From: an uncultured Gammaproteobacteria bacterium
GTDB lineage: Bacteria; Patescibacteriota; Microgenomatia; UBA8517; JACQJR01
Assembly (NCBI GenBank): GCA_964442455.1
Contig: CAYTZB010000001.1
Coordinates: 85,910-149,909 of the forward strand
DNA length: 64,000 bases
Direction: 5' to 3'
This document shows, piece by piece, positions 1-64,000 of this stretch (positions are counted from its first letter, which is position 1; the number at the start of each line of letters is the position of its first letter). Both the position numbers and the translations under genes were made by a program. Under the pieces are notes generated by a model. It did no database searches and was not told where the DNA came from. It was given only the letters and a program-made list of their open reading frames with translations.

Positions 1-2
1 CG

Positions 3-302
3 ATTAAAGCTGATTTTCAGTGGGTAGATGTTGGTGACTGGGATGTGGTATGGCAATTAACACACAAGGATAATACTGGTAATGCCATAATCCACTTAAA
101 TAGAAAGGGCGACTGGATTGGTATTGAAACAAGCGAGACGCTCGTACAAACAGAAAAGCTTCTTATTGCAACAATTGGTGTTAAGGACTTGATAATTATT
201 GAAACACACGATGCACTTTTAGTAGCCGATAAAAACAAATCCCAATTAGTGAAAGAATTAGTGAATACCTTAAAAGATGAAAGAAAAGATAAATTTCTGT
301 GA
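3..302 (+). CDS. C-terminal fragment of a ManC/CpsB-like sugar nucleotidyltransferase (5' end outside window)
   Basis: The frame is open from the window edge to the stop at 300-302. FQWVDVGDWDVV and IIIETHDALLVADKN resemble the C-terminal part of mannose-1-phosphate guanylyltransferases. A sugar transferase gene is adjacent. Confidence 0.4.
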   Translation: MKADFQWVDVGDWDVVWQLTHKDNTGNAIIHLNRKGDWIGIETSETLVQTEKLLIATIGVKDLIIIETHDALLVADKNKSQLVKELVNTLKDERKDKFL

Positions 303-329
303 CTAAAAAATAGTGAAAGGTTGGGTATT

Positions 330-974
330 ATGAAAGATGATTACGATACCATTAAACGAGCTATGGATATTTTTTTTGCCATTTTTCTAGGCATCATCTT
401 TTTGCCGGTTATGGCTGTGGTAGCCGTTGCAATAAAACTTACGTCCCTTGGTCCAATTTTAGCTCAAACACCAATGAGGATGGGTAAAGATGGGAAACTT
501 TTTCGTTTGTATAAGTTTCGTTCAATGGTTGCAAATGCACACGAGTTGTTGACGAATGACCCAAAATTTAGGAAACTGTATGAAGAGTACAAAAAGTCGG
601 GGTATAAATTGAGGGAAGATCCGAGAGTTACGTCGGTTGGTCGCATTATCCGCCGCCATTCTCTTGATGAGTTGCCGCAACTTTTTAATGTATTGAGGGG
701 CGAGATGAGTATTGTGGGTCCGAGACCTTATTACCTTGATGAATTGCGCGAGCAACAAAAGCGCTATTCAGGAACGCACGAGTTAGTTCGCGAGGTACTG
801 TCCGTTCGACCGGGTATCACAGGGCTCTGGCAAGTATCTGGTCGTTCAGAGATTAATTTTGAGAAACGGATTACACTGGATGCGGAGTACGCTCGCCGTA
901 AATCGCTGTTACTTGACTTGAGTATCTTAATTAAAAGCCCGTGGGTGATGATAACCGGAAAAGGAGCGGTATAA
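330..974 (+). CDS. Polyprenyl-phosphate sugar-1-phosphate transferase (bacterial sugar transferase family)
   Basis: An N-terminal TM helix is followed by the family hallmark LYKFRSM...DPRVTSVGRIIRRHSLDELPQLFNVLRGEMSIVGPRP. ATG 330 is preferred over TTG 321. Confidence 0.85.
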   Translation: MKDDYDTIKRAMDIFFAIFLGIIFLPVMAVVAVAIKLTSLGPILAQTPMRMGKDGKLFRLYKFRSMVANAHELLTNDPKFRKLYEEYKKSGYKLREDPRVTSVGRIIRRHSLDELPQLFNVLRGEMSIVGPRPYYLDELREQQKRYSGTHELVREVLSVRPGITGLWQVSGRSEINFEKRITLDAEYARRKSLLLDLSILIKSPWVMITGKGAV

Positions 975-980
975 TGAAGT

Positions 981-3002
981 ATGAAAAAACAAGAAGAAAT
1001 AATCGGTGAAAATTTGTTAGCAAAGGAAGAGGTCAACCAACCACAGAATTCTACGGGAGAAAGTTCCAAACCCGTTTTGCAACAACTTCCAACCATTGGA
1101 AAGAAACTGTCCATCAGCGCTCTTGCCGGAACTCTAGGGGTTGGCCAAAACAAAAAGGTATGGATAATAACAAGTGCAATAGTTCTTATCCTGCTCTTCT
1201 TTGCTATGCTCCCATTGTTTGGTGTGGTACGCGCGGTGGGTAAACTCTCGCGAACAGTCAAACAAGTTCAGGATGGTTTCCGTGCACAAGATTTAGGGTT
1301 AGTGAAGCAGGGTTTAACACAGCTTGACAGTGATCTTACTGGGTTTGAGAGAAGTTTAACGCCACTGGTGTGGGTGAGAGTTCTCCCTTGGGTTGGTCTC
1401 TATTGGCGTGATGCAAAACAAGCTACTGTCGCAGCAAGAGAGGGCATTGAGGCTGCACAGATTCTTATTCCCGCAGTTGAGCCATTTGCTGATATTTTAG
1501 GATTTGGAGGAGCTGCTCCGCCATCTGGTGAAGCGGACGGTGCAAAAACAGCGGAGGAACGTATTGACTTTATTGTTGCTTCTTTGCCCTCAGTTTTGCC
1601 AAAAATTGACGAGGTAAAAGGAAAACTTATTACTGCGCGAGATGCCATTAATACTATTGATGCTTCCCGCTACCCCGCTACATTCCGTGGGAAACAGATA
1701 CGTTCAACAGTGCTCACCTTACAAACGTTTATTAGTCAAGCGAGCTCGCTTTTGGTGGATGGTAAGCCACTCTTGGAACGTCTTCCTTACCTTCTCGGTA
1801 TGGAGGCGGAGCGCACCTACTTAGTGATATTTCAAAATGACAAAGAATTGCGTCCGACAGGCGGTTTTATGACTGCATACTCCTTAATGAAAGTCAAAAG
1901 CGGCAAAATTCAGCCGGTAAACTCAGATGATATTTACAACCTCGACAAGCGATACCGTGCCCATATCACCGCACCCAAACCCTTCCTTACCCATATTAAG
2001 CAGCCCTACGGTGCCAATCCTAATTGGCGGCTGCGGGATATGAACTGGTCGCCTGATTTTAAGACGGCAATAAGCTTATTTATTGAGGAAGCAAAGACAG
2101 CTGGGCTCAAGGAAGTAGATGGAGTTATTGCGGTTGATACTAATATACTCGTGTCACTCCTTGAGGTGACGGGCCGAATTGGTGTGCCAGAACAAGGGAA
2201 TTTCTCAGCAGAAAAAGACCCTCGCTGTGATTGCCCTCTGGTGATTTATGAGCTTGAGTCATATGCTGATGTTGAGAAACCGATTGTGTGGGATCCAAAC
2301 ACCGGTAAAATTGTGTATGGAGAAATTGTTGATAACAGAAAAGCGATACTTGGACCACTGGTTAATTCCGTTATCGCCAATTCCCTCGCGCAACCAAAAG
2401 AAAAAGTTCCTGTCCTTGCCCAAGCAGTTCTTTCGAATTTAATGGACAAGCACGTACTGTTCTACATGTTTGATGAGGATACGCAGAAAGCAATAGAGAC
2501 ATTTAACGTGGGAGGAAGAGTGAAAGATACGAAGGGAGATTATCTTCAAATTGTTGATGCAAATATTGGTGGTCGCAAAGCCAACTTGTATGTTCAGCAA
2601 GAGGTGGTAGATAAAGTTACGAAAAAGGGTGATAAAGTCGTACATGAGCTTGAAATTACCTATAAAAATCCACAAAAACATGACGGATGGCTCAATTCGG
2701 TGCTTCCTAACTTTATGCGTGTGTATGTCACACCTGGAGCAAAACTCATTTCTTCCTCTGGTGCTGGAGATATAGAGACTTCAGAGGAATTTGGTAAAAC
2801 CGTATTTAATGGATTCTTTGAACTTCGACCCGAAGGAGTAGTAAAAGTGATGCTTGAGTACGAAGTGCCCAAGGTGGGAGAGCCTTATACATATCTTGTT
2901 CAACAACAACCGGGTAAACCTGTATCACGCTATACCATTACTGTCGGAAAGGACAGCGAGGAGTTTGAACTGAAGAATGACCGGCAACTTCGTTTTCATT
3001 GA
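981..3002 (+). CDS. DUF4012-family membrane-anchored envelope protein
   Basis: 673-aa ORF with an N-terminal TM segment (IITSAIVLILLFFAMLPLFGVV). The central motif LVIFQNDKELRPTGGFMTAYSLMKV is typical of DUF4012. Confidence 0.65.
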   Translation: MKKQEEIIGENLLAKEEVNQPQNSTGESSKPVLQQLPTIGKKLSISALAGTLGVGQNKKVWIITSAIVLILLFFAMLPLFGVVRAVGKLSRTVKQVQDGFRAQDLGLVKQGLTQLDSDLTGFERSLTPLVWVRVLPWVGLYWRDAKQATVAAREGIEAAQILIPAVEPFADILGFGGAAPPSGEADGAKTAEERIDFIVASLPSVLPKIDEVKGKLITARDAINTIDASRYPATFRGKQIRSTVLTLQTFISQASSLLVDGKPLLERLPYLLGMEAERTYLVIFQNDKELRPTGGFMTAYSLMKVKSGKIQPVNSDDIYNLDKRYRAHITAPKPFLTHIKQPYGANPNWRLRDMNWSPDFKTAISLFIEEAKTAGLKEVDGVIAVDTNILVSLLEVTGRIGVPEQGNFSAEKDPRCDCPLVIYELESYADVEKPIVWDPNTGKIVYGEIVDNRKAILGPLVNSVIANSLAQPKEKVPVLAQAVLSNLMDKHVLFYMFDEDTQKAIETFNVGGRVKDTKGDYLQIVDANIGGRKANLYVQQEVVDKVTKKGDKVVHELEITYKNPQKHDGWLNSVLPNFMRVYVTPGAKLISSSGAGDIETSEEFGKTVFNGFFELRPEGVVKVMLEYEVPKVGEPYTYLVQQQPGKPVSRYTITVGKDSEEFELKNDRQLRFH

Positions 3003-3046
3003 GGCGAATAGTTTTCATCTTCCTTGGGTTTTAATTGTCCATAACG

Positions 3047-3595
3047 ATGAGAGAGAAAACATACAAGGCTGAGGCGATTATCTTGGCCCGTCGTAATATA
3101 GGGGAGGCGGACAGGCTTCTTACGGTCTTTTCGAAGCATAATGGAAAGTTACGGATCATTGCAAAAGGAGTAAGGCGACCGACGAGTAGAAAACGAGGGT
3201 CTTTAGAGCTCTTTGCCTGCGTGCGACTTTTTCTGGTAAAAGGAAAAACGTTTGATATTGTGACCGAAGTAGAATTAAAAGAGAATTTTAATTCGTGGAG
3301 GGAGAGTTTGGTGCGTGTGGGTGTTGCCTACCATCTTGCAGAGGTGGTTAGTAAATTGACCAGAGAAGATCAAGAAAATAAAGTTGTTTATGGTATCCTC
3401 TTTAACGCTTTCTCACGATTGCACATAATAAATTATTGGCAATTGCATCATTTTATTTCGGAATTTAAGCGCCAGATTTTAGTCGAGCTTGGGTTTTTAG
3501 GAAGAAGTAAGGAGGAGAAAGAGCTTGATGACTATATCGAAGAGCTAACTCAGAGTAAACTCCGCACAAAGAGATTTTTACGCTCCCTTTCCTAA
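3047..3595 (+). CDS. recO: DNA repair protein RecO
   Basis: The N-terminal OB-fold signature AIILARRNIGEADRLLTVFSKHNGKLRIIAKGVRRPTSRKRGSLELF matches RecO. ATG 3047 is preferred over TTG 3035. Confidence 0.7.
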   Translation: MREKTYKAEAIILARRNIGEADRLLTVFSKHNGKLRIIAKGVRRPTSRKRGSLELFACVRLFLVKGKTFDIVTEVELKENFNSWRESLVRVGVAYHLAEVVSKLTREDQENKVVYGILFNAFSRLHIINYWQLHHFISEFKRQILVELGFLGRSKEEKELDDYIEELTQSKLRTKRFLRSLS

Positions 3596-3676
3596 GTTTG
3601 TCTAACTTCTATATGAGAACAGAATTTGTCATCCTTCTATTTTTTTAATTTCTTTTCTGATATCATAAACTCAGGT

Positions 3677-4978
3677 ATGGTTACCATGGAAAAAATTGTG
3701 GCTCTTTGTAAGCGGCGAGGATTTGTATATCCGGGGAGTGAAATTTATGGAGGAGTGGGAGGATTTTGGGACTTTGGGCCGTTAGGTGTAGTCCTCAAAA
3801 ACAATATTAAAAAAGCATGGTGGAAGGCAATTGTAAAACAGCGAGAAGATGTCTATGGACTTGATTCTTCAATTATTCATAATCCTAAGGTATGGGAAGC
3901 CTCGGGGCATACACTTTCATTTACTGACCCTCTTGTCGAGTGTAAATCATGCCATCAAAGGTTTAGAGCTGACAAGATTAAAACAAACCCCGAAGGGGTG
4001 CCTTCGGCATGTCCAGAGTGTGGTGGAAAATTAACAGAAGTAAAGCAGTTTAACCTCATGCTTCAAACGCATGTTGGACCGGTTGAGGATTCGTCGACGT
4101 TGACCTATCTTCGTCCTGAGACAGCCCAAGGAATCTTTATCAATTTTGCGAATGTGGTAGACAGCATGCATCCCAAAATTCCATTTGGTATTGCTCAAGT
4201 GGGAAAAGGGTTCAGAAACGAGATTACCCACGGTGATTTTATTTTTAGAGATAGAGAATTTGAAATGATGGAGCTTGAGTATTTTGTAAGACCAGGAGAA
4301 GACAGCGACTGGCATGACAAATGGATTGAGAATAGAATGGCATGGCACAAAAGTATGGGTCTATCCGAAAAACATCTAAGGCTTTATGAACATCCTAAAC
4401 AGAGTTTATCTCATTATTCAAAACGTACAGTCGATATTGAATATGAATTTCCCTTTGGATGGGCAGAACTTGAGGGGATTGCAAACAGGGCGGATTTTGA
4501 TTTAAAAAATCACGAGTTACACTCGGGTCGTGATTTGTCATTTACAGATGAAGAAGGAAGTAAATTCTACCCCTTTGTTATTGAGCCATCGTTGGGTGTT
4601 GAACGCATGATGCTTGCACTGTTGTCTGAGGCGTATACCGAGGAGAAGGACCGCGTGGTATTACAACTTACCCCAAAACTCGCACCACATAAAGTTGCAG
4701 TATTTCCGTTAGTTGCCAATAAACCTGATTTAGTAAATAAAGCGCATTCTGTCTACTCACAACTTAGAACTCATAACTCATTACCAATTATTTGGGATGA
4801 TCGCGGGAACATTGGAAAGAGATATTACGCCCAAGACGAGATTGGAACACCGTGGTGCGTAACAATTGATTATCAAACTTTGGAAGATGATACCGTAACG
4901 GTGCGCGACAGGGATACAACTAAGCAGGAAAGGGTAAAGTTGGAGCAGTTGAAATCAGTTATTGACAAGAGATTATAA
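3677..4978 (+). CDS. glyQS: Glycine--tRNA ligase (homodimeric class II, GlyQS type)
   Basis: MEKIVALCKRRGFVYPGSEIYGGVGGFWDFGPLG, FRNEITHGDFIFRDREFEMMELEYF and a C-terminal anticodon-binding region are present. The start is ATG 3677 or 3686; the ORF-track TTG 3626 is unlikely. Confidence 0.9.
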   Translation: MVTMEKIVALCKRRGFVYPGSEIYGGVGGFWDFGPLGVVLKNNIKKAWWKAIVKQREDVYGLDSSIIHNPKVWEASGHTLSFTDPLVECKSCHQRFRADKIKTNPEGVPSACPECGGKLTEVKQFNLMLQTHVGPVEDSSTLTYLRPETAQGIFINFANVVDSMHPKIPFGIAQVGKGFRNEITHGDFIFRDREFEMMELEYFVRPGEDSDWHDKWIENRMAWHKSMGLSEKHLRLYEHPKQSLSHYSKRTVDIEYEFPFGWAELEGIANRADFDLKNHELHSGRDLSFTDEEGSKFYPFVIEPSLGVERMMLALLSEAYTEEKDRVVLQLTPKLAPHKVAVFPLVANKPDLVNKAHSVYSQLRTHNSLPIIWDDRGNIGKRYYAQDEIGTPWCVTIDYQTLEDDTVTVRDRDTTKQERVKLEQLKSVIDKRL

Positions 4979-5006
4979 ATAGTAAATAGTAAATGATACA
5001 TACCTC

Positions 5007-5735
5007 ATGAAATCGTATCTGCCCATTTTTTTATTGGTTGGAGGGTTGCTTGTTATTTCGTTGGTAGGGTTTGCAGTATTTAACCTTCGCTCCAAAGAAA
5101 CTCCAGTTGAGAATGAGGAAGAAATTGTTCCTTCTGTTCCCGCCCCCTTTATAATACTAACTCCTGATAGTGCTGGTCGTGAGCTAACACTCAATGTTTC
5201 AAAGATTGACCAAACTGCTGCGAGCCTTGAATATGAGCTTGTCTATAATACTCAAGCAAATGTCCTCCAAGGGGTGCCAGGAACGGTTGATGTAACCGGA
5301 CAAGCGAGTATTTCTCGTCAATTGACGTTAGGAACCTGCTCATCTGGTGTGTGTCGATATGATAAGGGAGTAAAAGACATCACGCTCACCATTCGTCTTC
5401 GCAATAAAAGTGGAAAACTGCTTAATAAGTTTAGTAGTGGAGTTTCCCTTTCAACGAAAGAAAAGAAGCTTTCAGCAACCGACGGAAAGTTTACGCTTAC
5501 ACTAGATAAAACACCTACGGGATATTATGTCGTTACTCAAACAGGTAGCGCTCCAAGTGGCGCTCCTGGAGAGTTGACCAGCGGTCCTTATGGAGTCTTT
5601 GCCAGCGGAGGCACGTTGCAAAGCGGCACAGTTACACTTACGGGAGTAAAAATTTATCTGTGGGATGGAAAGGCATGGCAAGAACTCAGTTCTGGGAAGA
5701 CAAAGACGTTAGGAGTGTTTATTGCTACACAATAG
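5007..5735 (+). CDS. Hypothetical membrane-anchored/secreted protein
   Basis: 242-aa ORF with an N-terminal hydrophobic helix (LPIFLLVGGLLVISLVGFAVF). No recognisable catalytic motif. Confidence 0.5.
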   Translation: MKSYLPIFLLVGGLLVISLVGFAVFNLRSKETPVENEEEIVPSVPAPFIILTPDSAGRELTLNVSKIDQTAASLEYELVYNTQANVLQGVPGTVDVTGQASISRQLTLGTCSSGVCRYDKGVKDITLTIRLRNKSGKLLNKFSSGVSLSTKEKKLSATDGKFTLTLDKTPTGYYVVTQTGSAPSGAPGELTSGPYGVFASGGTLQSGTVTLTGVKIYLWDGKAWQELSSGKTKTLGVFIATQ

Positions 5736-6546
5736 GTCTTGGTGCTGGTGGTCTTGCGACGGCTTCAAATCCTTTTACCCAACAACCTTGTGGGTCTTCT
5801 TGTTTTCCGCAGTAACTATAGAGAGTAAGTAATTCCTGTATAAATTTATCAAGTTTAAGACCCTTAGTTAAGAGACCTGTCTTATTATCGTAGATAATTA
5901 CTTTTTCTATTGTTTCCCTCCATGCTTGTGCCTCAGTGAGGGCAAATATATCTTTTCCATCCATAGAGAGATAGTCTCCAAATGAAATTCCCTGAGCGCG
6001 AGCGTTTTCCGCTTCGCGTTCCAAAAGTTGCCATTGCCGATACGAAGCAAAAAGATGTAGTCCCAGAGCTTCTGGTGATCTCGAACTTATCAGATTTTCA
6101 TTGGTAGTTAAGGAATATTCCCATGACTCCTCTGTCGGGAACTGCACGCCACCCCACAGTGGGCGAGGAAGTGGGGGGTCAAATGTCTGGCCGTTAAATG
6201 CGTTTTCCGTAAAATAAAGATTGAGTTTCCAGCCAAGGGTGGGTATAGTATTTCCTGCTTCTTGTAGTTTTGGGTGCGGCGACTCCATGAGTGTAAGGAT
6301 TGCGATACCCAATTGGGTATTAATTTCTCGCACTGCACTATCTATCCGCCATTCAGCGGGAGCAGGAGAGAAAAATTGAGGAAGTTTTTCTGCAAGGGTA
6401 TACAGTGTGCGAGTGTCTTGAAACTCGTGTTGTGCTGAAAATTTTTCAAATACGGCTCTTATTCCAATAGTCCCCGCAAGGAACGTTAGTCCTGCAAAGA
6501 GAACACGCCATCTTGTGTCAATTTGCCCAAGCCGTTCTCTATTCAT
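5725..6546 (-). CDS. Hypothetical protein with N-terminal TM anchor
   Basis: 273-aa ORF, convergent with the previous gene and overlapping it by 11 nt. It has an N-terminal hydrophobic segment. No family recognised. Confidence 0.45.
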   Translation of the reverse strand: MNRERLGQIDTRWRVLFAGLTFLAGTIGIRAVFEKFSAQHEFQDTRTLYTLAEKLPQFFSPAPAEWRIDSAVREINTQLGIAILTLMESPHPKLQEAGNTIPTLGWKLNLYFTENAFNGQTFDPPLPRPLWGGVQFPTEESWEYSLTTNENLISSRSPEALGLHLFASYRQWQLLEREAENARAQGISFGDYLSMDGKDIFALTEAQAWRETIEKVIIYDNKTGLLTKGLKLDKFIQELLTLYSYCGKQEDPQGCWVKGFEAVARPPAPRPIV

Positions 6547-6672
6547 GAAAGTGTGAGATACTCACAAAAAAAACCTGGCTGATGCCAGACTTTTACAAAC
6601 CCAAAGTACCTTTTTATATTTATACCACATTTTGTACTAAAAGTCAACACCCCGATAGTGGAATTTCCCCTC

Positions 6673-6701
6673 TTGACAAGTGCGTGAAAACCCTTCAAAA
6701 T
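6673..6701 (+). promoter_or_regulatory. Candidate dcw (Pmra-like) promoter
   Basis: TTGACA (6673-6678), a 17-nt spacer, then CAAAAT (6696-6701), directly upstream of mraZ. Confidence 0.55.
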
Positions 6702-6723
6702 GGAGAAAAGTGGGGAAAAGTGG
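6697..6723 (+). promoter_or_regulatory. Three MraZ-box-like direct repeats (AAAATGG / AAAGTGG / AAAGTGG) at exact 10-bp spacing
   Basis: The repeats lie at 6697-6703, 6707-6713 and 6717-6723. Published MraZ operators are triple direct repeats containing GTGG/TGGG with about 10-bp phasing, located at the mraZ promoter. Confidence 0.55.
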
Positions 6724-6762
6724 AGGACGTCAAACGTCCTAAAGGAAATCTGCCCGTATGAA

Positions 6763-7209
6763 GTGCTCATTGGATATTACCTTACCAAACTGGATGAGAA
6801 AGGACGGCTGGCAGTTCCCAAGCGGTTCAGGGGAGAGCTTGGGGAAAAGCTTGTCGCTGCCCGCTGGTATGAGGGCTGTATCCTTTTGGTGGATAGGAAA
6901 GTATGGCAAAGTTTGGTCGCTCGTCTTACCGGGGGTGAACTTGCCACCCTCTCTGCTCGGGATACTGACAGGTTTTTGCTTGCTGGCTCTTTTGAAATTG
7001 ACTTGGACAAACAAGGCAGGTTTGTAGTGCCTGAGTCATTACGAGGGTATGCACAACTCGCCCAAGAGGTTGTATGTGCAGCATTAGGAGATAGGGTAGA
7101 ACTATGGAGCAAGAGTGCATGGGAAGAACGGGAGAAAGTGTTGTTGAAAGAATCAGGTGAGAAGATAGAAAAGTTGTATAGGGAGAGAAAGGGAAATGCG
7201 CGAACATGA
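6763..7209 (+). CDS. mraZ: Transcriptional regulator MraZ
   Basis: Both duplicated SpoVT/AbrB-like halves are present: LDEKGRLAVPKRFR and LDKQGRFVVPESLR. A GTG start at 6763 gives the canonical N-terminus (M)LIGYYLTKLDEKGRL. The ORF-track ATG 6700 lies inside the operator/-10 region. Confidence 0.85.
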   Translation: MLIGYYLTKLDEKGRLAVPKRFRGELGEKLVAARWYEGCILLVDRKVWQSLVARLTGGELATLSARDTDRFLLAGSFEIDLDKQGRFVVPESLRGYAQLAQEVVCAALGDRVELWSKSAWEEREKVLLKESGEKIEKLYRERKGNART

Positions 7210-8101
7210 ACCGGTTTTACTTAATGAAGTTCTAGAGTTTTTGAACGTTAAAAATGGTGGTCGCTACATTGATGCGACAGTCGGTGCTGGAGGACATGCA
7301 GGAGAGATTTGTCGTAGAGGTGGTAAAGTTTTGGGAATGGATTGGGACAAGGAGTCATTGGCTATAGCGAAACGACATCTTAAGGACGTCTGCCCTGATG
7401 TCGTTTTAGTACATGCAAATTTCGGCAAGATTGCCGATGTTGCCAAAGTTCATGGGTTTGTCCCGGTAGACGGAGTGCTCTTTGATCTCGGTATTTCGAG
7501 TATGCAATTGAAAGACGAGCGGCGTGGCTTTTCTTTTCAAACTGATGCACCGCTTGACATGCGGATGAATAAAAAAGAGCAAGGTGTAACAGCCGCTGAT
7601 CTGCTAAACGGTTTGCGAGAGGACCAGTTGTATGAATTATTTATTCAAACGACTCAAAAAAACGTTGCTCGGGCAGTTGCTCGTGCTGTTGTTCGCTCCC
7701 GTAGAAATAAGAGAGTTGAGCGGACGAGCGAATTAGTTAATTTAGTGAGTCAAGTTTATTCCGCCAGGAACAAGCTTGCTTACAGAGGGAGAGCAAGAAA
7801 GATTAGCCCGGCAACGACAATTTTTCTGGCACTCCGGATGGCAGTTAATTCGGAGCTTGAAAATTTAGAAAAAGGACTTGAGGGAGCTCTCAATGTACTG
7901 GGTTTTGGGGGAAAACTTGTTGTTATCAGTTTTCATTCCGGAGAGGATAGAATTGTTAAAAATTTCTTAAGAGAAAAACAAAAAAGTGGCATGTTACACA
8001 TTTTGACCAAAAAGCCGCTAACGCCGCAAGACGCGGAAATACAAAAGAATCCAAGAGCCCGGAGCGCAAAACTGCGCACAGGAGAAAAATTAAGAATATG
8101 A
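7196..8101 (+). CDS. rsmH: 16S rRNA (cytosine1402-N4)-methyltransferase RsmH
   Basis: HEPVLLNEVLEFL, YIDATVGAGGHA, DLGISSMQL and ISFHSGEDRIVK motifs are present, in the conserved position after mraZ. Confidence 0.9.
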   Translation: MREHEPVLLNEVLEFLNVKNGGRYIDATVGAGGHAGEICRRGGKVLGMDWDKESLAIAKRHLKDVCPDVVLVHANFGKIADVAKVHGFVPVDGVLFDLGISSMQLKDERRGFSFQTDAPLDMRMNKKEQGVTAADLLNGLREDQLYELFIQTTQKNVARAVARAVVRSRRNKRVERTSELVNLVSQVYSARNKLAYRGRARKISPATTIFLALRMAVNSELENLEKGLEGALNVLGFGGKLVVISFHSGEDRIVKNFLREKQKSGMLHILTKKPLTPQDAEIQKNPRARSAKLRTGEKLRI

Positions 8102-8394
8102 TGAAATTGCCTACCATTACTCAATATTCAGCCTTGCTTGTTGTTGTTCTTTTAGTCGTACAAATTCTGGTCAGCGTGATCTTTTCAAGTGCAGGTGTGA
8201 CATTAGGCGAGCTTGAAACAAAGGTCTCACAGTTGTCATTTGAAAATCAATTACTGGAAGAGAGGGTGGCGGCATCTGGGTCACTCCAAGAGATTGCGAA
8301 GCGAGCAACTGAGCTTGGATTTATATCTTCAGCCACCGCGTATCTGCCCCCAGAGACACCTCACGCACAGATACTTACCACGCAGAGCCGTTAA
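8098..8394 (+). CDS. ftsL: FtsL-like cell division protein
   Basis: 98 aa with one TM helix followed by a coiled-coil-like segment (LGELETKVSQLSFENQLLEERV). It occupies the conserved slot between rsmH and ftsI and overlaps both neighbours (ATGA-type junctions). Confidence 0.5.
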   Translation: MMKLPTITQYSALLVVVLLVVQILVSVIFSSAGVTLGELETKVSQLSFENQLLEERVAASGSLQEIAKRATELGFISSATAYLPPETPHAQILTTQSR

Positions 8395-8395
8395 T

Positions 8396-10126
8396 ATGGA
8401 TAATAGAGCTCGTTTTGTGGGAATACTGCTTGGCGCAGGCACACTTTTACTGATAGGACGACTTTTCTTTTGGCAAGTTGTGAAGGGAGCACAACTTGCT
8501 CAATATGCACGTTCTCAATACCTTCGCGCTGAAGAAATTGCAACACAGCGAGGTTCAATACTTGCCAACGATGGGGGGGTACTCGCGACCTCTCAAATTA
8601 CATGGCAAGTGTGGGCAGATCCGACAAAACTCACCAAAACGCCCGTTGATATTGCCCGTCTTTTGGCGCCTATTTTTTCCCGAGAACTACTCCCGGAAGA
8701 TGCTTCGGGAGAAGCTGAGCTTTCTTTTATTGAGAGAAAAGAGGAGCAACTGGAGAAAGCACTTGCCAAGCGTGATATACGGTGGGTGCTTCTTGCCGAT
8801 AAGTTGTCAAATGAGGGAAAACGCGTAGTTGAGAATTTGTCACTTCCCGGAGTGGGATGGACACTGGGGGAAAAACGGTTTTATCCCGAGGGAAGCGCGG
8901 CCGCGCACTTATTGGGATTTGTGGGAAAAGATGAGAGCGGAGAGCGGGGATATTTTGGACTAGAAGGGTTTTATGATATAACGCTTAAAGGTGTGAAAGG
9001 GATACAGAGAGCGGAGCGTGATGTGCGGGGAAATCCTATCCCTTTTGGGTTGTTTAATGAGATTGCCCCAACACAGGGACTTGATATCGTGACGTTTATT
9101 GACCGAACGGTACAGTATATTATAGAGAGGCATTTAGCTTCTGGTATTGAAAAATATGGGGCAAAGGGAGGCAGTGTGGTAGTGATGAAGCCGACAGGAG
9201 AGATACTTGCAAGTGCAACTTTTCCCTCATATGACCACACGCGGTACAGCGAAGCCGACTCATCTCTGTTTAAAAATCCGGCGGTTGCCGACTCATTTGA
9301 GCCGGGGTCTGTATTTAAGATTCTTGTGATGGCAGCGGCACTGGATAGCGGAGCGGTCAAGCCGGATATGCGATGTGACGCATGCAGCGGGCCAGTGACG
9401 ATTGGAAAATATCAAATTCATACGTGGGATGACAAGTATTACCCCGAGACAAGTATGACAGATATAATCAAACATTCAGATAACATTGGGATGGTTTTTG
9501 TAGGTGGGAAATTGGGGGGAGATAAAATGTGGGATTATTTGAATAGGTTTGGGATTGGGCGATTAACCGGTATCGATCTTCAAGAAGAATCAACGTCAGA
9601 GCTTAGGCCAAAGGGTAGGTGGGGTGATATTGATGTGGCAACCGCGTCATTCGGGCAGGGGGTTGCGGTGACCCCCGCTCAGTTACTCCGAGCGGTTGCG
9701 GCGATTGCCAATCATGGTGTTCTTCCGGTACCCCGGGTTGTAGATAAGATGAGAGAAGGTACATGGGAAGAGGAGACTGAGGTAAAAGACGAAGGAAGAG
9801 TAATTAGCGAGGATGCAGCGGTGAAAATTACAGAGATGATGATTGAAGCTGTACGCGCAGGTGAGGCAAAATGGGCAGCACCAAAGGGATTTTTGATTGC
9901 GGGAAAAACCGGAACCGCACAAATTCCTATTGCCGGACACTACGATCCTGAAAAAACAATTGCATCATTTATTGGTTTTGCGCCTGCGGACTCGCCAGAA
10001 TTTGTCATGCTCGTCTCGCTTAGAGAGCCAACATCGTCTCCTTTTGGTTCCGAAACAGCCGCGCCTCTTTGGTTTTCTATTGCCCGTGACCTCTTTCCAT
10101 ATTTCGGCATTGGTCCATCTCAATAA
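8396..10126 (+). CDS. ftsI: Peptidoglycan D,D-transpeptidase (class B PBP, FtsI)
   Basis: TM anchor present. PBP dimerisation region, then the transpeptidase motifs SVFK (SxxK), HSDN (SxN-like) and KTGTA (KTG). ATG 8396 is preferred; the ORF-track start 8213 overlaps ftsL. Confidence 0.85.
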   Translation: MDNRARFVGILLGAGTLLLIGRLFFWQVVKGAQLAQYARSQYLRAEEIATQRGSILANDGGVLATSQITWQVWADPTKLTKTPVDIARLLAPIFSRELLPEDASGEAELSFIERKEEQLEKALAKRDIRWVLLADKLSNEGKRVVENLSLPGVGWTLGEKRFYPEGSAAAHLLGFVGKDESGERGYFGLEGFYDITLKGVKGIQRAERDVRGNPIPFGLFNEIAPTQGLDIVTFIDRTVQYIIERHLASGIEKYGAKGGSVVVMKPTGEILASATFPSYDHTRYSEADSSLFKNPAVADSFEPGSVFKILVMAAALDSGAVKPDMRCDACSGPVTIGKYQIHTWDDKYYPETSMTDIIKHSDNIGMVFVGGKLGGDKMWDYLNRFGIGRLTGIDLQEESTSELRPKGRWGDIDVATASFGQGVAVTPAQLLRAVAAIANHGVLPVPRVVDKMREGTWEEETEVKDEGRVISEDAAVKITEMMIEAVRAGEAKWAAPKGFLIAGKTGTAQIPIAGHYDPEKTIASFIGFAPADSPEFVMLVSLREPTSSPFGSETAAPLWFSIARDLFPYFGIGPSQ

Positions 10127-10268
10127 ATATCTTGACAACAGCCGAAAATATGTAATACCCTTTACGTAGGACATAAAACCTGTTTCAAAACTTGCGCATC
10201 AGCTTTACTGGTTTGCTTAAGGTAGGTTTTGTGAAGCCGTTTTGAAACGACTTCATAGTAATTAATTT

Positions 10269-10646
10269 ATGTCAGCAGAACTGCCCCGCTGGACGTTTGA
10301 TGCTGCTGGGAGACCCCAAGACTTAATTCATAATGGAAAAATTGTGCTTCAAGACGGAAGACCAGTATTTGCGGAGAATAATTGTATTACTTTCGAGGAA
10401 GGCAAAAGTGGTGCACTTTTAGTAATCCGTGAACCAGAGAGTTCCGTATCATCATCTCTTTACATATTACGGCCAGAAGTAGGTAACTTTAGACTTATTC
10501 AAAATAGTATTGAGAGGAGGTTAAGTCTCGTGCCTTTGAGCGGGCAAATCGATGGAAACGGAAGGTCATTCACAATTCCCGACATGAGTTCAGTTTTGAG
10601 ACAAATAAGACTTCGTTTAGAAAAGCTTCCAAGAACCTCGCAATAA
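10269..10646 (+). CDS. Hypothetical protein (orphan, 125 aa)
   Basis: ATG-initiated ORF in an AT-rich insert between ftsI and murE. No recognisable motif. Confidence 0.45.
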   Translation: MSAELPRWTFDAAGRPQDLIHNGKIVLQDGRPVFAENNCITFEEGKSGALLVIREPESSVSSSLYILRPEVGNFRLIQNSIERRLSLVPLSGQIDGNGRSFTIPDMSSVLRQIRLRLEKLPRTSQ

Positions 10647-10733
10647 CTTCTTTTGAACTTAATTGTGGTATAATTCTTTGTTAAATCGTATGAATTGTTA
10701 AACAATTCTTAGCCTTGAATTTTTGAAACTTAG

Positions 10734-10818
10734 ATGTGTAGGCACCTTCGAGGTGTACGCAGGTATGGTACTATTACCACACTACAGAATATGGCAGTTG
10801 TTTAGTAATCTAATGATT
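10734..10818 (+). repeat. Copy A of a duplicated intergenic module (41-nt identical core 10743-10783, two hairpins, 23-codon micro-ORF)
   Basis: CACCTTCGAGGTGTACGCAGGTATGGTACTATTACCACACT is identical to 11741-11781. TATGG(C/T)AGTTGT and CTAATGAT are also shared downstream. Confidence 0.8.
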
Positions 10819-10842
10819 TAAATCACTGGATCAGTATGTTGG

Positions 10843-10870
10843 TTGACAAACGGATTACATTTGCTATAGT
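10843..10870 (+). promoter_or_regulatory. Promoter of the 272-aa orphan ORF
   Basis: TTGACA (10843-10848), a 16-nt spacer, then TG-n-TATAGT (10865-10870), followed by TAAGCTAAATTTATG. The architecture matches 11844-11871. Confidence 0.6.
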
Positions 10871-10882
10871 TAAGCTAAATTT

Positions 10883-11701
10883 ATGGCAGCTTCAATTGCT
10901 GAACGATTGGGGGTGACTTTAGAGCGTTTAGGTAAGGGGTTACAAGAAAGAGCAAGACCAAAAGAATCAACTTCTCCGGAACTTCTTCGTGATAAAGCAT
11001 TAGAATTATGGAGATTGACTGCTCCTGGACGCAAAGCTGATCCAAGCACCTCTGCTATTTCTTATTTCGTTTTCTCCTCTTCAGAAGGAGTTACTGCAGA
11101 CACTCAGGAAAAACAACTATTTGATGATTTATTAAAACCATATTGGCATGTCCATGATTATGATGGTTTTATGGTTATACTTTCAGTAAATCCGGATAAA
11201 CTTCCTAGTGTTTCATTTAAACTCTCCATTTTAGCTCCAGCTCCACCACAATTACCCTTTGAAGGTAAGTCTGCTGTTTTAGCATTTAGAGAATTTCCTC
11301 CAGATAGGAGTCGAAGGAGAGACTATCCTTATAATTTGCTTATTCAAGGAGAAAATAGAAATTTTTATTCTGATATATTGGATCAAGAAGTTACCGGTTT
11401 TGATCCTACTCAAGGATTACAATGGCAACAATTAGAAAAATACTCTGTTGATTATCAACCAAGAGGTGATATTGAATGGAGAAAAAAATTCACAAGCGAT
11501 GTTCTTGATCTCTTAATCGATATTATTAAAAAAATAGGATACGATGAAGTTGCTCAGGCTAGGATGGATCAATTTTGGAGGAGAAGTAGCATGATTCGGG
11601 GACGGTGGCTTGGTGAAGTTGAAAGTGAAAATCGGGAAGTAGATTATCGCCGACATTTTAATAATACTTCCTTGTCCCGCCGTAACAGGTTTAGTGTTTA
11701 A
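10883..11701 (+). CDS. Hypothetical protein (orphan, 272 aa)
   Basis: ATG-initiated ORF with its own promoter. A spot-counted 60-nt line (11161-11220) is about 30% G+C. No family recognised. Confidence 0.55.
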   Translation: MAASIAERLGVTLERLGKGLQERARPKESTSPELLRDKALELWRLTAPGRKADPSTSAISYFVFSSSEGVTADTQEKQLFDDLLKPYWHVHDYDGFMVILSVNPDKLPSVSFKLSILAPAPPQLPFEGKSAVLAFREFPPDRSRRRDYPYNLLIQGENRNFYSDILDQEVTGFDPTQGLQWQQLEKYSVDYQPRGDIEWRKKFTSDVLDLLIDIIKKIGYDEVAQARMDQFWRRSSMIRGRWLGEVESENREVDYRRHFNNTSLSRRNRFSV

Positions 11702-11728
11702 CTGTAATCGGTATTTTGAGGCTAATTA

Positions 11729-11816
11729 ATGGTGCAGACACACCTTCGAGGTGTACGCAGGTATGGTACTATTACCACACTCGGTGTATGGTAGTTGTAC
11801 AACGACTCTAATGATA
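11729..11816 (+). repeat. Copy B of the duplicated intergenic module (core 11741-11781, 21-codon micro-ORF preceded by GAGG)
   Basis: Same 41-nt core as copy A and the same downstream conserved blocks. Confidence 0.8.
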
Positions 11817-11843
11817 TGTATTATTAGAGCGATACCTTTTTTA

Positions 11844-11871
11844 TTGACAATTGAATCCTCTCTGATATAGT
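11844..11871 (+). promoter_or_regulatory. Promoter of the 183-aa orphan ORF
   Basis: TTGACA (11844-11849), a 16-nt spacer, then TG-n-TATAGT (11866-11871), followed by TAAGCTGAATTTAT. Confidence 0.6.
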
Positions 11872-11893
11872 TAAGCTGAATTTATAAGCTATT

Positions 11894-12445
11894 ATGACTG
11901 AATTAAGTCGCACCGACGGATTAGGAGAACCAGGTGAGCATGAAGCGTTTGAAGAATTAGATCCTCACAGAATTGCCCAACTTTTTGGAACAACAGCGAA
12001 ATTAACTTATTATGAAATTCGTTATGAGCTTGAAACAAATAAAGAAATTAAGAGAATTCCTGTGTGGGTGATTGATATTATAGAAAGGTCAAAATTAAGA
12101 CTTGTACAGCTATTCGTTGCACCAGAGATAAGACAAGTAGGTGTGGTTTCTAGTTTGCTTTTCAGCTCAAATTTACCACCCAACGTTGAGCCTGATCGGT
12201 ACGGTGAGACAAACCATACAGCCCGACTTGAGGGTGTGCAACAAGTTGAAGTTCGAAGATATCCTTTTTCCTCCCCATATACCAACGTAAGTTTTATTAT
12301 AGAAGACGAAAAAACAAAGTCAGTGCTACAAGTTGACTCTCGAGCAACATTCAGATTTGACTTTATGCAGAAAGAAGAATTAGGTAAGTATGCAATAGGT
12401 TTAGAAGAGATAAGGAACTTTTTCCGACGCGTTTCTCATTTTTGA
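11894..12445 (+). CDS. Hypothetical protein (orphan, 183 aa)
   Basis: ATG-initiated ORF. No recognisable motif. Confidence 0.55.
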   Translation: MTELSRTDGLGEPGEHEAFEELDPHRIAQLFGTTAKLTYYEIRYELETNKEIKRIPVWVIDIIERSKLRLVQLFVAPEIRQVGVVSSLLFSSNLPPNVEPDRYGETNHTARLEGVQQVEVRRYPFSSPYTNVSFIIEDEKTKSVLQVDSRATFRFDFMQKEELGKYAIGLEEIRNFFRRVSHF

Positions 12446-12455
12446 ACCTAAATCG

Positions 12456-12464
12456 TGGTATAAT
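12456..12464 (+). promoter_or_regulatory. Extended -10 promoter (TGgTATAAT) 7 nt upstream of the murE ATG (leaderless-type)
   Basis: TG at 12456-12457, TATAAT at 12459-12464, ATG at 12472. Confidence 0.5.
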
Positions 12465-12471
12465 TTACATA

Positions 12472-13818
12472 ATGGATGTGGTGAAGACGGTATTTGGGAA
12501 GAGTCGTTGGTATGGGCCGATCAGAAACTTCCAACACTTCGTAGAAGCAGTCTTCGCAGTTATTAAAAATGGATATCCTGCGCGAGATTTAACGGTTATT
12601 GGTGTGACAGGAACAGACGGAAAGACAACAACGTCGCACATTATCTCATCAATTCTTCAAGAAGCAGGAATTAAAACTGCGCTTATCTCAAGCGTCGGTG
12701 CATTTATTGGTGATGAGGAGGTCGATACAGGCTTCCATGTAACGACTCCTGATCCAAAATTACTTCAACCACTTCTCGTAAAGATTAAAGAGAAAGGAAT
12801 AACCCATGTTGTTATAGAAGCAACATCTCATGGACTTGACCAACACAGACTTCTTGGATGTAATTTTAAAGTGGGAGTTTTGACAAATATTACTCATGAA
12901 CATTTAGATTACCATCAGACGTTTGAAAGATATAGAGACGCTAAAGTAAAGTTGTTTCGCGGTGTTAAAACTGCTGTTTTAAATAGAGACGATGACTCAT
13001 TTTCCTACATAAAATCAAAAACAAATCCTGGTACTCGTGTCATTGCTTACAGCGTAAAACAAAATGCTACGTTATGGGCAGATAAAGTTTCATTTAATTG
13101 GAAGGGTATGGAATTTCGTGTGAGAGAAGGAAGATCAAGTATTACGCTTACAACAAAACTTATTGGTGAATATAATGTTTCAAATATACTCGCTGCTGTT
13201 GGAGTCGCGCGCGGAATTGGAATTTCATGGGAAGCGATTAAGGAAGGGGTCGAAAGGTTTGGAGGAATTCCAGGAAGGATGGAAAGAGTTGATGAAGGAC
13301 AAACGTTTGCCACCTTTATTGATTTTGCACATACACCAGCGGCTCTTGAGAGCGTATTGACACTTCTTAAGAAATTAAAAACTCGAGATAGTAAACTCAT
13401 CGTTGTATTTGGAGCAGCAGGAGAACGGGATGTTAGCAAGAGGGCTTTGATGGGTGAAATTGCCGCCCGTTTGGCTGATTTTACCGTGTTGACTGCCGAG
13501 GATCCGCGTACCGAGAATCTTAACAGGATTATTGATGATATTACACGGGGGATAAGGCAAAATGCTAAAGTGTGGGATGGTGTTGTGGATTGGAGAAAAG
13601 AAGGAAGCTGGTGTATTCGAGTTCCTGAGCGGGGTGAAGCGATTGCATTTGCCGCTCAAAAGTTGGCGAAAGGTGGGGATATTTTGGTGATTTGCGGAAA
13701 AGGCCATGAGAAATCAATGGCATTTGATCACACCGAATACCCATGGTCAGACCAGGAAGCAGCTAGGGTAGCGCTCAAAGGGAAAATTAAAAGAGTAAAA
13801 AGAGGACAATTAACCTAA
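12472..13818 (+). CDS. murE: UDP-N-acetylmuramoyl-L-alanyl-D-glutamate--2,6-diaminopimelate (or L-lysine) ligase MurE
   Basis: Mur ligase P-loop VIGVTGTDGKTTT, central domain TNITHEHLDYH, and the C-terminal motif DFAHTP. Confidence 0.9.
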   Translation: MDVVKTVFGKSRWYGPIRNFQHFVEAVFAVIKNGYPARDLTVIGVTGTDGKTTTSHIISSILQEAGIKTALISSVGAFIGDEEVDTGFHVTTPDPKLLQPLLVKIKEKGITHVVIEATSHGLDQHRLLGCNFKVGVLTNITHEHLDYHQTFERYRDAKVKLFRGVKTAVLNRDDDSFSYIKSKTNPGTRVIAYSVKQNATLWADKVSFNWKGMEFRVREGRSSITLTTKLIGEYNVSNILAAVGVARGIGISWEAIKEGVERFGGIPGRMERVDEGQTFATFIDFAHTPAALESVLTLLKKLKTRDSKLIVVFGAAGERDVSKRALMGEIAARLADFTVLTAEDPRTENLNRIIDDITRGIRQNAKVWDGVVDWRKEGSWCIRVPERGEAIAFAAQKLAKGGDILVICGKGHEKSMAFDHTEYPWSDQEAARVALKGKIKRVKRGQLT

Positions 13819-13922
13819 TTGACCTAATTATTCTAATTTCTAAAGAATGTCTAATGACAATTTTAAGAATTTCATATTTGGGATTTCTTTAGGTTAATTA
13901 GAAATTAGTAATTAGAAATTTA
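13809..13922. repeat. Imperfect long palindrome built from phased CTAATT / AATTAG units (element E1)
   Basis: Left arm: TAACCTAATTGACCTAATTATTCTAATTTCTAAAGAA. Right arm: TTCTTTAGGTTAATTAGAAATTAGTAATTAGAAATT. It fills the murE-murC spacer and is homologous to 36451-36590. Confidence 0.7.
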
Positions 13923-13929
13923 AGTTTTT

Positions 13930-15354
13930 ATGGATATAAAAACTTTGAAACATATCCATTTCACCGGCATTAAGGGTGTCGGTATGACAGCGCTTGTCTT
14001 ATGTGCACAGGATTTGGGGATAAAGGTAACCGGTTCTGATGTTGCCGAGGTATTTGTGACGGATGAGACACTAGAAAAGCGTGGGATAAGATGGAATGTG
14101 GGATTTGGTGAAAAGAATTTAGACCCGAGGCCTGATTTAGTTATTACCACCGGTGCTCATGGTGGATTACGCAATCCTGAGGTAGTGGCAGCACAAAAAA
14201 TGGGTATCCGAGTGTTAACACACGCCCAGGCGCTGTATGAATTTACGAAGGGGAAAGAAGTTATCGCGGTATGCGGAGTAGGTGGTAAATCAACGACCTG
14301 CGCAATGATTGCAACGATTTTTGATGAAGCAGGACTTCATCCGTCGTTTGCTATAGGCGTGGGGGACATTCCATCACTTGGTGCTCCGGGAAGATACGAT
14401 AAGAAGGGGAACGTGTTTATTGTTGAGGCGGACGAATATGCAATTTCTCCGGGGGTTGATAACCGGCCGCGGTTTAGTCTACTTTCTCCGCGAGTCATTG
14501 TTGTTACTAATATTGAGCATGACCATCCTGACATTTATAAAACTTTAGAGGATACGAAAAGAGCGTTTCGAGAATTTTTTGAAAAATTACCCAGCGATGG
14601 TTTGCTTGTTGCAAATGGAAACAGTGAGAATGTCCGCACGATAACTAAAAATCTCAAAGTAAGAGTTATAATGTACGATATTGAAAATTTAGAACTTTCT
14701 ATTCCTGGTAAGTTTAATCAGGCAAATGCGACTGCAGCTTCTGCAGTTGCAAAATTTTATAACAGCATTCAAGAATACTCCGCAATTTATTGCGGAGATG
14801 AATTGAACGCTGATATGTCATCCTCCTTTAGAGGGAAACCCAGCTCGTTAGAGCGGGGAGGATGTCATAAAATCCCAGAAGAAATAATTAAAAGAGGACT
14901 CCAAAATTTTAAAGGTGTTAGACGTCGGTTTGAAAAAATGGGTGAAATAAATGGAGTATTGTTTTATGATGATTACGCTCATACCCCAAATGAAATAAGG
15001 GCTACACTAGGAGCCGCTCGTGAATGGTTTAATAACCAACGCATAGTTGCAGTTTTTCAACCTCATACCTATTCTCGAACAAAAGCGTTACTTAGCGAAT
15101 TCGCGAAGAGTTTTAGTGATTCGGACATAGTTGGAGTTATGGATATTTATGCTTCCGCTCGGGAGAATGATACTTTAGGTATGTCGGGAGAGCTACTTGC
15201 AAAAGAAATTTCTCGATACCACAAAAATGTTGCCTATACGGGTAATCATGAACGAACTATTGAGTGGATTAAAAAAAATAGTAAAAGCGGTGATATAGTT
15301 TTGACTTTAGGGGCAGGCGATATTTTTTTATTGCACAGGATAATTAATTCATAA
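13930..15354 (+). CDS. murC: UDP-N-acetylmuramate--L-alanine ligase MurC (carries an in-frame ~38-codon repeat-element insertion)
   Basis: HFTGIKGVGMTAL, GVGGKSTT, NIEHDHPD, FKGVRRRFE and YDDYAHTP motifs are present. The segment NSIQEYSAIYCGDELNADMSSSFRGKPSSLERGGCHK is encoded by the repeat at 14757-14870. Confidence 0.9.
   Translation: MDIKTLKHIHFTGIKGVGMTALVLCAQDLGIKVTGSDVAEVFVTDETLEKRGIRWNVGFGEKNLDPRPDLVITTGAHGGLRNPEVVAAQKMGIRVLTHAQALYEFTKGKEVIAVCGVGGKSTTCAMIATIFDEAGLHPSFAIGVGDIPSLGAPGRYDKKGNVFIVEADEYAISPGVDNRPRFSLLSPRVIVVTNIEHDHPDIYKTLEDTKRAFREFFEKLPSDGLLVANGNSENVRTITKNLKVRVIMYDIENLELSIPGKFNQANATAASAVAKFYNSIQEYSAIYCGDELNADMSSSFRGKPSSLERGGCHKIPEEIIKRGLQNFKGVRRRFEKMGEINGVLFYDDYAHTPNEIRATLGAAREWFNNQRIVAVFQPHTYSRTKALLSEFAKSFSDSDIVGVMDIYASARENDTLGMSGELLAKEISRYHKNVAYTGNHERTIEWIKKNSKSGDIVLTLGAGDIFLLHRIINS
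14757..14870 (+). mobile_element. MITE-like hairpin element, long form, copy 1 (inside murC, in frame)
   Basis: 114 bp, homologous to 58021-58133 and to 25471-25538. Termini TTATAACA...TGTCATAA form inverted repeats. There are two internal 8-bp hairpins. Confidence 0.7.
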
Positions 15355-15361
15355 TATCGAT

Positions 15362-15379
15362 ATATTCATATATGAATAT
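15362..15379. promoter_or_regulatory. 18-bp perfect palindrome ATATTCATATATGAATAT overlapping the murB start codon
   Basis: The 16-bp core TATTCATATATGAATA recurs identically at 52856-52871. Confidence 0.4.
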
Positions 15380-16313
15380 CCGCATCACAGAAAACATTTT
15401 ATTCTCTTCCCTTACGACTCTCAGAATTGGTGGGCCCATAAAGTATTTTGCACCTGCAACTACAGAAGAGGAACTATTTCATTTAATTGAAATGGCAAAA
15501 GGGAAGAGCTTGCATTACTTGATTATAGGTGGCGGAAGTAATCTACTCGTATCAGGCGATGGATTTGATGGATTAGTTATTCAAAATCTTATTCAATCAA
15601 TTGAAAAGAAAGACGATGTTTTGGAGGTTGGTGCTGGTACAGATTTGCAAGCCCTTGTATGGTATGCAAATAAAAGTGGAATTTCTGGTTTTGAAAAACT
15701 GGCGGGTATTCCGGGAAGCGTGGGGGGGGCGGTGTATGGGAATGCAGGAGCATATGGACAGGCTATTTCTGACAATGTTTTGTGGATTGAAGTAGGAGAA
15801 CCAAAAGATGGAACAACGAAAAAACTAAAAAGTGAAGAATGTGGATTTGGTTATAGAAAGAGCAAGTTTAAAGAAACAAAAGATTTGATACTACGGATGG
15901 GATTTTCAATTACACCTGGTGACAGTAAGGAGCTTCTCAAAACTTCTCAAGAAATTGTGAAGATGCGAATGCAAAAATATCCTCCGGGTATTGCCTGTCC
16001 GGGAAGCTTTTTTAAGAATGTAGAAGTAGATAAACTTGATAAAGGCATTCTTTCCCGCATTCCAAAAGATAAAATTATGTTTGGGAAAATTCCCGCAGGT
16101 TGGTTGCTTGAAGAAGTTGGGGCAAAGGGAGCAAGAAAAAATGGTGTAGAGATTGCACCGTGGCATGGAAATTTATTTGTGAACCAAGGTGGGGGAAGAG
16201 CAGAAGACTTTTTATATTTAGCAAAAGAATATAGGCAAAAGGTTAAAGAACGGTTTGGTATCGAACTTGAGCCAGAAGTACAGTTGGTTGGATTTAAAGA
16301 GAATATGTTTTAA
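15372..16313 (+). CDS. murB: UDP-N-acetylenolpyruvoylglucosamine reductase MurB
   Basis: FAD-binding pattern LTTLRIGGP...LIIGGGSNLLV and a C-terminal MurB domain. Confidence 0.9.
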   Translation: MNIRITENILFSSLTTLRIGGPIKYFAPATTEEELFHLIEMAKGKSLHYLIIGGGSNLLVSGDGFDGLVIQNLIQSIEKKDDVLEVGAGTDLQALVWYANKSGISGFEKLAGIPGSVGGAVYGNAGAYGQAISDNVLWIEVGEPKDGTTKKLKSEECGFGYRKSKFKETKDLILRMGFSITPGDSKELLKTSQEIVKMRMQKYPPGIACPGSFFKNVEVDKLDKGILSRIPKDKIMFGKIPAGWLLEEVGAKGARKNGVEIAPWHGNLFVNQGGGRAEDFLYLAKEYRQKVKERFGIELEPEVQLVGFKENMF

Positions 16314-16340
16314 TTCGCTTCATGCTACAATTAACACATC

Positions 16341-16991
16341 GTGGAGGCGGCGTATTTTGAACTTAACCCAAAAGGAAGAAATAAGAACGAACTCAAACAC
16401 ATGCTACTTCTTCACGGATGGGGTGTAACGAAGGAAATGTTGCGGCCCTTAGGAAAGCGGTTAGCGCGGTCAGGATGGCATGTGGTGGGGCTTGATTTGC
16501 CTGGATTTGGGAAGACCCCTACCCTAACCTCTGTATGGAATCCTTCTGATTATGTAAAATTTGTGCGAGTATTTGCAAAAAGAGTGTTTGATACTGCTCC
16601 CTTTATTGTGTTTGGTCATTCTTTCGGAGGTAGAATTGCCATACAGTTGGCTGCTACTCGCCGAAAAGATATTCTAGGAGTGGTTTTGTGCGCTCCTGCC
16701 GGCATTTACCGACCTATGGATGTACGACATCTTATTCGCAGGGTAATGCGCCGCACCCGCTGGGAAGATATGAAGCCGCTTTTACCAAAAATTACCGTCC
16801 CCTCTCTTATTCTGTGGGGTAAACAGGACAAGATAACCCCGGTCAGAGGGGCGTATAGTGCGAAAAACTTATTACCCCGCGCACTTCTTAAAATTTTCCC
16901 TTCTATTGGTCATTCACTTCCGTATCGGCGGCCTGCGGCAATCGCGCGCGAAATCACTTTGTGGAGTAAAACGTTCCATGACCACACATAA
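16341..16991 (+). CDS. Alpha/beta-fold hydrolase (short, 216 aa)
   Basis: HGWG oxyanion region, nucleophile elbow GHSFGG, and a C-terminal IGHSLPY histidine. The start is uncertain (GTG 16341 or ATG 16401). Confidence 0.65.
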   Translation: MEAAYFELNPKGRNKNELKHMLLLHGWGVTKEMLRPLGKRLARSGWHVVGLDLPGFGKTPTLTSVWNPSDYVKFVRVFAKRVFDTAPFIVFGHSFGGRIAIQLAATRRKDILGVVLCAPAGIYRPMDVRHLIRRVMRRTRWEDMKPLLPKITVPSLILWGKQDKITPVRGAYSAKNLLPRALLKIFPSIGHSLPYRRPAAIAREITLWSKTFHDHT

Positions 16992-18246
16992 CCAACCTCT
17001 TCCAAGACTGTTACAGTGGTGGGTTACGCCACAGTTACCCTCCCACTACTTTTTTTCGCTTCCTCGCCCTAAGACTGTTGTGAGTATTGCCCGCCATTAT
17101 TTAGTACAACTCCTCGTTCATCCCATTAAAAGAAGGATTGCGAAATATCATGTGAAGTTTTTGCAAACGGTAGGGAGAACACAAGTCATAGGGATTACGG
17201 GAAGCGTGGGTAAAACAACCACAAAAGAGATGATTGCTTCGGTTCTTTCTCAAAAATACAGAACTGTCTCATCTTTGGGAAACATTGATCCGGTGTATAA
17301 CATTCCTACTACAATTCTTACCGCGACGCTACGTACTCAAATGCTTGTCCTTGAAATGGGTGTTGAGTATCCGGGAGATTTAGATTTCTACCTTTGGATA
17401 GTCCAACCTTCGGTTGGAGTGCTCACTAACATTTATTGGACGCATACAGAGTTTTTAGGAGGGATTGAAGGTGTAGCAGCAGAAAAGAGCAAACTCATTC
17501 TCTCTTTGCCAAAAAACGGGTGGGCGGTACTCTGTGGTGATGATAGAAGGGTCGCTGTGTTAAAAAGCGAAACCCGCGCGCGAGTCATAATGATGTATGG
17601 CCGGGGAGCCAAAGAAGAGATACGTGCGGAAGACGTGCGGATTACTAAAGAGCTGCACACAGAGTTTACATTGCATATAGGGGATGATTCAGAGAAAGTT
17701 CAGATGCCCGTCCTCGGCGAGCATTTTGTCTATAGTGCACTTGCTGCAGCCGCAGTAGGGCATACCCAACAGGTACCCATTACCGCTATTAAGCGGGGGC
17801 TTGAAACGTTTACACCACAACCACATCGCATGGTGCCAGTAAAAACTAAAAGCGGTGCACTTCTTTTGGACGATACCTATAACAGCAATCCGCTGGGGGC
17901 AAAGGCAGCGCTTGAAACACTGGTGCAAGTAGGAAAAGATAAAAAGAAAATTGCAGTTTTGGGGGATATGTTGGAGTTAGGCGCCTACACAGAAAAAGGA
18001 CATAAAGAGGTAGGAAGGTGGGCAGCACAAAAGGGCGTCGATATGCTCTTCTGCGTGGGAGAATATGCAAATTTTTTGGCCGAGGGTGCGCTGGAAGGAG
18101 GGATAAAAAAAGAAAATATTGTGTTGTTTTCCAATGGTCGTAGTGTGCTCAAAACACTCAAATCTCTTTTGTCAAAAAACAGCGTAGTGCTGCTTAAAGC
18201 TTCCCGGAAACTCGGCTTTGAACACCTGGTCGAAATCCTCCTTTAA
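16978..18246 (+). CDS. murF: UDP-N-acetylmuramoyl-tripeptide--D-alanyl-D-alanine ligase MurF
   Basis: VIGITGSVGKTTTKEM P-loop, TNIYWTHTEFLG, and DDTYNSNP. ATG 16978 is preferred; the ORF-track start 16858 overlaps the hydrolase. Confidence 0.85.
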   Translation: MTTHNQPLPRLLQWWVTPQLPSHYFFSLPRPKTVVSIARHYLVQLLVHPIKRRIAKYHVKFLQTVGRTQVIGITGSVGKTTTKEMIASVLSQKYRTVSSLGNIDPVYNIPTTILTATLRTQMLVLEMGVEYPGDLDFYLWIVQPSVGVLTNIYWTHTEFLGGIEGVAAEKSKLILSLPKNGWAVLCGDDRRVAVLKSETRARVIMMYGRGAKEEIRAEDVRITKELHTEFTLHIGDDSEKVQMPVLGEHFVYSALAAAAVGHTQQVPITAIKRGLETFTPQPHRMVPVKTKSGALLLDDTYNSNPLGAKAALETLVQVGKDKKKIAVLGDMLELGAYTEKGHKEVGRWAAQKGVDMLFCVGEYANFLAEGALEGGIKKENIVLFSNGRSVLKTLKSLLSKNSVVLLKASRKLGFEHLVEILL

Positions 18247-18266
18247 TAGTGTGGTATAATACCATA

Positions 18267-18455
18267 ATGGCTCTTGCAATGGACAAAGTTTCAATAAATG
18301 AGCTAATTGCTTTATTCACCCAAAAAGGCGGTCGCATCCATAAGTATTATCTTCAAAACCCACAAAAAAGCAGGCAAACCCTGGTTCATTTAAACGGGTG
18401 GTTTAGTGGACACAATATCCGCGAAGCAATTTTAAGAGCCCTCGCAGGTCAGTAA
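18267..18455 (+). CDS. Small hypothetical protein (62 aa), apparently leaderless
   Basis: TGgTATAAT (TATAAT 18255-18260) lies 6 nt before ATG 18267. No motif recognised. Confidence 0.35.
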   Translation: MALAMDKVSINELIALFTQKGGRIHKYYLQNPQKSRQTLVHLNGWFSGHNIREAILRALAGQ

Positions 18456-18534
18456 AAAAAGTTTCCAATTTTTGCTTCTTGGTAGGCATTTCGTGTACAA
18501 TAAAAATGTACACTTGTAGTGAGCGTGTCGAACT

Positions 18535-19791
18535 ATGGCTCAGCTGAGAATTACCGGTGGAAAACCCCTCAAAGGGAAAATTCAGGTTGCAGGAAACAAG
18601 AATTCAGTCTTGCCTCTTATGGCTGCCTCTTTGGTTGTTAACGGGCCGGTTACCTTAACCAATGTTCCTCATCTTAGAGATGTTGTGTTGATGGCAGAAA
18701 TAATCAAGGGTTTGGGTGGGGAAGTGAGAGGGGTTGGAACAAGTAAACTTGTGATTGATCCAGCTGGTCTTTCTTCCTGGGAGCCTAACCCAGAACTTGT
18801 ATGTAAATTTAGAGGGTCAGTGCTCCTTATTGCGCCACTCCTTGCTCGCTTTGGAAAAGTGCGTATTGCTACTCCTGGTGGCGATTCAATTGGTGAACGG
18901 CTTCTTGATACTCATTTTGAATTACTCTCTGCATTTGGTGTATCAGTGAAAGAGATAAACGGAAACTATGATTTGAAAGGCAGGGCCAAACAGGCGTCGC
19001 TTTTTTTGGATGAAGCCTCCGTTACCACAACGGAATTGGGGCTTATGATTGCAGCGACATTGCCTGGTAAAACGGTTATAGAGGATGCAGCTGCTGAGCC
19101 CCACGTTCAAGATTTAGCTTTATTTCTCACAAAAGCTGGTGCGACAATTGCCGGTAGCGGGACAAACACGCTTAGTATTCAAGGAAAGAAAAATCTTTCA
19201 AGTGTCACTCACCGTGTGCGTGATGATCACATTGAGGCAGGCACATTTGCAATTGCGACAGCAATTACTGGCGGACACGTGCAGATTGTTGGAGCACACG
19301 AGGAGGATCTTAAAATGACACTTGCTTACCTTTCCCATATGGGGGTGGAGTGGAAAATTAAGGATAACTCGCTTGAAATACTTCCCAGTGAACTTGTTGC
19401 AACTCGCAAAACGTTTCAAACCCGCCCATGGCCTGGTTTTCCTACAGATTTAATGAGCCATTTTATAGTATTAGCAACACAAACAAAAGGAACAGTTCTG
19501 TGCCATGATTGGATGTTTGAATGGCGTATATTTTTCGTTGATCATTTAATTAGGATGGGAGCAAATATTACTATTGCCGATCCCCACAGAATAATTGTGA
19601 CCGGTCCGACCAAACTTCACGCAGAAGTGATTCCTACCACTGACATTAGGGCTGGGGCAGCTCTGGTTTTAGCGGCGCTGGCGGCACGTGGCGAATCAAC
19701 GATTGAACATGCGGAGATTATCGAGCGGGGATATGAGGATTTGGATGGAAGGTTGGCAAAACTAGGAGCGGAAATTAAAAAAGTAGAATAG
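18535..19791 (+). CDS. murA: UDP-N-acetylglucosamine 1-carboxyvinyltransferase MurA
   Basis: LRITGGKPLKGKIQVAGNKNSVLPLMAASL at the N-terminus and an EPSP-synthase-like fold over the full length. Its location inside the dcw cluster is unusual. Confidence 0.9.
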   Translation: MAQLRITGGKPLKGKIQVAGNKNSVLPLMAASLVVNGPVTLTNVPHLRDVVLMAEIIKGLGGEVRGVGTSKLVIDPAGLSSWEPNPELVCKFRGSVLLIAPLLARFGKVRIATPGGDSIGERLLDTHFELLSAFGVSVKEINGNYDLKGRAKQASLFLDEASVTTTELGLMIAATLPGKTVIEDAAAEPHVQDLALFLTKAGATIAGSGTNTLSIQGKKNLSSVTHRVRDDHIEAGTFAIATAITGGHVQIVGAHEEDLKMTLAYLSHMGVEWKIKDNSLEILPSELVATRKTFQTRPWPGFPTDLMSHFIVLATQTKGTVLCHDWMFEWRIFFVDHLIRMGANITIADPHRIIVTGPTKLHAEVIPTTDIRAGAALVLAALAARGESTIEHAEIIERGYEDLDGRLAKLGAEIKKVE

Positions 19792-19793
19792 CT

Positions 19794-19848
19794 AAATGGC
19801 TGGATGGTCAAATGGTTAACAATTAGCCATGTAACCATTTTAACCATT
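19794..19848. repeat. Imperfect palindrome of AATGG / CCATT units followed by a T-run (element E2; possible murA terminator)
   Basis: AAATGGTTA (19810-19818) pairs with TAACCATTT (19832-19840). Outer AATGG/CCATT units are also present, and T8 follows at about 19852-19859. Confidence 0.5.
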
Positions 19849-19859
19849 AAATTTTTTTT

Positions 19860-20900
19860 ATGGCTTTATCTCTAGGACTACTTATTTTTTCATTCATTAT
19901 CACCGGGATTCTAATTATCCCGTTTATTAATCTCCTTTATCGGTTGAAATTTACCCGCAAAGTTGAGGCACCGAAAGGAAAAAAGAAAGTCTCCCTTTTC
20001 GACGTGATGCATGATTGGAAGGCGGGAACACCGGTTGGAGGAGGAATTCTCATTATTGGAGTCGTGTCTCTCCTTTTTCTTTTTATTTTTCCTTTCGTTG
20101 TCTACTTTGGCCTTCGGGTAAACAGCGCGTATCCCTTGCCAGACGAATTGCGTATTATTTTTCTCACCTTTGTTGCGTTTGGGATGCTGGGATTTTATGA
20201 TGATTTGATTAAGTTTTTCGGCAAACCAAAAGCAGGGCAACTGGGGCATATTTTTGGTCTTCCCCGACGATGGAAATTTTTTCTTCAATGGATTATCGCC
20301 CTCACTATTGGATTTTTACTCTGGGGTCGGTTGGGGATTGATATCGTATATATCCCCATCGTTGATTTTGTGATACATCTTTCGTGGTGGTATGTTGTAT
20401 TTGCAGCGTTCATAGTTGTGGCATTTACCAACGCGGTGAATATCACAGATGGGTTAGATGGTTTGGTGGGTGGACTTCTTGTTATATGCCTTTTTGCATT
20501 TTGGATTATTGCCTCATCAGTGATTGACACTCCGCTTTCAGTATTTATTCCTCTTTGGATTGGTGCACTTTTTGCGTTTTTGTATTTTAATGTCTGGCCC
20601 GCACGTATTTGGATGGGAGATGCGGGAGCGCTTGCATTTGGTGCAACGCTTGCGGTAATTGGACTTTTAACCGGAAAGATTTTTACACTTCTTGTTATTG
20701 GGGCGATATTTGTGGCTGAAGTTGTCTCAAGTTCGATACAGATTTTTGGATGGAAGGTGTTCAAACGTCCTATTTTTCGAATTGCACCCTTTCATTTATT
20801 ACTCCAGTCAATCGGGTGGGAAGAGCCGAAAATTGTGATGCGGGCGTGGCTTGCTGGAGCAATGCTTGCAATATTTGGATTATGGTTGGCGTTTATATGA
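19860..20900 (+). CDS. mraY: Phospho-N-acetylmuramoyl-pentapeptide transferase MraY
   Basis: Polytopic membrane protein with NAVNITDGLDGL and the W/GDAGALAFG motif. Confidence 0.9.
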   Translation: MALSLGLLIFSFIITGILIIPFINLLYRLKFTRKVEAPKGKKKVSLFDVMHDWKAGTPVGGGILIIGVVSLLFLFIFPFVVYFGLRVNSAYPLPDELRIIFLTFVAFGMLGFYDDLIKFFGKPKAGQLGHIFGLPRRWKFFLQWIIALTIGFLLWGRLGIDIVYIPIVDFVIHLSWWYVVFAAFIVVAFTNAVNITDGLDGLVGGLLVICLFAFWIIASSVIDTPLSVFIPLWIGALFAFLYFNVWPARIWMGDAGALAFGATLAVIGLLTGKIFTLLVIGAIFVAEVVSSSIQIFGWKVFKRPIFRIAPFHLLLQSIGWEEPKIVMRAWLAGAMLAIFGLWLAFI

Positions 20901-21087
20901 TTAATTGGGAAGCTTCGGCAACACTTTTTTCGAAACCGCTCGGCGTACGTGTGGGTGGAATAGTTCGTATGCTCCGAGCGCCTCGCTTGGATCCGCTCAA
21001 GACACCGTACTTACAAGAAAGTGATTGCCTTCTTCATCTGTCTTTCGCTCTACATTTCTCAAAAAGGTTGCCTTCGCTTTCTTAAAC

Positions 21088-22455
21088 ATGGATTTTTCAA
21101 ACAAAAATGTCGCCATCATTGGGGCAGGTTTAGAGGGTAAAGATGTCCTGCGATTTTTGAGTAAGAAGGGCGCAAAAATTACGGTTTTTGATCAAAAAGA
21201 AAAAGAAGAACTGGACTTATCTGACGTAGAAAAAATTCCCGCTCAATTTATAACCGGCCCTGGCTATCTTGATAGAGGACTACGCAACTTCGACTATATT
21301 GTTCGTTCTCCAGGAGTAAGACCTGATTTACCCCAAATAGTAGATGCGGAAAAGGGTGGTACAGAAATAACAAGCGCCATCAACATATTCTTTTCTTTTA
21401 GTCCTGCTTCTGCTATTGGTGTGACCGGAACAAAAGGAAAGGGGACAACGGCAACGCTCGTGGCAAAGTGTCTAGAATCAAACCTGCCTGCGCAGACAGG
21501 TGGCAAGACCGTGTACTTGGCTGGTAATATTGGAACTCCTTATCTTGAACTTTTAGAAAAATTAAAATCTAGCGATACTGTTGTTCTTGAACTTTCTTCT
21601 TTTCAACTCCTCGATATTAAAAAATCTCCTCATATTGCAGTGGTATTAAACATTACGACCGATCACCTTGATTGGCACAAAGACAGAGAGGAGTACGTCC
21701 GAGCAAAAGAGAATATTGTGAGGTTTCAAACGCAAAAAGATTACGCGGTGTTAATCAAAGATTACGAAACGCCTGCCAGTTTTGCTCAAAAAACAAAAGC
21801 TCAAGTTTGCTGGGCGAGTGCAAAAGAGCAGGTGAGGGGAGTGTATGTATTGCATGGAAAAATTGTCGTGAATATTGATAAGAAAGAAGAGGTAGGTTCT
21901 GTAGATAAACTGTTGCTTCGGGGGCGACATAATTGGGAAAATGTGACAGCGGCTGCATGTGCTTCGTACTTGGCTGGGGCAACAGTGGAAGGGATAAGAA
22001 AAGGAGTCTTTTCATTTAAAGGACTCCCCCATCGTCTGGAGTTGGTTGGAACCTATAATGGAATTACTTTCTATAACGACTCGTTTGCTACAAGTCCTGC
22101 TCCAGTTTTAGCAGCTGTTGCCAGCTTTACCGAGCCGGTAATTTTAATTTTGGGTGGCTCAAGTAAAGGGCTCTCATACGACGAATTTGGGAAAGAATTG
22201 GCGAATAAAAAACAAGTAAAAGCGGTTCTTATTATTGGAGAAGTAGGCCCAGAAATACAAAAAGCGCTGGAGGTTGGTGGATTTACTGGAAAAATAGTGG
22301 TCGGTGGAAAGAATATGGTTGAGATTGTACAGAATGCGATTACCCTTGCCCAGACTGGTGACGTGGTACTCCTCTCCCCAGCTGCTGCGTCGTTTGATAT
22401 GTTCCGAGATTACAAAGACAGAGGGGAACAGTTTAAGGAAGTCGTAACCCAATAA
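21088..22455 (+). CDS. murD: UDP-N-acetylmuramoylalanine--D-glutamate ligase MurD
   Basis: N-terminal Rossmann NVAIIGAGLEGK, P-loop GVTGTKGKGTT, and NITTDHLDWH. ATG 21088 is preferred over the ORF-track start 21025. Confidence 0.9.
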   Translation: MDFSNKNVAIIGAGLEGKDVLRFLSKKGAKITVFDQKEKEELDLSDVEKIPAQFITGPGYLDRGLRNFDYIVRSPGVRPDLPQIVDAEKGGTEITSAINIFFSFSPASAIGVTGTKGKGTTATLVAKCLESNLPAQTGGKTVYLAGNIGTPYLELLEKLKSSDTVVLELSSFQLLDIKKSPHIAVVLNITTDHLDWHKDREEYVRAKENIVRFQTQKDYAVLIKDYETPASFAQKTKAQVCWASAKEQVRGVYVLHGKIVVNIDKKEEVGSVDKLLLRGRHNWENVTAAACASYLAGATVEGIRKGVFSFKGLPHRLELVGTYNGITFYNDSFATSPAPVLAAVASFTEPVILILGGSSKGLSYDEFGKELANKKQVKAVLIIGEVGPEIQKALEVGGFTGKIVVGGKNMVEIVQNAITLAQTGDVVLLSPAAASFDMFRDYKDRGEQFKEVVTQ

Positions 22456-22469
22456 CTTAAAGCAGATCA

Positions 22470-23585
22470 ATGAAAAAAAATATTGTTTTGAAAACACAGC
22501 AGAGTAAAGTAGATAAAGTACTTTTAATTTTACCTATAGTCTTGACAATAGTTGGTCTTGTCATGATGACCAACGCGTCAGTTGCCCAAGCGCAAAATTT
22601 ATTCGGTGATAAGTTTTTTTTCGCAAAGCAACAGCTTATGTGGGCGGCCCTTGGCCTCGTAGGTTTTTTTATTGCCGCACGAATTCCCTTTTCTCTCTGG
22701 GAAAAAATTGCAACCCCTCTTTTCTGGCTTACTGTTGTTGCGCTAGCGCTCGTTCTTGTGCCAGCAGTTGGTACCATGGCGCTTGGTGCACGACGCTGGA
22801 TAACACTTGGACAGTTTAGCCTCCAGCCGGCAGAGATTGCAAAACTTACCTCTATTCTTTACTTTTCTCGCTTATTCACGAAACAGCAGGTTTTAGGTTG
22901 GACTCATGTGTTTACTTTTCTTTTCGCAGTAACCCTCGCTGGTGGTCTGATAGTTGTAGAACCTGATTTGGGTACCAGTGTTGTCATTGGTGTGACTTCG
23001 TTTGTACTGTTCTTTGTAAGTGGAGTACCGCTAACCCTTTTTATTGCACTTATCCCTCTCCTTGTGGGAGTTACGTTGCTGCTCTCCCTTTCTTCTTCTT
23101 ATCGAAAACAGCGTCTCCTTTCTTTTCTTTCCGGTGTGTTTGATCCGTTCCAGGCTTCCTATCATGTAAAGCAGGTCCTGCTTGCTGTTGCGTCTGGGGG
23201 CTTATTTGGAGTAGGATTAGGGGAGAGCAGACAAAAGTTTCTCTTCTTGCCAGAGGCAGCAACTGATTCAATTTTTGCAGTTATTGCTGAAGAAACAGGG
23301 TTTGTTGGATCGCTCTTTGTTATCTTCCTGTTCGTTGTTCTTGTCGCACGTATATTTGTTGTTGCACAGGGAGTGGGGGTTGACTTTGCGAAGTTGGTAG
23401 CGGTAGGCATTGGGACATGGATTGGAGTGCAGGCACTGGTTAATATTGCGGCAATGACTGCCACCCTTCCCTTAACCGGTATTCCACTCCCCTTTTTCTC
23501 GTATGGTGGGTCGTCTCTTTTTGTAACCCTTTTCGCACTGGGGATTGTGGTAAATATTTCAAAAATGAGGATGCTCAAGCGATGA
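22470..23585 (+). CDS. ftsW: SEDS-family peptidoglycan glycosyltransferase FtsW
   Basis: Roughly 10 TM helices. SEDS motifs QPAEIAKL, EPDLGT, LPEAATDSIFAVIAEETGF and PLPFFSYGGSS are present. Conserved dcw position. Confidence 0.85.
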   Translation: MKKNIVLKTQQSKVDKVLLILPIVLTIVGLVMMTNASVAQAQNLFGDKFFFAKQQLMWAALGLVGFFIAARIPFSLWEKIATPLFWLTVVALALVLVPAVGTMALGARRWITLGQFSLQPAEIAKLTSILYFSRLFTKQQVLGWTHVFTFLFAVTLAGGLIVVEPDLGTSVVIGVTSFVLFFVSGVPLTLFIALIPLLVGVTLLLSLSSSYRKQRLLSFLSGVFDPFQASYHVKQVLLAVASGGLFGVGLGESRQKFLFLPEAATDSIFAVIAEETGFVGSLFVIFLFVVLVARIFVVAQGVGVDFAKLVAVGIGTWIGVQALVNIAAMTATLPLTGIPLPFFSYGGSSLFVTLFALGIVVNISKMRMLKR

Positions 23586-24661
23586 GAAAGAAAACGTTAC
23601 TCGTTGTCGGAGGACATCTTACACCCGCACTGGCAGTTATTGAGCAAATACGTCGTACCACAGACTGGAATATTTCGTGGGTTGGCCGGAAATTTGCAAT
23701 GGAGGGAATGGAAGTTCATTCTTTGGAATATGAAATCATACCAAAGCTTGGTATTCCCTTTTACACGCTTCACACCGGGCGCCTCCAGAGAAGATGGACC
23801 CGTTGGACTGTCCCCTCATTCGCCCGCATTCCTCTTGGATTTCTTCAAGCTTTCTTTCTTCTTATTAAAGTCAAACCTCGTGTTATCCTTTCATTTGGTG
23901 GATACCTTTCTCCCCCTGTGGTAATTGCGGGATGGGTACTCTCTATTCCTTCGGTGGTGCATGAACAGACGGCAGCTTCAGGTTTAAGTAATCGAATTGT
24001 ATCCCCTTTTGCCCGTGTGATTGCACTCTCCTACCATACTAGTGCTCCCGAGTTTCCCCATGAGAAAACAGTATTGACAGGCAATCCGGTAAGGCGCGAA
24101 ATTCTTGAGATAAAAAGAAGGCGTACCCGCCCCCAGCTTATTTTTATTACCGGAGGAAATCAGGGTTCGCAAACGATTAATCGAGCAGTTGAGCGAATAC
24201 TCCCTAAGCTTGCTGCTCGCTACCGTGTCATTCATCAAACAGGGACACTTGATTACAAAAAATTTGTAACCAAACAGCGGCGCTACTCATCTCGCTACCG
24301 AGTTTATGCAAATTTGGCACCTTCTGAGATTCCTAACATATTGGCTCGTGCATCGCTTGTTGTGGGTAGAGCGGGAGCAAATACGGTCGCTGAGGTTGCA
24401 GCGGTTGGGGTGCCCACAATTTTTATTCCTATTCCGTGGAGTGAGCGAGGGGAACAGGTGAAAAACGCGCAGCTTCTCTCCTCAGCAGGTCTTGCACGCG
24501 TAATTCTTCAAGAACAACTAACACCCGAGCTTTTACTTTCGACCATTGAGGAGATTTTGCACGCTCCTGTCTCACGGAGCGCTGTGCGTGCTGCAAAAAA
24601 ACTGGTCCAAAAAGATGCAGCCGAAAAGCTAGTGGATCTGGTCAAGAAATATATGGAATGA
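23582..24661 (+). CDS. murG: UDP-N-acetylglucosamine--N-acetylmuramyl-(pentapeptide) pyrophosphoryl-undecaprenol GlcNAc transferase MurG
   Basis: GGHLTPALAV N-terminal glycine-rich motif, HEQTAASGLSNR, and C-terminal GRAGANTVAE. There is a 4-nt overlap with ftsW. Confidence 0.9.
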   Translation: MRKKTLLVVGGHLTPALAVIEQIRRTTDWNISWVGRKFAMEGMEVHSLEYEIIPKLGIPFYTLHTGRLQRRWTRWTVPSFARIPLGFLQAFFLLIKVKPRVILSFGGYLSPPVVIAGWVLSIPSVVHEQTAASGLSNRIVSPFARVIALSYHTSAPEFPHEKTVLTGNPVRREILEIKRRRTRPQLIFITGGNQGSQTINRAVERILPKLAARYRVIHQTGTLDYKKFVTKQRRYSSRYRVYANLAPSEIPNILARASLVVGRAGANTVAEVAAVGVPTIFIPIPWSERGEQVKNAQLLSSAGLARVILQEQLTPELLLSTIEEILHAPVSRSAVRAAKKLVQKDAAEKLVDLVKKYME

Positions 24662-24662
24662 G

Positions 24663-25346
24663 ATGACAAATTTCAAATTCCCCTTAATACTTTTGATGCT
24701 TTTGGTACTTTTGGTACCCTTTTCAGGTTCTATCAAAGTAAAAAAAATTACCTGTAAAACTCAATATGGTCCGTGTACAGCAAGCCTTGAGGAGCAGTTA
24801 TCGCGGCTCATGGGAGCACGTCTTTTGACAGTCTCAACGCACGCGATAGAGGATATTGCATTATCATTACCCTCAGTGCGTGAAGTCCATGTTTATAAGT
24901 ACTTTTACGGGAAATTAGAGGTTGTGCTTAACATCACCAAACCTTATGGTGCCATTCAACTTCGTCTTCCGAATGGCGAACTCTCTCAACAATTATTTCT
25001 TGTTGACCAGGGGGGGCGCAGAGTGGGGACAACAGATGTCACTTCTTTACCAACTCTCGTTATTCCTTCTTCCCTTATGAGTATTTCCGACTACAATCCT
25101 AATTTATCACCTTACCTTGGGGTTGCCGACCTTATGAACAGGGCTCGAGGTATAAAAACAGTTGAGTTGACGGCTGACGCACTCATTTTTCGAGTTGAGA
25201 ACGTCGTCGTGTGGTTCCCGCAAGAAACTATAGACCCTCGTCTTTTAGTCGGCTCTTTACAATTTATCCTTGCCCGTTCTACAATTGAGGGCAAACAACC
25301 TGTGAAAATAGATATGAGATTTAAAAATCCAGTTGTTGTATTTTAA
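24663..25346 (+). CDS. ftsQ: FtsQ-like cell division protein (TM + POTRA-like)
   Basis: 227 aa with a single N-terminal TM helix, in the position between murG and ftsA. Sequence similarity is weak, so the call relies mostly on context. Confidence 0.5.
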   Translation: MTNFKFPLILLMLLVLLVPFSGSIKVKKITCKTQYGPCTASLEEQLSRLMGARLLTVSTHAIEDIALSLPSVREVHVYKYFYGKLEVVLNITKPYGAIQLRLPNGELSQQLFLVDQGGRRVGTTDVTSLPTLVIPSSLMSISDYNPNLSPYLGVADLMNRARGIKTVELTADALIFRVENVVVWFPQETIDPRLLVGSLQFILARSTIEGKQPVKIDMRFKNPVVVF

Positions 25347-25470
25347 ATTCGAAGCACGAAGCTCGAAACAATATCTAAATTCAAATACCCAATGTTCAAA
25401 AAGGTTTAGAATTTTGAATTTTACTTATTTGAAATTTGTTTAGGATTTCGAATTTAGAATTTCGGATTTA
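25347..25470. repeat. Imperfect long palindrome of TTCGAA / TCTAAATT-type phased units (element E3)
   Basis: Left arm: AAATTCGAAGCACGAAGCTCGAAA...TCTAAATTCAAATA. Right arm: TATTTGAAATTTGTTTAGGATTTCGAATTTAGAATTTCGGATTT. Confidence 0.6.
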
Positions 25471-25538
25471 TTATAACAGCATTCAAGAAAACTCCCGACT
25501 TTTAGTCGGGTGATGAATTGAACGCTGATATGTCATAA
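25471..25538 (+). mobile_element. MITE-like hairpin element, short form, copy 2 (abuts the ftsA start codon)
   Basis: 68 bp, TTATAACAGC...GATATGTCATAA. It equals the long form minus the segment between two ATGTCAT direct repeats. Confidence 0.7.
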
Positions 25539-25541
25539 GTT

Positions 25542-26810
25542 ATGGCTAAAGGAAAAGTTATTGCCGGAATAGATATTGGTTCTTCCAAAGTTGCGACCGT
25601 CATAGGCAGTGCAAATCCAGAGGAAGAAGTACTACAAGTTTTGGGAGTGGCGTCTGTTCCTGCTCCGCCTGATGGAATTAAGAAGGGGCAAATTGTTGAT
25701 ATTGAGAAAGCCTCTGGGGCGGTTGTAGCTTCGGTTGAGAAAGCAGAACGGATGGCGGGGTTTGCACTCGATAACGTCGTCGTTGTTATTAATGGTGGAC
25801 ATATTCAGGGTCAAAACTCTCATGGGGTTGTTGCAATATCCTCCCCGGAGGGAGAGATAGAAGGAAGTGATGTTGAGCGGGTCATTGATGCCGCGCGTGC
25901 GATATCTCTTCCAGCTGGTCGCGAAGTTATTCATGTGCTCCCTTGTGAGTTTATTGTAGATGGGGAGAAAGGGATAAAGGATCCGGTGGGAATGAGTGGG
26001 GTGCGGCTTGAGGTAGAAGCGCATATTGTAACCGCGTCAACAACTGCCATTCGCAATTTAACCAAGTGTGTAAGTGAGGTGGGAGCGAGAATTTCCGGTG
26101 TGGTGTTCTCGGGGTTTGCCGCCGCCGCATCGGTGCTTTCTGATACCGAACGGGAACTAGGAGTCGTGTTAATTGACCTTGGAGCGGGGACGACCTCAAT
26201 TGCCGTTTTCACCGATGGCGCACTGGTTCACTCGCGAGTGCTTCCTATTGGTTCAAAAAATATTACCAATGATTTAGCTATAGGACTGCGCACCTCGCTT
26301 GAGAGTGCTGAGAAGATTAAAATTTCTCTCTCCGCAGCAAGTAAAAAAGACAAAGAGGAAGACGAGATAGACGTGTCGGGGTTGGGTGTTGATGGAGGGG
26401 AACGGACTGTGTCAAAAAGGACCCTTTCAGAGGGGATTATACGGCCTAGACTCAACGAAATTTGGAGTATGGTAGGGATGGAGCTCAAGGCCACGGGTCT
26501 TGGAGGGAGAACCCCGGCAGGAGTGGTGATTACCGGAGGGGGAGCGTTAACGGTAGGAGCGGTTGAGTCAGCACGGCGAATCTTAGCCCTTCCTGTTCGG
26601 GTGGGAATTCCCACCGGTATTTCGGGATTGGTTGACGATGTCTCAACGCCCGCATTTGCCGCAACGGTTGGGGCGGTTGCGTGGGCAGCACAAAACGTTG
26701 CCCCTCCTTCGGGTTTTCGTATTGGTCAGTTCACCCGTCCCTTCGAAAGCCTCCCTGTAAAAGGAGTGGTAGGCAAGGTGGTTGAGGTTATAAAAGGATT
26801 GCTGCCATAA
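25542..26810 (+). CDS. ftsA: Cell division protein FtsA
   Basis: Actin-like ATPase motifs GIDIGSSKV and LIDLGAGTTSIAVF, with the characteristic C-terminal region. Confidence 0.9.
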   Translation: MAKGKVIAGIDIGSSKVATVIGSANPEEEVLQVLGVASVPAPPDGIKKGQIVDIEKASGAVVASVEKAERMAGFALDNVVVVINGGHIQGQNSHGVVAISSPEGEIEGSDVERVIDAARAISLPAGREVIHVLPCEFIVDGEKGIKDPVGMSGVRLEVEAHIVTASTTAIRNLTKCVSEVGARISGVVFSGFAAAASVLSDTERELGVVLIDLGAGTTSIAVFTDGALVHSRVLPIGSKNITNDLAIGLRTSLESAEKIKISLSAASKKDKEEDEIDVSGLGVDGGERTVSKRTLSEGIIRPRLNEIWSMVGMELKATGLGGRTPAGVVITGGGALTVGAVESARRILALPVRVGIPTGISGLVDDVSTPAFAATVGAVAWAAQNVAPPSGFRIGQFTRPFESLPVKGVVGKVVEVIKGLLP

Positions 26811-26823
26811 AAGTTCATGGTTG

Positions 26824-26849
26824 AAGCGCGTCAGAAAACGCCGCTTTTC
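26824..26849 (+). terminator. Weak hairpin/T-tract after ftsA
   Basis: AAGCGCGT-CAGAAA-ACGCCGCTT forms an 8-bp stem with one bulge, followed by TTCG. The T-tract is short. Confidence 0.3.
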
Positions 26850-27021
26850 GATTAGCATACGAGGAATCAAAATTTTTTACTCCGTTGTCCCCTTGAGAAC
26901 TGCTAAAAATTTATTCACCTAAAACCTGAGGATATTTCTCGACTATAGGCTCATTTTGTGCTAAAATACGCTTGAAATGGTAGAAAAAGAAATCTTTTTG
27001 GTATAATTAAGGCAAAATTTT

Positions 27022-28794
27022 ATGATCGCTGAACGTCAAGAAAATAAAGCCGTTCAATTGAACGGTCGAGATTGGTTATCCCCTGAGGTTGATGATATTG
27101 CACGTCAAGCAATTAGAGATATGGTGCCGCAGAGATCTGAGGATGGTAATGGTTTGCATTCACAGGAAGAGTTAAATAATGCATTATCAATTTCTTCCTT
27201 TCGTAGAAATGGTCTCCTTGGAATGTTACATATAAAATTTGATGGCGATATTGAGCAAGCTTTAAGATTTGCATATCCTGAGATTTTTAGAAAACCACTT
27301 TTACATCTTGATGAACCTCATTATGGTGATCCTTTTCAAGAAACATGGAGGGAAAGAGAACGCGAAATTGAAGGCAGAATAATATCGACGATGGAAAGGA
27401 GTAGGTTAGGTCATATCTATTTCTACGATAATGAAGTTATTGATAGTGATCAAAAAGCAAGGAAACTTATGAAATTGGGTAGACGGGTCGAGCGCCATGT
27501 AAACCGAAGAAATACCCGTGAACGTCATCACGAAAAAATAGACGTTGACGAATGGCAGGGAAGAGAAAATGAAGATTTTCAAAGAGCAATAGTTCGTTTT
27601 CTAAAACTTGGTGATAGCGTCGCAGGTTTTCTCGGCAGCAACGATACTGAAATTCCACGTTCTATTTTAAATCGAATTGGACAACAAGGAGTATTTTATA
27701 TGATAGGTCGCAGAAATTATCCTTATAACGAACTCGCCGGTTCATTTCCTAACGCAAATAATAGAGGAATCGAGGACGAACTTTTAGCAAGAGCTCTTGA
27801 GTTGGGAGAGTCTTTAATATTGAACAACTACGATCAAGAACAAATAAAAAAAACACTTAACGGTCATAAAATCTATCCAGTTGTCTACAGACCTCCCAAT
27901 CTTCCTGAAGAAATTTCTCGACATTCTTTAAATGCTTTCATTGTGAGCGATCGAGTAAGGGAAATTTTGGAAGAATTTAGGGAAGATTTCCTATGGGCAA
28001 TAGATTCAGCTTTAAAACAAGGTGGATATTTAATTTTTCGAGAAAACGCCAGGCAACAGACAAATATTGAGTACTATGGCCAAGATCTTTGGTCTAGCAG
28101 ATATCAAAGAGTAGGGACGGGAACGAAATCGGCCCAATTAATGATTTTTCGTAAAGTTGCTACAGGTAATTCTATGGTTAGTATTTCTCAAACAGTTTCA
28201 GAAAGTTCTCAATCGACTGAAAATGAAGAGGAATTTGGAGTGTGTACTATTGAACATAAGTGGGAATTTGAAAACGGAGAAGGGGCTGATAAGCAAATTT
28301 ACGCAGCACTTAAGCATGTTATTGAACAAAAACATAGATTAAACGGGGAAGTTACAGAAGCTCAACAGATAGACGAGTTACTAAAAGGAACGTTGAGCGT
28401 AAGTTGGTTTAGGAAAACTGGGCTTTTGCCAATCTTATTTAGTCGGTTTGGCGGAAGTGTTGAAAAAGCAGCGGAGTTTGTTATAGAACATAACCAAGCA
28501 GGAAGAACTCCTCCAACTATTATCCAAAGATCTCCTGAAGGGGCAAAATCCTCTTATAATCTCTACGATCTTGCCAAAGAATTGGGAGTTAGGATAGATG
28601 TTATTAGAAAAACTCTAAATAATGCTGGTATAAAAGGAGTACAGTCACAAAGAAATAAAGGGAATTTTCACCCCCAAACAAGTAGAATGCAATTTTCTTA
28701 TCAGGAGTTTTTAACATTAAGAGATGTATTACGGAGGGATTTAAATGTAGAAAAGGCTACCAAGGAAAGGAGCGATAATGCAGAGAGAATTTGA
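27022..28794 (+). CDS. Hypothetical 590-aa protein with two copies of a ~75-aa module shared with the SNF2-sigma protein, plus a C-terminal HTH-like segment
   Basis: Module copies lie at nt 27073-27287 and 28261-28493 (W..(F/L)..., L(S/N)xSxF(R/Q)(R/K)xGLL...FxGxxxxAxxF). The C-terminus YNLYDLAKELGVRIDVIRKTLNNAGIKG is HTH-like. There is a 17-nt overlap with the next ORF. Confidence 0.7.
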   Translation: MIAERQENKAVQLNGRDWLSPEVDDIARQAIRDMVPQRSEDGNGLHSQEELNNALSISSFRRNGLLGMLHIKFDGDIEQALRFAYPEIFRKPLLHLDEPHYGDPFQETWREREREIEGRIISTMERSRLGHIYFYDNEVIDSDQKARKLMKLGRRVERHVNRRNTRERHHEKIDVDEWQGRENEDFQRAIVRFLKLGDSVAGFLGSNDTEIPRSILNRIGQQGVFYMIGRRNYPYNELAGSFPNANNRGIEDELLARALELGESLILNNYDQEQIKKTLNGHKIYPVVYRPPNLPEEISRHSLNAFIVSDRVREILEEFREDFLWAIDSALKQGGYLIFRENARQQTNIEYYGQDLWSSRYQRVGTGTKSAQLMIFRKVATGNSMVSISQTVSESSQSTENEEEFGVCTIEHKWEFENGEGADKQIYAALKHVIEQKHRLNGEVTEAQQIDELLKGTLSVSWFRKTGLLPILFSRFGGSVEKAAEFVIEHNQAGRTPPTIIQRSPEGAKSSYNLYDLAKELGVRIDVIRKTLNNAGIKGVQSQRNKGNFHPQTSRMQFSYQEFLTLRDVLRRDLNVEKATKERSDNAERI

Positions 28795-31700
28795 ATCTCA
28801 AAGAACGATAGAAATAACACCGGGCAAATCTCCAACTAATGAAGTTATAGAAAGGGTAGGTAGAGAAATAACTCACTGTGATTTGCTCCATATGTGGAAT
28901 TTTGAGGTGGATGGGAGGAACCAGCAAGAGATAGATGAAGAACTTCAGGAAGCAATAAGGCATGTTGTAACGTATACACATACCATCAATGGTGCAGAGT
29001 ATGGAGGCTACCTACCTGATGAGACACTTGAAGAAAAATTGAATTTAGCGTGGTTTCAGAAAGTGGGACTGTTAAAACCAGTGGCGTTGCAGTTTAAGGG
29101 TGAAATTGCAGATGTTGTTCGGTTTGCGTGGCCTGAAGGATTTCACCAGGAAGAGCAAGAGAGAGTCCAGGCGTTTCGTTTGAGACCAGATACAATTGAA
29201 TTTTGGCAGGAATTAAAGAAAGATCTAGAAGGAATACAAACGCCCAAAAATATGGCACTTTCAACTTTTATGATGTATTACGATCCTCGAACAAAAAGGC
29301 AATCTTATCTTGAGGGAGGTAAATATATATACCTTTACGGCCTCTTTTTTCAGGATACATTAGCTGAAGAGTCGATTCATAACCCGGTTGATTATTTAAG
29401 CTCCCGATTCAATCCACCTCGTGATAATCAAGAATTTATTGATCTAGTCAAGGAAACACGTGAGCTTGCGGAGATAAAGCTTCGTAAACCCTATGGAAGT
29501 GTTATGGACATACAAGAAAGGCTTGCAGATCCTAGTTTTTTGGAAGAGTTTGTAATAGATTTGAACGAATATACTGAAGATTTCACTTTTGCTAACTTTA
29601 TGCAAGGCTGGTTGAATTATACAACTCCCAATGGTGACATCATACGGTGGAGTGCTAGAGGAAAGTACAGAGAGCTTCTCAATGATCTTTTAGCACGAAG
29701 GTGGATTGCACAACTGGGCGAAAATGCCGGTTCTGAATCTACACCAAAAAAACCCGCTGAAATATTTTATGAAGCTGCTCCGCAGAACCTCAAACTTTTA
29801 CTTTTGGCGAAATTTCCGAAGGATTTTTCCCATCTTACACTCGAAAGTTTGGAACAGAGTCAGGTAGTGTCAGATGAAGTTCGTGCAATACTTGAAGAGA
29901 CCAGCTTACTGGGAGTTGATAGTCAAGATCGTATTTTAGAGACGCTTGGGAATTATATCTTAGCTAAACATAAAAATAATGAAAGTCTTAATTATCTTGA
30001 TGGTCAACGAATTAAGACGATTTTACTTCAAGTTTCTCAACAAATTCTTCCCGCAGTTATTAGAAGAGCTGCTTCTTCCAAAACGGAGAGCGTTTTAACC
30101 GATAGTCGCATAGTTCCTACAGTTTTGAGCGAAGCAAACTCAGAGAATCAAGAAGTTGCTGACTCTGCCCAAGAGTTGTTGGAATCTCTTAGGGAGGCGT
30201 ACTACTTTCCCCTGCTTAAAAGTTTACTTTACAAACCAACAGCGCTTTTTTGGACTTCATATTTAACTGAGCACCCCGAAGAGGTAACAGTTCCTCCTGC
30301 CATGTTAATTAATTTCCTTGAAAAGCATTTAAAAGGAAGAGTAGAAGAAATTGCTCTTCAAGGCGATCAAAAAGAGGTTCTTGGTTATTTAAGTCAAGAG
30401 GTACTTCCTAATGTCTATCGCCACTTTGCTGAAGTTGCTACCTTTGCCCAGACAATTGCTCACTTTAGAACAAAGGATATTGAAGGGAAACCTCAACATT
30501 TACTTTTTCACCAAGTAGAAGGAATTAAGAAATTGATCGAAGATAAAGGCGGAATTGTATCAGATGAACCTGGTACTGGCAAAACACTTATACTTGCGCT
30601 TTCTGCACTTAATCTGATGGACAGAAGCGGAATTGTTGGACGAGGTACACCTGGGCGCGCTTTAGTAGTTGGGACAAAATCAGTAATAGATAATTGGGAA
30701 AGTGAACTGGATGCACATATACGAACAGACTATATAGATGTTGTAAATGTCAACTTCACCAATCAGAAAGATAGACAAGTGAGTAGAGATGAGTTACAAG
30801 CCCGGTTACGTGAGCTAGAAAGATTACTTCGAAACCCTAGACATCAGAGACAAATGGTATTGGTCAATTACGATTTGTTCAGACACCCTACATTTAAAAA
30901 GATTTTGGGATCTTATCCGTTTGATTCTGTGATAGTTGATGAGGCACATAACGTTAAATCTCGGTTTCTTGAATCAATTAATACCTATGAGAAAAGCGAT
31001 GATTTACGGAGTAGCACGAGTGTAGCTAAAAGAACAAGGGGTCTTTATAGCTACATCAGAACTAGTCCTGACCTTTCTGTATTTTTTGCCACGAGTACAC
31101 CTTATGTTAAAGAGCTTGTCGAACCTCTTATTATGGCGCATTTAGTTAACGAACAACTTGTACCTAGAGAAAGGGTACAACAACTTATGGAAGATACTGT
31201 TGGAACTCACCAAGTATTAAGACAAGTGATGATTCGCAGAAAGAAAGAGGAGATAGCTGACTTACCACCTAAAGAAACGGTAGTAGTTCCGATTGATCTT
31301 ACTTTGCTTTCCGAGGAGGAGAAGCAAGAGTTTAAAGCAATAGCACAAGAGATTATGGAGAACGAAAATTTTGCTGCACGGTTTTATTCAATGCTTTCGC
31401 TTGAAGGTTTGGCCAAATATCCCTGGTTGACAGAAAAGGTTAAAGAGCTTATTTCAGATGGTCGCAAGGTAATTATCTTCACCCCCTTTGTGGTTGGAGA
31501 AAATCGATATACTGCGCCGATTAGTACCGCACGAATAGCAGCAAAATTAATGGGTGCAGGAATTCCAATCAACTCAGTTGCTGTTTTGGACGGAAGTTTA
31601 GATGAAGGAGAACGAATTAGTGTGCAAGGACGTTTTCGTAACCAGCGAGATCCGAAAGTTTTAGTTGGTAATTACATTACCGCAGGAGAGTCAATAACAC

Positions 31701-34700
31701 TCAACTCACCCACCAATAGAGCTACGGAAGTAATTATCTTTGTGGGGCCAAATACAATTACTCGCTATATTCAAGGGGTTGACCGAAGCCACAGAATTGG
31801 GCAAACAGAAAAAGTTACCATTCACATACCATATGTTACTGGAGATTTGCTTGGACGAGGTGAGACCTACGACGAAGCAGTAATTAAACGACTTATGGAT
31901 GAACTGGTAGTTTTTGGAGCTGTCGTCGACGGGCGATTCTTTATGGAGCCAAAAGATATCTATCAATCAATTATTCAAACAGATAGAGCAAAACCGAGAG
32001 GTAGTGTTGAATTTACACGAGAGCATCGACAACGATCAAGAGAGAGGCGACGTGGTCCTTATACACCTCGGTTGCCCGGAGAACCAACTCCAAGAGTAAT
32101 GATAAGTGAAGATGAGGTTATCGATTTTGGATGGATGCAAAATATTCGTGAGGTTGTTACTCGTGAGAGCGAGTCTGAACAGGATATAGTGAGAATGTAT
32201 CTAGAGCAGATAGGACAATACCCACTATTTAATCCGGATAATCCAAATCACGAAAGATTGGCGTTCGATTATTTTAAAAGTGACAGAACCCTTGATGAAT
32301 TAAAGATAGATTCAGAATTTCTTTCAATGATTAATCCGCGAGATAGAGAAGATTTTGGACGTGTTCTGACTGATAGCCAAAGTATTCAAGATTTAATTAT
32401 TAACTGTAATCTCCGCTTGGTAGTTTCAGTAGCTCGTCAACGTCAAGGTCGCGGCTTACCCCTTTTGGATTTAATACAAGAAGGAACATTTGGCTTAATG
32501 CATGCGGTTGAACTCTTCGAACCCGAGCGAGGAAATAAATTTTCAACATACGCAACGTGGTGGATACGCCAAAGTATAAACAGAGCGATCATGAATTCTT
32601 CGCAGACAATCCGATTGCCAGTTCATATGTATGAAAGAATTGGTTTGGCTCGGAGATTTGCAAGAGAATTTGAAGCTACAAATGGTCGCACCCCAAAAGT
32701 GAGTGAGCTGCGCGAGTTAGTTTTAACTCAAACAAAGTTTTCCGAAAGTGAAGTTGACTCTGTAATCGAAACCATTGCTTCAGGAGTTATGCAAATGGGC
32801 ACTTTGGACTTTGAGATTGGGGAAGATGGAGAAGATACATTATATGATGTCGTTGCCGACAAGAGAATGGATGTTGAAGCAACTGTTTTGGAAGAAACAG
32901 AGGATGATGAGCTGAATACTGAGGTAAAGAGGGCTCTGAAAGAGAATTTGGATGAAAGAGAAAGAAGAATAATAGAGTTAAGATTCGGTTTGGGTGAAAC
33001 AAGAGAGAGAACTCTAGAAGAAGTCGGACAAGAATTTGGATTGACACGAGAACGTGTTAGACAGATTCAGGAAAGAAGTTTAGGCAAACTTAGTAGAGAC
33101 AAACAATTACGCGCTCGGTGGGAAGGCGATGCTCCGAGTTTTGTGTATCATACGAGTGCAGAGCAAGCAGCCATCAGGTTAGGATTATTCAATAAGAAGC
33201 AAAGTTATGTCGAGAAAGTTGTCGCAGAGTTACCTCCCCATCTTCAGAGTGTGCTTAATCAACGTATTCTCAAAGCAGCATCTTTGATAAATGGAGATGC
33301 ACAAAATGGGACTTCCGAAGTGGATCAAAGTTATCAATTTACACTTGCACGACTTGCAGTATGGGAGAAGTTAGGGACACTTTATCCAGACGATTTAACT
33401 GACTCACGGCAACGTCGTGAAATATATGGAAAAGATTTTGGGCCATATTTTGACCTATCGCTTATGAAACGGTTGTATGAGCGAAGGGATGGTAGAGTTA
33501 GACTGTTAGATAATCGAGTGTTATCGCACTTTTTTGGATTTGGCGATGGTCAGAAACCCCTCTTAAGTGTAGAGAAAGTTACTCAAGAGCTAGGAATTCC
33601 ACAGGATACAGTTACCGCGGGTCTTCATAAGGGGTTGCAGGTACTTGAAGCTCCACCAGAGAAGAAAACCAGAGCAGAAGAGCTCAGCAGAGAACACAGC
33701 ATTGTTGCACAGGCGTTTCGCAATCAAGAGATTTGGGATCAAATTCCTGATAGAGAAAAAAGCATATTAACACTCTATTTCATACGTGGTGGCGATCAAC
33801 AAGTATTAAAAGAGAATTTTTCGAGAATTTTCGGGATTTCTCTGCCTGAAGTAGATGCACGAATAAACGCTGCAGTAGAGTTAACTGAACGACTTTTAAC
33901 AGAAATTCAGGCTAAACCAGAACGTCAACGAAGGGTAACAAGAGGAGAACTTAGAGATATGGTTGAAGGATTATTGAAAGAGTATCCTTGGTTGAGCAAT
34001 AGCGAAGTAACAGAGCATCTTTCAACAAAACTAAAACAAGATTTAAGCAAAGCTCGTGTTGACCAAGCGAGGAAGAGCTTGGTTGCCCTTGAGAGAGTAG
34101 AGTCACGGCGTGGAAAATTAGATATACTTGACTCAAGAGTCGAAGCATTACTACTCCAAGGATTAAAACCCCAGCAAATTGCTGAGAGTTTGGTTCAATC
34201 AGAAAAAAGAGTTATTGCTTCTATAAGAAGATTGATTAGCACAGGAAATCTTGATACCCAACTTATTCAGTGGAGAAACGATGGCCTTTCAAAGGAAGAA
34301 ATTGCTGAAAGAATAGGAAGTTCAGCTGTTACCATAGGGAGAAGGCTCCGGGTACATGTTGAATCTGGTGCTCTACCTTTCCATCCTCGTGATCCTCGGA
34401 CAGTTGATGATTCTGGAGTTACCGAGCACGTCAGAAACCTAGACGGTATGGTTGAGTCATTGATTCTTCAAGATCCAAAAATAAAAACTAAAGAAATTAT
34501 TGCTGCATTGGAACCTACAGTAGGAAAATACATGGCGGAATTAACAATCCGGAGAGCAAAGAAGCGGCTGGTAGCTGCAGGGAGAATACCTTCTCATTTA
34601 TTTAATCTTACCCATGAGGAAGCAGTAGCTTTAGATCAACAAGTAGAAGAATTGGTAAAAAACGGAAATCTCTCTTATAAAGAGATAGCTGCTGCATTGA

Positions 34701-34951
34701 ATCAGCCAATCAGCAGAATTAGAAATTCTAAAGAAAGACTTGTCAAGACTCGCAGAATTGAGCCTAATCCAAAGTATGTTGACAAAGGAGCTAGTGCAGC
34801 TCTAGAGGAGTACTTATCAACACATCATGGTGATGAAATTAATTTATCAGAGTTTGCGCGCTCTATTGGTATTAGCCGCGAACGCGCAAGCCAACTCTAC
34901 AAGCGGTTAACCAATTCGCAGCTTAAGGAATTAATGACGCGGAGGAAGTAA
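28778..34951 (+). CDS. Giant fusion protein: N-terminal shared module + SNF2-family ATPase + complete primary-type sigma-70 factor + C-terminal array of ~8 HTH-like units
   Basis: SNF2 motifs: SDEPGTGKT (nt ~30563), [11 protein letters not shown] (~30938), [17 protein letters not shown] (~31781). Sigma motifs: region 1.2 [16 protein letters not shown] (~32182), region 2 [49 protein letters not shown], region 4 [13 protein letters not shown]...[17 protein letters not shown]. It is a single uninterrupted ORF. Confidence 0.88.
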   Translation: [2057 protein letters not shown]

Positions 34952-34995
34952 GAAAGTTGCTTTTACGCTTCTTGTAAGCTATACTACACACCGAT

Positions 34996-36351
34996 ATGGC
35001 AATAGAGAAACTTTTTTCAAGAATGAGGCAAGATGCCCTCGATAGCGCTTCTGGCCTTTCTGAAGAGCAAGCACATTTATTGCGTGAGGGAAAGGTAGAA
35101 GATGCTGAACAGAGAATGAACCAGGTGAAAATCGAGATAGCTAAAGCAAAAAAGGTTAATAGGATCGTTGCTGATATGTTGGATATTTTACGTGCAGCAG
35201 GTTTTGAACAACCTCCTGCTGAGTATCTTGAGCAAGTAGTAGCAAGAGAAGTATCAACTCCCGAACCCGTTTATGTAAAAGGGCAAAAATCGGGTCTTTT
35301 TAGTTTCCTCGCTCGATTATTTCCTTCAAAACAAGAACAAATATTTATTCCTGGACGACCCATTTCTCCTCTTAATCTTGTCGAAGAAGTTATGGGATCA
35401 AGACCAGTTGTAGAGGAGACAAGCGAAGAAGTGAAAGAGATTGGAGATATAGATAGAGAAGGAGAGGAAGTGGTAGCGGCAGTACCAACTCCTCCAATTG
35501 AAGCCAAAAGAGTGAGAGGTGATTTTGTGGAGCGCGAAGAAAAATTAGTATACGCAGCTCTTGCTGTTAATCCTAATAGAGATGGATTTCAATTTGAATC
35601 ATGGAGGAGTGTGTGGCGCCAGGCGTTTTCTGATGCCTTCGAGAATATTACCGATGAAAGAGAGCGTGACGATAAAGAAAAAAATTCGCAGATAGCCTCA
35701 TATTCTGCCCGCAGTGCTATTATTGTCAAACTTCAAAGAGTCAAAACTAATGCTCAGGACATTCCCCCTAAAGTAGCGAGTTTTCTTGAATGGGTTAAAA
35801 CTCAACCAGAATACGTTAATCTAAGTGTTGATGATATCTCCCTAATTATACAAAGACAAATAACCTTTGATGAAATTCGTCAAAAGGCAAGCCAAGCAGT
35901 AAATATCTTGCAAATAGAATCGCAACCCACAGAAGAGCAAGCGGTTTCTGGGGAACAAACTGAGTCAGTTCCACAACTGCCCTCGATTCAAGCATCAGAA
36001 AGCAGGGCAACAGAGCCACAAACGCTACAGTTAACAGGGCCAGAGCTTCACTTGCTTGCGCAGAAGTTACTTCAGGCAGCGCCAGCAGTATTAGAAAGAA
36101 CAGGAATAAGAATTCACACTGCAGATAGAGAAGAGATAGGTGGAATTATGGGGCGGCTCGCAAGTTCACCAGAAACTCTTCGTGCAAGCGAAACTTCTCT
36201 TGAAAGTCTCACACAGAAACTTGCTGCATATCTAAAAGACAAAGAAAAAGTATTTATGGAAAATGTCAGCAATGAGGATGCTCAGTATTTGATTACGTTT
36301 GTTGCGGGTATCAGTTCTGAAGACCTATTAAAAGAGTTTTTAAGTAGTTGA
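34996..36351 (+). CDS. Hypothetical acidic 451-aa protein (third gene of the ftsA-ftsZ insert)
   Basis: It has its own TTGCTT-17-TATACT promoter (34957-34985), an N-terminal coiled-coil-like segment and E/Q/S-rich linkers. No family recognised. Confidence 0.6.
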   Translation: MAIEKLFSRMRQDALDSASGLSEEQAHLLREGKVEDAEQRMNQVKIEIAKAKKVNRIVADMLDILRAAGFEQPPAEYLEQVVAREVSTPEPVYVKGQKSGLFSFLARLFPSKQEQIFIPGRPISPLNLVEEVMGSRPVVEETSEEVKEIGDIDREGEEVVAAVPTPPIEAKRVRGDFVEREEKLVYAALAVNPNRDGFQFESWRSVWRQAFSDAFENITDERERDDKEKNSQIASYSARSAIIVKLQRVKTNAQDIPPKVASFLEWVKTQPEYVNLSVDDISLIIQRQITFDEIRQKASQAVNILQIESQPTEEQAVSGEQTESVPQLPSIQASESRATEPQTLQLTGPELHLLAQKLLQAAPAVLERTGIRIHTADREEIGGIMGRLASSPETLRASETSLESLTQKLAAYLKDKEKVFMENVSNEDAQYLITFVAGISSEDLLKEFLSS

Positions 36352-36407
36352 CGCTTCTTTCCTCTCACCCAGAGATTCCCAGATGGCGATACGGCTCACT
36401 CGACCCC

Positions 36408-36436
36408 TTGACAACTCCTGAAAATTTATCCACAAT
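36408..36436 (+). promoter_or_regulatory. Candidate ftsZ promoter
   Basis: TTGACA (36408-36413), a 17-nt spacer, then CACAAT (36431-36436). The predicted ~150-nt 5'UTR contains element E4. Confidence 0.55.
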
Positions 36437-36450
36437 AGGCCACAAGTGAA

Positions 36451-36590
36451 ATTAACCTAATTAACCTAATTGCTCTAATTGATCTAAATTTTGAAGATTT
36501 GTAGTTTAAAAATTGGGATTTATTTAGAAATTAGAATAATTAGAAATAAGCAGAGCTTGTTTCTCGCAAGCTCGAAATTAGAAATTTTTA
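36451..36590. repeat. Imperfect long palindrome of CTAATT / AATTAG phased units (element E4, homolog of E1) plus an internal 7-bp hairpin
   Basis: Left arm: ATTAACCTAATTAACCTAATTGCTCTAATTGATCTAAATT. Right arm: TTTAGAAATTAGAATAATTAGAAAT...GAAATTAGAAATT. The hairpin is GAGCTTG-TTTCTCG-CAAGCTC. Confidence 0.65.
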
Positions 36591-36592
36591 AA

Positions 36593-37720
36593 ATGGCTCT
36601 TGTTAAACCAGATACCACGCGGTTGGCAAAAATTCGAGTAATTGGGGTTGGTGGCGGTGGGGGGAACGCAATTAACTCCATGATCTCCCAAGATAAGATT
36701 TCCGGAGTTGAGTTCATTGCCGTTAATACAGATGCACAAGTCCTTCTCTCAAACCTCGCGTCCACAAAAGTTCAAGTTGGTGAAAAATTGACGCGCGGGT
36801 TGGGTGTTGGGGGAAATCATGAGCTTGGGAAACAAGCAGCGGAGGAATCAAGAGAAAAAATTAAAGAACTGCTTCTTGACTCTGATATGGTATTTATTAC
36901 TGCAGGTATGGGTGGAGGGACTGGAACTGGGGCTGCACCGATTATTGCCGAGGTCGCGCGTGAGGTGGGGGCGTTGACGATTGCTATTGTTACCAAACCT
37001 TTTGCCTTTGAAGGTGCACGGCGCGCAGTAGTAGGAGAAGAGGGAATTGAAGCGCTTAAAGGAAAGGTTGATACGCTCATTATCATTCCCAATCAGCGGT
37101 TGATGGATGTCATTGACCGGAAGGTGACGCTACTTGATGCGTTCCGCCTGGCCGACTCGGTGCTCTCGCAAGGTGTACAAGGAATTTCTGAAATTATCAC
37201 CCAACCGGGACTTATTAACGTTGACTTTGCGGATGTAAAAGCAATTATGACCCAAGCAGGCTCAGCGCTTCTTGGCATTGGTACGGGAGTTGGTGAAGCG
37301 CGGGCACAAATGGCAGCACGGGCAGCAATTTCCTCTCCTCTTCTTGACTTATCAATCGAGGGTGCAAAGGGAGTGTTGTTTAATATCTCGGGTGGCCCGG
37401 ACTTGACTATGGCGGAGGTTGATGAGGCAGCGCGAATTATCGCCGAGCATTCCGATGCAGACGCAAACATTATTTTTGGTGCATCAATTGACCAACGGTT
37501 GTCCGATCAAGTACGTATTACAGTTATTGCGACCGGTTTTGATGAGGCGCGGGCACGACTTGCGCAAATAACCCAAACCGCAGTCAAACCTCAACCAACC
37601 CTTGAGTCGACAGAAGAGACTCGTGGGGAAAACGAGGAGGAAGAAAAGGCAGAAGAACCCAAGGATGATGAGTTTGGAGAACGCTTCGAAATACCAGCGT
37701 TTCTAAGACAGGGCCGCTAG
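36593..37720 (+). CDS. ftsZ: Cell division GTPase FtsZ
   Basis: GVGGGGGNAIN, tubulin signature GGGTGTGAAPIIA, NTDAQ, and the C-terminal conserved peptide FEIPAFLRQGR. ATG 36593 is preferred; the ORF-track TTG 36491 extension runs through the palindromic repeat. Confidence 0.92.
   Translation: MALVKPDTTRLAKIRVIGVGGGGGNAINSMISQDKISGVEFIAVNTDAQVLLSNLASTKVQVGEKLTRGLGVGGNHELGKQAAEESREKIKELLLDSDMVFITAGMGGGTGTGAAPIIAEVAREVGALTIAIVTKPFAFEGARRAVVGEEGIEALKGKVDTLIIIPNQRLMDVIDRKVTLLDAFRLADSVLSQGVQGISEIITQPGLINVDFADVKAIMTQAGSALLGIGTGVGEARAQMAARAAISSPLLDLSIEGAKGVLFNISGGPDLTMAEVDEAARIIAEHSDADANIIFGASIDQRLSDQVRITVIATGFDEARARLAQITQTAVKPQPTLESTEETRGENEEEEKAEEPKDDEFGERFEIPAFLRQGR
37669..37707 (+). repeat. Direct repeat copy 1 (last 39 nt of the ftsZ body before its final 13 nt)
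   Basis: TGAGTTTGGAGAACGCTTCGAAATACCAGCGTTTCTAAG is identical to 40512-40550. Confidence 0.9.
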
Positions 37721-37781
37721 CTTCTAGGATAAAACCTATAATATTTCTTCTACTCTTTAGTTGATATGGTATACTATCGGC

Positions 37782-40514
37782 ATGATTGCAACAACCGAAA
37801 GAGCTATACCAATAGGATTGACTGGCGATATCTCAAAGGATGGAATTCTTTCTCCAGGAACACAAATAGAGCTTGATCGTCTCCAAACTAATGCGGCTGA
37901 TGCTTGCATGGAATATCTAGATAGAATGGCACCAGATGCACCATTTCCTCTAGTTTTTATGGCAACTGGCGTCGGTAAGGGAAAAATTATTCACGAACTG
38001 ATTAAAAGGCAAAAAGCTCGAAAACAAGACTCGAAGATTTTGTTAGTTACAGGTACAAAAATTGTTTTAGTTGATCAGACTGATCAAGCTTTAACTGCTT
38101 ATCAGCAAGAACAAAATGATTTTGATATGGATGAGGATCTTGAACTGGACCAGATGGATTTTGAAAAAGAAGCGTTTGGAGAATACACATTTGATAAGTA
38201 TGGTAATCCGGATGTGGATGTTCAACTGGCAACAATTCAAAGAATTCAAAGGCAGCATAAAGAGGGGAAACTTAATGCGAATGATTTCGATCTACTAATA
38301 GTAGATGAAGTACATAATGTAGGAACCCAGAATAGGTTTAATGCAATTGATAACTTTCAAAGGGTTGTTGGTTTTACTGCTACTCCATATCGCTACACTG
38401 GCCCAATGAAAACACCACAAAGTTATGGATTTGAAATAATTACTTCGCTGTCCCTTCCCGAAGCACAAGAAAGGAAAATTCTTCCGCCTCTTTATGCACT
38501 GCAGATTAATACATCAGAATTACTAAAAGACGAACAAATACCTACCACGAGAACTGGAAAGATCGATTATTCGAAACTCGAGAAAGTTCTCAAGGCACAT
38601 CCGGAATTAAGGGAATTCATTGCGAATAGAGTTGCACCAATTATCAATTTTGAAGGGAGAAGTTATAAAACTGTTGTAACTGTTAACTTTGTGTGGGAAG
38701 CCCTGGAACTTGCCTGGTTATTTAGGGATAAAGGAATTAAGGTTGGTTTAGCAGTTAATCAATATGCCGCAAAGAATATTGATACCAAAGAAATACCAGC
38801 ATTGGACACGATTAGGAGATATAAACTGCCGGAAGGCGATCCAGAAAGCCTCCAGGTTTTAATTTCTCCTTATGTTATTTCGGAAGGTTTTGATGCTCCG
38901 GCAACAGAGATTTTAGTTTGGGCGTCTCCAACTGATTCATATCTGCGATACACGCAATATACTGGACGGCTGGCCAGAAGACATTTTGGTAAAGCTTATG
39001 GACTAGTTGTTGATTGTTTATACCAAACAAGCCAGTATGGTTGGACCTACAACTTTGCAATGTGGATGAAGGGATATGTACAAGAGTTAGAACCTGGACT
39101 TTTATATCTTGGCCCGATGTCAGAAATCAAAGATGTTGAAGTACTTAGACGCATACACGAGATTTCGGATAATATCCATATTCGTGAATTACAAAGGGAA
39201 GGAATACTACCTATTCAAGAAAACGACTTGCCGCTTTCACAAAATTGGATTCGACCTCTTTTCCAGGGAGATTGGCTTAGATTAACTTCTTTAATCGATG
39301 AGATTAAAGAAGAGTATAGAATCACTGGTGAGGAGGTATTTAATCAACTATTCACAACCAGGCTTAGTGGTAATCAACTTGTGCTCGTATGTACAAATAG
39401 AGATATTTTTATTCAACGGCTAATAGACAAAGGTGCTAAACCAAAGGTTGAAAAACCACGAGAGGGAGAGATTCCTTTGACTCAGATTAATCTACCCAAA
39501 CTCTTTGTTGGTAATTTTGAAGATACTTTGAGACCTATGCTTAATTCAATAATGGCGCGTATTAAAAATGAAGATCCAGAGGAATACCAGCGACTCTTTG
39601 CCAAACGAATGCAGGGTAGGGAAATCTATGTTTGCACAAATAAGGATAGACTTATTCAACTTATGGTTGAAGCTGGCGCAAAACTCAGGCCAGGGACTAA
39701 GGTAGCAAAAGAGAAAATGCAAACTAGCGATTTTGCTCTTACAGCAGATAATCTCGGAGAAACTTTTATTACTGGAAGAACAAAGAAGATAAGAGAAGTA
39801 ATAAGGAAAATAAAAGAAAGTTTGCCAGAAGGGGACTCTTTATTTACTTTTAGAGAATACAAGTATGCCGATGTTGAGGTAGTAACTGATTTCGATAGAT
39901 TTGTGCAATTAATGCTACAAACTGGAGTCAAACTCAGACCAAAAAATTTTATTCCAATTCAACCAAATGATATACAATTAAGTAGGGATTTATTAAAAAC
40001 ATTTTTAGGGCAATGGCGTGAAATTTCTACAACAGCGCAGCGAGCTAAAGAAAGACTTGAAAGACAATTCCCCGATGACTGTGATACTCTTTTTGTAGTT
40101 AGGACAACGAGAGTCCAAAATAAACCTCTTTGGATTGATGTATGTACAGACAGGTCTAAATTTATAAAAGCAATGGTAGAGGAAGGAGCTCGATTGAGAG
40201 ATCAGGCAGATATTAACCTTCTACCTATTCAAGAAAATGATATTGTTTTGAGCTTTGAATCTTTCTATTCGATTTCTACTACAAACTGGAGTAAATTAAA
40301 AGTTGTAATTAGACGAATTAAAGATAGGATAAAAGAGGAAATGCCAGAGGAATTCGAAAAGTTATTTGTAAAAAGGAAAAACCGTCGGGGGAAAAGTGAG
40401 GTCTGTACAGATAGAGGTTTATTTATTAAGTGGCTTGAAGAAGAGGGTGTTAAGCTAAGGCAAATTCCGCTAGTTGTGCGACATAGAAGTAGTAACTCTA
40501 ATCGTAACTCTTGA
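37782..40514 (+). CDS. SF2 helicase (ResIII/DEAD-like N-terminal ATPase + helicase-C) with five tandem ~84-aa C-terminal repeats
   Basis: Motif I FMATGVGKGK, motif II LLIVDEVHNV, motif III GFTATP, motif VI QYTGRLARR. TGgTATACT lies 6 nt before ATG 37782. The repeats span nt ~39204-40465. Confidence 0.85.
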   Translation: MIATTERAIPIGLTGDISKDGILSPGTQIELDRLQTNAADACMEYLDRMAPDAPFPLVFMATGVGKGKIIHELIKRQKARKQDSKILLVTGTKIVLVDQTDQALTAYQQEQNDFDMDEDLELDQMDFEKEAFGEYTFDKYGNPDVDVQLATIQRIQRQHKEGKLNANDFDLLIVDEVHNVGTQNRFNAIDNFQRVVGFTATPYRYTGPMKTPQSYGFEIITSLSLPEAQERKILPPLYALQINTSELLKDEQIPTTRTGKIDYSKLEKVLKAHPELREFIANRVAPIINFEGRSYKTVVTVNFVWEALELAWLFRDKGIKVGLAVNQYAAKNIDTKEIPALDTIRRYKLPEGDPESLQVLISPYVISEGFDAPATEILVWASPTDSYLRYTQYTGRLARRHFGKAYGLVVDCLYQTSQYGWTYNFAMWMKGYVQELEPGLLYLGPMSEIKDVEVLRRIHEISDNIHIRELQREGILPIQENDLPLSQNWIRPLFQGDWLRLTSLIDEIKEEYRITGEEVFNQLFTTRLSGNQLVLVCTNRDIFIQRLIDKGAKPKVEKPREGEIPLTQINLPKLFVGNFEDTLRPMLNSIMARIKNEDPEEYQRLFAKRMQGREIYVCTNKDRLIQLMVEAGAKLRPGTKVAKEKMQTSDFALTADNLGETFITGRTKKIREVIRKIKESLPEGDSLFTFREYKYADVEVVTDFDRFVQLMLQTGVKLRPKNFIPIQPNDIQLSRDLLKTFLGQWREISTTAQRAKERLERQFPDDCDTLFVVRTTRVQNKPLWIDVCTDRSKFIKAMVEEGARLRDQADINLLPIQENDIVLSFESFYSISTTNWSKLKVVIRRIKDRIKEEMPEEFEKLFVKRKNRRGKSEVCTDRGLFIKWLEEEGVKLRQIPLVVRHRSSNSNRNS

Positions 40515-40563
40515 GTTTGGAGAACGCTTCGAAATACCAGCGTTTCTAAGGCAAGGAAGATGA
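40512..40563 (+). pseudogene. Orphan duplicate of the ftsZ 3' end (encodes EFGERFEIPAFLRQGR-stop)
   Basis: 39 nt are identical to 37669-37707. The next 13 nt differ from the ftsZ tail at 7 positions, yet both tails translate to RQGR-stop. It is not in frame with the helicase ORF. Confidence 0.8.
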
Positions 40564-40571
40564 GGGTAACA

Positions 40572-41147
40572 CTACCTTCTCGGGAGTATGATTGAAGTTG
40601 GCGGCTCAAGCGAAAGGTTTCCCATCTTCAAAAACATACACGCAAGTGCAAACCCATAATCATCTTTTAATGACTCGGGTACTGTTAATGCTTCTCTGAA
40701 TCTGCGTGGCCATAATACCTTTATTACTCTCTCCCCGTTTTCTCGCTTGGAACTTTCAAGACCGGCTACGACTTCTACATGAGGCAAAAGCGACAAGATA
40801 AGTTGTCGAGCCAACGGATCGCGAGTGTTAGGGAATGGTTGTCTCGGAAGTGATTCAATAATCCCATTAACCAGATTAAGTTCTTGTTTCACTTCTTCTT
40901 GTGTGGTTGCGGTGAAATCAAATTCCATAAAACGGATAGTCCCTGAAATTTCATCAAAATAGACGATATAGACACTCTGTAGATGTCTTGTCTGGTCAGG
41001 TCCTATTTGTGCTCGGGTAGGTCGGACAATTCTATGACGGAATTCTTCTGACATGTAGAGTTGTTCAAGAAGATCTGCAACACGTGCCTGATCGCTTGAT
41101 TTAAGCTGTTCTATTATTGGGGCAATACCAGTACGTTCCTGCCGCAT
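40572..41147 (-). CDS. Hypothetical protein (191 aa)
   Basis: ATG-initiated ORF divergent from 41230. No family recognised. Confidence 0.5.
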   Translation of the reverse strand: MRQERTGIAPIIEQLKSSDQARVADLLEQLYMSEEFRHRIVRPTRAQIGPDQTRHLQSVYIVYFDEISGTIRFMEFDFTATTQEEVKQELNLVNGIIESLPRQPFPNTRDPLARQLILSLLPHVEVVAGLESSKRENGERVIKVLWPRRFREALTVPESLKDDYGFALACMFLKMGNLSLEPPTSIILPRR

Positions 41148-41229
41148 ATAGGGTGTCAGTATAGCACTTGCCCGATACCTCCTTCAATTTCTGTCCGAGT
41201 TTTAGTATAATACCTCGAGAAGAACAAGT

Positions 41230-41883
41230 ATGAGACCAGAACAGGGAAGGGGTATTACTCCTTCACAAATTATTACACAAGCAGAGATGACGACGTTGCT
41301 ATCCGAGAGAAGTGGACATCCCTTTTCTCTGTTGCGAACGCGTGCACTCGCACTTAATTATGTCGGGAGGGAAGCGGTTAATTCGGTATTAGATAGGTTG
41401 GGCACAAGAGGGAATATAATTGCAGCAATTTCACCAGATACTCGTTTCTATGCACGGCGATTACAAGGAACACAACAAGAGCAGATATTTGACGAAGGAG
41501 TTGGGTGTATTATTCTTGGAACAACCATTCTTTCTCTTGAAGATGCTATTTTAGACTGGGAGTGGAAGGACAAACTGCTTGAGGATAATTTCAACCGCGT
41601 GGTTAGTGGTACTCCTCTGCCAAAACTGCCTTTAGAAGCGATTGTCCGAAAAACTCCGGCAAATAAAAGAGATATATCTCCCAAACAAGTCTTCGATCGG
41701 ATATTACGGGAGGCGGCGCGCGATACAAGTTTTCAAGGATTTTTTACGTCCGAAGGCATGGAAGTTAACCCTCCGGCGGTGGTTAGTACGTTCCTTCGTG
41801 CGAATGAACGGTCAGTCAGAGCAGCATTACTTCTCTATCGTGAAGTCGTTGCTGCGGGTTTAAAGCAGCATCTTCAATTTTGA
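41230..41883 (+). CDS. Hypothetical protein (217 aa)
   Basis: ATG-initiated ORF preceded by TAGTATAAT. No family recognised. Confidence 0.5.
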   Translation: MRPEQGRGITPSQIITQAEMTTLLSERSGHPFSLLRTRALALNYVGREAVNSVLDRLGTRGNIIAAISPDTRFYARRLQGTQQEQIFDEGVGCIILGTTILSLEDAILDWEWKDKLLEDNFNRVVSGTPLPKLPLEAIVRKTPANKRDISPKQVFDRILREAARDTSFQGFFTSEGMEVNPPAVVSTFLRANERSVRAALLLYREVVAAGLKQHLQF

Positions 41884-41907
41884 TTCCTTTTTATGTACAA
41901 TTGAGGC

Positions 41908-44877
41908 ATGGCAAAGCGAACAGAAGGACCTTTCTTTAAGCCGGTATCCTCTCACCCTGACTTTCCAAAGATGGAGAAGGAGCTGCTTTCCCATTGGTAT
42001 AGAGCGGGAATTGTCAAGAAATATCTCACAAAAAATAATAAAAGCAGAAAACTGTTTCGTTTCTTAGACGGGCCAATTACCGCCAACAATCCCATGGGAG
42101 TTCATCATGCGTGGGGACGAACGTACAAAGACCTATGGCAACGCTATAAAAATATGCAAGGGTATAGGCAGCGGTTTCAAAACGGATTTGACGCGCAAGG
42201 ATTGTGGGTTGAGGTGAATGTGGAGCGGGAGTTGAAACTTAAAAGTAAACACGATATTGAGAATTTGGTCCCAGGGGACAAATTCCGCTCTATTGCCCGC
42301 TTTGTTGAGGCGTGTAAAGAAAGAGTGAACCACTTTGTCAAAGTCCAAACCTTGCAATCAAAACGCCTGGGATATTTTATGGATTGGGATAACTCATACA
42401 TTACATACTCCCCCGAGAACAACTATATGATTTGGAACTTCTTGAAAAGGTGTCATGAGCGGGGTTTAGTTTATGAGGGGTTGGATGCGGTGCCGTGGTG
42501 TCCGAGATGTGCGACTGCCATATCAAACCACGAGATTTTGACCGAAGGGTATCGGGAACTTACCCATACCGCAGTCACGCTCAAATATCCTATTGCAGGC
42601 AGAGTTAGGGAGTATTTGCTGGTGTGGACTACCACACCATGGACCCTTCCCGCAAACGTGGCAATTGCGGTAAATCCGAAGATTATTTATAGCAGAGTGA
42701 AAGTTGGGCGAGACCTGCCTGCGCAGGCAGGTATCTACTATATTGCACGTGATAGGATAGTGCCGGTTCTTGGAAGAGATGTAGAAGTGCTCGAGGAATT
42801 AACTGGCGACCGACTGCTCAATATTTCTTATAAAGGTCCTTTTGATAACTTACCTGCAGTAGATAGTGCTCGGCGCGAAAACCCACGCACATTTCATAAA
42901 ACAATTGATGGGGGAGAGCTGGTAACAAGTGAGGAGGGGACAGGACTCGTACACATTGCGCCAGGTGCCGGTCATGAGGATTTTGTGCTCGGCCGCAAAT
43001 TCGAACTTCCCACAATTATGGTTATCGATGAGCAGGCGCATTTTATAGACGGATTTGCCTTTCTCACCGGTCGCCGAGCAGCGGACGCCCGTCCGATAAT
43101 TAACTATTTAAAGAAAGAAAAACCCGAAGGTTCAAAAATGGGGTGGTTGGTGAAGCAGGAGGAGTATTCACATCGCTACCCTGTATGCTGGAGATGCGAG
43201 ACGGAACTTGTATTTCGGGCAGTACCTGAATGGTATATTGCAATGGATCCAATTCGCGAAAAAATGGCAGAAATGGCGAAGAAGATTACTTGGATTCCTG
43301 AATTTGCTAAAGAAAGGGAGCTTGACTGGATTCGCAATATGGGTGATTGGCTGATTTCAAAGAAGCGATATTGGGGTCTTGCGTTGCCTATTTGGAGATG
43401 CAGCGCGTGTGGGTGGTTTACGGTAATAGCAGGGAAAGAGGAATTAAAAGAGAGAGCAGTTGAAGGTTGGGAAAAGTTTTCAGGACATTCCCCTCACCGA
43501 CCCTGGATTGATGAGGTAAAAGTCACTTGTGAGCGGTGTAGTGAGCGGGCTTCCCGCATTCCTGATGTCGGCAATCCATGGCTTGACGCTGGTATTGTGC
43601 CATTTTCAACCCTAATAGATCCGAGGTCTAAGAAAGTTTCATACATGACGGACAAGAAATATTGGCAAGAGTGGTTTCCGGCGGACTTTATTACTGAAAG
43701 TTTTCCGGGCCAGTTTAAAGGTTGGTTTTATAGTCTTTTGGCAATGAGCGCGGTACTGGAAAACGTTCAACCTTTTAAAACGGTGCTTGGGTTTGCGACC
43801 TTGTTTGGTGAGGATGGACGACCAATGCACAAAAGTTGGGGAAATGCCGTCGAATTCGGGGAGGGGGCAGACAAAATTGGAGTTGATGTGATGCGCTGGA
43901 TGTACGCAAAAGCCTCCCCGGCCCAAAACCTATTGTTCGGCTACACACTGGCTGATGAGACTCGCAGGAATTTCCACCTCCCACTGTGGAATGTATACAA
44001 CTTTTTTGTAACATATGCTAACTTCGACAAATGGTCTCCGAGGGGGGCACGAGTACCAAAGGTACCACGAGTATCAAGCATTTTAGATAAATGGATTCTG
44101 GCACGGCTCAAAGAGATGGCGTACAATGTTGGGCAGTCTCTTGATAAATATGATGCTCAAACAGCATCAAGTGAAATAGAAAGATTTGTTGATGATTTAT
44201 CGACGTGGTATATCAGGCGTTCTCGTTCACGAGTAGGGCCAAGCAATACCGATACAACGGATAAAGAAGAGTTTTATCCTACGACTTATTTTGTATTGGT
44301 GACGCTTTCCCAACTTCTTGCACCCTTTTTGCCGTATTTGTCCGAGTTTATCTTTACTTACCTGACCCATGAAGAATCGGTACATTTGACACAATGGCCC
44401 GACACTCCCGCACCTGATACGCGGGAGATTGAACTTATTGCTACAATGCACGAGCTGCGAGAAGCGGCCCAAGTAGGACACGCTATGAGAAAAACTGCGG
44501 GCATCAAAGTGCGCCAACCATTAAATCGTGCCACAGTCGGCGCACCGAGTAAATCTCCCACACGTCCCTTTCTAACTCTTCTGGGAGAAGAGTTGAATGT
44601 TAAAGAAGTTGTTTGGAAAAAGAAACGGGTACAAAAAGCGGTTGTAACTCTCAATACACGTATTACTCCAGTTCTGGTTGAGGAGGGAGAGGCACGAGAA
44701 TTGGTGCGCAGAATTCAAGAGGAGCGGCGACGGCTTGGTTTGGGTCTAACTGAGCGCGTGCGCGTCACTGTACCTCACATACCGACGGACAAAAAGCTTT
44801 TTAATTGGATAAAAGCGAAAACGCTGGCGCAAGATTTAAGTCAGGGAGACGAATTTATTGTTACAAAAATGGAATGA
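41908..44877 (+). CDS. ileS: Isoleucine--tRNA ligase
   Basis: Class I signature region GPITANNPMGVHHAWGRT (HIGH-variant), WTTTPWTLPANVAIAVNP (IleRS editing-domain hallmark), the KMSKS-variant PMHKSWGN, and Zn-like CxxC pairs. Confidence 0.85.
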   Translation: MAKRTEGPFFKPVSSHPDFPKMEKELLSHWYRAGIVKKYLTKNNKSRKLFRFLDGPITANNPMGVHHAWGRTYKDLWQRYKNMQGYRQRFQNGFDAQGLWVEVNVERELKLKSKHDIENLVPGDKFRSIARFVEACKERVNHFVKVQTLQSKRLGYFMDWDNSYITYSPENNYMIWNFLKRCHERGLVYEGLDAVPWCPRCATAISNHEILTEGYRELTHTAVTLKYPIAGRVREYLLVWTTTPWTLPANVAIAVNPKIIYSRVKVGRDLPAQAGIYYIARDRIVPVLGRDVEVLEELTGDRLLNISYKGPFDNLPAVDSARRENPRTFHKTIDGGELVTSEEGTGLVHIAPGAGHEDFVLGRKFELPTIMVIDEQAHFIDGFAFLTGRRAADARPIINYLKKEKPEGSKMGWLVKQEEYSHRYPVCWRCETELVFRAVPEWYIAMDPIREKMAEMAKKITWIPEFAKERELDWIRNMGDWLISKKRYWGLALPIWRCSACGWFTVIAGKEELKERAVEGWEKFSGHSPHRPWIDEVKVTCERCSERASRIPDVGNPWLDAGIVPFSTLIDPRSKKVSYMTDKKYWQEWFPADFITESFPGQFKGWFYSLLAMSAVLENVQPFKTVLGFATLFGEDGRPMHKSWGNAVEFGEGADKIGVDVMRWMYAKASPAQNLLFGYTLADETRRNFHLPLWNVYNFFVTYANFDKWSPRGARVPKVPRVSSILDKWILARLKEMAYNVGQSLDKYDAQTASSEIERFVDDLSTWYIRRSRSRVGPSNTDTTDKEEFYPTTYFVLVTLSQLLAPFLPYLSEFIFTYLTHEESVHLTQWPDTPAPDTREIELIATMHELREAAQVGHAMRKTAGIKVRQPLNRATVGAPSKSPTRPFLTLLGEELNVKEVVWKKKRVQKAVVTLNTRITPVLVEEGEARELVRRIQEERRRLGLGLTERVRVTVPHIPTDKKLFNWIKAKTLAQDLSQGDEFIVTKME

Positions 44878-44878
44878 C

Positions 44879-45901
44879 ATGCGTATTGATGGTGCATTAT
44901 TGGGTGCGGTAATACTCCTTCTTGTAGTGGGCAATACTATTCTTCTCTCTGTTGAGCCGCGGCTTTTTCCGCTCCAATTTTTGTATATCGGTGCGGCCGT
45001 AGTTGTATTTTTCCTTGTTGCTAGAGTGGACGCTGCCGTATTGCGTGCCTTTGCACCCCTTGGGTATTGGCTAGTGATAATTTTTTTGGCAGTTACGTTA
45101 GTTATTGGAGTAATAAGTCATGGAGCAGTGAGATGGTTACCAATAGGACCTGTTACGGTGCAACCGTCTGAATTTGCAAAACCCGCTATTGCTTTAATGA
45201 CTGCGTGGCTCCTATCAGGAAATATTAAAAATAGCTTTTTAGCTTCTTTGTTGGTCAGCTTTTTAGCTTCTTTGTTGGTATTTATTCAACCAGATTTCGG
45301 AACCGCTGTGATTCTGGGTGTATCATGGTTGGGAGCTGTCTTAGCAAGCGGAGTATCGTTTAAAACTGTTTTTAGGTTTTTAATTTTTTTCATTCTTTTA
45401 ATTCCTTTAGGTTGGTTTATTCTAGCACCGTACCAGCGAGAAAGAATAACTTCATTTTTAAACCCGACGAGCGACCCCGCAGGTGCTGCGTACCAAGGAC
45501 GACAAGCAATGATTGCTGCCGGTTCGGGAGGACTCCTTGGCCGAGGGTTGGGACAGGGAAGTCAAACACAGCTTGCATTTTTACCAGCGCGCTCAACTGA
45601 CTTTGCATTCGCAAGCGTGGGAGAGGAGCTTGGATTCGTGGGGATGGCGCTCGTTTTGGTAGGATTTTTTGTGGTTTTTTTGAGGATTGTAGGGGTGTTA
45701 AGGGAAGCGCGCGAGCCGTTTGTGAAAGCTGCACTTGGTGGAATTTTTCTTTTTCTTTTCGCCCAAACAACGGTGAATATTGCCATGAATCTTGGTATGC
45801 TTCCCATCGCCGGTGTGCCGCTACCCCTTATTTCTGCCGGCGGCTCGGCGCTTGTCTCAACGATGTTAAGCTTAGGGATTGTCGTGGCTCTTCGGAAGTA
45901 G
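44879..45901 (+). CDS. rodA: SEDS-family protein RodA (second FtsW/RodA paralog)
   Basis: QPSEFAKP, QPDFGT, LPARSTDFAFASVGEELGF and PLPLISAGGSA motifs are present. It contains a 24-bp in-frame tandem duplication. Confidence 0.8.
   Translation: MRIDGALLGAVILLLVVGNTILLSVEPRLFPLQFLYIGAAVVVFFLVARVDAAVLRAFAPLGYWLVIIFLAVTLVIGVISHGAVRWLPIGPVTVQPSEFAKPAIALMTAWLLSGNIKNSFLASLLVSFLASLLVFIQPDFGTAVILGVSWLGAVLASGVSFKTVFRFLIFFILLIPLGWFILAPYQRERITSFLNPTSDPAGAAYQGRQAMIAAGSGGLLGRGLGQGSQTQLAFLPARSTDFAFASVGEELGFVGMALVLVGFFVVFLRIVGVLREAREPFVKAALGGIFLFLFAQTTVNIAMNLGMLPIAGVPLPLISAGGSALVSTMLSLGIVVALRK
45233..45280 (+). repeat. 24-bp tandem duplication inside rodA (SFLASLLV x2)
   Basis: AGCTTTTTAGCTTCTTTGTTGGTC followed by AGCTTTTTAGCTTCTTTGTTGGTA (23/24 identical). 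Confidence 0.9.
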
Positions 45902-45914
45902 TATAATTGCCCCT

Positions 45915-46235
45915 ATGGAACTATTTGCAATTGTACAAATTGGCAGCAAACAGTATAAGGTTGCTGAAGGGAGTGAGCTGCTTGTAGATAAGCTCAACGC
46001 GGAGAGTGGTGAGGTTACTTTAGATAAGGTTTTACTCTTTGCTCGCGGGGGGGAAGTGAAAATTGGTACCCCCACCGTTTCGGGTGTTCAGGTTGTTGCA
46101 AAAGTATTAGGACAAGAAAAGGGTGAAAAAGTGACCGTGCTCAAGTTTAAAGCCAAATCGCGATATCGAAGAAAACTTGGTTTCCGCGCTGCGTTAACAA
46201 GAATTAAAATTGAAAAGGTACTTCAAAAGAGGTAA
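45915..46235 (+). CDS. rplU: 50S ribosomal protein L21
   Basis: MELFAIVQIGSKQYKVAEG...KVTVLKFKAKSRYRRKLGFR. TATAAT (45902-45907) lies 7 nt before the ATG. Confidence 0.9.
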   Translation: MELFAIVQIGSKQYKVAEGSELLVDKLNAESGEVTLDKVLLFARGGEVKIGTPTVSGVQVVAKVLGQEKGEKVTVLKFKAKSRYRRKLGFRAALTRIKIEKVLQKR

Positions 46236-46308
46236 AACTATATCAAACCACCCTCTTGACATTTGTGAAAATTTACCGTAAATTAAATTTTAGGGAAATA
46301 GGTTAATT

Positions 46309-46557
46309 ATGGCTCATACAAAAGCAGGCGGCGCAAAAGCTGCACAAGGAAGTGAACGGCGAGGAAAGCGCTTGGGCGTGAAGATTTTTGGTGGCCAAAA
46401 GGTTCAACCGGGAGATATTTTAGTAAGGCAGCGAGGCACGAAGTTTCACCCGGGAATAAATGTAGGGATGGGACGGGATTTTACATTGTTTGCTAAGAGA
46501 GAAGGCAAAGTTACTTATAAGGTAAGGCACGGAAAGCAAATATTAACAGTAATTTAG
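46309..46557 (+). CDS. rpmA: 50S ribosomal protein L27
   Basis: [56 protein letters not shown]-17-TAAATT promoter lies upstream at 46255-46283. Confidence 0.92.
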
Positions 46558-46581
46558 GTTGTTAGGTGGCTAAGCCCAATT

Positions 46582-47448
46582 ATGGCTGAAGAAATAGCTC
46601 AATTACCAGTAGATGAGTTGCAACCCAATCCGCTTCAACCCCGTGGTGTTATCAGCCCCGAAAGTTTGGTTGATTTAATTGACTCAATTCGAGAGCATGG
46701 AGTGCTTGAGCCGCTTGTGGTAGCCAAGACCCCTGCGGGCCACCAGATTATTGCGGGTGAGCGGCGTTGGAGGGCCGCGAAGTTATCGGGTCTTACCCAT
46801 GTACCGTGTATTATTCGCGAGACGACACCTCAAGGGATGCTTGAGATGGCATTGGTAGAGAATGTCCAGAGAATTGATTTAAATCCGATTGACCGAGCGA
46901 AAGGATTTAAACGCTTGATGGATGAATTTAGCCTCCACAACACTCAAATTGCTCAAAGAATAGGCAAAAGTAGCGCTTATGTGTCCAATACCCTTAGACT
47001 TCTTGAACTACCGGATGCACTAAAAGATGGATTGCTCCAAGGGCTCGTTACAGAAGGACACGCCAGAGCGCTCGCTGCCATTGAAGATTCCTCCCTTATG
47101 ATTGAGGCATACAAGATTGTGTTACGAGAGGCGGCGTCGGTGCGGCGTGCAGAAGACCTTGCTCGACGTATGAAAACTCGGCTTGGTCAAGCACCCAGCA
47201 CCCCCGCTACCCCCATTGTGAGCGATGAAATTGATGAAATGGAAAAAGAACTTGAGTCCTCGCTTGGAGGAAAGGTTAAGGCCCAGGTGAAACTCCGTCG
47301 CTCACGAGTACAAACACGGCTGCTTTTTATCTTGAAAGGAGATTTAAATGAGACGGACGAGTCGCTCCAGCAAATTTATAAGGGAATTGCGCAAAACAAA
47401 GAAACCAAACGAGAGAAACAAGAATCCTCTGCCGCTGCTACTGCTTAG
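46582..47448 (+). CDS. parB: ParB/Spo0J-family chromosome partitioning protein
   Basis: LQPNPLQPR box, GERRWRAAKL, and an HTH (TQIAQRIGKSSAYVSNTLRLL). No adjacent parA and no obvious parS were seen. Confidence 0.85.
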   Translation: MAEEIAQLPVDELQPNPLQPRGVISPESLVDLIDSIREHGVLEPLVVAKTPAGHQIIAGERRWRAAKLSGLTHVPCIIRETTPQGMLEMALVENVQRIDLNPIDRAKGFKRLMDEFSLHNTQIAQRIGKSSAYVSNTLRLLELPDALKDGLLQGLVTEGHARALAAIEDSSLMIEAYKIVLREAASVRRAEDLARRMKTRLGQAPSTPATPIVSDEIDEMEKELESSLGGKVKAQVKLRRSRVQTRLLFILKGDLNETDESLQQIYKGIAQNKETKREKQESSAAATA

Positions 47449-48029
47449 AAATTCGCAAAGCTTACTCGCGGGATAATTCCAATTTTGTTTGGTGGCCAAT
47501 AGACAATCCATGCTCTCCCAATGATATCCTCTTTTTTAATAGGTCCCCAAAATCGTGAATCGGAAGAATGACCGCGGTTATCTCCAAACATAAAATATTC
47601 GTCTTGACCTAATGTGAATATCTTTTCTTCGGATAGGAATGGCCCTCCAAACGTCAGTATGGTTGCAGGAAGATAATTTTCTTGGAGCTCTTTATCGTTG
47701 AGCCACACTTTCCCCGCTTTTATTGCAATAGTATCACCAGGCAATCCTACTATCCGTTTTATAAAGTCCTCATTTCTAGTTGGCGGTGCGGCAAATACTA
47801 CTACGTCCCCTCTTTTTGGTTCGCCTATCCGATACGAGAGTTTATCGGTAAGCAAATATTCTCCATCATAAAAGTTCGGATCCATAGAATGACCACGTAC
47901 CTGGTGTGGTTGAAGGAGGAACAGGTATACAATCGCAAAAATTCCAAGTGCGAGCGCAACCGTTTGGAGAACTTCGAATAGAAAACTTCGGAGTTGTGAC
48001 ATATATCTATTATCATTATAGTAAAGCAA
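47445..48029 (-). CDS. lepB: Signal peptidase I
   Basis: TM anchor present. Catalytic boxes GHSMDPNF (Ser), KRIVGLPGD (Lys) and GDNRGHSSDSR. Confidence 0.85.
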   Translation of the reverse strand: MLYYNDNRYMSQLRSFLFEVLQTVALALGIFAIVYLFLLQPHQVRGHSMDPNFYDGEYLLTDKLSYRIGEPKRGDVVVFAAPPTRNEDFIKRIVGLPGDTIAIKAGKVWLNDKELQENYLPATILTFGGPFLSEEKIFTLGQDEYFMFGDNRGHSSDSRFWGPIKKEDIIGRAWIVYWPPNKIGIIPRVSFANF

Positions 48030-48061
48030 AAAGATATTTGCTATAATAAGTTTGTCAAGAT

Positions 48062-48135
48062 GGACCCGTAGCTCAGCTGGTTAGAGCGTTCGATTCACAT
48101 TCGAGAGGTCGATGGTTCGAGTCCATCCGGGTCCA
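48062..48135 (+). tRNA. tRNA-Val (anticodon CAC)
   Basis: Manual cloverleaf: acceptor GGACCCG/CGGGTCC, D arm GCTC-AGCTGGTTA-GAGC, anticodon arm TTCGA-TTCACAT-TCGAG, T arm GATGG-TTCGAGT-CCATC. CCA is not encoded. A TGCTATAAT promoter lies upstream. Confidence 0.9.
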
Positions 48136-48139
48136 CTAA

Positions 48140-48781
48140 ATGTTCATCATTAAAGTAATCCTTGTTTCGCTTTATATCATCCTTCTTTTTATTCCCGGTT
48201 ACACCATCGCACGGAGTTCTGACGTACTTCAGGATACATTTTCGTTAAATAATCCAACAATTGTTTACTTTTTTCTGCGCTTGGCAGCATTATACGGTAT
48301 TACCTTGCTTTTCATTCAATTAATACTGGGGGCGTTTATGCAACCATTGACGAGAGTTTTCCCAGGACTTTTGCGATGGCACATTGTTGAGGGAACAATA
48401 ACTTATGGGATAATTTTAGCTCACCCAATGCTCTATACGATTTATACTTACGAAACAATTGGAATTTTCAATCCGCTACTTACACTTTGGCCCAATTTTT
48501 CGGTGCAAAACGAATTCTACATAAGTTTTGGCAGAGTTGCCCTATATCTGCTAACTATAGGTATTATTGCGGGACTTTTTCGACGGAGTACTTTCCTTTC
48601 CCGCCATTGGCGAAAATTTCATATCTTAAACTACTTTGCATTTGCGGCAGTCCTTTGGCATTCGTGGAACATTGGCTCCGACACCCACTCAACTCCATTT
48701 ATATTTCTATATCCGCTCTTTGTTGTTGGTCTCATTGTTTCTCTCTCTTATCGCCGCATCTATCGTGTCTTAAAGAGATAA
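48140..48781 (+). CDS. Polytopic membrane protein, possibly ferric-reductase-like (di-heme) TM domain
   Basis: About 6 TM helices. Two intramembrane His pairs are spaced 13-14 residues apart (WHIVEGTITYGIILAHP; FHILNYFAFAAVLWHS), as in FRD/MsrQ-type domains. The function is tentative. Confidence 0.4.
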   Translation: MFIIKVILVSLYIILLFIPGYTIARSSDVLQDTFSLNNPTIVYFFLRLAALYGITLLFIQLILGAFMQPLTRVFPGLLRWHIVEGTITYGIILAHPMLYTIYTYETIGIFNPLLTLWPNFSVQNEFYISFGRVALYLLTIGIIAGLFRRSTFLSRHWRKFHILNYFAFAAVLWHSWNIGSDTHSTPFIFLYPLFVVGLIVSLSYRRIYRVLKR

Positions 48782-48823
48782 GATTAGGACGTATCAATTA
48801 ATTGAAATAGGTGAATATGCTTT

Positions 48824-49996
48824 TTAAGCAAGACCATCTAATAAGAAATTAACCTCTTCAAGGAGAAGATTGTAGCCATTGAGATTTATGTGATTTTCTT
48901 TTTGCGCTTCAAGTTGATTAAGAAATGCGTTGAGAATATTGCGTGCAGATTTAGTTTTTCCACTGTCTGCTTGTTGTTGCGCCGCAATGAGTTTGTCGCG
49001 TAGACCCACATAGACATCCTCATCATCAATCCATCCAAGCAACCACAGAATCTGAAGGTCTTGAAGAGAAGATTCCAACGTCGGTTCATTTTCTTCAAGA
49101 GATGGAGTGTTTGAGTCCTGGTCGTAATTAATGTGCAGTGTCTCCGGCATTCCTTCTAATGCGAGACCATTAAGAGTAGAAGGAAGATTATCTATAAGGT
49201 TTCCTTGTTTGTCATAAAGATATGCATCAAGTTGAAACGGTCCATCTCCACCTTCTATTTCAACTGTATACTCGCTCTGCGGTGGTTCTTGGAAAATAAG
49301 GACACGTAATGTCTCGCCACTTGTTGTTGTTCCATCAATGTCGTCCTCCAATGGTTCCTGAAGATAAGAAATTGCGTCAATAGGACTACCAGAGGAGTCA
49401 AAAAGAGAAATATTTGTATCCCCATCAACAACTAGCATGATTGCGGAAAGATCGGTTGAGGTAATTGTATATCTACCAAACGAAGTGAATGTGTTTCCAT
49501 ACGACTCGAGGGTTGGGCGGTCAGTATACCCTGGGTCATTGATTGCAAACGTACTATCCTGCTCTCCTTTTGCGACAACAAAATGGCTGGGTTCGCCAAG
49601 GATAATCGGATGTCCGGCATCAAGTTCGCTCGCGAGAGTGGTCATATCTGCATTTTGGATTTTTCTATACTGGAGAATTGGGTAGGCACCGTTTGCGGCA
49701 TTTTGTGCTCGTGTGTATCGTGAGATAGCAAGCCAATTTGTAACACCATTACGGATATAACCGTCGGGTTGACTCTTAAGCCATGCATTTAGTCCGCCGG
49801 GATCTGTAGGATGTCCATAAAATTGTAATATCATCGCTGCAGATGTTACCGCACATCCCCACCGCGCCATTGAAGGATCAGTTGGGTACCAACGATTTGC
49901 ATCATTGTATACATCATCTCCCCAGGGTAGTGAAAATTGCTTAAGGTCTGGGACAGGGAGAAAGGTGGGTGGCGGAACGCTTTCAACTTCTGCCAC
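48824..49996 (-). CDS. Papain-like (peptidase C39-like) cysteine peptidase domain protein with C-terminal helical domain
   Basis: WGCAVTSAAMILQFYGH resembles the C39_2/BtrH-type catalytic Cys context, with a downstream His (PSHFVVAKG). There is no signal peptide on this ORF. Confidence 0.55.
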   Translation of the reverse strand: MAEVESVPPPTFLPVPDLKQFSLPWGDDVYNDANRWYPTDPSMARWGCAVTSAAMILQFYGHPTDPGGLNAWLKSQPDGYIRNGVTNWLAISRYTRAQNAANGAYPILQYRKIQNADMTTLASELDAGHPIILGEPSHFVVAKGEQDSTFAINDPGYTDRPTLESYGNTFTSFGRYTITSTDLSAIMLVVDGDTNISLFDSSGSPIDAISYLQEPLEDDIDGTTTSGETLRVLIFQEPPQSEYTVEIEGGDGPFQLDAYLYDKQGNLIDNLPSTLNGLALEGMPETLHINYDQDSNTPSLEENEPTLESSLQDLQILWLLGWIDDEDVYVGLRDKLIAAQQQADSGKTKSARNILNAFLNQLEAQKENHINLNGYNLLLEEVNFLLDGLA

Positions 49997-50006
49997 AAAT
50001 ACACTA

Positions 50007-51056
50007 CTAAAATATAAAATATCCGCCTGGAAGACCGTTATGGCCGCCGGTCAAATAAACTTTATTGCCCCATGCAACCAGAGGAGAACAACAATTTACT
50101 CTTGGTAAATTATTTGGGCTTGTTGACCATTCACTAATACTTCCGTCTGGATTAATATGTGCAGAGAAAACAAGGTTTAAATAACTACTACCGTAGATTC
50201 CACCGGCGGAAATCAAAGTATTTCCTGCTCGTGTTATGCTTGCTCGGAGTACGGGATATGGTAAGGGAGGTAACTCTGTCCAACTTCCAAGGGTTCCATC
50301 AGGATTAATTTCTGCACTTCGAACATTTGCGAAAGATCCCGAACTTAGACCTCGACCACCAATTATGACAATATGGTTATTAATTTCAACCATTCCAAAA
50401 CCTATCATTGAGTCAGGTAGCAATCCTGCTTCAGTCCAGTCTCCAATAGTCCCATCGAGATTGATGTCTGCTTTATATACCTTTTGTTTTGCGCCAGACA
50501 CTTCTTGTCCTGAAGTGCTTCCTCCAGCAAAGTAGAGTCTGTTACCTATCACCACTGCTGCTCCTAATGCCAAACTTTGTGGGAGAGGATGAGTTAATGT
50601 CTGCCAGGATCCGATATTTCCACTTTCCTCAATTATTCCCATAAATACATTGCTAGTATTTACGAGTGGAGGGTAGGTTACTCCACCCAAAATGTAAACA
50701 AAGTTATCTTTTAAAGCAGTTGCATGCCAAAATACAGGAGGAGATGGTACAGAGGATGATATCCACTCCGATAATAAACCATCAGGTTGCACTGTGGAGA
50801 ATATAGAGAGTGGAACAACAGTTGTATTTGCACCTCCTATCACATAAATTTTTCCGTTGTGAGCAAAGGAAGTATGGCTTGCAATTGAGGATGGTAAACT
50901 TGTAGTACTAGACCAACTACCTACTATATCGGAAGCAAGCAGTTTGAGTGGTATTAAAAAGAGCCCTACAAAGAGGGCTGAAGCAATTAAGCCAAAAGAA
51001 CTTAAAATTCTATTCACTACTTTTAAATATAATTTAAAGTGACTTTTAGTTGTCAA
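50007..51056 (-). CDS. Kelch-repeat beta-propeller protein, membrane-anchored/secreted
   Basis: Six blades marked by GKIYVIGG, NFVYILGG, NRLYFAGG, NHIVIIGG, NTLISAGG and NKVYLTGG, each followed by a W. N-terminal TM/signal helix present. Confidence 0.75.
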   Translation of the reverse strand: MTTKSHFKLYLKVVNRILSSFGLIASALFVGLFLIPLKLLASDIVGSWSSTTSLPSSIASHTSFAHNGKIYVIGGANTTVVPLSIFSTVQPDGLLSEWISSSVPSPPVFWHATALKDNFVYILGGVTYPPLVNTSNVFMGIIEESGNIGSWQTLTHPLPQSLALGAAVVIGNRLYFAGGSTSGQEVSGAKQKVYKADINLDGTIGDWTEAGLLPDSMIGFGMVEINNHIVIIGGRGLSSGSFANVRSAEINPDGTLGSWTELPPLPYPVLRASITRAGNTLISAGGIYGSSYLNLVFSAHINPDGSISEWSTSPNNLPRVNCCSPLVAWGNKVYLTGGHNGLPGGYFIF

Positions 51057-51069
51057 GTACCAATTTTAA

Positions 51070-51846
51070 ATGAGAAAGCAAAATGATCCATTCAAAGTTG
51101 AGAAAATAAGAGCAGAATTAGCCGCGCAACTTCGATTTTCTGAGTTATTTAAGACTTATTCTGAATCTTATCCTGAAATAAAGGATTTCAATACATCGAA
51201 ACTCTGGGATAAGCTTAATTTTCAAAAGTTAATCTCAAGAGAAAACAATCCTATGATGAGGGATAGAGTGGATACTGTGGCCAGTTTAATTAAAGGAAAT
51301 AACATAAAAGTACTAAATATTGGATTTGGATCTGCAATTTTAGAACAAATCATTTTTGAGAACTTGGGTAATTTTAAATGGTATGGCATTGACATCTCAC
51401 CACGATCTGTTAGAGACGCTTGCAAGAAGTATTCACAAGGAATATTTAAGATTGGTATTATTACCAACATTAAACACAAACCGAGTTATTTTGACTATGT
51501 TGTCATATTAGAAGTGCTAGAACATATTAGACCAAGCCAGACCTTCAAGGCCTTAAAAGAGATATATCGCGTTCTTAAGAGAGGTGGAAAAGCTATAGTT
51601 TCTGTTCCTTTAAATGAGAAACTTAAAGAAATGGTGGCAAAAGGAGAGAATCCGAATGCTCACGTTCGGACATATACCCATAATCTTATAAAAGCTGAGT
51701 TAAGAATTGCGGGATTTAAAATCTTAAAAGAAAAAACCCTTTTTGCTTTTAATAAAAATTACAAAATTAAAACAATTATTGCTAAATATATATTCCATGG
51801 AATAAGAGAACCAAATAACATTATTGTGCTTGCTCAAAAACCATGA
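51070..51846 (+). CDS. Class I SAM-dependent methyltransferase
   Basis: Motif I VLNIGFGSA, VILEVLEHI, and LKRGGKAIVSVP. Confidence 0.7.
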   Translation: MRKQNDPFKVEKIRAELAAQLRFSELFKTYSESYPEIKDFNTSKLWDKLNFQKLISRENNPMMRDRVDTVASLIKGNNIKVLNIGFGSAILEQIIFENLGNFKWYGIDISPRSVRDACKKYSQGIFKIGIITNIKHKPSYFDYVVILEVLEHIRPSQTFKALKEIYRVLKRGGKAIVSVPLNEKLKEMVAKGENPNAHVRTYTHNLIKAELRIAGFKILKEKTLFAFNKNYKIKTIIAKYIFHGIREPNNIIVLAQKP

Positions 51847-52850
51847 ATATTCTTTTCTTAACTCGTTTATATTATCCTCATATTGGGGGAGTGGAGAAGC
51901 ATGTTGGGGAAGTGGGAAAAAGATTAATTAAGAAAGGGTATAAAGTTACCATAGTTACTGAGTTGCTAGGTGAAACAAAGAGAGAAGAAATAAGAGATGG
52001 AATAAAAATAATAAGATTTGCTTATCCGAAAGTAAAGTTTTTGGGACTGATTTTTATCTGGCTACAGCTTTTAAGAAGATTTCAATTAATTAAAACGTCT
52101 GATATTTTACATGTACATGATGTATTTGTGTGGTATTTACCTTTTAAATTTTTATTTCCTCAAAAATCAGTGTATGTGACGTTTCATGGATGGGAGGGAA
52201 AGTACCCGGTACCTTGGAGTAATAAATTTTTGCGAAAAGTTGCAGAAAAGCTCTCTTGGGGGAATATCTGTGTTGGTGATTACCTTAAGAAATGGTATGG
52301 AACAAATCCTACCTTTGTTACTTATGGCGGAATTAATATAATTCAAAATTTAAAAGTCCTAGCAAAATTCAAAATTGTTTTTATTGGGAGGTTAACTGGG
52401 GAATCTGGGCTAGTTACGTATTTAAAAACCCTAAAACTTTTAAAATTCCCTCATGACCAAATTGTTTTTTTAGGGGACGGGCCACTTAGAGATGAGGCTA
52501 ATAAATTCGGGCAAGTTTGTGGGTTTATTGAAAATATAAATCCATACCTATCAAATTCTCGATTTGTGATAGCCTTAGGCTTTCTTTCCATTCTTGAAGG
52601 AATGGCGGCCAGAAAACTTATTTTCTCAGTTTATAATAATCCACTTAGGCAGGATTATTTAAAAATGGCACCATTTGCGAGGTGGATTGTCGCTGAAAGT
52701 TCGCCGAAAAAATTAGCCGAGAAAGTAGAGTATTATTTAAAACACCCTGAAGAAGAAAAAAAACTAGTGGAAGAGGGGTATAACTGGATACAACAACAAA
52801 CATGGGATAAAGTTGTGGAAATATATCTAAGACTTTGGAGGTTTCAATAA
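51843..52850 (+). CDS. Glycosyltransferase family 4-like (GT-B)
   Basis: MNILFLTRLYYPHIGGVEKHV N-terminal GT4 signature. The C-terminal half is short/atypical. Confidence 0.65.
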   Translation: MNILFLTRLYYPHIGGVEKHVGEVGKRLIKKGYKVTIVTELLGETKREEIRDGIKIIRFAYPKVKFLGLIFIWLQLLRRFQLIKTSDILHVHDVFVWYLPFKFLFPQKSVYVTFHGWEGKYPVPWSNKFLRKVAEKLSWGNICVGDYLKKWYGTNPTFVTYGGINIIQNLKVLAKFKIVFIGRLTGESGLVTYLKTLKLLKFPHDQIVFLGDGPLRDEANKFGQVCGFIENINPYLSNSRFVIALGFLSILEGMAARKLIFSVYNNPLRQDYLKMAPFARWIVAESSPKKLAEKVEYYLKHPEEEKKLVEEGYNWIQQQTWDKVVEIYLRLWRFQ

Positions 52851-52855
52851 TCATA

Positions 52856-52871
52856 TATTCATATATGAATA
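52856..52871. promoter_or_regulatory. Second copy of the 16-bp perfect palindrome TATTCATATATGAATA
   Basis: Identical to 15363-15378. It lies in the GT4-GT2 spacer, 13 nt before ATG 52884. Confidence 0.4.
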
Positions 52872-52883
52872 GCAGATTGTGAT

Positions 52884-53795
52884 ATGAAGACTTCGATTGT
52901 AATTACAGTATTAAATGAAGAAAAGACGATTAGAAAACTTATTACATCACTTTTTAATCAAACGAAAAGTCCGGATGAGGTAATTATTGTGGATGGAGGA
53001 TCAACCGATGCTACTACATCGATAGTTTCCAATGAAAATTTAAAACTTAGATTGCTGGTTAAACTTGGGAATAGGGCTATTGGTAGAAATTATGGGATTG
53101 AACAGGCAAAAAATGAGATTATTGTGATAACGGATGCTGGTGGATATCCTAAAAATGATTGGTTGGAAAAGATTGTCTCTCCGTTTAAAAATCCTCGTGT
53201 TAAAGTAGTAAGCGGATATTATGTTTCTCTTGCAAAGACTTCTTTCGAAAAGTGCGTAGCCCCCTATTTTTTGGTTATGCCGGACGCGCTCCCCAAAGAT
53301 GGGGAATTTCTACCTTCTTCCCGCTCCGTTGCATTTCGGAAAAGTGTATGGAAGAAAGCGGGTGGATATCCTGAGAAATTTTCTCATAATGAGGATTTAG
53401 TATTCGATTATAATTTGAAAAAAATGGGAATTTCATTTTTCTTTAATCAAAAAGCAGTGGTGTATTGGTATCCACCCCAGAATCTTTTTTTTGCTGCCAA
53501 GAAATTTTTTAGATTTGCTTATGGCGATGCACAAGCGGGAATAAAACGTCCTAGGGTGCCTTTTATTTTTATGCGGTATGGAGTAGCATTACTGCTTTTG
53601 GCAGCAGGCGCATATCCTCTTCTTTTTTTACTCATTTTTCTTTATGGATTTTGGGTAATAGGGAAACACTTTAAATATGTGAAGCAACCCAGTGCACTTT
53701 TTTGGTTGCCGATTATTCAAGTTACAGCTGATTTTGCTATTATGAGTGGAACTCTTATTGGTAAGATGCGAAAAGTGAGGGTACAAGATAAATGA
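52884..53795 (+). CDS. Glycosyltransferase family 2 with C-terminal TM helices
   Basis: SIVITVLNEEKTI, VIIVDGGSTDAT, and ITDAG (DxD-like). Confidence 0.8.
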   Translation: MKTSIVITVLNEEKTIRKLITSLFNQTKSPDEVIIVDGGSTDATTSIVSNENLKLRLLVKLGNRAIGRNYGIEQAKNEIIVITDAGGYPKNDWLEKIVSPFKNPRVKVVSGYYVSLAKTSFEKCVAPYFLVMPDALPKDGEFLPSSRSVAFRKSVWKKAGGYPEKFSHNEDLVFDYNLKKMGISFFFNQKAVVYWYPPQNLFFAAKKFFRFAYGDAQAGIKRPRVPFIFMRYGVALLLLAAGAYPLLFLLIFLYGFWVIGKHFKYVKQPSALFWLPIIQVTADFAIMSGTLIGKMRKVRVQDK

Positions 53796-54535
53796 AAATT
53801 TCTGTTATAGTTTTGGCCAAAAATGAAGAAAAAAATATTAAGGAGTGTTTAGAAAGCCTTAAATTCTGTGAAGAGATGATTGTTATTGATGACAATTCAG
53901 ATGATAAAACGCGAGAGATTGCAAAAGAGATGGGGGCAAAAGTGTTTATACGCGCACTTGAAGGGAATTTTGCAGCACAAAGAAACTTTGGATTGGAACA
54001 GGTGAGGGGAGAGTGGGTCTTGTTTGTGGATGCGGATGAGATTATTTCACCCACGTTGCGGGATGAAATAAAATCCGAAGTCCGAAGCACGAAATTCGAA
54101 ATTAATGGATATCTCTTTAAAAGAGAAGACATGTTATGGGGAAGAAAATTGAGGTACGGAGAGGTGGGAAACATTCAATTGCTTAGATTGGCACGAAAGG
54201 GCAGTGGTATATGGAAACGGCGGGTGCATGAGTATTGGGATGTGAGAGGAAAAGTTGGTGAGTTAAAAAATCCTTTGCTTCATTTTCCCCATCAAACATT
54301 AAATGAGTTTGTCAAAGATATTGAATTTTATTCTACTCTTCATGCGCAACAAAAAAAGGATGATAATGAGCGCTCAAGTATAGTTAAAATCGTGCTATGG
54401 CCATTGGCTAAATTCACAAAAGATTGGATACTTAAAGGCGGATTCTTGGATGGGGTACCAGGCTTAATACATGCATTACTGATGAGCCTTCATTCGTTTC
54501 TTGCGTGGAGTAAATTATGGTTACTCAAGCATTGA
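53792..54535 (+). CDS. Glycosyltransferase family 2
   Basis: ISVIVLAKNEEKNI, IVIDDNSDDKT, and FVDADE (DxD). Confidence 0.8.
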   Translation: MKISVIVLAKNEEKNIKECLESLKFCEEMIVIDDNSDDKTREIAKEMGAKVFIRALEGNFAAQRNFGLEQVRGEWVLFVDADEIISPTLRDEIKSEVRSTKFEINGYLFKREDMLWGRKLRYGEVGNIQLLRLARKGSGIWKRRVHEYWDVRGKVGELKNPLLHFPHQTLNEFVKDIEFYSTLHAQQKKDDNERSSIVKIVLWPLAKFTKDWILKGGFLDGVPGLIHALLMSLHSFLAWSKLWLLKH

Positions 54536-55812
54536 GAAAAATTCTTTGGTTTTTAGTTTTTTTATACCTTGTTTCATTTCCCTTTGGGCAATTAACAAAA
54601 CTACCGTTATCTCTTCCCTTTCCAGAAATACGAATTTACGCAACAGACGTACTTGTCGGAGTCGTGGGATGTTTGTGGGCAGTAGGGTGGGTGGTGATAA
54701 GGAAGAAACGAAATACACCGCCATTTACTAAAGAGTTATTGGTATTTCTAGCAGTTGCTCTTTTTTCACTCATCCTGAATAGTCCCCTCTTTGAGGGTAG
54801 GGAAGTACTGGTGTCCTCCTTATATCTTATTCGTGTTATTACGTATGTGCTTTTCTATTTTGCGGTAGGGAGCGTTCTAGAAACAGCACAAGAAAAAAAA
54901 TTATTGCTTTCGTCTCTCATTGCAGTTGGGTCCATGCTCGCGGTGTTTGGGTGGGTTCAATATTTTCTGTTTCCGGACATTCGCCCATTCATTGAGTTTG
55001 GCTGGGATGAACATTTGAGCAGGATTGTCGGTACATTTCTCGACCCTAATTTTAGCGCCCTTATTCTTGTTTTGACATTGGTACCACTAACGTTTTCCGC
55101 CTTCGCCAAAGGCTACGGTGGATCCTCCATAGCCTTCAGCGACGGAGGACAATTAATTAAAAAGAAAAGTTTATCGATTTCTCTTTTATGGATTTTTGTA
55201 TTCGTAACGCTTTTATTTACCTATTCCCGCAGCGGCTATCTTACATTTTTAGTTTCAATGGCGGCTATATCATTTTTAATGAAGAAACCGCAACTTTTAC
55301 TCATTTCAGTACTTCTTTTAGTAGTTGGTATCGCGTTGTTGCCGCGGCCCGGTGGTGAAGGCGTACAGCTTGCCCGCACTGCGAGTAACATCGCTCGATT
55401 AGAGAATTGGAGTGAGGCACTTTCGTTTACATCCGACTCTCCCCTTTTTGGAGTAGGATTTAACAATTTACGGTATGTGAGAGAGCGCAAAGGATTACTC
55501 GAAGAACCATATGGGCCCTCTCACGCGGCGGCTGGAATTGATAATAGTTTTTTGTTTGTGCTGGCAACTACAGGAATTGCTGGATTATTAGTGTTTGCAG
55601 CACTGGTTACACAGCTTTTCAAAGCGGCATGGCAGGTCTACCTGCCCCGCCTGCGCGAGCAGGGCAGGCAGGCACGCACGGACGAAGGAAATGCGCTTTT
55701 CGTATCTTTAGTAGCGGTTGTTGCCCATTCTCTATTTTTAAATAGTATGTTTTATCCGTGGGTTATGGGATGGATGGCCGTTCTTTTGGCTCTAACTACA
55801 AGGAGAAAGTAA
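54517..55812 (+). CDS. O-antigen ligase/polymerase-like (Wzy_C) polytopic membrane protein
   Basis: At least 10 TM helices. YSRSGYL motif and a large periplasmic-type loop. Confidence 0.65.
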   Translation: MVTQALRKILWFLVFLYLVSFPFGQLTKLPLSLPFPEIRIYATDVLVGVVGCLWAVGWVVIRKKRNTPPFTKELLVFLAVALFSLILNSPLFEGREVLVSSLYLIRVITYVLFYFAVGSVLETAQEKKLLLSSLIAVGSMLAVFGWVQYFLFPDIRPFIEFGWDEHLSRIVGTFLDPNFSALILVLTLVPLTFSAFAKGYGGSSIAFSDGGQLIKKKSLSISLLWIFVFVTLLFTYSRSGYLTFLVSMAAISFLMKKPQLLLISVLLLVVGIALLPRPGGEGVQLARTASNIARLENWSEALSFTSDSPLFGVGFNNLRYVRERKGLLEEPYGPSHAAAGIDNSFLFVLATTGIAGLLVFAALVTQLFKAAWQVYLPRLREQGRQARTDEGNALFVSLVAVVAHSLFLNSMFYPWVMGWMAVLLALTTRRK

Positions 55813-56509
55813 GAATAAGCTCTTTTTCCGTACTATTTCCCGCCTCATCCATAGCTTTAATAATAAATTTGTTTTCTCCGGGAGAAAGTTTTATTTGGGT
55901 TGAAAAATTGTTTTCCGCATCTTGGGTAACGAGACGGTCATTGACCGATATTTGTGCTTCTTCATTCACCCAACCACGGATAGTAACGGTTTCTTGGCTC
56001 TTGCCTGAAAAATTTGTTGTTTGGGGCTCGGTAATAGCAATCTCAGGTGGCGTGGTATCTAGAGTTACGCTGAGAGGTTCTGAATTTTGACTTTCATTTC
56101 CTGCCTCGTCTTTTGCGCGTGCAACAAAAGTATTTTCCCCCTCAAGAAGGGTTATTCCCTTTTGAAAGAGTGCGCTCTCGTCAGCGGTGACTTTTCCTAG
56201 TTCGCCCCCATTTCGGAAAAGTGTAACTTCCGAGTTTGCCTCGCTTGTACCGGAGATAATGAGGGTTGCGCTATTCGTGGCAAGTTCCAACGTTGAGAAG
56301 CGAGGTATGGGTGGAGGTGTGGTGTCGTTCTTGTTTGCTTGAGAGGTGCTATTGCGCAGATCAGAAATAAATGCGCCTAAGCGGGCAACGGTAGGGATAC
56401 CAAAAAAAATAAGGAGAACGAAGAGAGCGATGGTAAGAAATGTGTAGAGCGCTGCTCGCCTACGATGTTTTCGCTCTTCAACGGTAAGTAGTCGTGAGTA
56501 TCTTCGCAT
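55796..56509 (-). CDS. Membrane-anchored protein with tandem bacterial Ig-like domains
   Basis: N-terminal TM helix present. Two Ig-like units end in NTFVARAKDEAGNESQNSEP...TTPPEI and NKFIIKAMDEAGNSTEKELI. Confidence 0.55.
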   Translation of the reverse strand: MRRYSRLLTVEERKHRRRAALYTFLTIALFVLLIFFGIPTVARLGAFISDLRNSTSQANKNDTTPPPIPRFSTLELATNSATLIISGTSEANSEVTLFRNGGELGKVTADESALFQKGITLLEGENTFVARAKDEAGNESQNSEPLSVTLDTTPPEIAITEPQTTNFSGKSQETVTIRGWVNEEAQISVNDRLVTQDAENNFSTQIKLSPGENKFIIKAMDEAGNSTEKELILTFSL

Positions 56510-56525
56510 TTTTAAAAGCCAAATG

Positions 56526-56597
56526 AGCCGGAGGTGGGATTTGAACCCACGACTTGCTCTTTACGAAAGAGCTACTCTACCGCTGAGTTACTCCGGC
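56526..56597 (-). tRNA. tRNA-Thr (anticodon CGT)
   Basis: Manual cloverleaf: GCCGGAG/CTCCGGC acceptor, ACTC-AGCGGTA-GAGT, GCTCT-TTCGTAA-AGAGC, GTGGG-TTCAAAT-CCCAC. CCA is not encoded. Confidence 0.9.
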
Positions 56598-56649
56598 ATT
56601 ACTATCTCATTATACCAAAATAATGTGGTACAATAAATTTTTAAACGGC

Positions 56650-57189
56650 ATGTTGCACGAAAGACGACAAGAGATTGAAGACACTGGCAAAAAGCCGGAT
56701 ATTTTTTTAATGGAGCCTGATGAGTACTTAGAACTCATGGGAGATGGCTTATTGAATGGTCACCATGCGTTTGATTTGCTCGATTTAACAAAGTTTAGCG
56801 AGTATTCTCATTTGCGTGTACCTGATTACGTATTAGTTCATAATGCACCAAAAATTCATATTCCTCCTCTACGACATCACGAATCGTCGTCTTTGTATTT
56901 GATAAACGAGTGGTATGAAGGGAATGATAGAATTTTACTCTCAATTTTACCGCCTTATTCTAAAAGTTCAACACACCATCATCCGCAACCGGTGAGAGAG
57001 TTTTATTGGTGTTTATGGGGAGAATTTAGTGTGAATGGGGTATTACTTAGGCGTGGGGATAGACACTTAATACTTCCCGGAGAAGTACATCAGGCAGCGA
57101 CTGAAGGAGAGTTAGCGATAATACTTATTCGGATGGAAAATGCAAAAGGCGTCCCAGAAAGCCAATTGCATACCCGTTCTATTACTTAA
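56650..57189 (+). CDS. Cupin-domain protein
   Basis: HHHPQPVREFYWCLWGEF...GDRHLILPGEVHQA matches the two-motif cupin metal-site pattern. ATG 56650 is preferred; GTG 56623 lies in a TGTGGTACAAT -10 element. Confidence 0.5.
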   Translation: MLHERRQEIEDTGKKPDIFLMEPDEYLELMGDGLLNGHHAFDLLDLTKFSEYSHLRVPDYVLVHNAPKIHIPPLRHHESSSLYLINEWYEGNDRILLSILPPYSKSSTHHHPQPVREFYWCLWGEFSVNGVLLRRGDRHLILPGEVHQAATEGELAIILIRMENAKGVPESQLHTRSIT

Positions 57190-57739
57190 AAGGAGCTTCA
57201 AGCACCTCTTTTGCCCCCGAGATAGCCGTCTTAAGGGAATTCTTGACAGCTTCAGCGGTTTCTGTGCTTATGCTTTCTGCTGCTTCAACAGCTGCTAATA
57301 CCGCCTTTTTTGTTGTTCCGCCTACATCCCCGCCAACTTCTGTCGTAGCATCAATCGCACCTTGCACGGCCCCTACTGCGACTTGTGCAACGTCTCCGCC
57401 GACATCCGCTGTTTGTTTGATAGTTCCTTTTACCGCATTTCCCGTTGCTTCTACAATATCCCCGCCGACATCAGATACTCCTTGGACAATTGCCTTTACG
57501 CCTGTCCGTGCTGCTGAGACCAAAGACACGCCAGTCGTACTTGCCCCTAAAATTACCCCTTGGGCAACGTCAGTTGCAACCTGAACTGTAGTTGTAGCTA
57601 TGTCTCCGCTAGCGCGCAATGAATTAACTACTGTATCACGAACGAGCTTTGTCGCTTCTGCCGTTATTTCGTTTGTTCCTCTGATGGCTGCAACAATGCC
57701 GTCTTTCACCTCGTTTACAATGTTTGCCAATATTGCCAT
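57182..57739 (-). CDS. Ala/Gly/Val-rich repeat protein (VGGD(I/V) ~22-aa periodic repeats)
   Basis: DVGGDIVEATGNAVKGTIKQTADVGGDVAQVAVGAVQGAIDATTEVGGDVGGTTKKAV. Strong SD (AGGAGGAGGTGAG) and a TTGACA-17-TACAGT promoter are present. Confidence 0.5.
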   Translation of the reverse strand: MAILANIVNEVKDGIVAAIRGTNEITAEATKLVRDTVVNSLRASGDIATTTVQVATDVAQGVILGASTTGVSLVSAARTGVKAIVQGVSDVGGDIVEATGNAVKGTIKQTADVGGDVAQVAVGAVQGAIDATTEVGGDVGGTTKKAVLAAVEAAESISTETAEAVKNSLKTAISGAKEVLEAPFK

Positions 57740-57821
57740 AATTTCTCACCTCCTCCTGTTTAACTGTATGAGGTATAAAGGCACTTGTCAAGAATTGAAA
57801 GAATTTACATTGACACCTATT

Positions 57822-58007
57822 TCAAGTGAAGAAATAAATATAGACTACTAAGGAATCGATTATCAAACCACCAATGCCTATGATAAGCAAGGCTATTGTT
57901 GCCCATTGAGGGATAAAATGACCAGTTTTCAGGGACCACGCTGATAACACAGTAATGAAACCGAAGACACCTACTCCTAGGATATCAAAAACCTCTGGTC
58001 TGAACAT
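57822..58007 (-). CDS. Small two-TM membrane protein (61 aa)
   Basis: Two hydrophobic helices. No family recognised. Confidence 0.35.
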   Translation of the reverse strand: MFRPEVFDILGVGVFGFITVLSAWSLKTGHFIPQWATIALLIIGIGGLIIDSLVVYIYFFT

Positions 58008-58020
58008 AGCAGTGAGTTTA

Positions 58021-58133
58021 TTATAACAGCATTCAAGAAAACTCCCGACTTTCAGTCGGGAGATGAATTGAACGCTGATATGTCATCCTCCTTTAGAGGA
58101 AACCCCGCTTTTCAAAGCGGGGAGGATGTCATA
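58021..58133 (+). mobile_element. MITE-like hairpin element, long form, copy 3 (intergenic)
   Basis: TTATAACAGC...GGATGTCATA, with hairpins CTCCCGAC-TTTCA-GTCGGGAG and CCCCGCTT-TTCA-AAGCGGGG. Confidence 0.75.
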
Positions 58134-58149
58134 GTATAATTCTTTTGAC

Positions 58150-58239
58150 ATGAAATTTGCGGTTGGGAGCGATGAGAAGACTAAGATAACGGACTTTGTG
58201 GTCGATTATCTTAAAACACGTACAAAAACTCTATATTGA
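58150..58239 (+). pseudogene. Possible N-terminal remnant of an RpiB/LacAB-family sugar-phosphate isomerase (29 codons, then stop)
   Basis: MKFAVGSDEKTKITDFVVDYLKTR resembles the RpiB N-terminus (MK.A.GSDh.g..lk..i..yL). It is truncated by TGA at 58237-58239, where the next promoter begins. Confidence 0.35.
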
Positions 58240-58286
58240 CGTTTATTAAAAACTAATTTCATAATAAAAGATAGAAAGGGGGTAAG

Positions 58287-58436
58287 ATGACTGCAACAGG
58301 TGAAAAACATTGGCACGCAAGCTATTACTTTCCTGCATTTATTTTATGGACACGTCATGATGAAGAAGGGAATGTAACTTTGGAGATTCTTGCCGCACTT
58401 GGTATAATTCCAATTGCGGTTAAGTTAAACTTCTAA
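58287..58436 (+). CDS. Small hypothetical protein (49 aa)
   Basis: A TTGACG-17-CATAAT promoter (58236-58264) and strong SD GAAAGGGGG precede ATG 58287. The hydrophobic C-terminus is LEILAALGIIPIAV. Confidence 0.4.
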   Translation: MTATGEKHWHASYYFPAFILWTRHDEEGNVTLEILAALGIIPIAVKLNF

Positions 58437-58675
58437 AGGTATAAAGTACACGTACGGGTCCTATCTAATGGTCAATTCTTTTCTTTCGCGCTCGACCCGC
58501 ACCCGAGCGCGCAACGCGGATTCTTCTTGTGAGCTCTTGAACGTATTTTACAGCTTAAAGCACTGAAAGACCACTTTCTCCAATCTTCTGGAATTAAGTT
58601 CTATCATTCTCTGTTAATTCCTGTTATACTATGGAGTAGACCGCTAACGTCTGACCAAAGGCGGTTTTTTGTTTT

Positions 58676-60514
58676 ATGAATATACGAAACGTTGCCATTA
58701 TTGCTCATGTTGACCACGGAAAAACCACTCTCGTGGATGCTTTGCTGCGCCAAAGCCACACCCAATTAAATAAAGAACAATCTGAGGAAAACCAAATAAT
58801 GGACAGTAATGAGCTTGAACGTGAGCGCGGCATAACGATTTTCTCCAAAAACGCTTCTGTTGAATACAAAGGCACAAAAATTAATATTATCGATACTCCA
58901 GGACATGCCGATTTTGGCGGAGAGGTCGAACGTGTTCTTTCCATGGCTGATGGAGCTTTGCTTCTAGTTGATGCAACAGAGGGGCCCATGCCCCAAACGA
59001 GATTTGTCCTTAAGCAGGCCTTAAAAATGGGCCTTAAAGTTATTGTCATTATAAATAAAATTGACGCTAAAAATGCTAAGCCCGAACATGCTCTTGGTAA
59101 AACATTTGATTTATTTGTAGAGCTGGGGGCAGACGAAGAAACCGCATTTTTCCCAACTGTTTATGCTTCAGGACGCGACGGTAAAGCAGGAATAGGGACC
59201 GATTTAGGAAAAATGACAGACATTATTCCCATTTTTGATGCAATTTTGAAATATGTACCGGAACCGCGTGTTCATGGCCTAAAACCACTTCAGATGAGAG
59301 TTTCGACTATCGGCAAGGATAACTATAAAGGCAGAATTGCCATTGGGAAGATTTATTCGGGAATAATTAAAAACGGCCAAGATGTTGCACACATTAACCG
59401 CGAAGGAATAATTTCTAAATATAAAATTACGTCTCTTTCTACATTTAAGGGACTCGGGAAAACTGATGTGGAAGAAGCCCAAGCAGGAGATATTGTTGCC
59501 GTTGCAGGAATTGCCGATGTAAATATTGGGGAAACCATTGCAGATCCGGTTACACCGGTTGCCTTACCGCTTTTATCAATTGAAGAACCAACCGTAAAAA
59601 TGATTTTTATGGTTAATAATTCTCCGTTTGGAGGACATGAGGGAGAATTTAAAACCTCACGTCAAATAAGCGCCAGGCTTCATAAAGAGCTTGAAACTGA
59701 CGTTGCCTTGAGGGTTGAAGACAATTCGGACGGTACCTGGACAGTTTCGGGGCGTGGTGAACTTCACTTGGCAATCTTAATTGAGAGAATGAGAAGGGAA
59801 GGATACGAGTTTCAGGTAAGCCGTCCCCACGTTATTAACAAAACTATTAATGGAGTGAAGATGACGCCTTTCGAAAAAGTGTATATAGAAGTCCCTCAAG
59901 AGTATTCCGGAACTGTTATTCAAAAAATGGGCCAGAGACACGCCAAAATGGACACTATGGAAACCCGTGAGGGAGTAATTTACTTGGTGTTTACGGTTGC
60001 AACGAAGGAGCTCATCGGATTTAGAAGCGAGTTTATTACGGATACAAAAGGACTTGGAGTTATTAACGCTGCATTTTTTGAATTTCAACCGGACGACAGT
60101 TTTCAAAGGGAAAGGGAAAGAGGGTCCTTGGTTGCGTATGAAAGTGGAGAGACAAGACTTTACGGCTTAACCGGAGTCCAGGACAGAGGTGGGCTTTTTG
60201 TCGGCCCGGGGATATTAGTTTATAAAGGCCAGATTATTGGCCAAAATTCACGATCGGGGGATATGAGAGTTAACGTTTGTAAAGAAAAGAAACTCAGTAA
60301 CATGCGCTCAAAAGGTGACGGAACAAGGGAGCATTTTAATGCCCCAAAAATAATGGGTCTTGAGGATGCGCTTGAATATATCGACGACACGGAACTAGTT
60401 GAAGTTACTCCCAAAAGCATTAGGATTCGCAAAATGATTTTGGATGAAGTGGAAGAGCGCAAAAACCAAAAACTTCGTCAGGTTTCAGACGAATCACCTG
60501 TCTTGAGCGGGTGA
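58676..60514 (+). CDS. typA: Translational GTPase TypA/BipA
   Basis: AHVDHGKTTL, DTPGHADFGGE and NKID G-motifs, with EF-G-like domains over 612 aa. Confidence 0.92.
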   Translation: MNIRNVAIIAHVDHGKTTLVDALLRQSHTQLNKEQSEENQIMDSNELERERGITIFSKNASVEYKGTKINIIDTPGHADFGGEVERVLSMADGALLLVDATEGPMPQTRFVLKQALKMGLKVIVIINKIDAKNAKPEHALGKTFDLFVELGADEETAFFPTVYASGRDGKAGIGTDLGKMTDIIPIFDAILKYVPEPRVHGLKPLQMRVSTIGKDNYKGRIAIGKIYSGIIKNGQDVAHINREGIISKYKITSLSTFKGLGKTDVEEAQAGDIVAVAGIADVNIGETIADPVTPVALPLLSIEEPTVKMIFMVNNSPFGGHEGEFKTSRQISARLHKELETDVALRVEDNSDGTWTVSGRGELHLAILIERMRREGYEFQVSRPHVINKTINGVKMTPFEKVYIEVPQEYSGTVIQKMGQRHAKMDTMETREGVIYLVFTVATKELIGFRSEFITDTKGLGVINAAFFEFQPDDSFQRERERGSLVAYESGETRLYGLTGVQDRGGLFVGPGILVYKGQIIGQNSRSGDMRVNVCKEKKLSNMRSKGDGTREHFNAPKIMGLEDALEYIDDTELVEVTPKSIRIRKMILDEVEERKNQKLRQVSDESPVLSG

Positions 60515-60518
60515 AACG

Positions 60519-61280
60519 CTATCGATCCTCCCTTAAGGATGGGGTTGCTCTTTTTATGAAGTCAGCTTTTGTTTGATAAACCAAGACTTGGTTTTTGTAT
60601 GCCTCCAATGATTCCCGCATTTGCGCATCCATACGATTTATTGGATCGCTTAATCCCAAATCAAACAGTCTATAAAGTTCAGAGGGAAATGGATGTCCTT
60701 CTATATTAAATCCCCATCTTCGAGCGGCAATAGTTCCCATGCGGGGATGGGTCAACCCAACAACAAAATCTCCTCTCATACTGTTCAATATAATTGAATC
60801 AGCCACGAGTTCAAACGATCTTGTTAGCATCGCTGGTGTTACGACCGTACCAGCAGGACTGTCTTCGAAATTAACTTTGGGAATTTGGAGATCAATGGTC
60901 TGGGTTCCTCGAGGAATGATAGTTTCACCGTTCTCATTAACGAAATCCCAATCAGTAGTATCTTCTCTGAAATAAAGGATACCTAATCGTTTGTACTGAC
61001 GAGGGTCATACTCATGCGGTTTTTCTATGAAACGGTGAATAGTGCTAAAAGGAACAGTGAGTATTCCTCCTCCTTTAAGACTATTACGTAAATGATTAAA
61101 TAAACCCGTGATATTTTCTTCTGCTCCCCTCGTTTTTTCTTCTTCACTAAGAGTTTCTTTAACTGTATCCTCAATTGTATCCACATAATCTAATGCGTCG
61201 GCTATGTCAAGATCATCTATATAGTAATCTCTACCGACTTTTTTATTAGATTCGGCTCCTGTGAATTCGGCTTTACTCAT
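60519..61280 (-). CDS. Hypothetical protein (253 aa)
   Basis: ATG-initiated ORF convergent with typA. No family recognised. Confidence 0.5.
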   Translation of the reverse strand: MSKAEFTGAESNKKVGRDYYIDDLDIADALDYVDTIEDTVKETLSEEEKTRGAEENITGLFNHLRNSLKGGGILTVPFSTIHRFIEKPHEYDPRQYKRLGILYFREDTTDWDFVNENGETIIPRGTQTIDLQIPKVNFEDSPAGTVVTPAMLTRSFELVADSIILNSMRGDFVVGLTHPRMGTIAARRWGFNIEGHPFPSELYRLFDLGLSDPINRMDAQMRESLEAYKNQVLVYQTKADFIKRATPSLREDR

Positions 61281-61398
61281 ACTAGGTGAAATTACTTTTG
61301 TGAGCGGGTGACCGTACTTTGCTCGAACCTGTACGATTCAATCACCCCTGACTTGATGTTACAACTTAATATATTGAAAAGCCATTTAGGACACGAGT

Positions 61399-61761
61399 TT
61401 AGTTATTGAATTCAGTAACTGGTTTTGATTCAACGACTCCATTCTTAAAACAAGTTTGGACAAGGTAGTAAGAAAAGTCAGCGTATGGCCATAATTTACC
61501 ATCTGTTGAATATCTCCAACAAATGTAATTAGGATTATTACTTCCATAGTTATGCTTATCAAGTGGTTTACCCAGTATAGCCTCTACTTGTTCTTGAGTC
61601 ATTCCAAGTTCAACTCTGTTAAATTTTTCCCACGCAAAATCTTTAGCAAAAATGGTATCGACATAAGGATTAAATGGAAAATGCATTTCTAAAGAAGAAT
61701 ATAGTTTTAAACCTAGAAGTAAAACGAGGATAGCAAGGACAATCTTAACTTTTTTGTTCAT
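61399..61761 (-). CDS. Small membrane-anchored protein with SmpA/OmlA(BamE)-like fold motif
   Basis: N-terminal TM helix present. GMTQEQVEAILGKP is typical of the SmpA_OmlA/DUF3862-type domain. Confidence 0.4.
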   Translation of the reverse strand: MNKKVKIVLAILVLLLGLKLYSSLEMHFPFNPYVDTIFAKDFAWEKFNRVELGMTQEQVEAILGKPLDKHNYGSNNPNYICWRYSTDGKLWPYADFSYYLVQTCFKNGVVESKPVTEFNN

Positions 61762-61801
61762 AAATCTAACTTTCTGTGTATTTTTGTAGATAACTGTTGA
61801 T

Positions 61802-61844
61802 TGGAGCGGGTGATGGGATTTGAACCCACGGCCTCTTCCTTGGC
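61802..61844 (-). pseudogene. 3' partial tRNA-Gly(GCC)-like fragment (anticodon to CCA)
   Basis: GCCAAGGAAGAGGCCGTGGGTTCAAATCCCATCACCCGCTCCA has a T arm (GTGGG-TTCAAAT-CCCAT), a Gly-type acceptor 3' strand and U73-CCA. No matching 5' half (GCGGGTG...) is present. Confidence 0.6.
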
Positions 61845-61855
61845 CCTGCCATTTC

Positions 61856-61929
61856 TGGAGCGGGATACGGGAGTCGAACCCGTCTTTCTACCATGGGAAG
61901 GTAGTGTTGAGCCGCTCAACTAATCCCGC
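61856..61929 (-). tRNA. tRNA-Gly (anticodon CCC), CCA encoded
   Basis: GCGGGAT/ATCCCGC acceptor, GTTG-AGCGGCT-CAAC, CTACC-TTCCCAT-GGTAG, ACGGG-TTCGACT-CCCGT, and U73-CCA. Confidence 0.9.
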
Positions 61930-61945
61930 ATAGGATATGGCGGGG

Positions 61946-61965
61946 TACCGCTGAACTACGTCCGC
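61946..61965 (-). pseudogene. 5' partial tRNA fragment (acceptor 5' strand + D-arm 5' half)
   Basis: GCGGACGTAGTTCAGCGGTA matches positions 1-21 of Gly-type tRNAs and then diverges (no GAAC D-stem return). It is preceded by a TGTGGTAAAAT -10 element (plus-strand 61983-61993). Confidence 0.55.
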
Positions 61966-62035
61966 ACTTCATCTTTCTTTTCATTTTACCACAACCACAA
62001 AGACAGGCTTTTAATTAAATGAAACCTATGCGAAA

Positions 62036-62593
62036 TTAGCGGGGTAGGTTCAAAATGTTCCCTGCGTGAATAAGGTCGGGATTTGCTAATTCATTCGCTT
62101 GGGCTATTTTTACCCACTGATACCCATCTCCATACGCTCGAACCGCAATATTCCAGAGATTATCATCTCGCACAACAGTATAAGAGTCACCAGTGATAGC
62201 ATTACCTGATATATCAGCAGAAACAGTGGGAGATGTCGCTGCCTGTACTACTTTCGGTTCAACTTTAGGAATTATTAATGTTTGTCCTACTGCGAGTAAA
62301 TTTGCATTCAAAAGATTATTTTCACGCGCTATATCCACCCAGTTGTAACCTGAATTGTAATATTTTTCGGCAATTCCCCACAGGTTTTCACCAGCGCTTA
62401 CCGTATGTTCTGTAGGCAAGGTGGGTGTTAGTCTTTCCTCTGTTGTTATAGATCCGGGAGTTGTAGTGGTTCGTAGTCCTCGGAAATAGTTGATAACTAG
62501 GATACCGACGACTACCACCACAATTGCACCAAGTAGCATGCTTATTGTTCCTTCATTAAGCTTAACTGCCTTGAGTATATTTTTAAGGTCCAT
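62036..62593 (-). CDS. LysM-repeat protein (two LysM domains, N-terminal TM anchor)
   Basis: HTVSAGENLWGIAEKYYNSGYNWVDIARENNL...GQTLIIP and YTVVRDDNLWNIAVRAYGDGYQWVKIAQANEL...GNILNLP. ATG 62593 with SD GGAAGGAGGTG is preferred over the ORF-track start 62665. Confidence 0.8.
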   Translation of the reverse strand: MDLKNILKAVKLNEGTISMLLGAIVVVVVGILVINYFRGLRTTTTPGSITTEERLTPTLPTEHTVSAGENLWGIAEKYYNSGYNWVDIARENNLLNANLLAVGQTLIIPKVEPKVVQAATSPTVSADISGNAITGDSYTVVRDDNLWNIAVRAYGDGYQWVKIAQANELANPDLIHAGNILNLPR

Positions 62594-62684
62594 TATGTGA
62601 CTTTTCACCTCCTTCCTTGATATAGGCAGGCCTGCCTGCGCAGACAGGAGTTTGTGAGCAGTCAATAAAAGTTTAGCTGTTCTG

Positions 62685-62757
62685 CGGACCCGACCGGAAT
62701 CGAACCGGCGATCTTCCGCGTGACAGGCGGATGTGTTAACCGCTACACCACGGGTCC
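62685..62757 (-). tRNA. tRNA-Asp (anticodon GTC)
   Basis: GGACCCG/CGGGTCC acceptor, GTGT-AGCGGTTA-ACAC, TCCGC-CTGTCAC-GCGGA, GCCGG-TTCGATT-CCGGT, and G73. CCA is not encoded. Confidence 0.9.
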
Positions 62758-62833
62758 ATTTTGCTTACTATATCATAAGCTTCTTGGTCTCGTCAACAAG
62801 AGGTGATATTATTAAAGTGCCAACCTTTGTAGG

Positions 62834-64000
62834 ATGAAAATGCATCGTAACATGACTAATCAGGAGGTTGCTCAGCTTCTTCAAGCTGTTGCTGCGGCAC
62901 ACCAGTTAAAACCTGGCGGGGCAAATACCCGTTTCCGAGTAGTAGCCTATGAGCGAGCTGCAGATGCCGCTGAACACGCAACAAGTGAACTCAAAGACGT
63001 TTGGGAAGAAGGGAAGCTTGATACCATTCCTGGTTTTGGTTCAAATATTACTGGGTACTTAGACGAGCTTTTTAAAACCGGCAAAGTTTCGCACTTTAAA
63101 ACAATCTTTGCCGGGCTGCCTCCTGCTCTTTTTGAACTTATCCGGGTTCCGGGAGTAGGAGTGAAAACAGCATTCAAATTGACTAAAAAACTTGGAATCA
63201 AAGATGAAAGCCGTGCTATTGAGTTACTCGAGCGTGCCGCTAGGGAGGGGAAAATCCGCACAATTCCAGGTTTTGGGGAAGATTCCGAGGCTGATATCAT
63301 ACGCAGTATTGAGGAAATTAAAGGACGGACGGGAAGAATGCTTCTGCCCTATGCAACCCAAATTGCTGAGGATGTGGTCGGTTGGTTGCGGAAACACCCA
63401 GCAGTAGTGCGTGCTGACCCTCTAGGAAGCCTCAGGCGTCAAGTTGCGACCGTAGGTGATGTTGACGTTGCTGTTGCCTCTAAAAAGCCCCGAGAAGTCA
63501 TTGAACACTTCACAAAGTATCCTAAAAAGGCACGGGTACTTGAGGCAGGAGAACGCACGTCTTCTATTGTTCTACCTGGGGGTTCACAGGTTGATCTGAT
63601 GGTTCAGCCTCCAGAGTCTTACGGCTCACTTCTTCAACATTTCACAGGCTCAAAACATCATAATATTGCTCTTCGTGAGTTTGCTCTGAAACACGGGATG
63701 AGCCTATCGGAGTATGGGATTAAGATTCATGGGAAACTTCGTAACTTTAAGACTGAAGAAGAGTTTTATAAGGCACTAGGCCTTGACTGGATTCCACCAG
63801 AATTACGGGAAGATACAGGAGAGATTGAGGCTGCCCTTGAGGGAAAATTACCAAAATTAATTGATATAGATGACATTAAAGGCGACCTCCATTTACATTC
63901 AAGTTTTCCAATAAAGACCAGCCATGACGAGGGGACTGCAAATTTTGAGGAAATGATTAGAAGAGGAGAAGAGCTTGGATATCAGTATCTTGGTTTTAGC
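62834..64000 (+). CDS. polX: Family X DNA polymerase with PHP domain (3' end outside window)
   Basis: The frame is open to the window end. HhH motifs (IPGFGSNITGYL, VPGVGVKTAFKL), the Pol-beta-like GSLRRQVATVGDVDVAV, HFTGSKHHNIALR, and then the PHP start GDLHLHSSF. Confidence 0.85.
   Translation, partial: MKMHRNMTNQEVAQLLQAVAAAHQLKPGGANTRFRVVAYERAADAAEHATSELKDVWEEGKLDTIPGFGSNITGYLDELFKTGKVSHFKTIFAGLPPALFELIRVPGVGVKTAFKLTKKLGIKDESRAIELLERAAREGKIRTIPGFGEDSEADIIRSIEEIKGRTGRMLLPYATQIAEDVVGWLRKHPAVVRADPLGSLRRQVATVGDVDVAVASKKPREVIEHFTKYPKKARVLEAGERTSSIVLPGGSQVDLMVQPPESYGSLLQHFTGSKHHNIALREFALKHGMSLSEYGIKIHGKLRNFKTEEEFYKALGLDWIPPELREDTGEIEAALEGKLPKLIDIDDIKGDLHLHSSFPIKTSHDEGTANFEEMIRRGEELGYQYLGFS

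What the first reader, a model, noticed from the sequence alone, without database searches (positions are those of the whole stretch)
61802..61993. tRNA-Gly(CCC) nested between a 5' tRNA fragment and a 3' tRNA-Gly(GCC)-like fragment, enclosed by a 9-bp helix
Read on the minus strand, the locus is laid out as follows.
1. A TGTGGTAAAAT -10 element.
2. GCGGACGTAGTTCAGCGGTA, which corresponds to positions 1-21 of a Gly-type tRNA; the D-stem return is missing.
3. CCCCGCCAT-ATCCTAT.
4. A complete tRNA-Gly(CCC) with encoded CCA (61856-61929).
5. GAA-ATGGCAGGG.
6. GCCAAGGAAGAGGCC-GTGGGTTCAAATCCCAT-CACCCGC-T-CCA, which runs from a GCC anticodon through a T arm to the acceptor 3' strand, U73 and CCA.
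CCCCGCCAT and ATGGCAGGG can pair (9 bp with one C-A mismatch), so the intact tRNA sits in a closed loop with symmetric 7-nt linkers. The outer acceptor strands (GCGGACG / CACCCGC) pair at only 5 of 7 positions.

Three interpretations are possible:
- Scars of successive integration or excision events at a tRNA-Gly gene, i.e. att-site duplications.
- An old tandem tRNA-Gly array that has partly decayed.
- A genuine gene-within-gene transcript in which RNase P/Z release the inner tRNA and leave two paired half-molecules.
The third would be novel for bacteria but is the least likely.
Basis: partly seen in the sequence, partly recalled or inferred. Interest (0 to 1): 0.55.

Follow-up and report, generated by a model that had tools for sequence, protein, structure and literature searches.

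The report
Live tRNA-Gly gene inside dead tRNA-Gly relics
A working glycine tRNA gene sits between the leftover front and back pieces of an older glycine tRNA gene in a Patescibacteria (CPR) genome; this is most likely a snapshot of one tRNA gene replacing another at the DNA level, not a functional gene within a gene.

Summary
On the minus strand, 61965-61802 reads: 20-nt tRNA-Gly 5' piece, CCCCGCCAT, 7 nt, complete tRNA-Gly(CCC) with CCA (61929-61856), GAA, ATGGCAGGG, then a 42/43-nt tRNA-Gly 3' piece with U73-CCA.

Seven relatives that share the flanking genes (LysM protein upstream and/or a BamE-like protein downstream) each carry one un-nested tRNA-Gly there. It is either an "R-type" like the outer pieces or a "type-I" like the inner gene. 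So the outer pieces are relics of the resident gene or genes, and the inner gene is the live one.

- No way of removing the insert turns the outer pieces into a detectable tRNA. The D-stem return and the anticodon-stem 5' strand are missing, and the acceptor pairs at only 5 of 7 positions.
- No second att copy exists in the window, and no integrase or transposase was found among the ORFs scanned from 37.7 to 64 kb.
- The 9-bp helix is unusual (top ~3% of tRNA flanks) but not decisive.

How the arrangement arose is unresolved: one insertion into one gene, decay of a three-gene cluster, or a whittled-down mobile element. Two metagenome loci (L019, L022) show a similar tRNA-Gly-inside-tRNA-Gly layout with longer flanking inverted repeats, so it recurs. 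Interest is modest.

The parts
61983..61993 (-). Extended -10 promoter element TGTGGTAAAAT, 17 nt upstream of the 5' relic. It probably drives the whole locus.
   Evidence: Sequence. TGCTAAAAT or TTAAAAT aligns at the same place upstream of the single tRNA-Gly in L049, L050 and L048 (alignment A2). The simple -35/-10 scan did not flag it because it has no -35 match.
61946..61965 (-). 5' relic GCGGACGTAGTTCAGCGGTA: positions 1-21 of an R-type tRNA-Gly (acceptor 5' strand, U8 A9, D-stem 5' strand, D loop). The D-stem return is absent.
   Evidence: It matches 17/20 to the resident tRNA-Gly of L050, L051 and L056, against 15-16/20 to type-I genes. It is unique in the window.
61937..61945 (-). CCCCGCCAT: 5' strand of the 9-bp helix. 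With the preceding GTA it reads GTACCCCGC-CA, which may be the relic of a tRNA 3' end (acceptor 3' strand plus CCA).
   Evidence: and the fold. GTACCCCGC is identical (9/9) to the 3' relic in L050 (p about 0.05 by shuffling). By my own reading of the two sequences it also resembles the L056 tRNA 3' end plus flank, CCGCTCCATATC.
61930..61936 (-). 7-nt linker ATCCTAT between the helix and the inner tRNA.
   Evidence: Together with the inner 5' end it forms a 15-nt inverted repeat (13/15) with 62025-62039 (I2).
61856..61929 (-). Intact type-I tRNA-Gly(CCC) with U73 and encoded CCA: the functional gene.
   Evidence: ARAGORN and Rfam, 56.2 bits. It is 65/74 identical to the single tRNA-Gly(UCC) at the BamE-linked locus of L049. 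It is nearly identical (4 differences in the body, by eye) to the single tRNA-Gly(CCC) after LysM in L055.
61853..61855 (-). GAA, 3' linker.
61844..61852 (-). ATGGCAGGG: 3' strand of the 9-bp helix.
   Evidence: Its resemblance to the start of the conserved downstream flank (CAGATTGGCAG in L053) is not significant (p 0.1-0.3).
61802..61843 (-). 3' relic: positions about 35-76 of an R-type tRNA-Gly (CC-AA, anticodon-stem 3' strand GGAAG, variable AGGCC, T arm GTGGG-TTCAAAT-CCCAT, acceptor 3' strand CACCCGC, U73, CCA).
   Evidence: It matches 34/43 to the L050 resident tRNA. Its last 28 nt match 25/28 to the BamE-linked tRNA of L047, the best of all comparisons. Logan unitigs confirm it.
61762..61801 (-). 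Conserved flank (ATCAACAGTTATCTAC...AGAAAGTTAGATTT) between the tRNA 3' end and the start codon of the BamE-like gene.
   Evidence: It aligns with the sequence that follows the single tRNA-Gly in L049, L048 and L053, and the 3' relic in L050. No terminator-like site is predicted in 61300-62800.
61399..61761 (-). 120-aa BamE-domain protein gene, the downstream synteny anchor.
   Evidence: Pfam BamE. Homologues P0010-P0018 each lie just downstream of a tRNA-Gly.
62036..62665 (-). LysM-domain protein gene, the upstream synteny anchor.
   Evidence: Pfam LysM. The order PolX / tRNA-Asp / LysM / tRNA-Gly is shared with L050, L055 and L056.

Best explanation
The locus is a gene replacement caught half-finished at the DNA level.

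**What each piece is.** The two outer pieces are dead relics of the R-type tRNA-Gly gene or genes that normally sit between the LysM gene and the BamE-like gene in this Microgenomates/Patescibacteria lineage. The complete type-I tRNA-Gly(CCC) between them is the only functional gene.

**How it is expressed (inferred).**
- Transcription starts at the conserved extended -10 promoter (TGnTAAAAT), 17 nt upstream of the 5' relic.
- The transcript runs through the relic leader, the inner tRNA and the relic trailer. No terminator is predicted, so it may continue into the BamE-like mRNA.
- RNase P cuts at G1 of the inner tRNA, and its encoded CCA end is exposed by 3' trimming.
- The relic pieces are by-products.
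- The 9-bp leader/trailer helix is either fortuitous or a mild folding aid. It is not part of a split tRNA.

**How it arose (unresolved).** My rough weights, conditional on this DNA-relic reading, are:
1. About 45%: a roughly 100-nt segment carrying the type-I gene was inserted into one resident gene, with loss or overwriting of positions 22-33.
2. About 35%: a three-gene cluster decayed. It would have been a LysM-linked R-type gene, the type-I gene, and a BamE-linked R-type gene. The first lost its middle and the third lost its 5' half.
3. About 15-20%: a mobile element interrupted the resident gene, brought its own tRNA-Gly, and was later deleted down to that now-needed tRNA.

**Shown versus inferred.** Shown: the anatomy, the un-nested state in relatives, and the failure of the outer pieces to form a tRNA. 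Inferred: transcription, processing and the order of events.
For: 1. **Relatives carry one intact gene at the same locus.**
   - L048: GCC, no CCA.
   - L049: UCC, type-I, 65/74 identical to the inner gene.
   - L050: CCC, R-type, with tRNA-Asp and LysM upstream.
   - L053: CCC, R-type, with LysM upstream.
   - L051: GCC, R-type.
   - L055: CCC, type-I, nearly identical to the inner gene, after LysM.
   - L056: CCC, R-type with CCA, after LysM.
   - Sources.
2. **The outer pieces are of the resident type.** The promoter and the downstream flank of the window align with those of the relatives, outside the outer pieces. The outer pieces match R-type genes best: 17/20 and 34/43, with the last 28 nt matching 25/28 to L047.
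3. **The outer pieces cannot make a tRNA.** ARAGORN run with its intron option and lowered score thresholds (-i -ps) finds only the inner gene in the full locus. It finds nothing in three constructs with the insert removed. Rfam at E<=10 finds no second tRNA. The acceptor pairs at 5 of 7, and both the D-stem return and the anticodon-stem 5' strand are missing.
4. **The neighbourhood is core genome.** It holds PolX, tRNA-Asp, LysM, TypA, glycosyltransferases, IleRS, FtsW and ParB, with no recombinase.
5. **A half-replaced state exists elsewhere.** L050 has an intact R-type gene followed about 50 nt later by a relic GTACCCCGCTCCA next to the conserved flank.
6. **The layout is not an assembly quirk of this genome.** It recurs in L019 and L022, and Logan unitigs confirm the 3' junction here.
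Against: - **T arm intact.** The T arm of the 3' relic is fully paired. G1-C72, C2-G71, G3-C70 and U73 (Gly identity elements, from general knowledge) are intact across the two pieces. That is more order than expected from long decay, so the event is recent or there is some constraint.
- **Helix above chance.** The 9-bp flanking helix with symmetric 7-nt linkers lies in the top 3% of tRNA flanks. L019 and L022 also have flanking helices with symmetric linkers (6/6 and 4/4, my reading). That hints at a rule rather than an accident.
- **Encoded CCA unexplained.** The inner gene and the 3' relic both encode CCA, while the other three tRNAs in the window do not. The model does not explain this.
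- **No donor locus.** No sequence carrying the linker sequences was found.
- **5' junction unverified.** It has no independent assembly support.
- **No orthologous nested locus.** Selection on the outer pieces therefore could not be tested either way.
Confidence: 0.75

Rival explanations
1. Remnant of a mobile element. An integrating element cut the resident tRNA-Gly gene without rebuilding it and supplied its own tRNA-Gly, as in tRNA-dependent lysogeny. Genome reduction then deleted everything except the now-essential tRNA. The short inverted repeats at the ends of the insert would be leftovers of the recombinase binding sites.
For: - The topology (host 5' part, foreign same-isotype tRNA, host 3' part) is what tRNA-dependent lysogeny produces (PMC10865867).
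- L019 has the same layout, split exactly at anticodon position 35|36 with 16 paired bases in its inverted repeats. A phage-type large serine recombinase gene lies 200 nt away.
- L022 carries, about 25 nt upstream of its nested tRNA-Gly, a perfect 28-nt direct repeat of a tRNA-Thr 3' end plus flank. The copies are 139 nt apart, which looks like an integration scar shrunk to about 110 nt.
- Many metagenome loci show a tRNA-Gly followed directly by a 3' fragment.
- Encoded CCA on the inner gene is atypical for this genome.
Against: - No integrase, transposase or phage gene was found among the ORFs scanned from 37.7 to 64 kb, and the flanks are core genes in conserved order.
- No shared core or direct repeat exists at the two junctions, and 12-13 nt of the host gene are missing, so the junctions are not those of a conservative site-specific event.
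- The inner gene is not foreign-looking. Nearly the same gene is the normal resident at this locus in L055 and L049.
- The linker motifs of the window and of L019/L022 were not found as att-like sites in viral contigs, and a phage BLAST found only generic tRNA-Gly similarity.
Confidence: 0.13
2. Functional nested transcript. The inner tRNA is released by RNase P and 3' processing. The two outer pieces stay paired through the 9-bp helix and the partial acceptor stem, forming a two-piece tRNA-like RNA with a T arm, U73 and CCA. Alternatively, the enclosing tRNA-like scaffold directs processing of the inner tRNA or of the downstream mRNA.
For: - The fold of the whole locus is more stable than shuffles (z = -2.8) and uses the outer acceptor (4 bp), the 9-bp helix, a GGCC hairpin in the variable-arm position and the T arm.
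- The linkers are symmetric, and the acceptor-end Gly identity elements are intact.
- L019 and L022 have much stronger enclosing helices (z = -3.7 and -4.6).
- There is a precedent for a tRNA enclosed by a helix inside a larger RNA: GOLLD RNAs in L018 and L031.
Against: - Closest relatives lack the arrangement entirely, so there is no conservation or covariation to support it.
- The outer molecule has no anticodon arm and no D stem, and no spliced form is recognised as a tRNA.
- In L019 the outer piece lacks the acceptor 5' strand. In L022 it lacks everything 5' of the anticodon stem. The 'outer tRNA' is therefore incomplete in a different way in each case, as expected for relics.
- No bulge-helix-bulge motif is present, and bacteria are not known to have the matching splicing endonuclease (general knowledge).
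Confidence: 0.05
3. Assembly artefact. The metagenome assembler joined reads from two or three tRNA-Gly loci or strains through shared tRNA k-mers, creating a chimeric nested layout.
For: - tRNA sequences are repeated within and between community members.
- Logan unitigs break inside the inner T arm (L001) and inside the 3' relic (L002). This shows that those 31-mers have more than one context in the samples.
- The 5' junction has no independent support.
Against: - The junction from the inner tRNA through GAAATGGCAGGG and the 3' relic into the flank and the BamE-like gene is reproduced exactly in a unitig from another sample (L001).
- The linker sequences are unique, not repeats. The outer pieces differ from the inner gene (14/20 and 25/42 ungapped), so there is no long shared k-mer to mis-join at the junctions.
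- Similar layouts occur in independent assemblies (L019, L022).
Confidence: 0.05

Closest known systems
tRNA-dependent lysogeny (Guerrero-Bustamante and Hatfull 2024, PMC10865867)
   Same: A host tRNA gene is cut into a 5' part and a 3' part that no longer make a tRNA. [quoted passage not shown]
   Different: In that system a whole prophage with a tyrosine integrase lies between the parts, and attP and attB share a core of about 10 bp. Here only about 100 nt lie between the parts. No integrase is nearby, no shared core is seen, and the incoming gene is a normal chromosomal type in relatives.
tRNA 3'-fragment direct repeats left by integrative elements (att sites overlapping tRNA genes; classical knowledge, many examples)
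   Same: A partial tRNA-Gly 3' end, running from the anticodon loop to CCA, lies just downstream of an intact tRNA-Gly.
   Different: att repeats copy the 3' part of the adjacent tRNA and bound an island. Here the fragment belongs to a different tRNA-Gly lineage (21/26 identity to the inner 3' end). There is also a 5' fragment upstream, and there is no island or second copy.
Archaeal disrupted tRNA genes: intron-containing, split and permuted tRNAs, and the mobile-element model for their origin (Sugahara et al. 2012, PMC3293823)
   Same: 5' and 3' tRNA pieces are separated by inserted DNA. Complementary sequences next to the pieces can pair. The origin is ascribed to DNA insertion or recombination.
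   Different: Archaeal cases keep a complete set of tRNA parts, have a bulge-helix-bulge motif, and are spliced by a dedicated endonuclease and ligase. Here parts are missing, no such motif is present, and the organism is a bacterium.
GOLLD RNA with an embedded tRNA (Rfam RF02032; seen in L018 and L031)
   Same: A complete tRNA lies inside a longer transcript and is closed off by a helix formed from its flanks.
   Different: GOLLD is a large conserved structured RNA of roughly 460 nt or more, found in phage-like tRNA arrays. The window locus has no Rfam match besides the inner tRNA, and its flanks are tRNA fragments.
Group I introns in tRNA genes of Patescibacteria (PMC13011429)
   Same: tRNA genes of the same phylum are interrupted by inserted sequence.
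   Different: Those inserts are self-splicing group I ribozymes that restore a complete tRNA. Here the insert is a tRNA plus short linkers, and no complete outer tRNA can be restored.

Membership tests
Bacterial elongator tRNA-Gly gene (inner element) | Complete cloverleaf with a Gly anticodon, detected by tRNA models. | tested here: met
   ARAGORN calls tRNA-Gly(CCC) at 61856-61929. Rfam RF00005 scores 56.2 bits against a gathering score of 29.
Bacterial elongator tRNA-Gly gene (inner element) | Gly acceptor-end identity set: U73, G1-C72, C2-G71, G3-C70 (general knowledge). | tested here: met
   GCGGGAT...ATCCCGC-T-CCA, read directly.
Intron-containing or split tRNA (outer element) | Removing the insert yields a complete cloverleaf. 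| tested here: not met
   ARAGORN -i -ps finds no tRNA in three excision constructs. The D-stem return and the anticodon-stem 5' strand are absent, and the acceptor pairs at 5 of 7.
Intron-containing or split tRNA (outer element) | Bulge-helix-bulge motif at the exon-insert junctions (two 3-nt bulges 4 bp apart). | tested here: not met
   The junction helix is a plain 9-bp stem with one C-A mismatch. No such bulges are present.
Intron-containing or split tRNA (outer element) | Splicing endonuclease and RNA ligase encoded by the organism. | not tested
   Only a 64-kb window is available. About half of its larger ORFs (37.7-64 kb) were run against Pfam, and these enzymes were not specifically searched for.
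Integrase att-site duplication at a tRNA gene | The fragment is a near-identical direct repeat of the 3' part of the adjacent intact tRNA. | tested here: not met
   Only 21/26 identical over the 3' ends (D1). The T loop is TTCAAAT against TTCGACT, and the anticodon stem and variable region are of another tRNA-Gly type.
Integrase att-site duplication at a tRNA gene | Integrase gene and island between or beside the repeats, with a second copy bounding the island. | tested here: not met
   No second copy in the 64-kb window. No recombinase appears in Pfam scans of ORFs from 37.7 to 64 kb. DNA beyond 64000 could not be examined.
tRNA-dependent-lysogeny-type disruption | Host tRNA split into non-functional 5' and 3' parts, with a same-isotype tRNA supplied between them. 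| tested here: met
   5' relic, type-I tRNA-Gly(CCC), 3' relic.
tRNA-dependent-lysogeny-type disruption | Prophage or element body with an integrase between the parts, and a short common core at both junctions. | tested here: not met
   Only 16 + 74 + 12 nt lie between the parts, and no repeated core is seen at the junctions.
Decayed tandem tRNA-Gly cluster | Relatives show intact tandem tRNA-Gly genes, or intermediate decay states, at the same locus. | tested here: inconclusive
   Seven relatives have a single gene. L050 has an extra 3' relic downstream. GTACCCCGC at the 5' junction of the window matches that relic 9/9 (p about 0.05). No intact tandem pair was seen.
GOLLD or other known structured RNA enclosing a tRNA | Match to an Rfam covariance model across the flanks. 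| tested here: not met
   cmscan of 61500-62300 at E<=10 gives only the inner tRNA plus sub-threshold chance hits.

The most novel reading that the evidence does not exclude
The window locus, L019 and L022 may be three instances of an undescribed kind of very small tRNA-Gly 'replacement cassette'. Each would be a complete tRNA-Gly gene bounded by short inverted repeats with symmetric linkers. The cassette would insert into the D or anticodon region of a resident tRNA-Gly gene, kill it and take over its promoter. The enclosing helix might act at the RNA level to present the inner tRNA for processing, or at the DNA level as the recombination site. Such an element would be a selfish tRNA gene that spreads by making itself indispensable.
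Probability: 0.1. Interest if true: 0.7.

Novelty: new variant of a known kind. Interest (0 to 1): 0.33.

Why it matters
The locus gives a rare intermediate picture of how a tRNA gene is swapped for a different copy in a reduced genome. Across relatives this one position carries tRNA-Gly genes of at least three backbones and all three anticodons detected (CCC, GCC, UCC). The window preserves both the old and the new gene in one place.

For annotation, it is a warning that tRNA-like fragments with an intact T arm, U73 and CCA can flank a real gene without being functional. It would matter more if the inverted-repeat-bounded layout shared with L019 and L022 turned out to be a dedicated insertion mechanism.

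Tried and rejected
**Searches that found nothing useful**
- **Genome contigs, inner-tRNA pattern:** no hit.
- **Genome contigs, 253-aa neighbour family:** no confirmed locus. Both scans of that collection are now used.
- **Exact look-up of the window's own 120-aa and 209-aa proteins:** not on record. The contig of the 83%-identical relative L003 starts 63 nt upstream of its 250-aa gene, so it does not reach the tRNA locus.
- **Viral contig scans:**
  - The L019/L022 linker motif gave nothing.
  - The window linker motif gave one chance hit inside a coding region (L046).
  - The pattern 'tRNA-Gly followed closely by a T arm' gave only a phage tRNA array (L054).
  - A palindromic attP-like pattern built from the L019 repeats gave one chance hit (L057).
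- **BLAST of the locus against phage genomes:** only a generic 45-nt tRNA-Gly match.

**Ideas tested and dropped**
- **Linker copies the downstream flank:** the idea that GAAATGGCAGGG copies the start of the conserved flank was tested by shuffling and is not significant (p 0.1-0.3).
- **Clean 90-nt intron in the D loop:** removing CCCCGCCATATCCTAT plus the inner tRNA leaves exactly 74 nt. The anticodon stem of that product does not pair, and ARAGORN rejects it.
- **Archaeal-type splicing:** rejected because there is no bulge-helix-bulge motif and the gene content is bacterial.

**Literature searches** found no description of a tRNA gene nested in tRNA fragments.
Full report
**Observation**

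Read on the minus strand, the locus runs as follows:
- TGTGGTAAAAT (61993-61983), then 17 nt
- GCGGACGTAGTTCAGCGGTA (61965-61946)
- CCCCGCCAT (61945-61937)
- ATCCTAT (61936-61930)
- a complete tRNA-Gly(CCC) with U73 and encoded CCA (61929-61856)
- GAA, then ATGGCAGGG (61852-61844)
- CCAAGGAAGAGGCC GTGGG TTCAAAT CCCAT CACCCGC T CCA (61843-61802)

ARAGORN and Rfam detect only the inner gene. The two outer pieces are unique in the 64-kb window, and shuffles expect no such matches. The 164-nt stretch folds with a 4-bp outer acceptor, the 9-bp helix, the inner cloverleaf, a GGCC hairpin and the outer T arm, at z = -2.8 against shuffles.

Two Logan unitigs from other sequencing runs reproduce the sequence exactly. 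L001 runs from the inner T arm through the linker and the 3' piece into the downstream gene, and L002 from within the 3' piece onward. The 5' junction has no independent support.

**Organism and context**

The neighbours are a LysM protein upstream and a 120-aa BamE-domain protein downstream, with tRNA-Asp and a PolX-type polymerase further upstream. TypA, glycosyltransferases, IleRS, FtsW and ParB lie further along. LysM homologues are named Woesebacteria, Microgenomates or Patescibacteria by their sources, so this is a CPR bacterium. No integrase, transposase or phage gene appears among the ORFs scanned between 37.7 kb and the window end. The other three tRNA genes in the window (Val, Thr, Asp) do not encode CCA, whereas both Gly elements do.

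**Relatives**

Homologues of the BamE-like protein and of the LysM protein led to seven loci that share one or both anchors. Each has a single, un-nested tRNA-Gly.

| Locus | Anchor protein identity | tRNA-Gly | Context and notes |
|---|---|---|---|
| L048 | BamE-like, 82% | GCC, a third backbone | BamE-linked |
| L049 | BamE-like, 79% | UCC, type-I | 65/74 identical to the window's inner gene |
| L050 | BamE-like, 69% | CCC, R-type | PolX / tRNA-Asp / LysM upstream |
| L053 | BamE-like, 66% | CCC, R-type | LysM upstream |
| L051 | BamE-like, 64% | GCC, R-type | BamE-linked |
| L055 | LysM, 64% | CCC, type-I | Nearly identical to the inner gene; tRNA-Asp / LysM upstream |
| L056 | LysM, 62% | CCC, R-type, with CCA | LysM-linked |

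An eighth contig, L047 (81%), begins inside an R-like T arm.

The promoter element and the 40-nt flank before the BamE-like start codon align across these loci, outside the window's outer pieces.

**How the window's pieces compare**

- The outer pieces match R-type genes best: 17/20 for the 5' piece and 34/43 for the 3' piece.
- The last 28 nt of the 3' piece match L047 at 25/28, the best of all comparisons.
- The diagnostic R-type features are the TTCAAAT T loop, the GGAAG anticodon-stem strand and the AGGYC variable region.

The outer pieces are therefore what is left of the gene type that normally lives here. The inner gene is a second type that is the normal resident at the same place in other relatives.

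**Can the outer pieces function as a tRNA?**

No. Positions 22-33 (D-stem return, position 26, anticodon-stem 5' strand) have no counterpart. The acceptor strands GCGGACG and CACCCGC pair at 5 of 7. I built three constructs:
1. Insert removed so as to leave exactly 74 nt.
2. Everything between the pieces removed.
3. Only the inner tRNA and its linkers removed.

ARAGORN, run with its intron option and lowered score thresholds (-i -ps), finds no tRNA in any of them. In the full locus it finds only the inner gene. There is no bulge-helix-bulge motif.

**How unusual is the 9-bp helix?**

Five reach 8 or more matched pairs, including the window and L019. The helix is therefore unusual at about the 3% level, which is not decisive.

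Two leads on where the linkers came from were checked:
- GTACCCCGC at the 5' junction is identical to a tRNA 3'-end relic in L050 (p about 0.05). By eye it also resembles the 3' end plus flank of the L056 gene (CCGCTCCATATC).
- The 3' linker's resemblance to the conserved downstream flank is not significant (p 0.1-0.3).

**Origin**

Three DNA-level histories fit.

*(a) A single insertion into one resident gene.* A segment of about 100 nt carrying the type-I gene entered the gene, and positions 22-33 were lost.
- In favour: the pieces cover complementary parts (1-21 and about 35-76), lie in the right order, and are both R-type. Relatives that have both anchors carry one gene. L019 shows an exact split.

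*(b) Decay of a three-gene cluster.* The cluster would have formed where a LysM-linked and a BamE-linked tRNA-Gly locus came together.
- In favour: the two outer acceptor strands do not match each other, as expected for two different genes. The 5' junction looks like a tRNA 3' end. L050 preserves a two-unit state, with an intact gene plus a 3' relic next to the conserved flank.

*(c) A mobile element.* It would have cut the gene, brought its own tRNA and then been deleted down to that tRNA. This is the logic of tRNA-dependent lysogeny (PMC10865867).
- In favour: only indirect evidence from other loci.
- Against: no recombinase, no repeated core at the junctions, and an inner gene that looks native.

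I weight these roughly 45 / 35 / 15-20 within the relic model. In all three the outer pieces are relics.

**Similar loci elsewhere**

A metagenome scan looked for a tRNA-Gly 3' end followed within 15-45 nt by another T arm. It returned 42 loci. Most are an intact tRNA-Gly followed by a direct copy of its own 3' part, the familiar integration-site pattern. Two are truly nested.

*L019*
- The order is tRNA positions 8-35, a 23-nt arm, 6 nt, a full tRNA-Gly(UCC), a 22-nt arm, then positions 36-76.
- The arms pair over 7 + 9 bp. The outer pieces are 100% identical to the matching parts of the inner gene.
- A phage-type large serine recombinase gene and reverse-transcriptase fragments lie just downstream.

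*L022*
- It has homologous arms (CTCCGTAGCA / CTGCGGAGGACGGGCAAGGTT) around a tRNA-Gly(CCC).
- On the 5' side only an anticodon-stem strand of the outer gene remains, and a terminator follows the outer CCA.
- About 25 nt upstream of the nested gene lies a 28-nt perfect direct repeat of a tRNA-Thr 3' end, copies 139 nt apart.

In each case the outer gene is incomplete in a different way. That fits relics better than a designed split tRNA. The recurrence of inverted-repeat arms with symmetric linkers (7/7, 6/6, 4/4 by direct reading) keeps open the possibility of a dedicated insertion mechanism. The arm sequences of the window are not detectably related to those of L019 and L022.

**Comparison with known systems**

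The closest functional analogy is tRNA-dependent lysogeny, but the defining element body, integrase and common core are absent. Classical att duplications fail because the 3' piece is not a copy of the adjacent tRNA. Archaeal split or intron-containing tRNAs fail on completeness and on the splicing motif. GOLLD RNAs, found by chance in L018 and L031, do enclose a tRNA with a helix, but they are unrelated. Group I introns in Patescibacteria tRNA genes (PMC13011429) are a different kind of interruption. I found no paper describing a tRNA gene nested in tRNA fragments.

**Verdict**

The feature is real and somewhat unusual. It is best read as a DNA-level replacement of a resident tRNA-Gly gene, with only the inner gene functional (confidence about 0.75). 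It is a new variant of a known kind of event (tRNA gene disruption and replacement relics), and interest is modest (0.33). The most novel reading not excluded is a class of tiny inverted-repeat-bounded tRNA-Gly replacement cassettes (probability about 0.1).

Noticed in passing
window 48062-48136, 56525-56597, 62684-62757 versus 61802-61929: The Val, Thr and Asp tRNA genes do not encode CCA. The inner tRNA-Gly and the outer 3' relic both do. Among relatives, encoded CCA at this locus is variable: present in L047 and L056, absent in L048, L050, L051, L053 and L055, and CCG in L049.
   Followed up: partly
L048:685-756, L049:2875-2947, L050:3847-3919, L051:2984-3056, L053:885-956, L055:3076-3147, L056:3063-3138: The tRNA-Gly at one syntenic position (after LysM and/or before the BamE-like gene) has three different anticodons (CCC, GCC, UCC) and at least three different backbones across related Microgenomates genomes. 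This points to unusually fast turnover of a tRNA gene at a fixed locus.
   Followed up: partly
L050:3920-3985: About 50 nt downstream of the intact tRNA-Gly(CCC) lies a relic GTACCCCGCTCCA (acceptor 3' strand, U73, CCA), directly followed by the conserved flank. This is a second example of a leftover tRNA-Gly 3' end at this locus.
   Followed up: partly
L019:2803-2997 and L019:3197-4555: A tRNA-Gly(UCC) is nested exactly at anticodon position 35|36 of a second copy, bounded by inverted repeats that pair over 16 bases. The outer pieces are 100% identical to the inner gene. A large serine recombinase gene lies 200 nt downstream, followed by reverse-transcriptase fragments.
   Followed up: partly
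L022:825-1000 and L022:987-1153: A tRNA-Gly(CCC) is nested with arms homologous to those of L019. About 25 nt upstream of it, a perfect 28-nt direct repeat of the tRNA-Thr 3' end plus flank has copies 139 nt apart. This looks like an integration scar reduced to about 110 nt.
   Followed up: partly
L018:1636-2100, L031:1176-1636: GOLLD RNAs (Rfam RF02032, 205 and 168 bits) each contain a tRNA-like gene closed by an 11-bp flank helix (perfect in L031, one mismatch in L018), within phage-like tRNA arrays.
   Followed up: yes
window 62025-62039 and 61920-61934: A 15-nt inverted repeat (13/15 complementary) links the sequence just after the LysM stop codon (CTAATTTCGCATAGG) with the linker plus 5' end of the inner tRNA (CCTATGCGGGATTAG). 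By my own rough estimate about 0.07 such repeats are expected by chance in a 400-nt region. It may be a trace of the rearrangement.
   Followed up: no
L001:1-31, L002:1-32: Logan unitigs break at AGACGGGTTCGACTCCCGTATCCCGCTCCA (inner T arm) and at GGCCGTGGGTTCAAATCCCATCACCCGCTCC (3' relic). These 30-31-mers therefore also occur in another context in the same samples, probably intact paralogous tRNA-Gly genes of both types.
   Followed up: no
L025, L036, L034, L037, L041 and others: Many metagenome contigs carry a tRNA-Gly followed immediately by one or more direct copies of its own 3' half. Some copies have an altered, enlarged anticodon-loop region (L023, L032, L037, L039, L041, L044), and some form arrays of two or three units.
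   Followed up: no
window 55796-56597 versus L053:1517-2313: A tRNA-Thr(CGT) next to an Ig-domain (Big_6 / Glucodextran_B) protein follows the BamE-like gene directly in L053. In the window it lies about 5 kb away, with TypA and four other ORFs in between.
   Followed up: no
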